In this document: positions 1 to 64,000 of the stretch, piece by piece | Layout of the letters: every line of letters begins with the position of its first letter | Numbering within the stretch: position 1 is the stretch's first letter | Source: Chiloscyllium plagiosum | Lineage: Eukaryota | Length of the DNA: 64,000 nucleotides | Direction of reading: 5' to 3' | Assembly (NCBI RefSeq): GCF_004010195.1 | Contig: NC_057749.1 | Span: 18,454,488 to 18,518,487, forward strand | The notes under the pieces: generated by a model | Seen by the model: the letters and a program-made list of their open reading frames with translations, nothing else | Told to the model about the DNA's origin: nothing | Databases searched by the model: none | Program-made: the position numbers and the translations under genes

Positions 1-350
1 GGAACGACACCTCATCTTCTGCCTGGGCAGCCTACAGCCTGGAGGACTCAACATTGAGTTCTCCAATTTCAAATAACCTCCCTTCCCATCACCCAACTCC
101 CTTCCCAGCTCCTCCTCCTCCCTTGCACTCCTCTCAGCCACCAACTGGATTCATTCCTCCCATTGACCAACCAGGTCATACCCCCTGCCTGTCTTCACCT
201 ATCCTCATTTCACTTCCCACCCCACCCTTGCCACCCACTTTATCTGTAGCTCCCCCTACACCCAGCCCCAGTCCTGAATTGTTGACTTCTCTACCTCCTG
301 TTGCTGCCTAGCTTGCTGTGTTCTTCCAGCCTCCTCCTGTCTGTCTAATT
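1..350 (+). mobile_element. PLE 3' end (GIY-YIG C-terminus + terminal region)
   Basis: Reads ERHLIFCLGSLQPGGLNIEFSNFK*. Downstream sequence resembles 29030-29400 (inverted) and 30170-30290. The hammerhead centre is deleted (agtcctgaa-ttgttgact). Confidence 0.8.
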
Positions 351-2032
351 TGTGTTACACTTGTCTGCTGCGTATATTGGATTGCAAAACACCTTTCCTA
401 TCAGCTTCTGGGGTGGCCAATATCCTTGTGTCGCAAGAAAAAAGGACCACAAGTCATACCAAGGAACCATGTTAATCACGACTGTGCAGAGCTCAATATT
501 GCAGTCTTAATGTTTGGAAAATTTCATGTGAATTATGAACACTGTGAAAATTATCTGCACATTTTCAAAACTGGAACCATAGTGTAACCAATTGCAGCTT
601 TATTAAACAGAGCAAGCATAGCCTGCCTGTGAGAGCATATTCTGCCCCATCACACATTGCATTCTAACTGTGTTGTTGGTGAATTCAAAATTCAGCCTGG
701 CTCTGTAAATGCTTTCAAGTTGAATATTTGATTATTAAACTGAGAGATTTAGACACCATTTATAACAATAATGTAACTGGTTGCAACAATCCAAACACAT
801 TACTGCAGACACTAGAAATTTGAAGTGAAAACAGCAGTAGACATATCAGGTCAGTGATCTTTAATCATCGTGGATTATAAATAATCTTAATACACAAAGT
901 AGCTGAGTATAACATCAGTATGTGTTGGATCCGTTTATCTCAGCTTGGTAGCTTCAGGGAAGAATGATGATCCTTACAGATCATCGGAGAGGGATTGTTG
1001 ACCAGTGTTCCTACTCCTAATTGTCATAGAACAGCCCTTGTACATGCATGCAGATACCACGTGTATTTGGGGACAGCCTTGCCTTTGAGCCAGCGTCGTT
1101 CATGCATGGACAAGGGCTGCTGTGTCAGGGTCCACGGAAAAGGATGCAAGCAGGATGTTGGCAAAGTGACACTGCTTACAGAACGAAACAAGGTGAGAAA
1201 CCGCTGGCATTCAATTCTATGCTGAATTGGGTGTGTATTGCAAAACAGTAGGAGGGAGTACTATGAAACAGCAAATTTCAATATTTTATCAGTGAAGAAC
1301 AATTTTGGTTGGGTATTTCCTTGATTGTGTTTATGTTGAAATGAGCAGTTTCTGAGCCAGTCTTGCTCATAGTAACTTGTGCCTAACTTTCTGTTGGAAC
1401 TCATTTAACTTCACCAGAACACGAGGGACCATTGAATGAGCACAATATTCTCAATTGATGTGGCAGTGAGAGGGTTGCTTTGTGCAGCCATGGCACCTCA
1501 CTCTGTGCCACTTTGTTGCCGTAAGTCCCCTCCTGTTATTATTTAGAACAGGGATTTATTTTCCAACTGCTTCATGGGTTGTTGGAGTGAGGAGGTGAAG
1601 TGTGCAAAATTCAATTTCCAGTGCACTGAAACCTACAGCACAGCACCTTTAAATTATCATCAGCTATCCCTTGATTCATATTGTGGAGCTTCATGTGACT
1701 GAACAGGACAATTGCCAATCCACAGCCCTTTAACTATTTGGAGAAATAAGTCCTGGCAGAGTAGGGAATCTGGAGTGCAGGACTTGTTTCATTTCCTTTT
1801 CTGTTGCTTTGCCTCATCGTTAAGGCAGTGTGATGGAGCCTGATGAATAAGTTGTCGCTATCTTGATTAAGTGGTAGCAGGTTCCTCTAGTCATCACCTT
1901 CAGTGCTGCCACTCTTCGAGGATAGCTTCAGATGGTCTTTGTAGCATTTTCTTTGACATCCCCTGGAATACTGGTCACTTGAAAAGTTAAAAAAATTGGG
2001 AAGATGTTGTTCAACGTGAAAGTGTTGTAAAA

Positions 2033-2500
2033 AAAGGATGTTCCCAAGACTGAAAGGTTTGAGTTATAAGAAGAGGCTGGATAGGCTGGGTCTTTTTTCC
2101 CCTGGAGGGTTGGAGGTTGAGGGATGACCACATAGAGATGTATAAAATCATGAGGGGCATGGATAGGGTGAATAGCCAAGGTCTTTTCCCCAAGGTAGGG
2201 GAGTCCAGAACTAGAGGACATAGGGTGAGAGAGGAAAGATTTAAAAGGGACCTGAAGGGTAACTTTTTCACCCAAAGGGTGATGTGTGTATGGAATGAAC
2301 TGCCAGAGGAAATGGTGGAGGCTGGTACAATTAGAACATTTAAAAGGCATATTTGTATGGGTGTATGAATAGGAAGGATTTGGAGGGATATGGGCCAAAT
2401 GCTGGCAAATGTGACTGGATTAATTCAGGATATCTGGGTGGCATGAATGAGTTGGATGGAAGGGTCTGTTTCTGTGCTGTACATCTCAATGACTCTGTGA
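2033..2500 (+). mobile_element. CR1 LINE 3' end, 5'-truncated
   Basis: ORF 2117-2368 (YKIMRGMDRV...FFTQRV..WNELPEE) is the CR1 ORF2 C-terminus, followed by the family 3' UTR ending atgactct. Confidence 0.9.
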
Positions 2501-3474
2501 CCTAGCCAGCGAGAAGGTTGTCAGCGATTCAGGGCAGTGTCTAGTCCAACACAGTTGATTTTGCAGGAGTTTTTTCTAAATGCTTGCAGAGCTGCTTTTG
2601 AGAAGGACATTGGCATTTGTTCAACCCATTGAATCCAGAGGATGAAGCAGAAATACTCTTGGTAGAATTTCACTAATGCTCTGATATGTCACTGATGCAC
2701 AGTGTAGCTCTCCCTGCAGTGTGTATTTAAGTTCAATAAAGTCTGGTGTAGATCTCAGTAAGAAAAATTCTAAAAGAATTCAAAAGAAAATCTCCTCAAA
2801 TTTCAATTATACTGACTTCAGTTATCTTTGGGATGTGCCTGAAATTTTGCCGATATAAATACAGGACCCTTAAACTTGAATAAGTAGATAAGTATAGGTG
2901 GATGTTTCTTGGAAACACTCATAATGGAGGAAATCCATGTGCTATGTGTGGTGTTTCATAATAAAACCAGCACAACTCACTCACTTGCAAATTAGACCTG
3001 AGGAAAAGCCACAAATTTACTTTATCCTAGTTCCAAAACACAGTTCCAGGAATTTACAGGCCACTGTTGGGAAAGGCTGTTGTCGGTGTAGAACAGTGTA
3101 TGGGTGAGGAAGCAGAGACCTATCTGGAGGGAAGGGAAGTAATCTGTCTTTTTAGTGCTGGTTCTGTTCAAACACTGAACTGCTGGTAAACGACTGCAGG
3201 GTGACCTCTGGCAGCTAGTCAAGCCCGTCTGTGTAAATGCTGAGGAGCGGTCAGGTTTCAGGAAACGCTGATGTTTTTTATTCCTAATGAAAAGTGAATT
3301 TGTTGTACAGATTGCTTGCTAACATACCATTCCGATTAGGCACACATTACCTCAGTGTGGGTCAGGTTACAGAGTAGGTGTGTGTGTGTGTGTTTCTAAT
3401 GCTCAGTCATTCAAACACAAACACACAATGATACAAGTATTGACAGAACGAAGGGCTGAATAGGTAGTTACTCA

Positions 3475-3620
3475 AATTCATACAGAATGGAAACAGACCC
3501 TTCGGCCCAATTCGACCATACTCACCAAGTTTCCCAAATTAAACTAATCCAGTTTGCCTGCATTTGGTCCATATCCCTCTAAACCTTACCTGTCCAATGT
3601 CTTCTAAATGTTGCAATGTG
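3475..3620 (-). mobile_element. CR1 3' UTR fragment
   Basis: Reverse complement of the CR1 tail (gaaacagacccttcggcccaa...catatccctctaaacc). Confidence 0.8.
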
Positions 3621-4157
3621 GCAGAATGTGAGAGTTGGTTTTTCTCGGGCTTGGAGTGGTGGGACCTTTATAGTTTGCCATTTATATCAATAACATGGAC
3701 TCTAGACTCAGAAATACAAGATTAAAAGTTGCCAAGCTGGGGAGGTAGAAGCACAACTATGACAAAATGCAAGACCCCATATCAGAATTGTGAAAATGGC
3801 TAACGCATTTAAACCCAGCGAAGTGAGAGATTTTGGAAGGAGAAATAAAAAGACCACATATGCTTTAGAAGTAATTGGGATAGGGATCAAGGGAGTCTAG
3901 GACTATTGATATGCAAAGTATGAAAAGATCAATGGGACATTATCCAAGCTGTAAAAACCAGCAATCAGAGCACTGAGGTTCATTTCAAATGGGGGTAAAA
4001 TTGAAAATTAGATAAGTTATTTAAGCTTGCACAAAAGCTTGTTGAAACCACACTTCGTATTCTGTGCACTTCAGCTATCATGTTGAAGTGTAATGAAAGT
4101 GCAAAAATAATTTGGGACATTATGATGGTAGTCATTTGCATTGTCTGATTTAAATAC

Positions 4158-4495
4158 ATGATGGTGTGGTGGTAATGTCACTGGTGTAGCAATCCGGAGT
4201 ACCAGGCTAATGGTTCAGAAACATGGATTCGAATCCCGATTTGGTGGATGGTGAAATTTGAAGTCAATGACAAAACAAGTGAGATTAAAAGCTAGACTAA
4301 TGGCGACCACTGATTGTAGTAAAAATCCATCTGGTTCAGTAATGACCTTTTTTTAAGAAAGGAAATAGGTCATCCTTACTTTGTCTGACTTACACAGCAA
4401 TGTGGTTGACTCTTAATTGCATCTGAAATGGCCTAGGAGCCAATCAGTTTGTAACGAGGGATGGGCAACAAATGTCAGCCTTGCCAGAGATTGAC
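4158..4495 (+). mobile_element. tRNA-headed SINE, short form of the 36440-38850 family
   Basis: B-box-like gattcgaatccc, core catctggttcagtaatg...cagcaatgtggttgactcttaa, tail gggatgggcaacaaatgtcagccttgccag. Confidence 0.8.
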
Positions 4496-4940
4496 TAGAA
4501 TAATTTTTAAAGTGTAAAAAAAAAAGTCATAAGACGGTCAGAGTGGTCACTTGACCAAAGGCGCAGAAGTAGACCATTCAGCCAATTGAGTCCACTTTGC
4601 CATTCCGTGAGATTGTGGCTGAGCTGATCATCCTTGACTCTGCTTAAATACCTTATGCCTAACACCTTTGATTCCTCTGACTAAAAATCAGTCTCTCACT
4701 CTTGAATATACTTAACGATACAGCCTTGACAGTGTTAAAGAATTCCACAGGTTCACTACCCTCAGAGAAAAATGTCCTTGTCATCTGTCTTAAATGAGTG
4801 AGTCCATACTCTGCCTTGTGGTGCTACTCTCTCCCACAAGGGGAAACAACCTCTACATATCTGCTCTGTCAAGCCCTCAAAGTATCTTATATGTTGCCGT
4901 AAGATCTTTCATTCTTGTAAACTTTAATGAGTACAAATCT

Positions 4941-5008
4941 GTTCCCTGTTCTCCTGTTCCCTGGATGCTGCCTGACCTGCTGCGCTTTTCCAGCAACACA
5001 TTTTCAGC
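4941..5008 (+). mobile_element. 68-bp PLE terminal fragment with 13-bp TSD
   Basis: Matches the arm at 13395-13440 (ctcctgttccctggatgctgcctgacctgctg). tgagtacaaatct occurs at 4928-4940 and 5009-5021. Confidence 0.85.
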
Positions 5009-5439
5009 TGAGTACAAATCTAACCAAGGAAACCTGTCCTCATAAGACAATTGTTCTATGCTTGGGGTCAACTGAGTGAGCCTTCCCTGGACTATCTGCA
5101 CTGCATTATGTCTTTTCTTAGGTAAGGAGACCAAACCTATTCACATTATTCTAGTCTAACTACTGTCTTGTATAATTTTAGCAAGACTTCCCAATCTTTA
5201 TATTCCATTCCCTTTGAAATATAGGCCAACATTCCATTTGCCTTCCCTATTATCCACTAAACATATATGTGAGCAACTTGTAATTCGTGCACAAGGATCC
5301 CAAATGTATCTGTGCTACAACTTTCTCAGGCTCTCCTCATTTAAATTATGTCCAGCTCTTCTATTCTTCCTATCCATGTGCACAACCTCACATTTTCCCA
5401 CACTGTTCCATCTGCCAAGTTTTTGTCCACCCACTTAAC

Positions 5440-6520
5440 CCAGTGGATGGTCACAAGGGTCGGTGTTGGGTCCACTGCTTTTCATCATTTATATAAATGA
5501 TTTGGAATGTGAAGTTAGGAGGTATAGTTAGCAAGTTTACCGATGACACCAAAATTGGAGGTGTAGTGGACAGCAAAGAAGGATACCTCAGATTACAACG
5601 GGATCTTGATCAGATAGGCCAAGGAGTGGCAGATTGAGTTTAATTTAGATAAATGCGAGGTGCTACATTTTGGAAAAGCAAATCAGGGCAGGACTTGCAC
5701 ACTTAATGGTAAGGTCCTAGGGAGTGTTGCTGAACAAAGAGACCTTGGAGTGCAGGTTCATAGTTCCTTGAAAGTGAAGTCGCAGGTAGATAGGATAGTG
5801 AAGAAGGCGTTTGGTATGCTTTCCTTTATTGGTCAGAGCATTGAGTATAGGATATGGAAGGTCATGTTTCTGCTCTGCAGGACATTGGTTAGGCCACTTT
5901 TGTGTGCAATTCCCGTCTCCCTCCTGTAGGAAGAACGTTGTGAACTTTGAAAGGGTTCAGAAAAGATTATAAGGATGTTGCCAGGGTTGGAGGGTTTGAG
6001 TTATAGGGAGAGGCTGAATAGGCTGGGGCTGTTTTCCCTGGAACGGGAACCTCATGAGGGGCATGGATAAGGTAAGTATACGCGATCTTTCCCCTGGACT
6101 AGAGGGCATAGGTTTAGGGTGAGAGGGGAAAAATTTAAAAGTGACCTAAGGAGCAACGTTTTCATGCAGAGGGCAGTGTGTCTATGGAATGAGCTTCCAG
6201 AGGAAGTGGTGGAGGCTGGTACAATTGTAACATTTAAAAGGCATTTGGATGTGTATATGAGTAGGCAGGGTTTAGAGGGAAGGCAGAAGTGGGTACTGTA
6301 GATGCTGGAGATCAGAGTCAAGATTAGAGTGGTGCTGGAAAAGCACAGCAGATCAGGCAGCATCTGAGGAGCAGGAAAATAGACATTCCAGGCAATAGCC
6401 CTTCAGCAACGAATGGTATGGGCTAAGTGCTGGCAAATGGGACTAGATTAATTCAGGATATCTGGGTGGCATGAATGAGTTGGATGGAAGGGTGTGTTTC
6501 TGTGCTGTACATCTCTATGA
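5440..6520 (+). mobile_element. CR1 LINE, RT C-terminal half + 3' UTR
   Basis: QGSVLGPLLF.IYINDL and KFTDDTK motifs, ORFs 5660-5929 and 6119-6301. Confidence 0.9.
6281..6416 (-). mobile_element. PLE terminal fragment inserted in the CR1 3' UTR, degenerate hammerhead
   Basis: Splits tttagaggga|tatggg of the CR1 tail. Similar to 14161-14290 and 13219-13345. Confidence 0.8.
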
Positions 6521-6752
6521 CCTATTTCCCTGTGTCAGCGTCACCTTTTGCTATCCCACCTATTTTTGTATCATATGCAGTCTTGGCTATAATGCATTCA
6601 CTTCCTCATCTAAGTTATTAATACCTACTGAAAATAGTTGCAGCGTTAATTGCTGTCGGACTCCACTAGTTGCAGGTTGCCATCCTGAAAATGCCCCTTC
6701 AACTTAACACTCCGTCTTCTATTTATTAACTAATCCTCTTTCTATGCTAATA

Positions 6753-6922
6753 CAGAACAACCTCAATTATCTGAATAAAATGGACAGGGAGTATTTTGTA
6801 CGGATAACTGAGAGTTTGGAAAATGGATTGTTCAGATAATGGATAGTGTTTTTACAGGACTTTGAATGTTTGGATAATCCGAAATTCAGATAACTGATGT
6901 TCAGATAATCGAGATTGTTCTG
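6753..6922. mobile_element. Tc1/mariner/pogo-type MITE (170 bp)
   Basis: Inverted termini cagaacaacctcaattatctgaa / ttcagataatcgagattgttctg, TA on both sides (6751-6752, 6923-6924), internal ttc(a/g)gataa repeats. Confidence 0.85.
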
Positions 6923-7515
6923 TATACCAACTCCAACGTGATGGGCTGTTCTCTAATTAAGTAGTTTTATGTGTAGTAGTTTATTGGAATTCTTTTTTGG
7001 AAATCCAAATATCTTGTGTATCGATTGGTTTTCCTTTATCTCTCCTATTTGTTACCATCGCAGGGTATTCTAATGAATTTGTCAGGCATGGTTTCCTATT
7101 CACGGAGCCATGCTGGCTCTGCTTAATTATATTTTGTGTATCTAAATGCCTTTATAATAAATCCTTTATAATAGCCTCCTTAACGTTTTCTCAATGGCAG
7201 ATGTTAAGCTAACTGACCTTGTGTCATTTCCTGGCTCCCTATCATTATTTCCCCAGCCTAGTTCTCCAAGCAGCCTCTTTCACTGTTACCTCCCTCTCTC
7301 TATGTATTTAAAGAAGCTCTTTCTATCCATTTTTCTTAATTTCCCTGGTTAGCCATGCTGGGTTTATTCCCTTCCTAGAATTCCCCTTCGCATTGGGCTG
7401 TACTTTTGCTGTGAATCACAAACTATTTTCTTAAGCATCTGTTGTTTTTCCTCAACAGCCTTTTCTGCTACACTCTTATCCAAGTCCACTGTAGCCTAGA
7501 ATTCTTATTTAATTG

Positions 7516-7786
7516 TCTCAGGCGACTGTCTGTGTGGAGTTTGCACATTCTCCCCGTGTCTGCATAGGTTTCCTCCGGGTGTTGCGGTTTCCTCCCACAA
7601 TCCGAAGATGTGCAGGTTAGGGGAACTGGCCATTCTAAATTGCCCATAGTGTTAGGTGCATTAGTCAGGGGTAAATATAAGGAAGGGGAATGGGTCTGGG
7701 TGGGTTGCTCTTTGGAGGGTCGGTGTGGACTTGTTGGGCCGAAGATTAGATACTGTAGAGTATCTAATCTAATCTAATCTAATCTA
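7516..7786 (+). mobile_element. HE1-like V-SINE, 5'-truncated, (TAATC)n tail
   Basis: Core tgtgtggagtttgcacattctccccgtgtctgc..ggtttcctccgggtg and tail ctaatctaatctaatctaatcta. Confidence 0.88.
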
Positions 7787-10169
7787 CCCGTAATCAAGTT
7801 TAACACAGTTGTTTCTGATCCAAGTTTCTCACCCTCAAACTGAACACTAGATTCTACCATGTTATGGTCACCATTCCTGGAGGATCTTTTACTTGGACCG
7901 TTCCTGAAATCTGCCTCTTTACACATGACCTGATCCAAAATAACCAACACATCATTCTAGAAATCTGTCCTCATTCCATTCAGTGAATGTTCCTCATGAT
8001 TACCTCTGCCAATTTCCCATGATCAATCTACTAAATTGGGCTGAGCTTGTGAAACCATCGATAAACAAGAATCAGTCTGAACTGAAATGAACATTATTGT
8101 AAAGAGGCATTGTAATTTAGATCTTGTTTGATTCACAACTTCCTGGGAGTGTCACATGTTAGCATGAAAGTTTCCTCCAAATTATCCAGCTTAAAGGAAA
8201 TCAATCCTGACATGGGAATACATAAATTAATCTATTTCAGGCAATAGCTATTTGGTGGGGAGAGAGAGAGAAGAAAATAGATTCATAAAGCAGACCTGGA
8301 AGATTTGCTCTCTCTCGTTTCTCCCAGCCTCTCTCAAAACTGAGCTCTGTGATAAAAAAAACAAATCTGGAGAAATACCCATTTATTAAGAAATCAAGGA
8401 TATCTACAGATTTTGCCACTGCTGAGGATACATATTAATAATTAAACAGCCGTGGTCTCAGGTTAAAATCTAATAGCTCAACACCTTTTACATTTTTTGA
8501 AGAATGCCTATTGATATCTCCTTATTTTATACTAGACACCTTGACATTTTTAACCTGCATCAACTGTGTTTGATGCAGCAATTTACTATTTATCTCCGGG
8601 TTAGTTAAGTAACAAAATTTCTCATTCCTTTAAACTATTTTACTAATTAGCTCCTAATTTTGTGTCTTGTGTTTTAAATGAAGTGTGATTATAGCTGCCT
8701 GCTCAAAATAATTTTGAAACTTTTATTGTAGCCAACCAAGGTGGTTTGAAAGGTCAATTCCTCATCTGTCCATCAGAATAATACCAGAACCGATGAGGGT
8801 TTTAACAATCAAGAACAATTAAACAGACGGAGGTCTTTTTTTTTCCAAAGAAAGAGTGAGAGAAGGCTGAGGATGTTAACATTAGAATAGGATTTTGTTA
8901 GGTAAATATAATGAAGAGAATTCCATTTCTGTGGTGTTCAATAGTAGGAACCATAAATATTTGATTTATTGAAAGCTAACTTATAAGGGTTTCAGGGAAA
9001 ACCTCTTCACCCAGAGAGTGCTTTGCATGTGGAGCTTACTGTTGGACTTGTCATGGTTGATATGAATAGATAGATGCATTTAAAGGGAAACTGGATAAGT
9101 GCACGAAGGAGAAGTCAATGAAATAAACTGTGGAAGTGATCTTGTGTGGAGCAGAATTCCTGTTGTGTTGAATGGTCTGTTATGCATTCTGTGAAGGCAG
9201 CACGCTGATTCTCGATGAGTTGAAATATCTGTAACCTGTGCTGACATGTTAAGTGAAGTGAAGCTAACAGGGTTCTTGCTTAATGGCAGTGCTGACTACA
9301 AACGGTGTGGGCCAAGCAGGATCAATATGCAGGGCTATTGTATCACATCTGGCCTGTTTTAGTGTGGAGAAACAGCTATTTAAAGAATGGGGCAGGATAA
9401 AGCAGTTTCAAACATTGTTCCAGGTGGAATGATATTGCTGGGGACTGGGGAGAAATAATTATCTTTCAAACATGTGTATTCGGTACTCCATCATTTACCA
9501 CATCCCCATTACACCATGCAGTGTTAAGCATGTTGTAGGGTTAACTCTGCCTCACTATAATTGATGTCACTTTGTTTTCAGATGAGCAGAAATCAATATA
9601 TCCATTTTGTGGAGCACAGTCTTATCATCTCTGAACTGTTCCCAGCCTGTTAACTTCACTACAGTGAACTCAATACCTGGCATGTGCTGTAACTTGTTTT
9701 TTTTCCACCTCTGAAAGCCTGTGCCCTTTGACGGTGTGTTAAGGGAACTGGTCATGCAGTTTACTCTTCTTTTCTGTTCTTTCGATGCTCTCTCATACAT
9801 TTGGTGTGGGAGTTTTCTGTTGCCTTGCACTCCTAAAGGCCAATGGATGGGTATAACTTTCAGAGGACCCAATGTTTTGATGAAATTACCTCTTATAAAA
9901 CGGAGTAGGAGCTGAGAAAGATTTTTTAAAAGTCTCCACAACTGGCCATTTATTGAATCATTCAGATCATTGAACTCATGCTTGCTGTTTGAAAGAGGAA
10001 TCCGGTTAGATTTGTTATGGGTCAGGCCAGACCCCCTCAAAATATTTTAAGAAGGTAGCCTAGCCTTTTCTTCTTTTAAAGATCGATGTGAAGTGGATGT
10101 TCCAGGTGTGATGCAGCTGGTCAAACCACTCAGCTTTAAGAAAAGCAATTTATTTAAACACCATACTTA

Positions 10170-10515
10170 AAGTCATAGAGTCTCGGTCTAACCGACTCTA
10201 TGTCTCGGTCTCGGTCTGTCCATGCCAACCAGATATCCCAACCCAATCTAGTCCCACCTGCCAGCACCCAGCCCGTATCTCTCCAAACCCTTCCTATTCA
10301 TATACTCATCCAAATGCCTCTTAAATGTTGCAATTGTACCAGCCTCCACCACATCCTCTGGCAGCTCATTCCATACACGTACCACCCTCTGCGTGAAAAA
10401 GTTGCCCCTTAGGTCTCTTTTATATCTTTCCCCTCACCCTAAACCTATGCCCTCTAGTGCTAGATTCCCCGACCCCAGGGAAAAGACTTTGCCTATTTAT
10501 CCTATCCATGCCCTT
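10170..10515 (-). mobile_element. CR1 3' end
   Basis: Reverse complement of the CR1 ORF2 end and 3' UTR (GMDRINRQSLFPGVGESSTRGHR). Confidence 0.9.
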
Positions 10516-10879
10516 TTCTATTTTGTGGATATCTGTGAAGCTATGATTATTGACAAGGTGAGTGCTGAGAGGGTGTTTTCGAAGTCCAGGACCAGAGGAC
10601 AAAATCTCAGAATAAGGAGTTGTTCATGTAAAACAGAGAAGAACTTTTTTTTCTCTGAGGGTTTTTTGAATCTGTGGAATTCTTTACCACAGAGGATCAT
10701 TAAGGCAGGGTCATTAAGTATTCTCAAGAGATAGATTTTTAAACATCAGTTAGGGAACTAAGCATTACAGGGATATGGCAGGAAAGTAGAATTTGGGCCA
10801 ACATTCTATTTGCCTTCCTTATTATCCGGTGAACTTAAATTCTGGCTTTTCCTGAGTTTTGTATGGCACCCCCACATTC

Positions 10880-11340
10880 CTCTCTAGTCAATGTCAACCC
10901 CAAGGATGTTGAAATTGGAGAATTCAACAATGATAATGCCATTGAATGTCAACACAGCTCTCTTGTGTTGGAGACGGTCATTGCTTGGCACATGTTTGAC
11001 ATGAACGTTTGCCCAAGCATTTGCGCATATGTTGTTTCAGTATCTGAGGAATTGCAAATGGTGCTAAACATCAGCAAACATTTTCATGTCTGACCTCATG
11101 ATAGAGGGAAGGTCATTGATGAAGCAGCTGAAGATGGTACCCTGAGGAACTGCGTCAGAAATATCCTGAAATTGACATGACTGACCTCTAGCCACCACAA
11201 CCACCACCTTATGGGTCAGGTATGACTGCAACCAGAAAGGAATTTTTCCCGTGATACCCACTGACTTCAATTTTGTTCTTGGTTCTTGATGTCACACTCA
11301 GTCAAGTGCAGCCTTCATGTCAAGGATAGTAACCTTCATC
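10880..11340 (-). mobile_element. LINE RT fragment, same family as the 36440-38850 body
   Basis: ORF 11064-11270 VPQGTIFSCFINDLPS..MFAD matches 37900-37990. Confidence 0.8.
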
Positions 11341-13218
11341 ACTTTATCTCCTCGATCACCATCCTGCTCACCTCCCACTCACTGTCCTTCTTGTCAACTT
11401 TCTCACTGTCTTCCTCCCAACTCTCAAGCTGTCACTGCCTCACCCATCTTCACACTTGCTGTACCCCTTCCTGAGTGGTGGTAGGTCAGCCCACAAGCTG
11501 GGTAGCAAGTGGAGCAGTGAGTTAAATGGAGATTGGGGCAATGAGTTGCAGGCAGCAGGTGATACAGAAGAATCAAAATGCAAGTGGGAGGCAGCAGGTG
11601 TACAGTGGTGACGGAAACAGCAACAACTCCTTTCTTTGTGCGATGGTAGAAGAGAGAAGGCCACCTTGCTGATCTTTGAGTGGTCCCATTCTCTCCCTAG
11701 TTACCCTTTTGTCCTTAATATATTTGTAAAAACCACTAAAGAAATCCGAATTTAGAATAACTTAACTATTGGAAAACCTAACTGACCCGATACAGCATCT
11801 TAACTCATTAACTGTTTCATTATAGTAACATCCCATAAACACACCCCTTGGCAAAAAGGTAAATTCAAACACCGACTCTTACAGACAGGAGTGAACAGTT
11901 TCCAGAAATAGATTTCAGAAGGAAGTCAGAGGAATTCTTTTCTGAAGCTTGCAACTCTCTTGACACTCACATCTCATGACTGCTACAACTAAAACAAACT
12001 AGAAAAAACCTGAACTGGAAGAATTGGCCGACTCCCCTTCCATTTTTAACTAGATGCTTTGGCACCTCTGCCTTTACAACCTCTCTTAAAAAAAACCAAG
12101 GACAAAATAACATTTTTAAAGTGACAACATTGTCACAGCATTTCATTCTTGCTCTTTTATCCATAGCCCTGGAGTAGATTCCTTTTCCTGAGTACTCAAA
12201 AATAAAATCCTTTTTGACTGTTACTATACAATCTGCTTCAGGCCCCCTAACAGGTAATGCAGTCCTGGTCACCATAACTTGCGCTTTTCAAAAAAAAATA
12301 CTCCTCGTTTCCCATCTGGCTTCTTTCACCACAATCGAGATCTGGTTGCCAGTGGCAAATTTCACCTTATCTATCCAGTCAAGCTCCCTGATCATTTTGA
12401 GCACCCCTATTCAATCTTTCCTTAATTTTCTTTCTTTGAATTGTTCTCCAGCCTGTTACCCTTGGTTTAAAATCACTGTCGCAACAAATGAGCCAGGAGT
12501 TTTTAACCACAACATATTCTGATGGATGTGTTAATGATTTTTGTTCTTAAGTAGCAACTGACTAAAGGTCAATTGATGCTCTACTGCGTGCTGCAGGAAA
12601 GAGGGAAGTGTGAGATCCCTCGAGAGGTATGCGAGCTGACTGCCGAGGTAGATCCTGTGCCTGACAGCACTGATTTCCTTAGCTTGCTTCATATCAATCC
12701 AATCTAGATCAACAGCCAATTGAATGATGTAATTGGTCATAAATGGTAGCAATTAATTAAAGTTAAACAGAAAATTCTCAGGCCCAGAGAAATAGCTTGA
12801 AATTCCAACTATGACTGACCCTCTGCAAAGGTCACAGGATTGTTTCCAGCATTGGTGGCAAAGAACGCAAAAGGGTATCTCAAGATCATCTGCTCTGGGT
12901 CAAGTTGAGTCTTTTTAGAAGCAGCGAGTAAAGAATTTGGATTTACGTCCCAATCTCACTAAAGTTGTCTCTTGCCACTCTCACAACAAAAGGTAATAGC
13001 AGTAGCTTGCGAGTAAGTAGCTCATTTAGGAAAACGTTGAGACAAATTTTGACACTGAACAGAGGATGGAGTTGTGAGTACCAAGGACCATGAAAAGAGG
13101 AAAGTTGGAAGGAAGTTGAGGAAGCAGTGTAAGAGATCCCCAAGGAAACAGTGACCATAACATGGTAGAATTTAGCATTCAGTTCGAGAATGAGAATCTT
13201 GGATTAGAAACAACTGTG

Positions 13219-13452
13219 AGGAGAAAGTGAGGTCTGCAGATGCTGGAGATCAAAGTTGAAACTTTATTGCTGGAACAGCACAGCAGGTCAGGCAGCATCC
13301 AGGGAACAGGAGATTCGACGTTTCGGGCACAGGCCCTTCTTCAGGCCCTTCACAGGCCATTCCTGAAGAAGGGCCTGTGCCCGAAACGTCGAATCTCCTG
13401 TTCCCTGGATGCTGCCTGACCTGCTGTGCTGTTCCAGCAATAAAGTTTCAAT
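13219..13452. mobile_element. Palindromic PLE mini-insertion (234 bp) with 15-bp TSD
   Basis: Perfect 90-bp inverted arms 13256-13345 and 13362-13451. ttagaaacaactgtg occurs at 13204-13218 and 13453-13467. Confidence 0.92.
13359..13394 (+). ncRNA. Minimal type I hammerhead ribozyme motif
   Basis: AUUC-CUGAAGA-A-GGGC(CUGU)GCCC-GAAAC-GUC^GAAU, stems I and II pair. Predicted cleavage after 13390. Confidence 0.75.
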
Positions 13453-14160
13453 TTAGAAACAACTGTGCCAAAGATAATTACATAATGATAAGATCAGAGT
13501 TGGCTGAGGAGGACTGAGGAACAAGTTTAGCAGAAAAGACAGTTGATGAACAAAAGCAGACGAGGAGAAAACAAAAGACATTCCAGGGAGGAAGGAGGAT
13601 TTTAGGAAGGAGATAAACTGACCAAAGGACATTAATTCAGTATCAAATTGAAAGAAAAATTATACAATATAGCAAAGATTAGAGATAAATCAGAGGAATG
13701 TGAAATATTTAAAGGCTAACAAAAGATTGCAAACAATAATTAAGAGTGAAAAAATAAACAGTGCAAACTAAAATAATATAAGAACTGATGGTAGGAGCTT
13801 CTTTAAATATACAACAAGGAAAAGAAAGGACAAAGAAAACAGGCTCCTGACAGAGCAAGGTTAAGGAAATAATCGATAGCCAGGAAATGTCATAGGATTT
13901 GTAAAAGATTCTTTGTATCAATCTCTACCATAAAGGGCACTAATAGCATTCCAAAGATGCTAAATGTTCAAGTGGCCTGAGTGGGGAGGAAGTAAATAGT
14001 TAATTATCATTAGAGAAAATTAATGGAGCTGAAGGCCTATAAATCCCTGGACCTGATGGGATGTGCCTAGGATATTAAAAGAAGCAGTTACTGAGATGTA
14101 CTGGTAAGGTACCACACATTGGGCATCTTCATAAGATGCCCATTGCGGGTAATCTATTAG

Positions 14161-14290
14161 GAGAAAGTAAGGACTGCAGATGCTGGAGATCAGAGTCAAG
14201 AGTGTGGTGCTGGAAAAGCACAGCCAGTCAGACAACCTCCAAGGAGCAGGAAAGTCGACATTTTGGGCATAAGCCCTTCATCAGGAAGGG
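14161..14290 (-). mobile_element. PLE terminal fragment with 7-bp TSD, decayed hammerhead
   Basis: ctattag at 14154-14160 and 14291-14297. Minus strand reads CUGAUGA-A-GGGC(UUAU)GCCC-AAAAU-GUC. Confidence 0.85.
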
Positions 14291-17200
14291 CTATTAGCAT
14301 TGGTAGCGGGCTAGTAGAGGTCCCAGAGTTGGGACAAAGAGGACATTTACAAAATGGCAATCTGTAACTAGTGGAGTGCTCCAGGGAACCATGCTGAGGC
14401 CACAGTTAGTTACAACATTTATTAATGACTTGGATGAAGGATGCAAATGAACTATGGTTAATTTTGTGAATGGCACAAAAATGGGAGGGTAAGGAGTGAG
14501 GATGACACAAGGAGTCTGCAGAGGGATGTAGACAGATTGAGAGGGGCAGAAGCTTGATGGACTGTTACGTGGGAAAATGTGAGGCTGTGAATTTTGGCAG
14601 AAAGAATAGAGGAGCTGAATATTATTTAAATGGAAGAAGACTGCTGAAAACTGCAGCACAGAGATTTGAGGATCCTTGTGCATGAGTCACAAAAAGCTAG
14701 CACCCATGTTCCATTTGCCTTCCATATTATATGCTGAATGTTGGTCTTCATACTCAAAGGGAATGGAGTATGGAAATAGAGAAGTCATGCTGGAACTACA
14801 CAAGGTACTAGGCATGCTGCATGTATAATACTCTGAACAGGTTTGGTTCCCTTATCTAAACAAAGATGTCCTGTCATTGGAGACTGTCCACAGAAGGTTC
14901 TCTCAATTGATTCTGGGTATAGATAGCTTTTCTTATGTGCAGTAGCTGTGTTGGTTGAGATTGTACTCTGTGGAGTTTAGAAGAATGCAAATTGACTTTA
15001 TATTGCAACACAAGATTCTTGGGATGCTTGATGGGGTAGATATGGCAAGGTTGTTTCCCTTGTGGGAGAGTCTGTGATCAGAAGGCATAATCTCAGTATG
15101 AGCATGGCCCATTTAAGTCAGAGGTGAGTTGTTTTGTGTGGTGAAACTTTAGCAGAGAGCTGTGGAGACTGGGTCATTAAGTATACCTAAGGCTGTGAGA
15201 TTTTGTTTTGAATTAGTAAGGGAATCAATGCTTATGGAGAAAAGGCAGGGTAATGAAGTTGAAGATCGGTTGTGACCTCATTAAATGGCTAAGCAGAGTT
15301 ATTGGGCCAGTGGCCGAATGATGCTTCTGTGTTTTATGGTATTATTAAGTGCACACCTTGGGCCTAAACTTGTGAAGGAATACTTTTCAAATTTGGGATG
15401 AAGCTTGTAGCATTAGCAGACACGGGACCAGAGTCTTTTTTTGGGGGTGGGAATGGTAGGGTGTTGGTTGTGAGGACCAGAAGTGGGTTAGAGAAGGCAG
15501 AGTTTTTGAAGGTTTTTGTTTTCAGAGCTAGAGGATGCTACAGGGAAAGGAGGAGACTTGCATCAGACCCTAGGGATTATGAAGCTCCCTTGATAGTTGG
15601 TCGTTTGATTCTGAAGGTTCTCTGGGAGTAGTTCAACCGCACACACAATCCATATGTTGGAGAAAACTCCCAGGGTATAGTCAGGCTTTTCCTCCATGTT
15701 GCCTGTCTGCCTGTGTATTGTGTAGGAAATTAAACCTACCAAGCCAAGGTTAGAAAGCTGTGGTGTTGATGTAAATTTGATCTGGGTCTGATATCTTCCT
15801 AAGAACTAGAAGCATTCAGTTCAAAGGGAGCAGGTAGGAGTATGTTTTTTTTTGGGAGAGAAGGAGAGAGCTCAGGAGTGATACTGGTTGGGGCAGGTGA
15901 GTCTCAAGTGGGCTTTTTGGATCATGTATTTCTTTCTGTTCATGGAGTTTGAGATTAAAAGGTGTCGTGTGAGAGAGGTCAAGCTGGAGTGTTGAGTTTG
16001 CTATAACAACAGTTACCAGGTATGGTCTGCCCCCTGCAGGCCAGTTAGAATATCCCAGCTGCTGGCTGAGACATTGGCATTTCCTGTTGGCTCCCTTCAA
16101 GTCTGCAATGTATTTTACAAGATGTTCTTGTTCTGACTTGGCTTGGTGATTGTAATTATAAAGTAAATCTCCTGGTTAAATATACTGCAAATTCAGTACC
16201 TACTGACGAAGATCAAACCCTCAATCCCTGCTGGGATCCTCATCACTTTCAGTCGGGAATTAATCTCAGAGCTGGAAACAAAAGTGTGCAAAGTCCTTGT
16301 ACTTAATATAAAGAACTTCACAGTGAGTGAAGAAGCTGTCACCTGATACTGGGATTCACAAGGTGTTTGTATAACACCTGAGCAGCCCATGCGATGAGAC
16401 AATATCTTAGCAGTGAGTTGGAGGCAATTGGAAGCACAGTTTCTGGTCTATTACCCAAACAGAGACATGGGATTTGGACTGTTGGCTTTCCAGTCCATTC
16501 CTACACAATTATATAAGGGGGTTGGCGGGGGCATCCAGTCTTCAAAAGGAAGTGTTCTGCGTCTATGTGAAACAAACAGGGAAGTGAGACTGAGGGCTCA
16601 TGATTGTCCCTGACTGCTGCGTAGTCTTGCTTTGTATGCTTTTATAAACTCTTCAAAGCAATCTATTGTGTGTATTTCTGGAATTCTGGCAGTGCAGGTA
16701 CACAATGTGTTGAATTAGCTTATCTGTATCCTGTTCTGCTGGAGTTGCACAAAATGATTGCTGTGCAACCTGAACTCTAAAAGATATTTTGGACCTTGCT
16801 TGATTAAGTTGGGAAACTGCCATGTTACAAGTAGTGGCTCGGAATAAAATGGTTATGACTGTGTCTTTTTGAGAGCTGGCACTGTTAATGTTGTTTTAAT
16901 AACATGCCAGCTGACCCTGTAAGGTTTGATTAGTGATTACAATAGGGCTCGAATTCTGTGTATTTGTCATTTTGAAGCAGAAACTTGGCATGGTCTCTTT
17001 TGAGGTTGTAAAGTGTTTGACGAAGTTTGGAACAGTGGCTTCGTTGTACTCGGGTCAGTGTGATGTTTTGTTTGTTTATGCAGACTGGCAGCAAGCCCAA
17101 CCTTTCTGTCCTTAGATTCCTTGGTTCTAAGGGGTCACTTTTGTCTTTAAGTTGAGATTAATGGAATAAGTGACCTATGCATCCATGTTCTGCTGGCTGT

Positions 17201-17431
17201 GACAAGTTGCAGTAGTCTAGGCCTCCAATTCATCGTATTGTGCACACTGCCTATTCTTTGCTAAAGTCAGCACACCAACACCAAGACCATTATTGACTGC
17301 TGGTGAACAGAGCCACAGAATGGTCCTCAACAGCTGGAGAATGGGACAACAATAAATCCTGAGTGACCAGAGATAATAAGAAGTTTTTACCTGCACAACA
17401 CAACACTTCTAAGGAATAAAATATCCTAAGT

Positions 17432-17608
17432 TAAGCTGGTACAATTGCAACATTTAAAAAGCATTTGGATGGGTTTATGAATAGGAAGGGTTTGGAGGGA
17501 TATGGGCCAGGTGCTGGCAGGTGGGACTAGATTGGGTTGGGATATCTGGTCAGCATGGACGGGTTGAACCGAAGGGTCTGTTTCTGTGCTGTACATCTCT
17601 ATGACTCT
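17432..17608 (+). mobile_element. Young CR1 3' end
   Basis: Closely matches 53910-54078 and the reverse complement of 63338-63481. ctaagt flanks both sides (possible TSD). Confidence 0.9.
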
Positions 17609-18185
17609 AAGTCTCACACACTTCTAATTGGACTGAAGTTGGAAGGCTCGTTAAGCTGGGGGTTGATGCCACAGACTCTCTTGTGCTAACCTGTTACCTG
17701 CATTGAATATTTAACAAAGGTTAAGTTTCAACATGTTACTTTCCTCTCTGAGGAGCTTGTAGGAAAGGGACAGGTTTACTAGAGATCTCTTGTTCTATTT
17801 GTCAAAAAAAATTGAATACAAATTGTTTTTTGCATCTTATGAAGAATTAAATGTGATGCAGCAACTGCACTGAAATTGTTCAACTCACTGTTTCAACTTG
17901 AGTTTTGAGCATGGCAGAATGCAAAGTCACATATCCACAGATGCTAGCCTCCTGCAAGCAAATCCTCTTAGTAAATCTCTAATTCTCTAAACACCTCGCT
18001 TATTCACGAACATGGGTGGAGCAAACAGCTTTATGGTTAGTTTTTTTTAAATTAAACTGGAAGTTATCTGGCGAATATTTCATTTTCAATGGGAAAAGAT
18101 ACCAAACTACAAATAAGATGCAGAATGAATAGAGGACTAGACAGGTTAATCCCATACTTTAGAAAACTCACAAATAGTATGTATA

Positions 18186-18480
18186 TGGAGGCAATGGCCT
18201 AGTAATATTATCGCTGGACTGTTAATCCAGAGACCCACATAATGTTCTGGGGACTTGGGTTTGAACACTGCCATAGCAAATGGCAGAATTTGAGTTCAAT
18301 GACTATCTGTAATTAAGAGTTGAATGAATGACCATTGCCGATTGTTGGAAAAGCCCAAAGGTTCACTGATGTTGTTTAGGGAAATGACTCCAGACCCACA
18401 GCAATGTGGTTGACTTTTAACTGCCCTCTGAGCAATAAAGGCTGCCTAGCCAGCGGCATCCTCATCCTGTGAATGAATAA
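18186..18480 (+). mobile_element. tRNA-headed SINE (short form)
   Basis: ggaggcaatggcctagt head, gggtttgaa B-box-like motif, gactccagacccacagcaatgtggttgac core, cctagccagcggcatcctcatcc tail. Confidence 0.82.
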
Positions 18481-18771
18481 ATGAAATTTAATAAACTTAG
18501 GCTGACAGTATATGAATGATGGACTTTAAAATGCAGAATGCAATAAACCTTTCATTTTTATTATGTCAGTTAAGTATACCTGTGTTTTGCAATGTAATTA
18601 TTCATGGTCATAAATTATTTTATGCTTTTCTTAGTTCAATTATGAATTATATTACTTCTTTAATTTGCATTGTCATCTCAATTCAACACCTAGCCCTATG
18701 ATGATTTTCTAATAAGCCAATTGTCTAAAACCAACTATCTGTTTCTCTCTTTTTCTCCATCCTTTCACCAG

Positions 18772-18859
18772 GTGTACTGGTGGTGAATGTGACTTGGCGG
18801 AACAAAACTTATGTTGGAACACTTCTGGATTGCACAAGACATGACTGGGCACCCCCAAG
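18772..18859 (+). CDS. ZNF609: ZNF609 internal coding exon (88 bp), (G)[28 protein letters not shown](R)
   Basis: Polypyrimidine tract + cag acceptor ending 18771, AG|gtgagc donor at 18860. Encodes the conserved ZNF608/ZNF609 motif. Phase 2 end joins the exon at 23205 (AG+A = Arg). Not in the ORF track. Confidence 0.96.
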
Positions 18860-18979
18860 GTGAGCAAAGGGATAAAACTGTGGAGGTATAGGAAATTTGT
18901 GGTGAGAGAATATTGGAATAGTAAATACATGAATGACCCGTAACACCCTGGTGACCACTGTTGTACGTAGACCATTCAC

Positions 18980-19632
18980 AGTCCACCGATTCCTACACAA
19001 CACATCCAGAGACTGTAGACACCCTGCCAACATTAAAGACATCTCGGAGATGACGACCAGACTACTCTGGCCCCTAGGCATTACGGTAGCCCACAAACCC
19101 ATCACCACACTGATGAATTTAAAGGACCCTGTACCAACAATCAGCAGAGCGAACATCATATACAACATACCCTGCAAGGACTGCAACAAACATTACATTG
19201 GACAATAGGCAGGAAACTAGCCACCAGGATACATGAGCAGCAACTAGCCACCAGGATACATGACCAACTTTCACTAGTATCCATACACACAGACGAAAAG
19301 GGACTCCAGTTAACTGGAACAATTATGTCCATCCCGGGCAGTTTAAACAAAGACATGCAAAAGGGAATTCTTTGAGGCCTGGCAATCAAACAGAAACCCC
19401 ATTAACAAGCATATGGATTTGGACCCCGTTTACTAACCTCTCTGAAAAAGAACCGGAAATGATATCACCCACCACAACAGACCAAGACAGATAAATGGCA
19501 AGCAAGAACAGAACACCAGCACCTCATCTGAGGCCCTCTGATGATGTTACCTCCCATGGTGATGATACGTCTGAGAACAAATCTACCAGCTCAGCGAGCA
19601 AACTTACAACCTGAGCTACAAATCTTCTCCAA
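18980..19632 (+). mobile_element. PLE (Penelope/Poseidon-like) GIY-YIG fragment + 3' end
   Basis: NIIYNIPCKDCNKHYIGQ GIY-YIG motif. Degenerate hammerhead CUGAUGA..GAUAC-GUC at about 19534-19575. Homologous to 61690-62350. Confidence 0.9.
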
Positions 19633-20494
19633 TTTCCCATAGACCATCCGTTATGTTTCCTTGTCTGGTTACAGGTCTAGTCTCAACAAAATAGGTGCAA
19701 TGAGAGATGTTTGTGGTGCTGAATGATCCACAGTCTCCCCGCCTATGCCATCTAACTGTTCCTTTAACTGTCCTGGTGTTTGCCTTTGTTTTCCTGTTGT
19801 GTGTTTGAACATCTTGTATTGGCTCAGGATCCTTTGTGCTCTCATCACCCCTCACTACAGTTGTTTAAACTTTCTGACAGCTGTTATACTATCTCTGATG
19901 ATCCAGACATGCTTTAAGTTTTGTTTTGAATTGTCAAATAGCTAGAACAAGGCAATATAATTGTTGTAAAGTCCAGATTCATGCCAATATTTTTATTAGA
20001 TGCTTAAGATTACTTTGATATAAGAAGGGTAGACTTTTCAGTCAATGAATGTATTGGGAAATTTCCTGGGCTGTTCTAATTAGCTTGGGAACAGTGAATA
20101 TTGCCATGTTGTCCCTTTCAGTACCTCACTTTAATCTTTAATTGGCTTAATTCTGTGAATTTGTACGCAGGTTAGTTTCACCCACTGTAACACAGCCAGC
20201 ATGGAAATTGTCTGAACGTTGAAGAGTTTTGCATTAATTCAAGGGCATAGTGCCAGCCGAATTCAACAAAATATGATTGGAAATGACTTGTCACCTGCAC
20301 TCCTTTCTCCCAAATGCTTCTGATCCCACCTGGTTTGATGTGGGACAGTGTTGTGCAGAAGCCAGATTTTCCCCTGCATCAACTGAGGTTGATCAGGACA
20401 ATTGTAGTGAGCCGTCCATGCCAACATTTTTTCACTAGTCACCTTGATACCCCAGCGAAGCACAAACCTCACTAAAATAGATTATTGGAAGGCA

Positions 20495-22470
20495 TCCACA
20501 GAGTCATGCAGCACAGAAACAAACACTTCAGTCCAACTCATCCATGCCAACCAAGTTTCCCAAACTAAATTCATTCCACTTGCCTGCATTTGGCCCATAT
20601 CCTTTAAACCTTTCCTATTTATGTACCCATCCAAATGTCTTTTAAAAGTAACTGTACTTGCACCTACCACTTCCTCTGGCAGTTCATTCCACACACAAAC
20701 CACCTTGTTTGTGAAAATGTTGCCCCTCAGGTCCCTTTCAAATCTTTCTCCTAAAAAATATGCCCCCTACTTTTGAGCTGCCCCACCCTAGGCAATTGAC
20801 CGTTACTGTTCATCTTATCTATGCCCTTCATGATTTTATAAACGTCTATAAGGTCCAACTCAACCTTGTATACTTTGGTGATAAAAGTCCCAGTCTATCC
20901 TGATAAATCTTTTCTGAACCCTCTATTTAATAATATCCTTTCGAGGGCAGGGCAACCAGACCTGTACACAGTTCTCCAAATGTGGTCTCACCAATGTACA
21001 ACCTTAACATAATGTCCCAACTCCTAAACTCAGTAGTCTAAGCAATGAAGGCAAGCATGCTAAACATGTTCTTAACCACCCTGTCTACATGTGATGCAAC
21101 TTCCAAAGAACTATATGCCTGAACTCCTTGGTTTCTTTGTTTGACAGTGCTACCCAGGGCTCTACCATTAACTGTATAAGTCTTACCCTTGTTGGTTTTT
21201 CCAAAATGCAATACCTCACATTTATATCCAAATTAAACTCCATCTGCCACTGCTCAGTCCATTGGCCTGATTGATCAAGATTCCTTTATAATCTTCACTG
21301 CTGACAATGCCACCAATTTTAGTGTCATCTGCAAACCTAGTAACCATGCCTCCTAAATTCTCATCCAAATCGTTTATATAAATTACAAACAAAAGTGGAC
21401 CCAACACCAATCTCTGCAGAACACGATTGGTTACAGGCCTCCAGTTCACCACCAACTTCTGCCTCCTACTGTCAAGCCAATTTAATATCCATTTGGCAAG
21501 CTTTCCCTGAATCCATGTGATCTAACTTTACTAATTAGTTTACCATATGGAACCCTGTCAAAGGCTTAGTCCATGTAGAAAATGTCTACTGCTCTGTCCT
21601 CCTCAATCTTTTTGGTTATGTCCTCAATCAAGTTAGTAAGGCATGACTTCCCATGCACAAAGCCATGCTGACTATCCCTAATCAGACCTTGCCTCCCCAA
21701 ATGTATGTAAATCTTATCTCTCAGAATCTCCTCCATGAACTCCAAACTCTCATATCTAACATCAGCCAGCCTCCTGTCCTCGGACACCTCGCCCAAGGCT
21801 GCAAATGATGCAAATATCTCTCTTAGGTCTCCCGCAATTTCTTCCCTAACTTCTCACAATGCCCTGGGATATATTTGATCAGATCATGAAGATTTATCCA
21901 CCTTGGATCTTTAAGACATGCAGTGCTTCCTTTTACTTAATGTGGACTGTCTTCAAGACCTCCGTATTTATTTTCCCAAGTTCCCTAACCTCCATTTCTT
22001 ACTCTACAGTAGAAACTGCTGCTAAATATTTGTTTATTATCTCTCATCTCCTGTGGTTCTACACATAGACAACCTCATTGATCTTTAAGGGGCCCTATTT
22101 TCTCCTAGTTGCTTTTTCGCTCTTCATGTATTTGTAGAATCTCTTTGGATTATCTTTAGCCTTGGAAGATAAGGTTATCTCATATTCCCTTTTTGCCCTC
22201 CTGATTTCCTTGCATCCCTTGTACTCTTCAAGAGATTCACTTGATCGCCATTGTTTCTACCAAAATGACTCCTTAGCCTTGATCAGAGCCTCAATATTTT
22301 TATTCATCCATTGTTCCCTCTTCTTAGCAACCTTACTTTTCACTCTTACAGGAACATAATGCCTCTGAACTCTCGTGATCTCACTTTTGAAAGCGTCCCA
22401 GTTGCCAGTCATCCCTTTACCTGAGGACAGTTTACTCCAATCAACTCTCGAAAGTTCCTTGGAAGTTTCA
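20495..22470 (-). mobile_element. CR1 LINE ORF2 remnant + 3' UTR
   Basis: ORFs 20482-20703, 21222-21455 (LGPLLFVIYINDL..FADDTK) and 21566-21796 (QHGF..GKSCLTNL). Confidence 0.9.
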
Positions 22471-22524
22471 TACCATCAAAAATTTGAAAAACATCCAAAA
22501 GCGCTTGTAAACTCCTTCCCTAAT

Positions 22525-22842
22525 AGAATCCCTACAATGTGGAAATAGGCAATTTTGGCCCAACAAGTCCACACTGACCCTCCGAAGAGTATCCCACCCA
22601 GATCCATTCCCCTACCCTATGACTGTACAGTTTCCCTGACTAATGCACCTAACCCACACATCCCCGAACACCATGGACAATTTAGCGTGGCCAGTTCACT
22701 CTAACCTGCACATCTTTGAACTGTGGGAGGAAACCAGAGCACCCTGAGAATGTGCAAACTCCACACAGACAGTCTCCAGAGGCCAGAATTGAACCTGGGT
22801 CCCTGGCGCTGTGAGACAGCAGTGCTAACCACTGAGCCACCA
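22525..22842 (-). mobile_element. HE1-like V-SINE
   Basis: Minus strand starts ggtggctcagtggttagcactgctgtctcacagcgccagggacccaggttcaattc (A/B boxes), followed by the V-type core. Confidence 0.9.
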
Positions 22843-23204
22843 AGCTACCCTTAATTGATTTTCTTCCTTTTTCATTTAACTCTGTGAAACAGCCTGAAGA
22901 CCTTGACTTTTTTTCCAGAAAACTTACTAAAGGAAAGTTTTATCTGCGTTCACTCTTTAACTCAGCATTGTCCTTTCCACTGTGTTTTGAATGTATTTAA
23001 TATCTTAGAATGTATTGTTGAATGAATTTATTATCCTCACTTCCTTATGTAGTGATTAGGTTTCATAAGTAGAACTGCTCTTTATTAGTGCCGACCCTTT
23101 CATTATCCCTTAAACTTGGTTGTGAACATTCTTTAAATGAGAAATCCTACAGTGTTCTCTTGTTTAGCTCACTGTGGTCGTTGATTGTTATGTGCCTTCT
23201 CTAG

Positions 23205-25665
23205 ATTTTGCGAATCACCGACGAGTGACCTCGAAATGAGAGGAAACAATCGAGGTAGGGGGAAACGGACCCGGCCTACTACAAATGCCCCAGTGATTGA
23301 GGCCACCACCGTGCCAGACAACAAGGTAGTCACCAAAACCCGGGCATGCACGAGTAGCAAGGGGCGTCGGGGCAGCCAGAACTCCTCGGACAGACGTACC
23401 CCAACTAACACAGTCGAGGACGTCAAGGCAAGCCCGTCAGCTGGAAACAAAAGGAAAAACAAGCCTGCTCCAGACTTGGACGTAACCTCGAGTTCTGAGG
23501 ACTCAAAAGGAGGGAAGAGGATGCGTTCAAATTCACGCGGAACTGCAACCCCGACTCCGGTTACAGGGATGAAAAGCGAGCCTCCTGTGCCTGAGCATAA
23601 CTGTCCGTCACCCGTTCTCATTGATTGTCCGCACCCTAACTGCAACAAGAAATACAAGCACATTAATGGCCTCCGCTATCACCAGGCCCATGCGCATACA
23701 GACAGTGACGGGAAACTTGAAGGAGATATTGACAGCGAGGAGAAGAACTCAGATGGTGAGGACTGCACCCAACACCCATCGCTGAGCCAGGATTCCAGCA
23801 GCTGCAATGGCTCTTCCAGCTCTCACACATTCTGCCAGGCAAAGGGCTCCATGTCCCCTGCTCGCTCAGTCACACCCAAAGGCAGGAGAGAAGGCAGCAT
23901 GGAAGCTCATAGTCCTTCCCCTGCTGCAAAACTCATTGCTGGGAAGGGCTCTAGTAAAAAGAAAGTCTCTTCAGAGGCTGATACTGAGTCTGGTGGGATG
24001 TATAATATTGAGTGTTCGGAAGAAGGGCCTTCAGTGGCCAGCCCAAGTGATGATACAGGCAATGACGGAGACGATTCAAGCGAAAAGAAGTCAGTCTTGG
24101 AAAAGGATAAAGCCAAGAAGTCGAGCAGTTTGAAATCAGAGAAGCTTCCACTCAAAACCAAATCAGCCAGGCCCATTGTCCCTGCCATGCCTGCGCAGAT
24201 GTACAGCTTTCCCACTACTGGGTTTACTGCATCTGGCCCAGGGCCTGCTCAGAGCCTGGCCACCACTGTGGTCCAAGCGATGTCCAAGAGCCCCCCACTC
24301 AAAGCCATTCAACCCAAGCCAACTGTCATGGGGGAGCCGTCAACAGTCAACCCAGCTCTCACCCCCTTAAAAGAGAAGAAGAAAAAAGAAAAGAAGAAGA
24401 AGGATGCCAAGGAAGCAGCAAGTCCCAAGCCACTGGGGAAAGGAGGAAAGCCTGAGGATGGCAAAAGCCCCTTCCGAGATTCCTCCGCAGATGCTGCTCC
24501 CAAAGGGGAGGGCCTCCTAAATGGTTCTTCTGAGTCACATGAGAGTCGCTTGGCAAGTATCAAAGCCGAAGCGGACAAAATCTACAGCTTCACCGACAAT
24601 GCCCCGAGTCCCTCCATTGGCACAGCCAGCAGGCTAGAAGGCAGCAGCTTGGTAACACCCATCACTCCCTTACACGTGGTGACACAGAATGGAGCCGACA
24701 GTTCTTCAGTCAAGACCAATAGCCCAGCTTACTCTGACATCTCGGATGCAGGAGAAGATGGAGAGGGGAAGGGAGAAGGTGCCAAAGTCAAAACAACATC
24801 TCCGGACCAAATGGCGAAGGAAAGTGCCAAGAAAGCATTATTTTCCTCCTCATCGTCGACCTCCTCTTCTTCTTCATCCTCTTCTTCAAGAACTCAGCCA
24901 CCTTTAACTAAGGAAACTCACTCTCCTTACTATCAAGGTTATGAAGCCTACTACTCTCCAAACTACCCCCACTCGAGCCCTGGGGGTGCCAGTAGTGGTT
25001 CAGGAGCAGTCAGTCATTCGGTCAAAATCAAGAAGGAAGTAGAGGAGGAGGGTGCAGAGGTGAGGGTCAAAGTTGAAAATGCAGATGATAAAAAGATTGA
25101 CATGGGCACTACAAGTCACCATCCTTCAGTGATCCAGCAAAGGCCCCAAATGTACATGCAGCCTCTCTATTACGGCCAGTATGCATATATGCCTCAGTAT
25201 GGGTACAGTGAGCAGGGATACCACAGTCATGTAATGAGCACAAATCCAGCATACAGGCAGCAATACGAAAAACTCTGTGAGGAACAACACAAGCAGAGGC
25301 AAGAGCAGAATCGTGGGAAACACAACACCAACGACACCGAGAAGAAGCAAGAGCATAGCATTAAAGATCGAGACAGGGAGGAATGGAAACAGAAGTCTTC
25401 TGCCTCAGCCACACTGTCAAAAGCCCCAAGCCTGACAGACCTTGCAAAGCCGGTGCCCAACAAACCTAAGGACTCAACGGACTCCATGAAATATGCCATT
25501 ATGGCAAAAGCAGACGATGTCTCCAAGGTGCAGTCCCAGCAAGCTGAGGGACTAAAGATGAAATTGACTGAGGGGAGCCACCTTGGCAGGGAGTTATGTG
25601 AAACCAAACCCAGTCTAGAGTCCAGCAAACACTCAGGAATGGATCCAACACTATGGTACAGACAG
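23205..25665 (+). CDS. ZNF609: ZNF609 large coding exon (2461 bp) with C2H2 zinc finger
   Basis: Lies in ORF 23185-25683. Acceptor ttctctag ending 23204, donor CAG|gtaag at 25666. Contains FCESPTSDLEMR, CPHPNCNKKYKHINGLRYHQAHAH, LASIKAEADKIYSFTDNAPSPSIG and SPAYSDISD. Confidence 0.97.
23626..23697 (+). other. ZNF609: C2H2 zinc finger (CPHPNCNKKYKHINGLRYHQAHAH)
   Basis: C-x4-C-x12-H-x4-H spacing read from the translation. Confidence 0.95.
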
Positions 25666-26549
25666 GTAAGAATCAAATTCTGAAATCATACAGCTTGCAG
25701 GTTGTTCTACACTAACAGCCACCGTCAATACCCCAGCCCTCCACCCCAGATGAAGAATTAACAACAAAATTTCACTGCTATTTTTACATCAAAATGAATT
25801 GGAATCCATGTAAGTTAAATATGAACTAATAGTCAAATGATACATAAGTCGATAAATTTCACTTTAAAGTCTAAATATAACAAAGATATATCTTACAAAG
25901 CCACAGAGACCTGCATCACTCCCCACAGACAAGTGCAGTTCCAACTTTCTCTAATATCATCTCTGATGTGTGGAATATCTCAAATTTCCACTCAATTGAT
26001 TCCGTCTCTAAGTCACATTCGTTACTAGCTGGATTCTACCTAAGGTTTTTGGAGGTGGGCATCACCAGAATGGTATGCACCTGTACAATAACCTTAGCTA
26101 GGTTTGCAACCGCCTTAGTGACACAAATTGCTCTTCAATAAATCCTAGCAAATGGTCTGGTCAGCTCTGACAAAACCCAAAGCAGCAACACTAGAATTGT
26201 CCAATTCCAGCTGGTGCTGTAACCATTCTTCAACATTCTGTCCAGTTTTACTGTGTTACACACATCATCTTCTCTTTCTGCCATCTGCAGATCTCTTAGC
26301 AGTCCTTTTCAAACATTTTTAAAAAAGAACAGTTACTTCCGTGTACATTTTGAAGAAATTATGAATTTAACTTGCTGCATTGCTTCCAGCTCAAAAGTCA
26401 TCATGAACTATATCTTCACCTAACCTGACCGCAACACAATGGCATTGCCAGGCTTGATTTAATGGCCAGTCATTCGTGAATTCTGTTCCAAATAGCATAG
26501 AATTAAAATGCAAACTAAACTGATGCAAATATAAGGAAAGAAGTTGAAT

Positions 26550-26950
26550 TAATGAATTGCCCATCACATCCTCAACATGGCCCAAAGTTCTTAATGGCCA
26601 ATAAATTATGTTTTGAAATGCGTTGCTATCTTGAAAGCAAACCTGAACTGATTTGCACACAGCAAAGTGCCAAATTAAACTTACAAGATAAATGATCAGG
26701 TAACCTACTTTTTTGTTGGTAATGATCACAGAGTTGCTCAGGACACACACAACTTCTGTTTTTAAGAGAAGAACTATGGCTTTCCTTTATGTCCATCTGA
26801 ATAAACACACAAGGCCACATTTTAATGTATTGTTCAAAGTTTGGCTCCCGTGGACACTATAGCATTTCCATAACCGTGCACTGCAATGTTAAGTTATGGA
26901 GTGAAGTTTACTCCCACAACCTTTTGACTCAACAAAAACTGCAACATTAA
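26550..26950 (-). mobile_element. Degenerate Deu-domain SINE (SacSINE1/AmnSINE-like)
   Basis: Resembles the inverted Deu core as recalled, and copies at 38900-39270 and 59820-60060. Confidence 0.55.
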
Positions 26951-27039
26951 TTTCTGTCGCACCATTAACATAATGAAATTTCCCAAAGCCAATTCACGGC
27001 AGCATTGTAAAACAAAATATGACATGAAGCCATGGTACA

Positions 27040-27900
27040 GAATGAGAGAACCGGCAAACAGTGTTATGGAATATTTCACTGTAGAGGCAACAAAGGCATG
27101 AATGAGGGTTTTGCAACAGATGACTTGAGGAAAGTTAGTGACAATTGGGCAATGTCGCAATGGGTCGAAATGGTGCAAAGGAGAAAATGGTGAATATTCA
27201 CGTTGGTATGAACGTGAGGTCAGAAACGCATCTTAGGATCAAACATGACACCAAAGTTGTGAACACCATGGCTTAATCTTTGACTATCACCAGGGAGATG
27301 GTTGGAATCGGTAGCTAGGAAGGAGCTGAAACCAATAGCTTCAGACATCCCATGCATTATTGGAGGAAGGTTTTGCTCATCCAGTAGTGGCTCTCAGGTG
27401 AGCAGACTGATCACTTTGCAGCAGTGAGGAGTTGAGAAAGTGGTGGTAGATTAAAACTAGGTTTTGTTGTAAAACTTTACTGTAAAACCAATGATATGAC
27501 TGAAGGGCAGCATCTAGATCAGGAACTCAGGTGTGAGGTGGCATGGATCAATCCTTAGTGGACACTAGAGGTTGTGGGTGTAGGAGAAAATAGGGAAACT
27601 ATTCTGAGTGATTCTTTGGCTGCAGCTGGATGGAGAAGAATGGGACCACGGGAAAGCAGTCCCATTCCGCTGGAGAGCTGTTGGAGGGAAATAATGTGGT
27701 CAACTGTGTCAGAGACTGCAAGTGCTTCGAAAAGGATGAGGGGGGATATTAACCTTGACACAGTCTGCAGAATGTCACTTGTGACTTTGATTAGCTTTTC
27801 AATACTATGGCAGGGCAGAAATGGATTGGTAAAATTCAAGCTTAAAGTTGCAGTAAAGGTAGAAACAATTAGAGATTGATTGTGGTTTGCAAGGACTGTG
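27040..27900 (-). mobile_element. L2-clade LINE RT remnant
   Basis: HSIEKLIKVTSDIL...AVSDTVDHIISLQQL resembles L2 HSTETAL.KVTNDIL...AFDTVDH.IL. KTLIHAFVAS resembles L2 TLIHAF. Confidence 0.75.
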
Positions 27901-29024
27901 GTCTAAAGTTTTTTTTGGGGGAAATACAAATGCTGCAGGTATGAGTTTCTAGCATTTACTGTATTCATCCAAATTCCAGCATCTTTCGTATTTTGCTTTC
28001 GTTCTAATGAAATTAAAGTTAAGTTAGTCCTCTTAAAGTTTGGGGAGAAGAACCATCAGAGCTAGTATTTTAGATCTGGTTAGTTAATGTCACCCTGGGT
28101 GCTGTATAACCCTGTTTTTAAAACTTAGGTCCACTCTTTTGCAATTTGGGGTGATAAATTTTTCAATTTATTTGAAAAGGTAGTCCTCTCAAATTATATT
28201 CTGTGGACCGTTGCATACTGGACATCATGTGAGTGACTGTGAATGCCATAAAGCTGAATTTCGACTAGGACTTGCAAAAGTTGAGTCATCCAGAGTAATT
28301 TCTTTTTTAAAATCTCTTTCCCCCTCAAATAACTCCAGTTAGTAAATCAAGGCTGAAGTCCTTGAAACTATTAAGAATTCACAAAGTATTACTGTTGCTT
28401 TTTGTGTCAGGTGATTCCATCCTGGCAGTGATTGAGGGTCTAACAACCTCATTGTCCTTGAGCGTCAAAATCGATTAGAGTTGGCAGACATGGATCCTTT
28501 TGAACTTGGTTGTGATAGCCAGTGTTTGTTATACAGAACACGAGTCACTGGCTACATTAAGGGAAAAGGCAAAGCAGTCAGGGAGTGGGCCAGGGAATTG
28601 GATAAATATCAGAAGCGAAAATATTTGAAGGCTACATTGGAAAGGTCAGAGAGTTGGGGCTAACTATATTGCTTTTGCAGGGAACTGGCTTCGTCACCAT
28701 CGACCAAATATCCTTCCCCCATGTCATAAACATTGAACAAATATATGAAAAATAAATTTCCATTATCTGTGAAGAAGATTATTGAAATACTTCAAAACTG
28801 ATTCCAGAATGTTCTCAGAAGAACTGCATAAAGTGCAGCTGAAGACTGTTCTTCCTTTTTTTTTAGGCATGAGCATTGGCTCGAAACTATGGAATTTCTT
28901 TCACTCAGAATTCAAATTTTTCATTCAGTTACATAGACTTAGTGCCACTGGTTTAATAAAATTAAAAACTGATTCAGCATAAATTCAGATTATGGAAGTA
29001 TACTTTAGACATTGCAAGCCCAGC

Positions 29025-30322
29025 AACATCAGGTGGAGAAATCAACGTTTCGGGTACAATCCTTCTTCAGGACTAGATATGGGGGTGGGGGTAGGGGGAG
29101 CTACAGATAACGGAGGGTGTAGGGTGGGGAGAGTAACACATGATGAGATAGTGATGGTGAACACAGCTGGTGGGTACGACCTGGTTGATCGATGTGAGGG
29201 ATGAATCCATTTGGTAGCTGGACGGAAGGGTCGGTAGGTGGCATGGAAGGGAGGAAGCGGGACTGGAAAGGGAGTTGGGGAATGGGTGGAAAGGTTATTT
29301 GAAATTGGAGAACTCAAAGTGAAATCCTCCAGCTTGTAGGCTTCCCAGGTGGATGATAAAGTGTTGTTGCTCCAATTTGCAGTCTGATCCACCATGGCAA
29401 TGGAGGAGGCCAATGATGAACATGTTGGAGAGGGAGGGGGAATTGAAATGGGTGGTGACTGGGAGGTCAGGCTAGCCATTTTGGGCCTGGTGAAGATGCT
29501 TGGTGAAATGGTCACCTGGACTACATTGGCTCTCACTGATGTAGAGAAGACCACATTGAGGATGATATGTTGGATGCAGAGGTGGGAAGTGAGGACAAGG
29601 GGAACCCTATCTTTATTATGTTTGGAGGGGTATGGTGGTTCAGAGCAATGGAATGGGGAATGGAGGAGGTGCAGTGGAGGGCTATCATAACCGACTATTG
29701 CCGCACAATTCCCTTGTCAGTTTATACACTGGTACTGTTTGCTAATTCTTCCGCCATTACATAGGTCACTGCATCCTGCACCCAGGCTGAACTGAAGCGG
29801 TTCATCAACTTTGCTAACAACTTCCACACCGCCCTCAAATTCACTTGATCTATCTCAGACACCTCCCTCACCTTTCTTGACCTCTCCGTTTCCATCTACG
29901 GAGACAGTTTACGCACCAACATTTACTGTAAACCCACAGACTCCCATAGCTACCTGGACTACACCTCCTCCCACCTGTAGTCTGCAAAAACTCCATCCCA
30001 CTTTCCCAATTCCTCCATCTCCGTCACATCTGCTCTGATGTGGAGGTGCTCCCCTTCCAGATGTCCTCCTATTTCAAACAGCAGTTTTCCCACCTCTGTC
30101 ATCCAGACAGCCCTCCACCACACCTCACCCAGTCCCTGCTCCACTGCTGTAAAACACCACCTCCTTTACCTATAGCTCCCTTCTACCCCCAAATCTAGTC
30201 CTGAAGAAGGGTTACTGCCTGAAACGTTGACTTCTCCACTTCCTGGCGCTGCCTGGCTTGCTGTGGTTTGTCTCTGGCTTGTCTACTTTGGAGTCCAGCA
30301 TCTGCAGTTTTTTTTGTCTCTA
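29025..30322. mobile_element. PLE (Neptune-like) with inverted architecture: minus-strand 3' part joined to plus-strand RT fragment + 3' end
   Basis: Plus strand 29700-30060 gives frameshifted FINFANNFH-ALKFT-ISDTSLTFLDLSVSI-KPTDSHSYLDYTSSH. Hammerhead motifs sit at both outer ends in opposite orientation (about 29040-29074 minus, 30197-30232 plus). Confidence 0.85.
30197..30232 (+). ncRNA. Minimal hammerhead ribozyme motif
   Basis: AGUC-CUGAAGA-A-GGGU(UACU)GCCU-GAAAC-GUU^GACU. Confidence 0.68.
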
Positions 30323-30744
30323 CTTTAAGCATTAGCTTAACATCTTCAGATTTTCAGTGTTGCAGCTGCGATTCCACCTCCCCTTTCCCCTCTCCGTTTC
30401 CAAGGAAAGTATATGACATAGGGTGGTTTGTGTCGTTTGAAATGCCCACTGATCTATCCATTTCTGGATTGAGAATGTGGTGCCATTCTACTATTACTTT
30501 AGCTAACACCTAGATGTCTCTCCATTAGGAATCAGGTTTGAAATATTCAGGGCACACTCTTATTGCTATCTGTTTTAACAATTGAATGAGAGAGCTTTGT
30601 ATACATTTTAAATGCAAGTTAGTGTGAAAAGGATTTCACCATGACATTGCCATAAGGTAGAATTTCACTTTGTCTCCTTCATCGAAATTGATAGCTGAAC
30701 ATTTTACATAGGTTATTAACATTCTATACTGAATTTCTGTGTTA

Positions 30745-31030
30745 AACATAAAAACTAGGAGCAGGAGTAGGCCTACTGGCCTCTCGAGCCTGCTCCACCA
30801 TTCAATAAAAAGACAGCTGATCTGTTCATGGACTCATTCCACTTACCCACCTGCTCACCATAATCCTTAATTCCTTTACTGTGTCTCTTTGCCTTAAAAA
30901 CATTCAGTGAGATAGTCTCAGCTGCTTCACTGGGTGGGGAATTCCACAGATTCACAACCCTTTGGGTGAAGAAGTACCTCCCTTAATTCAGCCCGAAATC
31001 TGCTCTCCCTTATTTAGAAGTTGAACCCCC
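30745..31030 (-). mobile_element. CR1 3' end
   Basis: ORF 30773-30955 (NLWNSPPSEAAE..SLNVFKA) and tail aggagcaggagtaggcc. Confidence 0.85.
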
Positions 31031-31618
31031 CCCATCAGTGGAATTGAAAATCATGGAGATATGAACAGAAAATGCACACTTCTAATATAATTAATCTGAG
31101 CTGAATGTTTTTTGGAATTAAAACATTGTTGGTGCTAATTGCTTAATTAACTCTGTGATAGTGGCAAAGGAGTGATCCTTAACCATGGAGCCTTTCCTGA
31201 TCCCAGTGACTTCAGGCTAATGCTGATGATATGTAGATGCCTGGACTGCTGAGGGCTGCACTGGACTAATGCTGCGATGTTTGCCTGGACGTCCTGGTGA
31301 TGTTCATGGTCCTCATCCATGTTCCTTTGAAGTTGCAGAGCCACACACACACACACCTTGCAGAAGCAAACAGAATTAGAAGCAATGTAGATCCTGGCTA
31401 ATGCATGAAAATTAGCTACTGAGGTGTGACAGTCACAGGAATAATGATTGGCATCTGTGGAATGTTAGAAACATTGCAGCGTGGAAAGAAGCCATTCATC
31501 CTGTGGTGCCTGTACCAGCTGAATGAATGATCCAACCTTTCTAATCCCACCTGAGCATCAGAGTCAGATCCTGATTCCTTCTCAGTGAGGGGTTCTGCCT
31601 GAAACACTAATCTGGGCA

Positions 31619-31702
31619 CTGGATCAGTGGTGCTGGAAGAGCACAGCAATTCAGGCAGCATCCAAGGACAGGCAAAATCGACGTTTCGGGCAAAAGCCCT
31701 TC
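31619..31702 (-). mobile_element. PLE terminal fragment with 9-bp TSD
   Basis: atctgggca at 31610-31618 and 31703-31711. Minus strand reads GAUGA-A-GGGC(UUUU)GCCC-GAAAC-GUC, truncated inside CUGAUGA. Confidence 0.85.
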
Positions 31703-31749
31703 ATCTGGGCAGTCAAGTCCAGACAGCCACCATCTGCAGGGTGAAAACT

Positions 31750-32086
31750 TTCGGGATGTGGGTGTTGCTGGCTAGGGAGCAATTATTACCCCTTATTAAT
31801 TACCCTGTTAATAGTCAGCTACATCGCTGTGGGTCTGGAGTTACATGTAGGTCAAAGCAGGTAAGGATGGCAATTTCCTTCCCTCAAGGATATTAGTGAA
31901 CCAGTTGGGTCTTTCCAACAATTGACAATGCATTCATGGTCGTCTCTTTAACTCTCTTTAATAGACTCTTTTTATTGAATTCAAATTCCATCATCTGCTG
32001 TGGCAGGATTCAAGCCTTTGTCCCTCGAACATTCCCTGAGATCCTGGATTAATAATATTAACAATAAGGCCACTAGACTATCGCCC
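31750..32086 (-). mobile_element. tRNA-headed SINE (short form)
   Basis: Inverted core gctgtgggtctggagttacatgtagg...attagtgaaccag and inverted tail gggatgtgggtgttgctggctag. Confidence 0.8.
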
Positions 32087-33459
32087 ATCCTTAGATCCCC
32101 GCTAATCCTTCTCCCTCGTAATTGACCTCTCCTAGTTTTCCGTGTCCAGTCTATCCAAACCTCTCATTATTTTACACACATCAATCAAACCTCCTCTGTC
32201 GAGCTATAACCAAATATCACCCTCGAGAGAGGGCAGTAATTTATTGGGAACACAGGGTGAGTTACATTTGCTCTTTGGAACACTAAAGGAAAGTTTCTCA
32301 TCTATCGTTTTTAACATAAAATGCGAGGAATATTGTTGAAAAAATGAATCTACATATTGCTCAATCCTTGCCTCACTAGTTGCAATATGGGGCAACTTAA
32401 AGTTTGTTATCCTTCTATTGTGGGGGAAGAGAAATTCACAACAATATTAATTTTAAGTGGTATTAAAACTGTTGATTTTTTTTTCAGACAGTCACTGTGA
32501 CAAGTCCCAGTTTTAGGTTAGACTGAACTTGCAAGAAAACATTAGATGGCATTAGAAGACATCTGTCGCAAACAATAAAATTCGACGAAGGGATGCATTG
32601 TCTGCAAAGTATAGTGGGCTGTCCCATGCATGTCACTGCCCATGTTTGTTTGCGTTGACAGAGTCTCTCTTATGCTTTAGTGAAGCTGAAGTGCATCTGT
32701 TTTGTCTGACAAACTTGGGCCGAGGAAGCACATGTTTTGGTGGGCAATTATAACACTGCTGCCTGCTCAAAACAAGAACGATTGCTAATTGGCTGAAAGT
32801 CTTGCTTAGGATCAGAGGGGCAAGAATTTTAATTTCCTGTGACAGAGAAGCTGACCTGTTCTGAGCGAGTTGTCAAGTTAATTATGAAATACAGTTGAGG
32901 TTGGATCACCTTTCCTGGACAGCAGCAGCTCTGGCATTGATGCAGCTCCCAGGAGCTCTTCTCCAAGCAACTACTTCAAACAGTTTGTTTTAATGTGTGT
33001 TTGCTTGCTTGTCAGGTGAGAAGTGCATTATCATGTGAAATGGAACTGGGGATCAATGTCCAAACAGCCATTGCCATGTCCTAGGAGGGTGGCATTGCAT
33101 TTTCTTTGCCCTGTCCTCAGATCTCTACTACCTAAGATCAGAATAGTTTGAAGGGATGACTCTGAGAGCTCATGGGTCAAGTATTTATCCCAAAATGTTA
33201 AGTTTGTCCAGGGTGGCAGAAGGGGATGGGGGTCTTCATCTCCACAATGATGGCTTTACTCCTGAGCAAAAGGGAGACTCTGGTTCAGTCAATGGTCTGT
33301 CTCCATTTTGTTTCTGTATAAAACAAAGTGGGCCAGTTCACCTTCTGGCTGTGTTAAGAGGGGAGGACCTTCGAGTTTCCCTTCAACACAGTTTTAAATT
33401 TACTGCTGCTACAACAGCAAGATCACTGATTTGACCCTCCATCTGGAGGGTAATGTCTG

Positions 33460-34770
33460 TAAGACCATAAGATACAGGAGCAGAAATTAGGCCATTCGGC
33501 CCATTGAGTCTGCTCCTCCATTCAGTTATGGCTGATAGGTTTCTCAACCCCATTTTCCTGCTTTCTCCCTGTAACCTTTTATCTCCTTGGCACTTAAATC
33601 TCTGTTTTAAATATACTCAGTAATCTGACCTCCAGATTACTGGAGGTGGCAATGAATTCCAAAGATTCCGCACTCTCTGGCTGAAGGAGTTTCTCCTTAA
33701 CTCTATTCTAAAAGGTCTTCCCCTTACTCTAAGGATGTGCTCCCTGCATCCTAATCTCCCCTGCCAGCAGAAGTATCTTCCCAACATCCACTCTGTCCAG
33801 GCCATTCAGTACTCTGTAAGTTTCAATCAAATTCCCCCCCCCCCCCCCCCCACCCACCCCTTACCCTTCGAAACTCCATTGAATATAGTCGCAGAGTCCT
33901 CAAACTTTCCTCATGTGTTAAGCCTTTCATTCCTGGGATCAGTCTCGTGAATCTTCTCTGGCCAATACATCTTTCCTGCGGTATGGGGCCCAAAATTGCT
34001 CACAATACCCTAAGGCTCTGGTCAGAACACATTTATAAAGCCCTAGAAGAACATCCCTGCTTTTATATTCTAGTCCTCTTGAGATGAATGACACCATTGT
34101 ATTTGCCTTCCAAACTACCAACTCAACTTAAGAGAATCATGAACTAGGACTCCCAAGTTCTTTTGCACTTCAGACTTCTGAATTTTCTCCCCATTTAGAA
34201 AACAATCCATGCTTCTATTCTCTTCCTACAAAAGTGCATATCCTTACACTTCCACACGTTGTATTTCACCCGCCATTTCTTTGCCTACTCTCCCAACCTG
34301 TTTAAATCTTTCTGCTCAGTATTACCTGCCCCTCTACCCATCTTGGTGTTACCTGCAAAACTAGCCAGAACGCCCTCAGTTCCTTCCTCTAGATCGTTAA
34401 TGTTTACAGTGAAAAGTTGTGGTCCCAACACCGACCCTTGTGAAACACCACTTGTCTCCGGCTGCCGTCCTGAGAAGGTCCCTTTTATACCCACTCTCTG
34501 CTTTCTGTGAGACAGCCAAGCTTCTATCCACGCTAGTAGCTGGCCTCCAACACCATGGGTCCTTATCTTACTCAGCAAACTCCTGCGCGGCACTTTATCA
34601 AAGGCCTTCTGGAAGTCCAGATAGATAGACAACATCCATTGGCTCTCCTTGGTCTAACCTACTTGTTAACTCCTCAAAGAATTCTAACAGATTTGTCAAG
34701 CATGACCTCCCTTGATGAAACCATGCTGATTTTGCCCTATTTTACCATGCATTTCCAAGTATTTAGAAGG
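33460..34770 (-). mobile_element. CR1 LINE RT + 3' UTR
   Basis: ORF 34285-34635 YLDFQKAFDKVP...SGVSQGSVLGPQLF. Confidence 0.9.
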
Positions 34771-35359
34771 TGTCCGTTAGGTGGCAGTATGGATCCCAGA
34801 GTTTTTACACAAGAAAATCTCTGATTACTATCCATAATTTCAGTTTTGAGGTGTCTGTGACATCAACTTAACTCAGATGGCCCCATAATTAGATGGCCCC
34901 AGTGTTCTCTGCTAGAGCATGCACTTGGAAATTAGCTCTCCCCTCAACCTCAACATGTGTTTGTTCCAGGGATGTGAAGAGAACATTATTTATATTTTTT
35001 ATAAGAGAGCACCTTGTCCATTACCATTTAAAGCACAACTTCCAGTACTCTATGAGAGAGTTGGCTGAAGCCCTTTCTAATCAGGTGGATCTTACAATTA
35101 AGCCACATGAGTAAATTCAGAAGAAAAGGTTAGTCACTTCTTTATGAGGTCTGAAACGTGACTTCCCTCTAACCTTTTAAATGTTGTTTAATCTGTGTTT
35201 TCCTGCCAACTGCATGCTCCAGTCTTGGTTGGCTGCTCTGTTGGAGGATCTTCCATCATTGAGTTCACAATGGATTGCACCTGTGGCCTCACTCAAAGTT
35301 CCCTTCCACATACAGAATTGCAATTCCCTCTGATATACAATGCTACGATTTTAAGAATC

Positions 35360-36000
35360 TTCCTGTAGATTGGGAAAATCAGATTGGTAGAAGTCGCCAT
35401 GAAGAAGAACTCATAGAATGTTATTTAGAATAGTAGCCCAGAATAATAAGTTGTGGATCCAGCCAGGTATCAAACTATTTTTGGAGCTGGTAATGTTTGA
35501 TGAGGCAGGTTTAATAAGTTATGTCGGACCAGAAGATTCCCCAGGAAATAGTGATCATAACAAGGTGGAATTTAGCTTTCAGTTTGAAAGGGAGAAAATT
35601 GGGTTGGAAACAACTGTGCTAACTTTAAATAAGGATAATTACTGAGGATTGAGGACAGAGCCAACTGGAGTGGACTGGGAAAGGGGTTGAGCAAGAAGGA
35701 AGGATTAGGAGCAATGGCAGACAAATAAGAAAGGAGTTCATGACTCACAACAAAGATATATCCCAGTGAGGAGAAAGGATTCTAGGAATGGGATAAGCCA
35801 ACCATTTTTAACTATGTAAGTTAAAGATAGCATCAAATTGAAAGAAAAAAAAACATACATGTGACAAAGATTAGTAATGAGCTAGAAAATTCAGAAACTT
35901 TTAAAAACCAACCAAAAAATGACCTATATAGTAATAGAGGTAAAAGATAAATGTTTAAAGGTAAACCTGGACTTAATATCAAGACACATACCAAGAGCTC
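35360..36000 (+). mobile_element. CR1 endonuclease-region remnant
   Basis: GNSDHNKVEF (APE SDH motif) in ORF 35418-35645. Confidence 0.75.
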
Positions 36001-36435
36001 CCTCGATGGCAGGAGATCAGGAGACCAAAACTATACACAGTACCCAAGAATAGGTCTCACCCAAGAACTCTACAACTGCAGCAAGAAATCATTACTTCTC
36101 AGTCAAATCTCTTTACAATGAAGGCCAACATAATTTACCTTTCTAATTGATTGCTGAACTTACAAGCTAACTTTTATTTGAACAAGGATATCCAAATCCC
36201 TTTGGACACAGGCACTTTTAAGCCCCTTATCATTTAGTAAACATTGTACCTTTGTATTCTTTCGCAAGGTGAATAATTTCATACTTCCTTCCATTAGGTT
36301 CTATCTGCCATGTTCTAACTCATTCACTTAGTCTGTCCAAGACCTCCTGAAACTTCCTGACATCCTGCTCACAACTTACATTTCCACCCAGGTCAGTTCA
36401 TCAGCAAATTTGGAAATCTTACATTGGCCCTCATA
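36000..36435 (-). mobile_element. Old CR1 fragment hosting the 36440-38850 insertion
   Basis: Inverted RT-region sequence (tcatcagcaaatttgg...ctcat) appears to resume as atccaaatc at about 38852. Confidence 0.65.
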
Positions 36436-36439
36436 TGCA

Positions 36440-38850
36440 GGGAGGCAATGGCCCAGTGTTGTTATCACTAGACACTGTTCTGCAGACCCGGGTTCGAATC
36501 CCCCCCCCCCCCCATGGCGGATGGTGGAATTTGAATTTAAAAAAACTCTGGAATTAGGAATCTACTGATGACCATGAAACCATTGTTGGATAAACCCGTC
36601 TGGTTCACTAATGTCCTTCAGGAAAGGAAATCTGCCATCTTCACCGAGTCTGGCCTACATCTGACTACAGATTCACAGCAGTGTGGTTGACTGTCAGTTG
36701 CCCTCTGAAATGGCCTGGCTAGCCATTCAGTGTACCAGTCATTACAAAGTCTCAAAAGAAATGCAACCAGATGAATCACCTGGCATCGAGCTAGGCACCG
36801 GAAAAGGAAACCACCTGGTTACTGCATATAGCCCTCTCTCGGCTGATGAATCAGTTCTCCTCAATGTTGAACAACACTTGGAGGAAGCAGTGGAGGTGGA
36901 AAAATCTACTCTGGGCAGAGGATTTCAATATCCACTGCTAGGTTCAGCAGCACTACTACTGATGGAACTAGTCTGGTCCTAAAGGGTAAATGGTGAGGGA
37001 ACCAACAAGAAAGAAAACATACTTGACCTCATCCTTATCAATAAGCTGGCTGCAGATACATCTGTCCATGAAAGCATCCATAACAGTGACCACCGCACAG
37101 TCCCAACTTCACATTGAGAAAAATCTCCATTGTGTTGGGTGGCACTATCACCGTGCTAAAAGGGAAAGAGCAGATCTAGCAACTCAAGACCAGGCATCCA
37201 TAAGATGTTGAGGGCCATCAATAGCGGAAGGATTGCACATTGTGTGACCTCATATATCCCCCGCTCGCCCAATACCATCAAGCCTGGTTCAATGGACAGT
37301 GCAGGGAGGCATGGCAGTAGTAGCATTAGGCATGCCTAAAAATGAGATGTCAACCTGCTTAAGTGCTTGCATGCCAAACAGCATAAGCAGCAAATGATCC
37401 CACAGCCAACAGATCAGATCTAACCTCTGCAGTCCTGCCACATCTAGTCATTAATGGTAGCACAGTTGAACAATGCACTGGAGTAGGAGGCTCCACAAAC
37501 ATCCCCATCCTAATGATGGAAGAGCCCAGCACATCAGTGCAAAAGATAAGGCTGAAGCATGCACAGCAATCTTCAGCCAGAAGTGCCGAGTGGATGATCC
37601 ATCTCGGCCTCCTCCAGTGGTCCCCAATGTTACAGGTATCAGTCTCAGCCAATTCGATTCACACCACGAGATATGAAGAAATGATTGGAGACACTGGATA
37701 CTGCAAAGCTATGGACCTTGACAACATTCCGGCAATAGGACTGAAGTCTTGTGCTCCAGAACCTGCTGCTCCCCTAGCTGGGGAGTCCAGTACAGTCACA
37801 ACACTGGCATTCACCCGACAATGTGGAAAATTTTTGCTTTGTCCCATACGCAAAAAGCAGAACAAATTCAACCCAGCCAATTGTTGCCCCATCTCTGCAG
37901 GAGTTCCTCAGTACTGTCTTAGGCCCAACTATCTTTAGCTGCTTCATTAATGACCCTCCCTCCAACATAAGGTGAAGGTATTCACCAATGATTGCACAAT
38001 GCTCAGCACCATTTGCAATTCCTCAGATACTGAAGCAGTCCATGTTCAAATGTGACAAGATCTGGACAGTATCCAGGCTTGGGCTGACAAGTGGCAAGTT
38101 ACCTGCCACACATATGTCACGTTATGAACCCCACCCAATAAGAGACAATTTAACCATTGCCCCATGACATTCAGTGGTATCACCATCATTGAATCCCCCA
38201 CTACCAACATCCTGGGGGTTACCATCAAACAGAAACTCAACTGGACTTGTCACACAAACACACTGACTACAAGAGCAGGTCAGAGGCCAGGAATATTGCG
38301 GCAAGTAACTCACCTACTGACTCCCCAAAGCCTCTCCATCATCTGTAAGGCATAGGTCAGGAGTGTGATGGAATACTCCCCACTTGCCTGGATGGGTGCA
38401 GCTCCAACAGCACTCAAGAAGCTTGACAGTATCGAGGACAAAGCAGCCCGCTTGACTGGCACTAAATCCACAAATACCCACTCCCTCCACCACCAACACT
38501 CAGCAGCAGTGTACTATCTCCTAGATGCACTACAGAAGTTCACCCAAGACCTCAGACAGCACCTTCCAAACCCACTTCCATCTAGGAGGCTAATGATAAC
38601 AAATGTATGGGAGTGCCACCACCTTCAAGCCACTTACCATCCTGACTTGGAAATATATCACTGTTCCTTCAGTGTCACTGGGTCAGAAGCTTGGAATTCC
38701 CTCCCTAAGGGTATGTGGGTCAACGCACAGCAGGTGGACTGCAACGATTCAAAAAGGTAGCTCACCCACACCTTCTCAAGGGCAACTTTGGCCAGGCAAT
38801 AACTGCTGGCCAGCCAGCAACGTCCACACCCACAAATTAATGTTAAAAAG
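36440..38850 (+). mobile_element. tRNA-headed, internally deleted LINE (APE endonuclease + RT remnants)
   Basis: A/B boxes (tggcccagtg; ggttcgaatcc at 36491), SINE core, then AYSPLSADES, VREPTR..LDLIL..SDHRTV, DNIPAI.LK.CAPE.AAPLA, NPAN..PIS, AGVPQ, FINDPPS, then the SINE-shared 3' tail. Confidence 0.8.
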
Positions 38851-38899
38851 TATCCAAATCATGGAGAGAGATTGTTAGCAGTCAGAACCTGACCTACGA

Positions 38900-39270
38900 T
38901 GGTAATCCCAAAGTGCTTCACAGTAGTCAGGTACTTTGGAAGTGTGATCACATAGGAAATACTGTAGTCTGCAGTGTACGTATAATGTCCTTCAAATAGC
39001 CATGTGATATTGAGCCAATATTCTAGGGATAGTCGTTGAAAATAAATATCGTCCAGGAGGATAGGGTGGTCTTCTTTGATAGCGGATGTGGGATCTTTTC
39101 CTTCTATCTGAGCGGATGGGCCGGGCCTTGGGTTTCATGTCTCCTACAAAAGATGGGCATTTCCTCAGTACAGCCCTGAGAGGCAACCTAAAATACGGGT
39201 TCAAGTCTCTGTCATGTACTTGAACCTAAAATCTCCTGTCAGAATTGAGGGACAACCACTGAGCCATGTT
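38900..39270 (-). mobile_element. Deu-domain SINE
   Basis: Inverted head (acttgaacct...caaccactgagcca) and Deu-like core (tgggatctttt...ctgag...ggccttgggttt). Confidence 0.65.
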
Positions 39271-41109
39271 CAGATGCAATCTTATACCGAGACATGGCAA
39301 CAATTGAGATTCTTTGAAATGCTTTACATTGGATTGACAATTTTTCCCAATTTGATGGTGGGATTGGAGGTAGGAGAAGGAAAAAGCAGCCAATGACATT
39401 TCAAACTTTGAGGATGGATGTTGTCCTCAAATTAACTTGACAGTGATCACCATTAGCAGCATTTTCCTTACAGATTTGTCTTGGGGTATCTGCTGTGCAT
39501 TTTACTACCGCTGTCCCTCAGACTTGCTCACATACCTCGTCTGTTTCCCACCTGGTGGACTCGGTGCATAACACATTTTTGTGAGTTTGTGTTACCGTGT
39601 AAGCGGATTTATAGAAAGCCCTTCAAGGTCCACTAAGTAGGAAGCTTTAAATAAAGCACAGATGGAAAATGTGATGTGATTGTAGCCTTAAAGGGAAAAG
39701 TCCTCTATATAATCCCATGCTTCTTTAAAAAAAGAACGCCCATATTGTATATAGCAAACCTTGGTTTGCAGACTCCTGACTGCTACACGGTGGCGTGTAA
39801 TCTATCTGTTTTTGTATTTATAGCAGATTACAGAGATAGAACCTGATCCTAGCTCATTTACTCAGTACTGCAGTTCATTGCATCTTGTGCCGAGACATGG
39901 CAGTGACTTTAATTCTTCATCACTAAAGGGATTTTCGAGATGCCAGCTAATTCATTCCTGGAGAGAGGTGAGAGGCCGCTCCCAGTAGCCCATTTGGCAA
40001 ATCCTAAAGCATATTCTGTGTTTGTGAGTTATAATCCTGTCTGTGGTGGAAAGCACTCTGTTCATTATACCCTTAGAACTGTATGTATGTGTCAGCATTT
40101 GATTTTTTGATGCATCAGGGATTCCACATGATGAATTTTCACTTTTATTCATGTCTTCACTGTGATGTAGAATGTTTAGAAATCGCAATGCTGCACTTAG
40201 AGCCAGCCACCAACAATCTACCCAGAATTGAATTAGATTTCAGCATTGTGTTCATCTAAAATTGCACAGTTGGAGAGCAGTGAATGGAATGCACTGGGAC
40301 AATAGAAACTCACTGGAGAGCTGTAAGGAGGACACCTCGAAATACTCAGGGAAAGAGATGCATTTATCTAAGTATGCAGCATACAAACTGGAGAGTGGTG
40401 CAAGATGAAATTCATTCTGTTAGATTGATCTATCAGGTTTACATTTTATGGTAGCCCGTTGAGTGTATCTTTACCTTAACCAAAGCCATATTGAGAATGC
40501 CTTTGAAAGAGAATGCAAAGTGGTGACTTTTATGTCAATACAGGTACGTTAGAATTGTCAAACAGTTAAGGAGGAGGCTTTTTCACCCATTGTGTCCATG
40601 CTTGCAAACACAACTATCTCTTCAATTCCCTTGCAAATTATTTTCCCTTCCAATAATTATTCAATTTTCTTTTGAGGGCCTGGATTGAATCTGCCTCCTG
40701 CATACTGTCAGGCTTCACATGCAACGTCGACTTAATTTCATCACCATGCTTTTCAGTTGGTCAGACTCAAATAGCCATCTCCAGCGTCTTCCAAAGCCTG
40801 TTCTGTCCTGCTACAGGGGTTGAGATTTTGCACATGGGACGATGGTGATTAATGGAGCAACACTATTCCCAAAAATAATCTGTGTTTCACGCTGGTATAC
40901 AACTCAACTAAGAGCAGGGTTATATTTAATATTCAATTCCAACAATTATGCAATGGTCCTGCTGTAAATTTAATCCTTTCTTAAATAAGTATTTGCATAT
41001 AAGCTGTGATAAATGTTATGAGATGACACGTGGTGTTGATGTTGAGCTTCATATTTATTGTTAAAAATCGTGCTTTTAATTTAACTATGCACTAATTTAA
41101 AAACCCTGA

Positions 41110-41400
41110 GGCAGCAGTGGTCAGCACCGCTGCCTCACAGCGCCAGAGACCCGGGTTCAATTCCCGCCTCAGGCGACTGTGTGGAGTTTGCACGTTCTCC
41201 CCGTGGCTGCGTGGGTTTCCTCCGGGTGCTCCGGTTTCCTCCCACAGTCCAAAGATGTGCAGGTTAGGTGAATTGGCCATGCTAAATTGCCCATAGTGTT
41301 AGGTGAAGGGGTAAATGTAGGGGTATGGGTGGGTTGCGGGTTGGTGTGGACTTGTTGGGCCGAAGGGCCTGTTTCCACACTGTAAGTAATCTAATCTAAT
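41110..41400 (+). mobile_element. Young HE1-like V-SINE
   Basis: CpG-rich tRNA-derived head (cccgggttcaattccc), V core, taatctaatctaat tail. Confidence 0.92.
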
Positions 41401-43702
41401 ATGCATGAGTTTAGGTAATAAAGCTATCATTTGACCATATTACATGCTCTCTTTAACGATATTGAGATTTTCCTTGAATGTTAGTGAGCATTCCCTCACT
41501 AAACCAGACCAAACTGGGTTCTGTCAGCCGATGTGGATTTCAGCCAGGGTAGTGGTACAGGGGACAGTCAGGATTAACAATATCCTAATTCAGGTCAACG
41601 GAAGTAGCTGGGATTCTGCTTCCAATGAAAAGCAGAAATGCAGAGCATTGAGTGCAGTAAGGACTGGCTGGGGCTTATCTCCATGCTCGACTAGGTCAGA
41701 GTTAGTGCCTTATTCTGAAGATTAGTTAATTACTTCAGGAATGGGATGGAGGAAAGAGACTAGCAGCGCAAACATTGCTCCATTGCTTCGGCTACCAGCT
41801 TGTAGAGGTCTTCATTAAAATTACAAAGGGCTGTATTAAAGAGCAGAAGGGACATGTAACAAGAAAAGCTATCATTGCCCTTCAACCAAAAAGCCTGTTT
41901 GGAAGTGAGCATTAGGTTTAAGTTTTCTGCTAACAGGCAGCTTCTGACAGAAGTGTAAGAATTGCAGTTCATTAGACACTGATATCTAACATCAGTAATA
42001 TTGCACAGACCCTGGGAGTAGAAATAAAATTGAACTATACTCAGAATGTAAGAAATCTGGAACAACCCGCCCAGCTGCCTTTCAGCTCCCCTGATCTTGG
42101 GGATGCTGCAGGAAGTTTGTGTCACAGGACACTTCAGGGTGGAGTTTTCTATGCTCAGGGACACCTTCCTTAACCAGCTGTGAATAGGTCCACTTGAGAT
42201 ATTTTTCTGGACAGTGTACTGTTTTGAAGGGCTGTCTGACGTTTTGCAACTACATTCACTGCCTCACCAACATATTTATTATTTGACACTATCTTAGGTG
42301 TATTTAATCGCACTTAAGTTGTGGATAAAGTGCAGGAACAGAGGGGAGCAGCCATTCTCCTTAGAAATGTGAAGTAGCTTAATTGTGAAGTAGTTATCCC
42401 ACAGAGCAAAATGGAAACATTATTTTCCCAAAGTGCTACTTTCAAGGAGAAAGTGTACACTGTCCACAGCCTTCCTGAAATGGTACAGAAAAGCTATGTT
42501 CCTATGTTGAACCTGATCTTATTTCCAACAGAGGAGCTCCTCCCCATAAGAGTCATTTGAATGGTAAATGTCTCCACAGTTTCCAGTATGCTGCAACAGT
42601 TAATGTTGGACTGGCTGGTGGAGGAAGGCAAGACGCTCTCAAAAGAGAAGTACCCTGGCTAAGTCCTTAGCCCTTATAAAAGATTTTTGTTCAACAGTAC
42701 CCTCGCCCACTGTCTCTGCTTGAGGTTCATAAAGGTCAAGTGGTTCAGGAGTCACCAATCCCACTGCAGGTACAGCTGGGTGCCTGATTGCTACCTGCCA
42801 TCCGAAACCGGTTCCTGGTCATAGTGGGAAGGTGAAAGTAGTTTGTAGAAACTCCATCTCTCCCAAGACTCCCTACACACCCCTTCACATTTTCCCCTTC
42901 TATCGGGATCAATTCCTATTTTTTTCTTCAACAAAATCATATTTTGTGGGAATACAGCCGTGATCGGAATCTGCCCATATTTGGGACCTGTATCTTCTCT
43001 TCTAATGGGACTTTGTCTTATTGTGCAGACCTGCTTTCTGAATTACACTGTCTCCTTGCTGCTTAACTGGCCTGATAAAGAGTGGACAGTGCTTCACAGG
43101 ATCAAGTGGTAGTTTCTAACAGCAGTCAAGCCAGCTCGCAGCTTTTCTCAGTGCAGGCTACTATCGGAATTACAGGAGGCATCTGGTAGAACAGTCAAAG
43201 GAACTGCGCTCTTTCCCAGCTCCAGCTGCGTATTTTACTGTGAGAGATGATTGAGAGAGGGAACTGACTTTGTGGAGGATTATAGGAATGAATGTGCTGT
43301 GTATCAAAGCGGTCAGTCCCAACAAATTACTCACTTGCCCCAGTCATTGTTTTCCTAATTAGGAAGGCTTCTATTGGCTGCGTTAAAGAAAAGCCAAACT
43401 GCCTCACTTTGCTGTCACCATCTCAAAACATTGGGTGTTCAGATACATGCTTATATTAAACCCTTAAGCAGCAGCATGTTCTGCTAACATATAGTCTGGG
43501 ATTCTGTGAAGTTGCACATTGGCTTTGTGGGGAAGCTGAGCAACTTTTCATCTCTACAGGTGCCAATAAGAAGCACCTGCCATTCCATAGCTGTTTGTTT
43601 CACACGATTGACCGAGTCCAGCAGGGTCTTGGCACTTCCACCTGATTGCACTTGTTAGTGTCATTGGGACTGAATGGAATCACCGAGTGTTGTGTTTTTC
43701 AG

Positions 43703-44084
43703 GAATCTGAAAGCAGGCTGTGGTCTTACGTCTATCCGAATAAGTACTCGGAGCAACAAAAGGCAGAAGAGGAACGGTGGAAGGAGGCAGAGCGGGACCG
43801 GAAATTCAAAGAAGAAAGCTCCTCGCGACTAAGAAGCAAAGAGATAGCAGTAAAAGAGGAAAGCAAAGACAGCATGTGCTTGGAATCCCGTTCGACCTCT
43901 CTGGAAGAGTGCCGATCTGTTGGGAAAGATCCCAGATCAGGACTTCACATTCCTGTGTCCTCCTCCATGGTTCAGCACCCATCTTACATGCCATACGTCC
44001 ATGGTTATCCGTATGGGAAACCATATGAAACCCCACACCCAGGATTTCGAGGAGTGGCGCCAATGATGATGCAGAACTATCCAG
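43703..44084 (+). CDS. ZNF609: ZNF609 coding exon (382 bp), ESESRLWSYVYPNKY...MMMQNYP(G)
   Basis: Acceptor tgtttttcag ending 43702, donor CCAG|gtaaaa at 44085. Phase 0 start matches the previous exon. W-x-YVYP and MMQNYPG resemble ZNF609 rather than ZNF608 as recalled. Confidence 0.95.
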
Positions 44085-44234
44085 GTAAAAGCATGGATTT
44101 CTTTATTGCTGCAAAGAATTCTGGGTGAATTACCAAGCCAGCAGCTGATTATTAAAATCCAGAAACAATTGACTTGTAGTATCAATACTTGCTAAAACAG
44201 TAGCAAACCAGAAACACAGCTCACAAATTATTTT

Positions 44235-44592
44235 GTTTGTACATGGGATGTGGACGCCTCTGGCTCGGCCAGTATTTATTGTCCATTCCTGATGGTCCTG
44301 GAACTGAGTAGCATGCCAGGCTGTTTCAGAGGACCATTAATTTTCAACCCCATTGCTATTGATTTGGAATAACATGTAGCTCAGCTCACCTAAATACAGC
44401 AGATTTCATTCCCTAAGGGACATTTAGAACCGAATGGGATTTTATGACAATCTGTCTTTCACTTTACAATCCAGGTTTTTAATTAAATTCAGACTTCACT
44501 ATGTGCCACAGTGGGATTAAAACTCATATTACCATATTCGCCCGAAGTTCTCGATTACTGGAGTAGTAATATTGCCACTATACCATTACTGT
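44235..44592 (-). mobile_element. tRNA-headed SINE (short form), degenerate
   Basis: tgggatgtggacgcctctggctcggccagtatttattgtccattcc inverted tail and agatttcattccctaagggacatt inverted core. Confidence 0.7.
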
Positions 44593-44705
44593 CCCTTGAT
44601 TCTGGTTAATGTTTATGGTTTTGAACTACTCTCTTGATTATCAACTCTTTGGTCTCTATAACCAGTACTGCACTCTAACTCTTGGCCCCTTCTTAGAAAT
44701 TCAGT

Positions 44706-44804
44706 AGCAAATACAGAAGGTGCAGGAAAAGCTCAGCAGGTCTGGCAGCATCTGTGCAGAGAAATCAGAGTTAACGTTTCGGATCCAGTGACCCTTCCTC
44801 AGAA
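44706..44804 (-). mobile_element. 99-bp PLE terminal insertion with 14-bp TSD
   Basis: cttagaaattcagt at 44692-44705 and 44805-44818. Confidence 0.9.
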
Positions 44805-44806
44805 CT
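44769..44806 (-). ncRNA. Minimal hammerhead ribozyme motif
   Basis: Minus strand AGUU-CUGAGGA-A-GGGUC(ACUG)GAUCC-GAAAC-GUU^AACU, both stems pair. Confidence 0.72.
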
Positions 44807-45354
44807 TAGAAATTCAGTGTTTGATTCAAATGAGGTGGAGCAGAAATGAAGAGCCAGTATTCCAGCTGCATGTTTTAAGCGGATTTTGTAGGTAATGTTT
44901 CAATGGCATGGTGTCACCCAATTGCACACCCAACACTGCACAACACATAGGGATGTATAATTACAGCCTAGCATTGCTGAGTCCTTGTCCTCAGCTGCAT
45001 CACTATTGGGAGGTGCAGAGCAGATAACAGCGCATTTCAGCAAAGTCATCACTATAGTGGACCGTCCAGCATAGGAGAAGATCAGAGAGGCTTGCAGGGA
45101 AAAGAGAGTAGTAGAGACAGTCACATTAAGGGCTCACTGTGTTTGCAGCTGAGATGAATCATGAGTATCTGCCCCATCTGTGGGGGAGGGAGGGCTGAGG
45201 GAGTTATTGGGGAAGTAGGTAATATTATTGATATAAATGATGGAATGGAGATTAGTATTTGAATTTACAAACCATATCAACTTGGAAGGGAGGACACTGG
45301 GAGCAATAGGGAACATTAATTAAGTGGCTGGCCAAATGTGGAATTGATTGTAGG

Positions 45355-46925
45355 GATTGATTGTACGGAACTTGTGCGTGGAGACTGAGCAAATAGGGAA
45401 AGCCCTAAATGAGTTTTTTGCTTCGGTTTTCACTAAGGAAAGGGACCTTGTGAATGAGAATTTTGAGGAGCTGGGATCCAGGCTTGAACAGATCAAGATT
45501 GATGAAGTTGATGTGCTGGAAATTTTGGCAAACATTAAGATTGATAACATTAAGATTTACCCCAGGCTGCTCTGGGAAGTGAGAGAGGAGGTTGCTAAGC
45601 TGCTGGTGAAGATCTTTGCCTCCTCACTGACCCAGGGAGTCGTACCGGAAGATTGGAGGGAGGCGAATGTTGTTCCTCTTTTCAAGAAGGGGAATAGGGA
45701 AATTCCTGGCAATTACAGACCAGTCAGTCTTATGTCTGTAGTTAGCAAGGGTTTGGAAAGAATTCTGAGGGATAGGATTTATGACTATTTGGAAAAGCAT
45801 AGCGTAATTAAAGGCAGTCATCTTGGCTTTGTGAGGGGCAGGTCTTGCCTCACAAATCTTATTGAGTTCTTTGAGGAGGTGACAAGACAGGTCGACAAGG
45901 GTCGAGCAGTGGATGTGGTGTATATGGACTTCAGTAAGACATTTGATAGGGTTCCCCATGGTAGGTTCATTCATAAAGTCAGGAAGGATGAGATACTGGG
46001 AGATTTGGCTATCTGGGTTCAGAATTGGTTGGCTGACAGAAGGCAGAGAGTGGTTGTAGATGGAAAGTATTCTGCCAAGAGGTCAGTGGTGAGTAGTGTC
46101 CCGCAGGGCTCTGTTCTTGGGCCTCTGCTCTTTGTAGTTTTTATAAATGACTTGGATGAGGAGGTTGAGGAGTGCGTTAGTAAATTTGCAGATGACACAA
46201 AGGTTAGATGTGCTGTTGATAGTATCGAGGGCTGTTGCAGGCTGCAGCGTGATGTAGACAGGAAGCAGAACTGGGCTGAGAAATGGCAGATGGAGTTCAA
46301 CCTNNNNNNNNNNNNNNNNNNNNNNNNNNNNNNNNNNNNNNNNNNNNNNNNNNNNNNNNNNNNNNNNNNNNNNNNNNNNNNNNNNNNNNNNNNNNNNNNN
46401 NNNNNNNNNNNNNNNNNNNNNNNNNNNNNNNNNNNNNNNNNNNNNNNNNNNNNNNNNNNNNNNNNNNNNNNNNNNNNNNNNNNNNNNNNNNNNNNNNNNN
46501 NNNNNNNNNNNNNNNNNNNNNNNNNNNNNNNNNNNNNNNNNNNNNNNNNNNNNNNNNNNNNNNNNNNNNNNNNNNNNNNNNNNNNNNNNNNNNNNNNNNN
46601 NNNNNNNNNNNNNNNNNNNNNNNNNNNNNNNNNNNNNNNNNNNNNNNNNNNNNNNNNNNNNNNNNNNNNNNNNNNNNNNNNNNNNNNNNNNNNNNNNNNN
46701 NNNNNNNNNNNNNNNNNNNNNNNNNNNNNNNNNNNNNNNNNNNNNNNNNNNNNNNNNNNNNNNNNNNNNNNNNNNNNNNNNNNNNNNNNNNNNNNNNNNN
46801 NNNGACATGCACATGGAGAGCAGTGAGTGAGGGGTGTGTAGGTTAAGTTATTTTAGATTAGGAATAATCCTCGGCACAACATCGTGGGCTGAAGGGCCTG
46901 TTCTGAGCTGTACTTTTCTATGTTC
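45355..46925 (+). mobile_element. Young CR1 LINE, RT frame open up to an assembly gap
   Basis: About 315 stop-free codons (PGNYRPVSL, YMDFSKTFD, PQGSVLGPLLF, KFADDTK), 500 N, then a 3' tail ending ttctatgttcta. Confidence 0.93.
46304..46803. other. Assembly gap (500 N)
   Basis: Run of N inside a CR1. Confidence 1.
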
Positions 46926-47139
46926 TATTGTGGATCAGTGTGACATATCCACTTTGGATCTGAGAAAACTAAATCAGAGCTTATTGTAAATAGCTCAGGA
47001 TTGAAGGGAAACAGAGGTATTCGAAATTTGAACTACACGTTAAAACCAAGTAGACAGATAAAAGAATAATGGCAATTGAAAAGAAGAATGGGATTTTGAC
47101 TTTTTCTCAGACTGGAACACAGAGAGAAGGAAGTTGTAG

Positions 47140-47300
47140 TTTTTAGTTATTTGTGGGATGTGGGCATTGCTGGCTGGCCAGCATATATTGTCCATCCCTC
47201 GTTGCCCTTGAGAAGGTGGTGGTCAGCTACCTTCTTGAACCATTGCAGTCCCCCTGCTGTGGGTCGACCCCCAGTGTCATTAAGGAAGGAATTCTAGGAG
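47140..47300 (-). mobile_element. 3' tail of the 36440-38850 LINE family
   Basis: Reverse complement resembles 38730-38835 (gcccttgagaaggtggtgg..cttgaaccattgcagtcc). Confidence 0.75.
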
Positions 47301-47794
47301 TTTGAATACAGTTAAATGAAGCTCATTCTTATCCTATTCCGTCCAGTCTTGGGCACCTCAGGAAGGACACATTGGCTAGAGGGATGCAATGCAGAATCAC
47401 CAGAATCACACTGAAGCTTCAAAGATGGTATTTTGAGGACAAAGACTTGGGTTTGTTTTGTTGATATGGAGGATTGAAGTGTTTCTGATAACTAACAATT
47501 CAAAATACTTAAGTTAGAGAGGCTAGTTATAGAGAAATTATTTTCTCTGTAAACTGCGAGAGATCTTTTTAAAATAATTATTTCACGTGATGTGAGCATT
47601 GTTGGTATTCAGTTGCGTGATCTTCAATCTCCATTCACTGTGATCATGGCTTACCAGGAAATCCACTCCGTTCAACAGCTACTATAGCTCCAAATCTCTC
47701 AAAATATAAAATGGTGCTGACAAGGGCTGTGATTCCTGTGTTCCTAAGAATATATATGAACTCAGGTGGAGTGTATGCATTGTTTTTTTTTATC

Positions 47795-47896
47795 TGGAAT
47801 AGAGTCGAAGAGTGTGGTGCTGGAAAAGCACAGCCAGTCAGGCAGTATCCGAGGAGCAAGAGAATCAATGTTTCGCGCATAAACTCTTCATCAGGG
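47795..47896 (-). mobile_element. PLE terminal fragment, degenerate hammerhead
   Basis: Similar to 14161-14290, ending at cttcatcagg (CUGAUGA on minus). Confidence 0.8.
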
Positions 47897-47964
47897 AAAA
47901 ATAATCAACAGATGACCCCAAAGGCACCACTTGACTTAACACAGCTGGGTATATTATATTCTGA

Positions 47965-48611
47965 AAACAACAAACGCTGTAGGTGACAGCAGATCAGACA
48001 GCATCGATGGGAGAGTGCAAGCTCACGGTTCAAGTCTAGGTGAATCTTCACCAGAGCTGAAATGAAGTGTCAAGGGAGCAGCATTTATGCTATAGTTGGG
48101 TGAGGGGGGACGTGAGAGTAGGGAGGGGAGGTGGGAGGGAGGGGGAAAATGTTGATGGCTCAGATTAAGTGATCGGAATGTGAGAACGGCAGAACAATGG
48201 TGTGTCTAATTTGAAAGGGCAGACAGTCCACTGGGGGAGGGGAGAGAGGTTATGATAATAGGGAATGTAACAAGTAAAGGCTAAAAGAAAGGGAAGAAAT
48301 GGGAATTAGTTCACAATCTCATGGGGTTGAACTCAGTATAAAGTCCAGAAGGCTGTAAAGTGCCGAGTCTGAAAATGGGATGTTCCTCCAGCTTGCGCTG
48401 TGATTCACTGGAACACTGCAACGTGCTGAGGACAGACAGATGGGCATGCGAGCAGAGCGCTGTGTTAAAATGGCCAGCTATAGGAACATTGGGGTCATGC
48501 TTACACACAGGCCGAAGGCATTCTGCAAAGCAGTCACCCAGTCTGACCCGCTGTGATCTCCAGCATTGGTTGTTTTCATTACAGATTCCAGCATTTATAG
48601 TAATTTGCTCA
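47965..48611 (-). mobile_element. PLE GIY-YIG 3' fragment with inverted terminus and 10-bp TSD
   Basis: ORF 48311-48640 RLGDCFAE...HFN...FRLGTLQPSGL. Inverted end at about 48541-48576. tatattctga at 47955-47964 and 48612-48621. Confidence 0.85.
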
Positions 48612-48844
48612 TATATTCTGAGATCAGTGTGAGAAGTCATTGGTAACCAAGAAAAGTTTGTCCTCTCAAAAAGGAATTCATTGCAGTAATTTGTGTCCTG
48701 CCAGCTACTCTGTACAATTAAAGCTGATTTGCATGATTAAATCTGAGAGATTCAGATTAGCAGTTATACAGGCACACAAGAACAAACACAGGTCATTTAA
48801 GATCTTGAGCCTGTGCCACAATTCAGAACCATCTGCTTAAGGCA

Positions 48845-49160
48845 GCTGGGAGAATTTAAATACAATTAATTAATAAATCTGGAAGAAATGCTAGTCTCAT
48901 TACTAATCATGAAACAACCAGATTGTCAGTAAAATCCACCTATTCACGAATTTCAAATCTGCCATCCTTACCTGGTCTGGCTTATCTGAGATTCCAGACC
49001 TGTAGCAATGTGGTCGATTGTTAGCTGCCTCTGGAATTACCAAATGAGAAAGGAAAAAGCACCATGGGTTTAGTTAAATGACACGGACTGCAGTGATTCA
49101 GGAAGCTGGCTTACCACCACTACCTCAAAGGTGATAAATGCTAGCCAGTAATTCTCATGT
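48845..49160 (+). mobile_element. Intermediate derivative of the tRNA-headed family
   Basis: Core aatctgccatccttacctggtctggc...gcaatgtggtcga joined to a longer LINE tail ggactgcagtgattcaggaagctggcttaccaccac. Confidence 0.7.
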
Positions 49161-49224
49161 GAAAAGAACAGCAACAAAAACTCAGTGTACCCATCTGCGA
49201 CTCATATCCTTAATGGTGTTTTGT

Positions 49225-49425
49225 TAAGGGGTCAGTTAGCTAGATTGCTGGTCTATGATGCAGAGTAATGCCAACTCATGGGTTTAATTTCCACACGAGC
49301 TGTGGCTATGTGAAGGACTCCTTTCTCAACTACTCCCCTCACCTGAGGGATGGTGACCCTCAGGTCAAACTACCACCAGCCACCTCTCTAATGAGAGTGT
49401 GCCTCTGGATCTGTGGTAACTTTAT
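49225..49425 (+). mobile_element. Short tRNA-derived SINE with internal hairpin
   Basis: Degenerate A/B boxes (ttagctag; gggtttaatttcc) and hairpin cctgaggg-atggtga-ccctcagg. Confidence 0.55.
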
Positions 49426-49559
49426 GTATTTTATCTTTAATGCTTTTAGTTAACGGTCGCTGTTTGTGGAAGAGAGATCCAAAGTCCTCTTATGTTTTTG
49501 AGTATAGACGTGTTTCCCAATTTTATCTTAAAAGCTATTGGAGGCATAGACAGTTCCTT

Positions 49560-52500
49560 CAATGGCTGCCTCACTTCAGATTTGACTTATTGGGAAAGAT
49601 AGACTGAAAGGAAATGGGGATGGTATAACTTTGCTGGTGAAGGAAGCGGTCAGTGCTATAAAGAGAAATGACATAAGCACTGGAGATCAAGGTCTGGAAT
49701 GAGTCTAGGTAGAAATAAGAAATAGCGAAGGGAAAATATACTTGGTATGAGGAAATATTAGAGGGTTGCAGAAAAGGCACGGCAATAATCATGGGTGATG
49801 TTAACATGCACATAGATTGGAAGAATCAAATTGGCAATAGTTGCCTGGAGGCAGAGTTCATTGAAGTATTAGAGATTATTTCTTGGAGCAGTATGTTATG
49901 GAACCAAGCAGAGAACAGGCTACTCTGGATTTGGTACTGTGTAATGAGAAGAGATTAATTGATGGCATCATAGTTAAGGATACTCTAGGGAGTAGTGACT
50001 ATAGTGTGACAGAATTCAAAATTCAATTTGGGGGTGAGAAAATGAAGTCCCACAGTAGTGTTCTGGAATTAAACAAAGGAAATTACATAGGCATGAAAAC
50101 AGATTTGTCCAGAGTTGATTGGGCAGGAAGGCTAAATGGTAAGACAGCAGATGAACAGTGGCTACTCAATTCCTCACAACTAAAATGTATCCATTGAGAA
50201 AGAAAGATGGTAAGGGGGGTAAAAAGCATCCATGGCTAAACAAGATGGTCAAGGACAATATTAAGTCAAAAACTAAGGTATGCCAAATTGCAAAGGCCAG
50301 TGGCAGGCTAGAAGATTGGAAAGCTTTCAAACAGACATAAAGGGATATGAAAAAAAATCAGTGAAAAGAGCTACGGTAAATTACGAAAGAAAACCAGCAC
50401 AAAATAGCGAAAAGATAGCAAAAGCTTCTGTAGGTTTATAAAAGGGAAGAGAGTCGCAAAGGTGAATGTTGATGCCTTGGAAGATGAAACCGGAGAATTA
50501 ATAGTGGGGAGCAATGAAATGGCAGAGATGCTAAATCAATACTTTGCCTCAGCTGTCATACTGGAGAATAATTAGATTCCCTGCAGTATGGGTACAGGCC
50601 CTTGGGCCCAACAAATCCACACTGACCCTCTGAAGAGTAACCCACCCAGACCGATTTCCCCATTTACCCTTGACTAATACACCTAACACTATGGACAATT
50701 TAGCATGGCCAATTCATCTGACCTGCACATCTTTGGATCATGGGAGGAAAGTGGAGCACCTGGAAGAAACCCACGCAGACACAGGGAGAATGTGCAAACT
50801 CCACAAAGACAGTTGCCCAAGGCGGGAATCAAGCCTGGGTCCCTGGTGCTGTGAGGCAGCAGTGTTAAGCATTGAGCCACCCATTTTGTTTTAAAATCGT
50901 GTTCTAAATTCTCATTATAGCACAAGACCCCTGAATCTTCTCTGACCACAACAGATCTGTCCTTGGAAAAGACCTTAGATTAAACACAACCACTGCAATG
51001 AATTGAAGTTGGCATGATCCTGAGCGCTACAATAATACCATTCCTACTGGAACGGGCAAGTCAAGGTGGCAACTTAGAACAATCAGCATCAATAGGGAAA
51101 AGGTGCTCAGCAAGCTATTAGGATTGAGGGCAGACAAGTCCCCTGGGCCTGATGGCCTACATCCTAGGATATTAAAGGAAGTGGCAGTGGAGATAGTGGA
51201 TCCATTGGTTACAATTTTCCAAAATTGCCTTGACATGGAAAGGGTTCCAGTGGTTTGGAAAATTGCTAATATTTCAATAAGGGAAGGAGACCGTATGTGG
51301 GAAATTACAGACCAGTTAGTTTAACATCTATTGTTGGGAAGTGTTCAAATCAATTATCAATGAAGCAATATCAAAACGCTATCCATCAGAGTCAGCATGG
51401 TATTATGAAGGGCAAATCATGTTTGGTTAATTTTCTAGAGTTCTTCAAAAATGTAACAAGCAAAGTGGATAATGGGGATCCTGTAAATGTAATATATCTT
51501 GATTTCCGGAAGGTGTTTGATAAGGTTAATTCATAAGATTGGATCATATGGGTTTATGACTAATTTATTAGCTTGAATAGATGATAGGCTCATGGACAGA
51601 GAGTCGGGATAAATGTTTTTTTTTCTAGATGGCAAGGCGTAATAGTGGGGTGCCATGGGGTTCCGTCCTTGGACCCCAGCTATTTACAATTTATATTAAC
51701 AACTTGGGTACAGGGATAGAAGGCTTGAGAGTCAAATTTGTGGATGACACAAAAACAGGTGGGATGGTAAATTGCAATGAGGAAATAAGAACCTTACAAA
51801 TAGATATGGATAGATTAGGAGAGTGGTCTAAATGTGGTATGGAGTCATAGAGATGTACAGCATGGAAACAGACCCTTAGGTCCAACCAGTTTAATGAGGA
51901 TAAGTGTGAGGTCAGGCACTTTGGTTGTAAAAATGGGAAGGCAGCCTATTATCTCAATGGGGAGAGACTTCGGGGCCCTCCGGTGCAGAGGGATCAGGGG
52001 ATCCTCATTCATGAGTCACAGAAAACTAGCCACACAGGCACAGCAGATAATAAAGAAAGTGAATTGGCTTTTATAGCTGAAGGAATAGAATATAAAGGTA
52101 AGGAAATATTGTTGCAATGATACAAGGCATTGGTGAGACTGCACCTGGAGTGTTGTGCACCGTTTTGGTCCTCTTATTTGAGGAAAGGTGTTGTGGCATT
52201 GGATGTAGTTCAGAGGAGGTTCACGAGATGGATCCCAGAGATGAGCAGTTTGTCGTATGAAGAGAGATTGAACAGTTTAGGCCTCTACTCTCTCTGGAAT
52301 TTAGAAGAATGAGGGGAGATTAAATTGAGGTATTCAAGATGATTGAAGGTGTGGATAAAATAAACGTGGCGCAGATGATTCCTCTTTTGGGGCATTCAAG
52401 GATGAGAGGTCATAGTCTTAGGACAAGGGGCAGCAAATTTAAAGGAGAGTTGAGGAGAAACTACTTCTCCCAAAGGGTTGTGAATCTCTGGAGTTCGCTA

Positions 52501-52700
52501 CGCCAAAGTGCGGCAGATGCTGGGATAGTGAGTAAATTTAAGGAGGAGTTACAGATTTAATTGGTAATGGGTTGAAGGGTTATGGGGAGAAGGCAGGAAA
52601 ATGGGGGTGAGGAACCTATCAGCCATGATCGAATGGCAGAGAAGACTCGATGGGCCAAATGCCTAATTCTGCTCCTATATTTTATGAAATTATGAACTTT
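49560..52700 (+). mobile_element. Long degenerate CR1 ORF2 (EN + RT) + 3' UTR
   Basis: EPSREQATLDLVL..GSSDY, KSPGPDGLHPRILKE, NYRPVSLTS, GSVLGPQLF, FVDDTK. Interrupted by a SINE and a short inverted CR1 tail at about 51842-51889. Confidence 0.9.
50572..50882 (-). mobile_element. HE1-like V-SINE
   Basis: Inverted head gtggctcaatgcttaacactgctgcctcacagcaccaggg and V core. Confidence 0.9.
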
Positions 52701-52768
52701 TATACCTTTATAATTAGGTTGCAAGTTAATGCCATTGTTGTGATTAATTTGGACGATCTGCTTTTCAG

Positions 52769-52944
52769 GGTCGTACCTGTCCTCCGGATTCTCTTTCTCG
52801 CCTTATGCCAATAAGGTTCCAGGGCACGAAGATAGCGATCGAGCTCGTGGGAGCCCTGGTGGAGGTAGCAAGCCGAGCTCTGAATCGATGGCCCTTGATA
52901 TCCTGCAGCAGCATGCCAGTCAGTACAAGAGCAGGTCACCAACA
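52769..52944 (+). CDS. ZNF609: ZNF609 coding exon (176 bp), (G)SYLSSGFSFSPYANK...ALDILQQHASQYKSRSPT
   Basis: Acceptor cttttcag ending 52768, donor ACA|gtaagt at 52945. Phase 1 start, phase 0 end. ALDILQQHA motif. Not in the ORF track in this frame. Confidence 0.96.
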
Positions 52945-53564
52945 GTAAGTAAGCAAGGCTGGCACCATAGCGGAGATGACCTCTGTCTACTGGGAACACA
53001 GCAGCTCATTTTATACCATGCAATACCGGTTAAATCAAATAGCCCCTAATTCAGAACCACTTTCTAGATTGTTTTAGTATAGAACCCACACCATTCTCCA
53101 AACCGTTAAACTGTGCATTTCAAAACAAGTTAGCATGACCGAATCAGTTCGAGCTATGTCATTTAGATGTTCCATTTGCGTCATAGAAGCAGAGAAAATA
53201 GAAGTGGGTGAAAGACTTTTGGCCTATCAAACCCTTGTGCCATTCAACACTTTCATAGCTAATCCTGTATTTCAGTGCCACACACTTTCCTTCTTGCCCT
53301 ATTCTCTTTGACATCTAAAACTGATAGCTTGACGTTTGCTTCCTTTTCAGTAACTTTGGGATCTCCTCTCTTTCCCATTGTGGTCTCTCCCCAGTGTCTG
53401 TACCTTCACTTGATGAATGTCATTAACCCGTTTGACATTGAGTGCACTCTACAGTCATCAAATTTCTTTCACTCTCAGTGCATATAGCTTTAACCTTTTG
53501 AAGTGATTGAAATCCCAAGAAGGTCTCTGAGCATGCGCAGGACGATCTCAAAATCCTAGTTATA

Positions 53565-54078
53565 GCATAGTGAAGAAGACGTTTGGTATACTTTCCTTTA
53601 TTGGTCAGAGTATTGAGTACAGGAGTTGGGAGGTCATGTTGCGGCTGTACAAGATATTGGTTAGGCCACTGTTGGAATATTGCATGCAATTCTGGTCTCC
53701 TTCCTATGGGAAAGATGTTGTGAAACTTGAAAGGGTTCAGAAAAGATTTACAAGGATGNNNNNNNNNNNNNNNNNNNNNNNNNNNNNNNNNNNNNNNNNN
53801 NNNNNNNNNNNNNNNNNNNNNNNNNNNNNNNNNNNNNNNNNNNNNNNNNNNNNNNNNNNNNNNNNNNNNNNNNNNNNNNNNNNNNNNNNNNNNNNNNNNN
53901 NNNNNNNNNCAACATTTAAGAGGCATTTGGATGGGTATATGAATAGGAAGGGTTTGGAGTGATATGGGCTGGGTGCTGGCGGGTGGGACTAGATTGGGTT
54001 GGGATATCTGGTCGGTATGGACGGGTTGGACCGAAGGGTCTGTTTCCATGCTGTACATCTCTATGACTCTATGACTCT
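53565..54078 (+). mobile_element. Young CR1 3' end spanning a gap
   Basis: ORF 53570-53962 and ctatgactctatgactct tail. Confidence 0.9.
53759..53909. other. Assembly gap (151 N)
   Basis: Run of N inside a CR1. Confidence 1.
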
Positions 54079-54229
54079 CAGTTCATTTGCCTTACTGGTC
54101 ATACTCCTTGCATTAAAATAAATACACTTCAGACCGAGGGTCATGATACCCATTGATACTAGCAACATAAGGCACGAAGAATAATGAGGTCCTGCAAATG
54201 GAGTCAGGGACTAGGGAGGAGGTTGAAAA

Positions 54230-57200
54230 GCAGGGTTGCAATCTTGGGAGTACTCCCTGTACCAGCGAGGCTAGGACTAAGAACATAGTACAGTTAAATA
54301 TGTGGCTAAAGAGCTGGTGTAGAAGGGACGACATCCGATATGTTGATCATTGGAATGTTTTCTGGGGCAGGTGGGACCTGTACACGAAGGACAGGTTGCA
54401 TCTAAACTGGAGGGACACCACTATCCTGGCAGGGGGTTCAGGAGGGTTTAAACTAATGTTGTGCGGGGTTAGCAACCAGAATAGTGGACCAGCATATGAA
54501 ATGGCTAAGGGAGGAGTTAGAGACTGTGGCCAGTCAGGCTAAGAAGAACAGATAGGGGAGCTACTGAGCACAGTGGGACTGAAATGTATTTGTTTTAACG
54601 CGAGAAATATGACAGGTAACAAAAATGAACTTGCAGCTTGGATTATTATATATAGTTATGTTCCTGTAGTTATTACAGAGACTGATTGAGAGAGTGACAA
54701 CTGGCAACTTAACATTCCAGGATTTAGATGTTTCAGACATGATAGAGGGGGATGTGAAAGAGCTTGGGGGAGATGTGTTATGATTATAAAGATTATTACA
54801 GCTGTACTGAGGGATGACACCTTGGAGGGTTCATCCGGCAATGCAGTGTGGGTAGAGCTCAAGGGTGCAATCCCCTTTGGGTTTTAATACAGGCCTCCCA
54901 AAAGCCAGTGGGTGATAGAGGAACAGATGTGGACAGATTATGAAACAAATGTAAAAATAGGGTTGCTCTGGTGGGTGATTTTAACTTCATCTATGTTGAC
55001 TTGGGCTCTCTTAGTGCCAGGGGTTTGGATTGGGGGGAGGGAATTTGCTAGGTGTGCTCAGGAGGGTTTCTTGAAGCAATGTGTAAATAGTCCAACTCGG
55101 GAAGGGGCCGTTCTCGATCTGATATTGGGCAATAATCAAAGTTTCAGTGGGAAAGCAACTTGGGAACAGCGACTTTAATTCTGTAAGTTTTAGGTTGCCT
55201 ATGGGTGGGGATAAGAGTAGTCATCTGGTGAAAATAAAGATGGGAGGTGGCTGACTATAATAATATTAGGTTGGAACTGAGGAATGTAGATTGGAATCAG
55301 CTGTTTGAGGGTAAATCCACATCTTTTAACGGCCAGTTGATTAGAGTTCAGGACCAGCATATTCCTGTGAAAATGAAGGATAAGGATGGCAATATTCGGG
55401 AACCTTGAATGATGAGAGAAATTGTGAGCTTTGTCAAAAGGAAAGGAGAAGCGTACGTAAGGTTTAGGAAACTGAAGACAGACAGGTCTCTCGAGCATAT
55501 AAAGAAAGCAGGGGAAAAAAAACAAGAAGTTAGGAGAGCTAAGAGAGGCCATGAGATGTCCTTGGTAAACAGGATCAAGGAAAACCCCAAAGTGCTTTAT
55601 CCATTTATAAGGAACAAGAAGGCAGCCAGGGAAAGGAGGGGATTTATACCTGAAACCAGAGGAAATGGGTAAGGTCCTCAACAATTACTGTCATTAATAT
55701 TCACAAAGGTAAAGGATATGGTGGATGGTGAGTCTCAGGAGAGATATGTTGATATTCTAGGGTATGTCGATATAAAATTGGTGTTGAGTGTTTTGAAAAG
55801 TATTAAAGTAGACAAGTTCCCAGGACCTGATGGGAGGTGAGGAAGGAAATTGCTTGGGCCTTGTCGAGGTCCCAGCGGAATGGAGAATAGCCAGTGTTGT
55901 TCCTCTGTTTAAGAAGGGAAACAAGGATTATCTGGGAAATTACAGGCCAGTGGCCTTACTCAATTATTGGAGAACAGTCTTAGAAACAGGGTTTACTCAC
56001 ATTTGGAAAAACGTGGACATATTAGCAATAGGTAGCATGGCTTTGTATGGAGCAGATCATGTCTCACAAAGTTGATAGAGTTTTTTGATCAAGTGACAAA
56101 GATGATTGACAGCAGGGCATTGATTTTGTCTACATAGGCTTCAGTAAGACCTTTGACAAGGTCCCTTATGGCAGGCTAATACAAAAGGTGAAGTCACATG
56201 GAATCTGCAGTGAGCTGGTAAGATGGATATAGAACTGACTTGGTCATGGAAAACAGACAGGAGTGGTGTAAGGGTGTTTTCCTGATTGGCAATATAGTGT
56301 TCAACAGAGATATGTGCTGGCACCCTTGTTTGTATTATATATAAATGTTTTTGAAGAGAATGTAGATGATCTAATTGGTAAGTTTGCAGATGACACAATG
56401 ATTGGATTAGCTGCAGATAGTGTGGAGGATTGCCAGAGGTTACAACAGGATATAGATAGGGTGAAAACTTGGGCAGAGAAATGGCAGATGGAATTTAATC
56501 TGGATAAACATGAGGTGAAGCATTTTGGAAGGTTTAATGCTGGTGGGAAGTATACAGTCAATGGCAGAACCCTTAGAAGTATTAACATACAGAGGGATCT
56601 CGGCATACAGGTCCATAGTTCCCAGAAAGTAACAACACAGTGGATAAGGTGGTCAAGAAAGCAGATACGTGTTTGCCTTCATTGATTGGTGCACAGAGTA
56701 TACTCGTAAGTTATGTTGCAGCTGTATTCCACATTTGGAATATTATGTACAGTCCTAGTTGTCAGACTCCCAGAAGAATGTTGAGGCTTTGGAGAGGGTA
56801 CAGAAAATGTTTAGAACATAGAACAGTACAGCGCAGAACAGGCCCTTCAGCCCTCAAAGTTGCGCCGACCTGTGAACTATTCTCAGCTCGTCCCCCGACA
56901 CTATCCCATCATCATCATCCATGTGCTTATCCAAAGATTGTTTAAATCTCCTTAATATGGTGGGTTTACCAGGGCCTTGCCTGACTTGGAGGGTAAAATC
57001 TATGAGGCGAGGTTGGAAAAATATTGTTTTCACCTAAAAGTTATAGGCTGAAGGGCAACCTGATAGAAATTTACAAAATTACGAGGGCTATGGATAGAAA
57101 GGATAGTCGGAGTCTTTTTTCCCCAGGGTAGCAATGTCAATTACTGGGACATAGATTTAAGGTAAAAAAGGGGAAAGTTTAACTGAGATGTGAGAGACAT

Positions 57201-57420
57201 TTGTTTACAAGGAGGGTGGTAAATGTCTGGAATGCACTACCAGAGGAGGGGGTACAGAAGGATATAATAGCATAATTAAAGAGGCACCATGACAAATATA
57301 TGAATAGAGGCATACGGACCGTGTGGAGGCGAAAGGTTTTCAGTTTGGAAAGATATAATTTGGGCATAAGCTTGGTGGGCTGAAGGGCCTATTCCTGTGC
57401 TGTACAATTATTTGTTCTTC
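54230..57420 (+). mobile_element. Near-full-length degenerate CR1 with ORF1 esterase remnant
   Basis: LNMWLKSWC...W...LY.KDRLHLN (SGNH-esterase-like ORF1 end), then EN (PTREGAVLDLIL) and RT (NYRPV, FADDT). Inverted CR1 tail nested at about 56812-56958. Confidence 0.88.
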
Positions 57421-58297
57421 TTTGAATCGTCTTTGTTTTTAAAGGGCAATAAAAAAAATCTGATCTCTTGCTAATTCCCCATTTCTTGATTTCCTGTGTC
57501 CAACTAGCAGCTGCTGCCTTTTACCCTTGGTGATTCTGTTTGAATTTTTTCATCAGTGAACGTTCTCACTGCTCCCTCTGATCTTGCATTTCAAAAGGAA
57601 TGTCTCCAAGCAGCTCGCTTTCTCATTCTGTACACAGTATCTCTTCCTCTCAGCAACACTCCATTCTCCTGTAAAAGGCAGGCCTTTCCAGTGCTTCATC
57701 TAACCCTGTTCATCCACTTCCACTCGTGCTCCTGGTCAAGGTACTGGAAGGCCTGCCTGTGACCTTTCTCTCCCTAGCCCTCCCGTTTTACACAGCTGTA
57801 CCTGTTACTAGATCGATCTGATTGTATCTCTTATTCTACAGAATCTTATAAACAGGCTCCCTCCATTGCTCATCCTTGCTCTGTTGAAATTTAGGCTTAT
57901 TGGTGTAGTCTTTTGATCTGACTGTTTGGTGACATCTGTAGGACTCTGTGCCCTCTCTCTTTCAGTCTTTCTCAGTTTGGAAGTCCAGCTTGGTATCATC
58001 TGGGAAATATTACCTCTGTTTCATTGTCTCGTGTCCTATTTGGTTTCCTGCATTTTGATTCTTTGTGTAGATTTCTCAATTAGAAGTAAATACTCAATAC
58101 TTCATCGGAGTTTGTTCACTGCTGTGAGACAGAGTGGAGGGGCACTGTAACCTAAATTACGTGCTAAACTTCTTTCTCTTATTCGGTCAGTCTCCTAAAC
58201 TGCCTGGTCGCACCTCGGTCCTGATAGTTCGCCTGTCATTCCAATGTAACGCAGGCTGCTTGATAAAAAGCTGAAATTCAGCTGTCATGTGCAGTTA

Positions 58298-58659
58298 AGA
58301 GAGTCATACAACACAGTGACAGACCCTTTGGTCCAACTTGTCTGTGCTCACCAGACATCCCAATCCGACCCAGTCCTATTTACCAGCACATGCTCCATAT
58401 CCCTCGAAACCCTCCTATTCATGTACCCATCCAGATGCCTTTGAAATGTTGTAGTCATACCCACCTCCACTACTTCCTCTGGAAGCTTGTTTCCTACATG
58501 TATCACCCTCTGTGTGAAAAAGTTACTCCTCAGGTCCTTGTTAAATCTTTTCCCTCTCACCTTATGCCATCTAGTTTTGGACTCCCCTACCCCTGGGAAA
58601 AGACCTTGGCTCTTTGCCCTATCTGTGCCCCTCATCATTTCATACACCTCTATAAGGTC
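58298..58659 (-). mobile_element. CR1 3' end, 5'-truncated
   Basis: ORF 58348-58746 DLIEVYEMMRG...NFFTQRV. Confidence 0.9.
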
Positions 58660-58733
58660 AAACCTCCTCATGAAAGAGAACGAGGAGAGCGAGCGATCGA
58701 TAAAGAACTGCCCCAGTTCTTCACCATCCCAGC
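58660..58733 (+). pseudogene. 74-bp duplicate of part of the ZNF609 exon (60117-60189)
   Basis: Direct alignment shows 3 substitutions and 1 inserted base. No flanking splice sites were copied. Confidence 0.93.
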
Positions 58734-59819
58734 CTCCAATCTCCAAAATATTAACATTAATAGAACGAAGGGAATGGGTAATCTGATTACAAATACATAT
58801 AATTTTGTCTTAATAGATTTATTAGCCAGAGTTGATGCTTTATTTTGGTCAAAATTGTTGATTTTTTTACTTTGCAAAGAATTGGTAGCATTGTCAAAAT
58901 CCCAGCCTTGCCTCCATTCTACTTGAGCTGTGCTGCTATGCAGGCAAAGGGCTACTCAGTAGATATTACTCTAGGCCTCAGAAAGCACGCTGATCAGCCG
59001 CAGTCATGTACTGATGTGCAAGTGTAGTAGAAATTTGTTCAGAACCCCACTGAGCTCCAAACCTGCCTCCAACTATCGTATTCATTTCGCCCATTGTAGC
59101 ACTGCTAAATTGTAAATTAGGGCAACATGAATTAATATTTTTTTATTTTGAATTTTACTTAAAGGGGACTTCTCTGTTTCTGTATTAGAGGAGGCTAGCC
59201 ATCTTTTAACTAGTCCAGGACTGGACAGAGAGTATTGCATTTTGGTTCATGCGAAAATATCTTGTGGAGGGATGCTCACTGCAAGGTAGTACTGGTAGAA
59301 TGGATTTCTCAAATTTGTAATTTCAAAACTGTTAAGCCATCACCTTAAAATGTAAAGTGATCTTCAGTTGAGAACGGTTGGAAATCTCCATCTGCTAAGT
59401 ATAATGATTCAAAGTGAAACTGGTTTAGGCCTAGTCAAGCAACACCACAATGCTCACATTTTCTGCCGTTTTTGTATTTAGTCACTTTCTCCCAGTAAGA
59501 TTTGGGAATGCTTGACAACTGATGTGATGAGGTTGGATAAAGGCATATTATTGAGATGACAAGAGAGCTATGTTTAATTGTTCTACTCTTGGGGTTGGCA
59601 TTCCCTCGCACTGACATCCCTCGCTTTGATAAAGATGAAATTTGTGTGTTCATAATATGGGGAACGTAGTTATCCTCCAGAGGTGAATATCTCAGTTAGT
59701 GTGCTCCGTGTCCTTGGTCGAGCTGAATACCCTTCACAATTGACTGATGCATCAAGGAAAGTGGATGGTCTTTTTCTTTGTCTTGACATGAATTGTTCCC
59801 ACAAGCAACAACTGTGTTG

Positions 59820-60060
59820 AATGACTGCTTAGCCAGGACACCAGACAGACTTCCAGCTGCTCTGTAAATAGTGTCATATGATAGTTTGTGCCCATTTTGA
59901 GAGACAGGATCTCAATTTAACACTTGATTCAGAAGAACACACCCCAAACAATACAGCAGTCCAGACACCGCACAGTACTGCAACCTGGGTAATTAGTTTG
60001 AATCCTGGAATGAGGCTTAATGTGATATCTTAGACAAGAGTACTCTTGACTAAGGCAAAT
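59820..60060 (-). mobile_element. Degenerate Deu-domain SINE
   Basis: ccaggacacc...ctgctct..aaatagtg.cat...gagagacag...tttaac resembles the inverted Deu core. Confidence 0.55.
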
Positions 60061-60107
60061 TGACCAAGATGTGTGTAATATTAATGGGTATTTTTTTTAA
60101 AACCTAG

Positions 60108-60267
60108 ACGAGTGATAAACCTCCTCATGAAAGAGAACGAGGAGAACGAGAGATCGATAAAGAACGGCCCCGTTCTTCACCATCCCAGCGACAGATCACC
60201 TCACATCATCACCTTGGGATGGGCTACCCGTTACTCCCAGGGCAATATGACCTTCCATATGCAACAG
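60108..60267 (+). CDS. ZNF609: ZNF609 coding exon (160 bp), [53 protein letters not shown](G)
   Basis: Acceptor aacctag ending 60107, donor ACAG|gtagga at 60268. Phases fit both neighbours. RPRxSPSQR and HHHLG..YPLLP.QY motifs. Confidence 0.94.
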
Positions 60268-60769
60268 GTAGGACACAGTTACTCTTCATGTACTGGTATA
60301 TTTAGAATTGGTAAGTGGAATTCAGTAATTCTGAGGTATCAGTTGATGGACAATGTTGCATTGAGCTGCTTCACCATCTTGACTGCAGCCAAGTTCCAAC
60401 CATGCATTCAGACCCAATGTTGGGTGTGTATTATCTCTTCCCACTTAACATTTCCTTGAAGTGATTTTTTTTAACTAAGAATGGTTTAATTTTAACATAC
60501 AACTGTGAAGTTACTGGATATCAAATTTATTCTAAAGTGGTTGCTGATGGCCGTTTCTTATTTGGCCTTTTGGGGTTTGATATAATTCAGAATAAATGTG
60601 TATTAAGGAAACAGTTATTAGTTCCACTATTAACATGGCTTATGCTCTCAGTTCTTATACAGCTGACAGATCCTCTAAATAATCACAGGAGGGGGACCAT
60701 TTGGCCCATCATTGTTCTGCCAGTCATTAAGATTGTGGCTGGCCTAAATCGAATTCCATAAACCTGCCA

Positions 60770-61355
60770 TAGAACATTACAGCACAGTACAGCCCCGTTG
60801 GCCCTCGATGTTGCGCCAACCTGTGGAACCAATCTGAAGCCCATCTTTCCTACACTATTCCATTCTCGTCCATATGTTTATCCAGTGACCATTTAAATGC
60901 CCTTAAAGTTGGCGAGTCTACTACTGTTGCAGGCAGTGCATTCCATGTTCCTACTACTCTCTGACATCTGTCCTATATCTATCACCCCTCAGTTTAAAGC
61001 TATGTCCCCTCATGCTAGCCATCACCATCTGAGGAAAAAGGCTCTCACTGTCCACTCTATCTAACCCTCTGATTATTTTGTAAATCTTAATTAAGTCACC
61101 TCTCAACCTTCTTCTCTCTAATGGAAACAGCCTCAAGTCCCTCAGCCTTTCCTCATAAGGCCTTCCCTCCATATCAGGCAACATCCGAGTAAATCTCCTC
61201 TGAACTCTTTCCAAAGCTTCCACATATTTCCTATAATGTGGTGACCAGAACTGTATGCAATACTCCAGGTGTGGCTGCACCAGAGTTTTGTACAGATGCA
61301 GCATGACCTCATGGTTCTGAAACTCAATCCCTCTACCAATAAGAGCTAACACACC
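60770..61355 (-). mobile_element. CR1 3' end
   Basis: ORF 60954-61352 LYKTLVQPHLEYC.QFWSP..LERVQRRFTRM. Confidence 0.92.
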
Positions 61356-62350
61356 GTTTGGGTTTGTTGCTGAGAAATCTTCAAGACCATCAATAATGCC
61401 CTTACTGGCATAAAGTTCACTAATGAGGAGGAAAACAACAACTAACTGCCATTCCTAGATGTCACAGTAGAGCGAACAGCCAATGGGGAACTTCAAACCA
61501 GCGTCTACAGGAAAACAACACATACGGACCAAATATTGAACTACAGAAGTAATCAATCCAACATCCACAAACGAAGCTGCATCAGAACATTATCTTAATG
61601 AGCCACCACACACTGCAGCACAGAGGAACTATGCAAAGCAGAGGAAATCACCTATACGATGTTTTTAAAAAGAATGGGTACCCAATGAACACAGTCCTCC
61701 GATTTCTCAGCAACAAGCCCAAACAAGCAGACAAAACACGTCCAGAAACCCTAGCCATGCTCCCCCACATCAAAGACATCTCGGAAATGACTGCCAGACT
61801 TCTCAGACCCCTTAGCATCATGGTAGCACACCAACACTAAAACAGCAGTTATACAGACAACAAGCAGAACTAATGTCATTTACAAAATACCGTGCAACAA
61901 CAAACACTACATTGGGCAAATAGGCAGAAAACTAGCCACCAGGATACATGAACATCAACTAGCCACAAAACAACATGATCCTCTCTCACTAGTGTCCTCA
62001 CATATGGATGAGGAAGGACACCACTTCGACTGGGACAACACATCCATTCTAGGACAAACCAAACAGAGACATGCACGAGAATTCCCAGAAGCATGGCATT
62101 CCAACCGGAACTCTATCAACAAACACATTGACTTGGACCCCATTTACTACCCCTTGAGAGAAAGAACAGGGAATGACATCACCAAACATAGAACTACAAA
62201 GCAGGAATCATTAGTAGTGCTTCGTCTGGAGGCTCACTGAAGATGGTACCTAACATGGTGATGGAACATCAGAAAATGAACATTCCAGCTCAGCGAGCAA
62301 AGCTGCATCTAGAGCCTCAACCTGAGCCGCAAATCTTCTCAAAACTCACT
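61356..62350 (+). mobile_element. PLE (Penelope/Poseidon-like): RT thumb, GIY-YIG, 3' end
   Basis: IKFTNEEE..LPFLDV..VYRKTTHTDQ.L, NVIYKIPC..HYIGQ. Degenerate hammerhead at about 62233-62274. Confidence 0.92.
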
Positions 62351-62885
62351 AATGATGTAAAATCCCTAACCACAGGAATGTGAACAAGGAAATGCTATAG
62401 ATATAGTTACCTGAAACATGTTGAATTATAAAGCAGCAGCACTTATCTAAATAGTGTATCTTCTGTATTTCAGCAACCAAAGTGCTATATTAAAATGATG
62501 TTGATAATGTTGAGGGAACTGTTTGGGTAGATGTGAAAAATTTCCAGACCACTAGTTTTCCTTTCCAGATTGGGGAGGTTACAATGTGTACATATTTCCT
62601 CAGCCTTCACTTTGGATGTGTCACTTTCATGGTCTGCTTTGGAGAAATTGCTGGGGGTCGAGGAAATTCTTGTCACACCTCTCTATTGTGTCTCTTAAGA
62701 CATTATGTAGCAGAGTGGGGGTAGGCTAGAGAAAGGAAGGCTCTCTTTAATCAGGATGGTCCAGTCATCATGGGGGTGGAGTGGGGCTGAAAAGGCCAAT
62801 TGGTCTGTTCCTGCTGATCTTGTTTGGTTTTGATTGCGTTGCTGCACTTGACCGTCTTACCCTGTAATCCTCTCCATATTACCAG

Positions 62886-62971
62886 GTCTATCCTCACCAG
62901 CCATTGTCACAAGCCAACAGGCTGCTGCACAGGCCTCGGTGTCGACCCTGTTCCCACCAGCCAGAAGGTGA
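62886..62971 (+). CDS. ZNF609: ZNF609 last coding exon, (G)LSSPAIVTSQQAAAQASVSTLFPPARR*
   Basis: Acceptor ttaccag ending 62885, TGA at 62969-62971, then gaatg|gtaaga (probable 3'-UTR donor at 62977). C-terminus resembles ZNF609 (LSSxAIVxSQQ...PPxRR*). Confidence 0.93.
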
Positions 62972-63047
62972 GAATGGTAAGAAAAACCAACTCTTTTTCC
63001 CACTTGCACGTTTAGCGATGCTAATAAAAGTCAGTGGTGTTTACTTC

Positions 63048-64000
63048 TTAGAGTCATAGAGATGTACAGCACGGATACAGACCCTTCAGATCAACTCATC
63101 CATGCCAATCAGATATCCTAAATTAATCTAATCCAATTTGCCAGCACTTGGCCCATATCCCTCCAAACCCTTCCTATTCATATACCCATCTTGATGCCTT
63201 TTAAATGCTGTAATTGTACCAGACTCCACCACTTCCTCTGACAGCTCATTCCATACACACACCATCCTCTGCGTGAAAAAGCTGCCCCCTAGATTCCTTT
63301 TAAATTTTTCCCCTCTCACCCTAAACCTGTGCCTCTACTTAGAGTCATAGAGATGTACAGCATGGAAACAGACCTTTCGGTCCAACCTGTCCATGCCGAC
63401 CAGATATCCCAACCCAATCTAGTCCTACCTGCCAGCACCTGGCCCATATCCCTCCAAACCCTTCCTATTCATATACCCATCNNNNNNNNNNNNNNNNNNN
63501 NNNNNNNNNNNNNNNNNNNNNNNNNNNNNNNNNNNNNNNNNNNNNNNNNNNNNNNNNNNNNNNNNNNNNNNNNNNNNNNNNNNNNNNNNNNNNNNNNNNN
63601 NNNNNNNNNNNNNNNNNNNNNNNNNNNNNNNNNNNNNNNNNNNNNNNNNNNNNNNNNNNNNNNNNNNNNNNNNNNNNNNNNNNNNNNNNNNNNNNNNNNN
63701 NNNNNNNNNNNNNNNNNNNNNNNNNNNNNNNNNNNNNNGTACTCAGTACTCTGACCAATAAGGGAAAGCATACCAAATGCCTCCTTCACTATCCTATCTA
63801 CCTGCGACTCCACTTTCAAGGAGCTATGAACCTGCACTCCAAGGTCTCTTTGTTCAGCAACACTCCATAGGACCTTACCATTAAGTGTATAAGTCCTGCT
63901 AAGATTTGCTTTTCCAAAATGCAGCACCTCACATTTCTCCAAATTAAACTTCATCTGCCACTTCTCAGCCCATTGGTCCATCTGGTCAGTATTCCATTGT
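63048..64000 (-). mobile_element. Two head-to-tail CR1 3' ends (63048-63337; 63338-64000)
   Basis: Both start cttagagtcatagagatgtacagc on the + strand. ORFs 63128-63319 and 63469-63981. Confidence 0.9.
63482..63738. other. Assembly gap (257 N)
   Basis: Run of N inside a CR1. Confidence 1.

Follow-up and report, generated by a model that had tools for sequence, protein, structure and literature searches.

A tRNA-type head and SINE core at the 5' end of a coding LINE family, elasmobranch Zenon, and a decayed copy of it in Chiloscyllium plagiosum

Introduction

LINEs and SINEs are generally separated in reviews by the polymerase that transcribes them, LINEs using Pol II and SINEs Pol III, and SINEs are held to be unable to encode protein (PMC5786205; PMC10886601). 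The described system closest to the element analyzed here is the Zenon family of elasmobranchs, for which the supplement of PMC13343379 gives seven consensus sequences from five species, sharks and a ray: RhiTyp_Zenon-1, CarCar_Zenon-1, ScyCan_Zenon-1, HypSab_Zenon-1 and SquAca_Zenon-1/2/3, from white shark, whale shark, catshark, spurdog (three) and stingray. According to its methods, they were made by extending RT seeds in each genome separately. Zenons are already stated there to be single-ORF elements without ORF1, and their tree does not follow that of the hosts. Near-full-length copies are numerous (2313 in white shark, 1419 in whale shark, 612 in stingray), and intact ORFs are very rare among them (0/2313, 1/1419, 3/612 and 1/294; Supplementary Table 3, in which the entry 675852 for SquAca_Zenon-1 looks like a spreadsheet conversion error). 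Our element has in common with this family the 5' sequence including a linker, the endonuclease (EN) and RT, the lack of an ORF1 and, less clearly, the A-rich tail; the words "tRNA" and "promoter" have 0 occurrences each in the main text and supplement of that study.

In sharks, the DeuSINEs SacSINE1 and LmeSINE1 likewise combine a tRNA head, a conserved core and a LINE-type tail, but they are described as non-coding elements that borrow only a tail, with no mention of a head-sharing LINE in the account given (PMC5499810). The tail partner of DeuSINEs has been assigned to L2-2_CM, with a tail similarity of 78.6% measured for CmiSINE, or to a CR1-4_DR-like element (PMC3747384, table), and the function of the conserved core is a long-standing question with three models (PMC5499810). 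The elephant shark contains 218,294 SacSINE1-like insertions (PMC5499810), and no Zenon was recovered from it (PMC13343379).

Heads or promoters taken from small RNAs are known from other retroelements too. The crocodilian Tx1-Mar elements (PMC4494074) are also LINE families with a small-RNA-derived head common to partner SINEs; by contrast, they belong to another clade and have U1/U2 heads without an internal promoter, whereas the shark head consists of A and B boxes followed by a long SINE core. Persaeus, derived from lepidopteran Zenon by internal deletion (PMC6740152), and the bipartite RTE and Vingi derivatives such as Bov-A and Bov-tA (PMC5786205) are short non-autonomous elements in which both ends of a single-ORF LINE are joined, their breakpoints showing microhomology; Persaeus, as described, has neither tRNA homology nor Pol III boxes (PMC6740152), and the tRNA head of Bov-tA was acquired by the short derivative and is not part of the coding LINE (PMC5786205). 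Cassandra, Helenus and Ajax (TRIMp3; PMC10886601) are alike in being non-SINE retroelements with a Pol III promoter from a small RNA or SINE, but they are non-coding LTR elements of 0.3-1.3 kb, and Pol III processivity has been argued to limit such elements to ~1.3 kb or less (PMC10886601). A literature search found no description of a tRNA-headed Zenon or of a tRNA-headed coding LINE family, and the tRNA-type head on the coding elasmobranch Zenon, unlike its single-ORF state, is apparently unremarked in print; it may have been noted before in Repbase or Dfam.

Results

Structure of the element

The window, the stretch of 64,000 nt of C. plagiosum that was analyzed as a whole (NC_057749.1, positions 18,454,488 to 18,518,487), contains at 36440-38849 (+) what is, judged from its sequence, a single decayed and internally deleted copy of a Zenon LINE of the elasmobranch lineage, CR1 group (Table 1). 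With ~2.4 kb of the ~3.3 kb of the family, ~880 nt are missing with respect to the published elasmobranch Zenon, and yet the copy retains the full span. It is a dead copy, deleted twice: at 36805/36806 roughly the first 100 codons of the EN are gone, and at ~37896 the RT core lacks ~120 codons.

Table 1. Features of the Zenon copy and of its insertion site (positions in the window)
Feature	Positions	Strand	Remarks
Host canonical CR1 remnant, RT region, split by the insertion	36190-36434	-	aligns to CR1 copy 21150-21500
Candidate eroded TSD, left copy	36433-36439	+	5/7 match to 38850-38856; weak
tRNA-derived head	36440-36513	+	A box 36449-36459, B box at 36492, poly-C after B box
SINE core common to free SINEs	36514-36733	+	five SINE copies of the window, 73-78%
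LINE-specific linker	36734-36805 (~70 nt)	+	not in the window's SINEs; start of Arg-rich N-terminal extension of EN frame
APE endonuclease, C-terminal half	36806-37135	+	profile and Pfam matches
EN-RT tether and start of RT, frameshifted	37136-37896	+	profile and tblastn matches
Remaining RT, thumb, C-terminal domain	37891-38790	+	profile matches; closest proteins 55-75% identical
Short 3' UTR and A-rich end	38791-38849	+	common to tails of the window's SINEs
Short host CR1 resumption	38852-38882	-	predicted 9-mer at predicted position

The features named in the initial annotation, namely a SINE-type head with A and B boxes (at 36449 and 36492, as in SINE2 elements) running into a core, EN remnants followed by RT remnants and a 3' tail, and no visible ORF1, were all recovered. 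The EN remnant is recognized by a weak Pfam match (Exo_endo_phos_2, E 0.034) and by a profile match at 37001-37117 (iE 3e-4), the RT and C-terminal remnants at 37276-38757 by profile matches with iE down to 3e-54. These are the parts of the single APE endonuclease-RT frame of a Zenon, in normal order and frameshifted, and no remnant of ORF1 was found in the copy. At 2.4 kb with EN and RT remnants here, and 3.3 kb in the family, the element lies outside the 100-700 nt, non-coding range of SINEs, so that SINE membership is ruled out and both structure and 5' sequence identify it as an elasmobranch Zenon. The 3' end is an A run of just 5 nt (38845-38849) after an AT-rich stretch. A second RT fragment of the Zenon family, headless and internally deleted, lies at 10850-11400 (-), 80% alike over 110 nt.

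The head is tRNA-like by virtue of its boxes only, because ARAGORN at default settings called no tRNA in it and Rfam gave nothing above the gathering score; nor did head, core, linker or tails fold better than shuffled sequences (z -0.84 to +1.49). The final base of the A box is altered with respect to the family variant found at 36459 in contigs of public sequencing runs, and the spacer between the boxes has lost ~21-23 nt compared with four of the window's SINE copies, leaving this copy itself with a damaged A box and a shortened spacer. Immediately 3' of the B box is a 14-nt poly-C run (36500-36513), peculiar to this copy, where the family has a short mixed motif.

A break of the host CR1 on the left and its resumption on the right had been proposed as signs of a single insertion. 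On the left, the alignment to the CR1 copy at 21150-21500 stops at ctcat (36434), and none of 300 shuffles equals it. On the right the proposal held in part: the 9-mer expected at 38852, which has 3 occurrences in 128,000 positions, is in place, but the free local alignment of the ~30-nt continuation is non-significant (95, 290 and 39 of 300 shuffles as good, for three comparators), position alone being significant. The pair 36433-36439/38850-38856 may be one eroded single TSD. Three contigs of organism C, ~94-95% alike, cover both flanks and the EN deletion, one of them running across the 36805/36806 join, which indicates that both the insertion and the EN deletion are old.

The head-to-LINE junction in elasmobranch Zenons

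The comparison with the published consensuses covers the first 400 nt of each (PMC13343379). In all seven elasmobranch Zenon consensuses the 5' end consists of this A/B-box head followed by the SINE core and the linker, which is shortened in two of those from spurdog. RhiTyp_Zenon-1 contains exact words of the window and is, by eye, collinear with the locus for ~365 nt, and the locus is closest by eye to the whale-shark Zenon type. Public sequencing runs from three organisms, aligned to the element at 80% likeness, agree with this: within 36440-36805 the majority variants of the contigs carry, by eye, the whale-shark consensus base at 7/7 listed positions, and the family variant at 36764, in the linker, was found in 47, 43 and 7 contigs of the three runs, which represent other linker copies. 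At this position the summed depth in run X2 was ~1,300, against 14 in the right flank, depth not being a copy number; the entire element is highly repeated in all three organisms. In the Zenon consensuses of hagfish (two) and coelacanth (one) no such head is present, the coelacanth cell being in low-confidence lower case, and six B-box 10-mers gave 6 matches, in elasmobranch Zenons only, among the first-400-nt cells of the supplement (at least 910 rows). These sequences establish the head-core-linker junction as a family-wide structure of the elasmobranch Zenon. The LINE lineage with a tRNA-derived 5' end that the initial annotation had suspected is thus borne out by 7/7 consensuses and by a linker that is multi-copy in three runs; the junction is not unique to the locus, and its inspection by eye revealed no separate TSD pair.

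Searches for the structure in other material found little. A head and core profile found nothing in 96 related loci (best E 3.3), and ARAGORN at relaxed settings gave only noise on the loci, which was discounted; the exact junction pattern had 0 occurrences in metagenome contigs, a linker plus EN protein query 0/12 candidates, and the full-length shark ORF protein search 1 match among 488 candidates, 33% identical. With the RT piece of the window, 0/20 viral contigs were confirmed; 80 metagenome loci held no shark DNA (best segments 31-42% to shark-type queries), and an Atlas search gave generic EN-RT clusters only.

Absence of ORF1 and placement of the RT

The initial annotation had considered the lineage possibly single-ORF and had allowed that the missing ORF1 could be secondary to the deletions of this copy. 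The former is right and the latter is not: the absence is primary and family-wide, because the elasmobranch Zenon consensuses are only 2886-3314 nt long, the linker runs directly into EN motif I in 2/7 of them (those whose first 400 nt reach it), and the single-ORF state is already published (PMC13343379). The nearest related locus with DNA, L001, has one frame of 990 codons, no other forward frame of 120 codons, and 949 nt upstream of it without a long forward frame; in its long 5' region are two direct copies of ~59 nt (381-495), and L001 has no likeness to the shark head or core.

In a FastTree RT tree the RT of the window falls with shark-type fragments; the four shark-type rows form one group (SH 100) within a group of 43 rows (SH 98) that includes L001 and stands apart from two-ORF loci such as L006, L008 and L009. 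After removal of three near-duplicates the tree had 91 rows, of which two were short and less than half filled, with no named Zenon references among them, and the alignment omitted 16 loci with only weak RT matches. Among the closest proteins of the RT part, a named source was given for 3 of 10 examined, all of them sharks (whale shark, sawshark).

Relation to the SINEs of the window

Over the aligned columns, the likeness of head and core (36440 to ~36733) to the five free SINEs has scores of 111-161, against shuffle maxima of 34-41. The tails of 4/5 headed SINE copies match the LINE 3' end above the shuffle maximum, and a headless copy at 47149-47294 (-), copy F, is 80% alike to it. The breakpoints between core and tail differ among the SINE copies, and similar head-to-tail joints occur in contigs of the runs. 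Differing breakpoints fit a repeated internal deletion of the headed LINE, similar to the origin of Persaeus, a history that an exchange of SINE tails could mimic. The head of copy E (48830-49150, +) looks older and, by eye, spurdog-like, and its LINE-derived 3' part is longer than that of copies A-D; the span of copy F is approximately that of this 3' part. The core is presumably the Deu domain of SacSINE1, and the SINE of the window presumably SacSINE1 itself; if so, the SINE would be older and more widespread than the headed LINE, and acquisition of the head by the LINE, in an elasmobranch ancestor, would be the likelier direction.

Promoter elements, 5' ends and T4+ runs

On tRNA-type promoters Pol III starts just upstream of the A box, and the first base of a full-length retrotransposon copy corresponds to the start of its RNA. 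Judged by eye, the A box matches TRGCNNAGTGG in 7/7 elasmobranch Zenon consensuses and the B box is intact in 6/7, while the spacer between them differs among species; the consensuses begin ~5-10 nt upstream of the A box, and the copy at 36440 begins 9 nt upstream of it. On the sense strand, two Zenon remnants have 1 T4+ run in 2,963 nt and three CR1 remnants nearby in the window have 11 in 1,931 nt, a deficit with a composition-weighted p of 0.012 in a small, post hoc test; against shuffles of the element itself it is non-significant (p 0.053 mononucleotide, 0.20 dinucleotide). L001, a headless relative, has 6.5-8 T4+ runs per kb, and L044, a headless CR1-group locus outside the Zenon clade with similar T content, has 0 in 1,801 nt. 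From one raw RNA run, poly-A single-cell data of which 2% was read, came 986 reads; none of them reached 99% likeness to the copy, and no site stood out as the start of many molecules. The reads are not counted as evidence, because they derive from other copies of the family and oligo-dT priming at A tails may account for their strand excess.

Discussion

The structure described above probably dates back to an ancestor common to sharks and rays, in which a Zenon master copy would have acquired its 5' UTR, the tRNA head and core, from a resident SINE. Template switching in the course of reverse transcription is the probable mechanism, and the headed chimera would then have become the dominant lineage. 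The head would most likely act as an internal promoter: TFIIIC would bind the A and B boxes, Pol III would initiate ~9 nt before the A box, at the point where full-length copies have their 5' ends, and would pass the T4-poor template to the A-rich end. Translation of this uncapped RNA would need to proceed independently of cap scanning, and perhaps with no in-frame AUG; as in LINEs in general, the RNA would be copied into the genome by target-primed reverse transcription via its 3' tail. An internal deletion of the headed LINE RNA would yield a ready-made SINE with head, core and tail, and would account for the differing core-to-tail breakpoints of the window's SINEs.

On balance we lean towards Pol III as the polymerase that drives the headed Zenon, a preference drawn from the 5' ends, the conserved boxes and the T4+ runs, scarce but not decisive. 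The main competing reading accepts the same family structure but has the full-length RNA made by Pol II, from a promoter within the head or core or by host read-through trimmed at the head, the Pol III boxes being passengers, a processing or chromatin signal, or refreshed from SINEs. It is a serious contender, although we give it less credit: LINEs are regarded as Pol II units (PMC10886601; PMC5786205), the 5' ends of lepidopteran Zenon have neither tRNA homology nor Pol III boxes (PMC6740152), the U1/U2 heads of crocodilian Tx1 have no internal promoter (PMC4494074), a capped RNA removes the translation problem, and exchange with the very numerous SINEs could by itself conserve the boxes. A Pol II origin sits less easily with 5' ends that coincide with the predicted Pol III start, with both boxes kept across five species, and with the T4+ deficit relative to the adjacent CR1s.

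The direction of the exchange may also be turned round, head and core being the ancestral 5' UTR of the LINE and the Deu-type SINEs descending from the LINE, so that the SINE body is a LINE 5' UTR. LINE 5' UTRs do serve as SINE bodies in RTE and Vingi (PMC5786205), and the SINEs of the window, with their several breakpoints, resemble internal deletions. We consider this improbable, since hagfish and coelacanth Zenons, in the consensuses available, are headless, the elephant shark is rich in SacSINE1-like elements and no Zenon was recovered there, and the head and core profile came back empty from the related loci. The idea extends a hypothesis reportedly due to Kojima. Finally, with both element types plentiful and the right-hand CR1 resumption short, an accident of this locus might be suspected, either separate insertions of a SINE and a 5'-truncated LINE next to each other or a chimera formed once by template switching. 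It is refuted by a junction fixed in all consensuses of five species and a linker that recurs in three runs, and we give it next to no weight; a one-off chimera of the U6/L1 type was rejected on the same ground, as its junction would be copy-specific.

The proposal has its difficulty in translation: Pol III RNAs are uncapped, and the head contains several upstream AUGs. The proposed processivity limit of Pol III, ~1.3 kb or less (PMC10886601), also speaks against it. In the 36440 copy, 7 upstream AUGs precede 36761, and the linker AUG at 36761 seems out of the EN frame in the family; it was rejected as the start of the EN frame, since, to judge from the consensus, it is in frame in this copy only through its deletion. 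In the stingray consensus, read by eye, the conserved linker AUG lies in a different frame from EN motif I, and the EN frame is extended, after a stop where the core ends, by an Arg-rich stretch that contains no AUG; this frame reading comes from a single automated consensus, in which bases may be missing, and upstream the frame varies among species. The Arg-rich stretch is retained in the 36440 copy. Taken as a whole, the proposal of a coding retrotransposon made by Pol III from end to end, translated from uncapped RNA without an in-frame AUG, kept since the ancestor of sharks and rays and re-seeding a major SINE family by internal deletion is possible but put forward tentatively.

An abundant vertebrate LINE with a conserved type-2 Pol III promoter at every visible consensus start offers a direct test of the polymerase rule. 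If it is a coding LINE made by Pol III and translated independently of a cap, the division of LINEs and SINEs by polymerase fails and the conserved SINE core acquires a role open to testing, as a signal for translation or packaging; as the core is located in the 5' UTR of a coding LINE, a retrotransposition reporter can be used to assay what it does. Capture of a head would also be a possible route by which a LINE whose origin is uncertain, and may be horizontal, obtains a promoter functional in its host, and these shark SINEs would have their likely partner reassigned.

The window has two further features of note. A near-perfect palindrome of 208 nt (13250-13457, 91% self-complementary) adjoins a repeat common to 14159-14285 and 6287-6408. 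A second, commoner family of short repeats, presumably an HE1-like SINE, is found at 2034-2500, 10216-10515, 17435-17618, 53910-54080, 58300-58666 and 63044-63481, with young members up to 94% alike.
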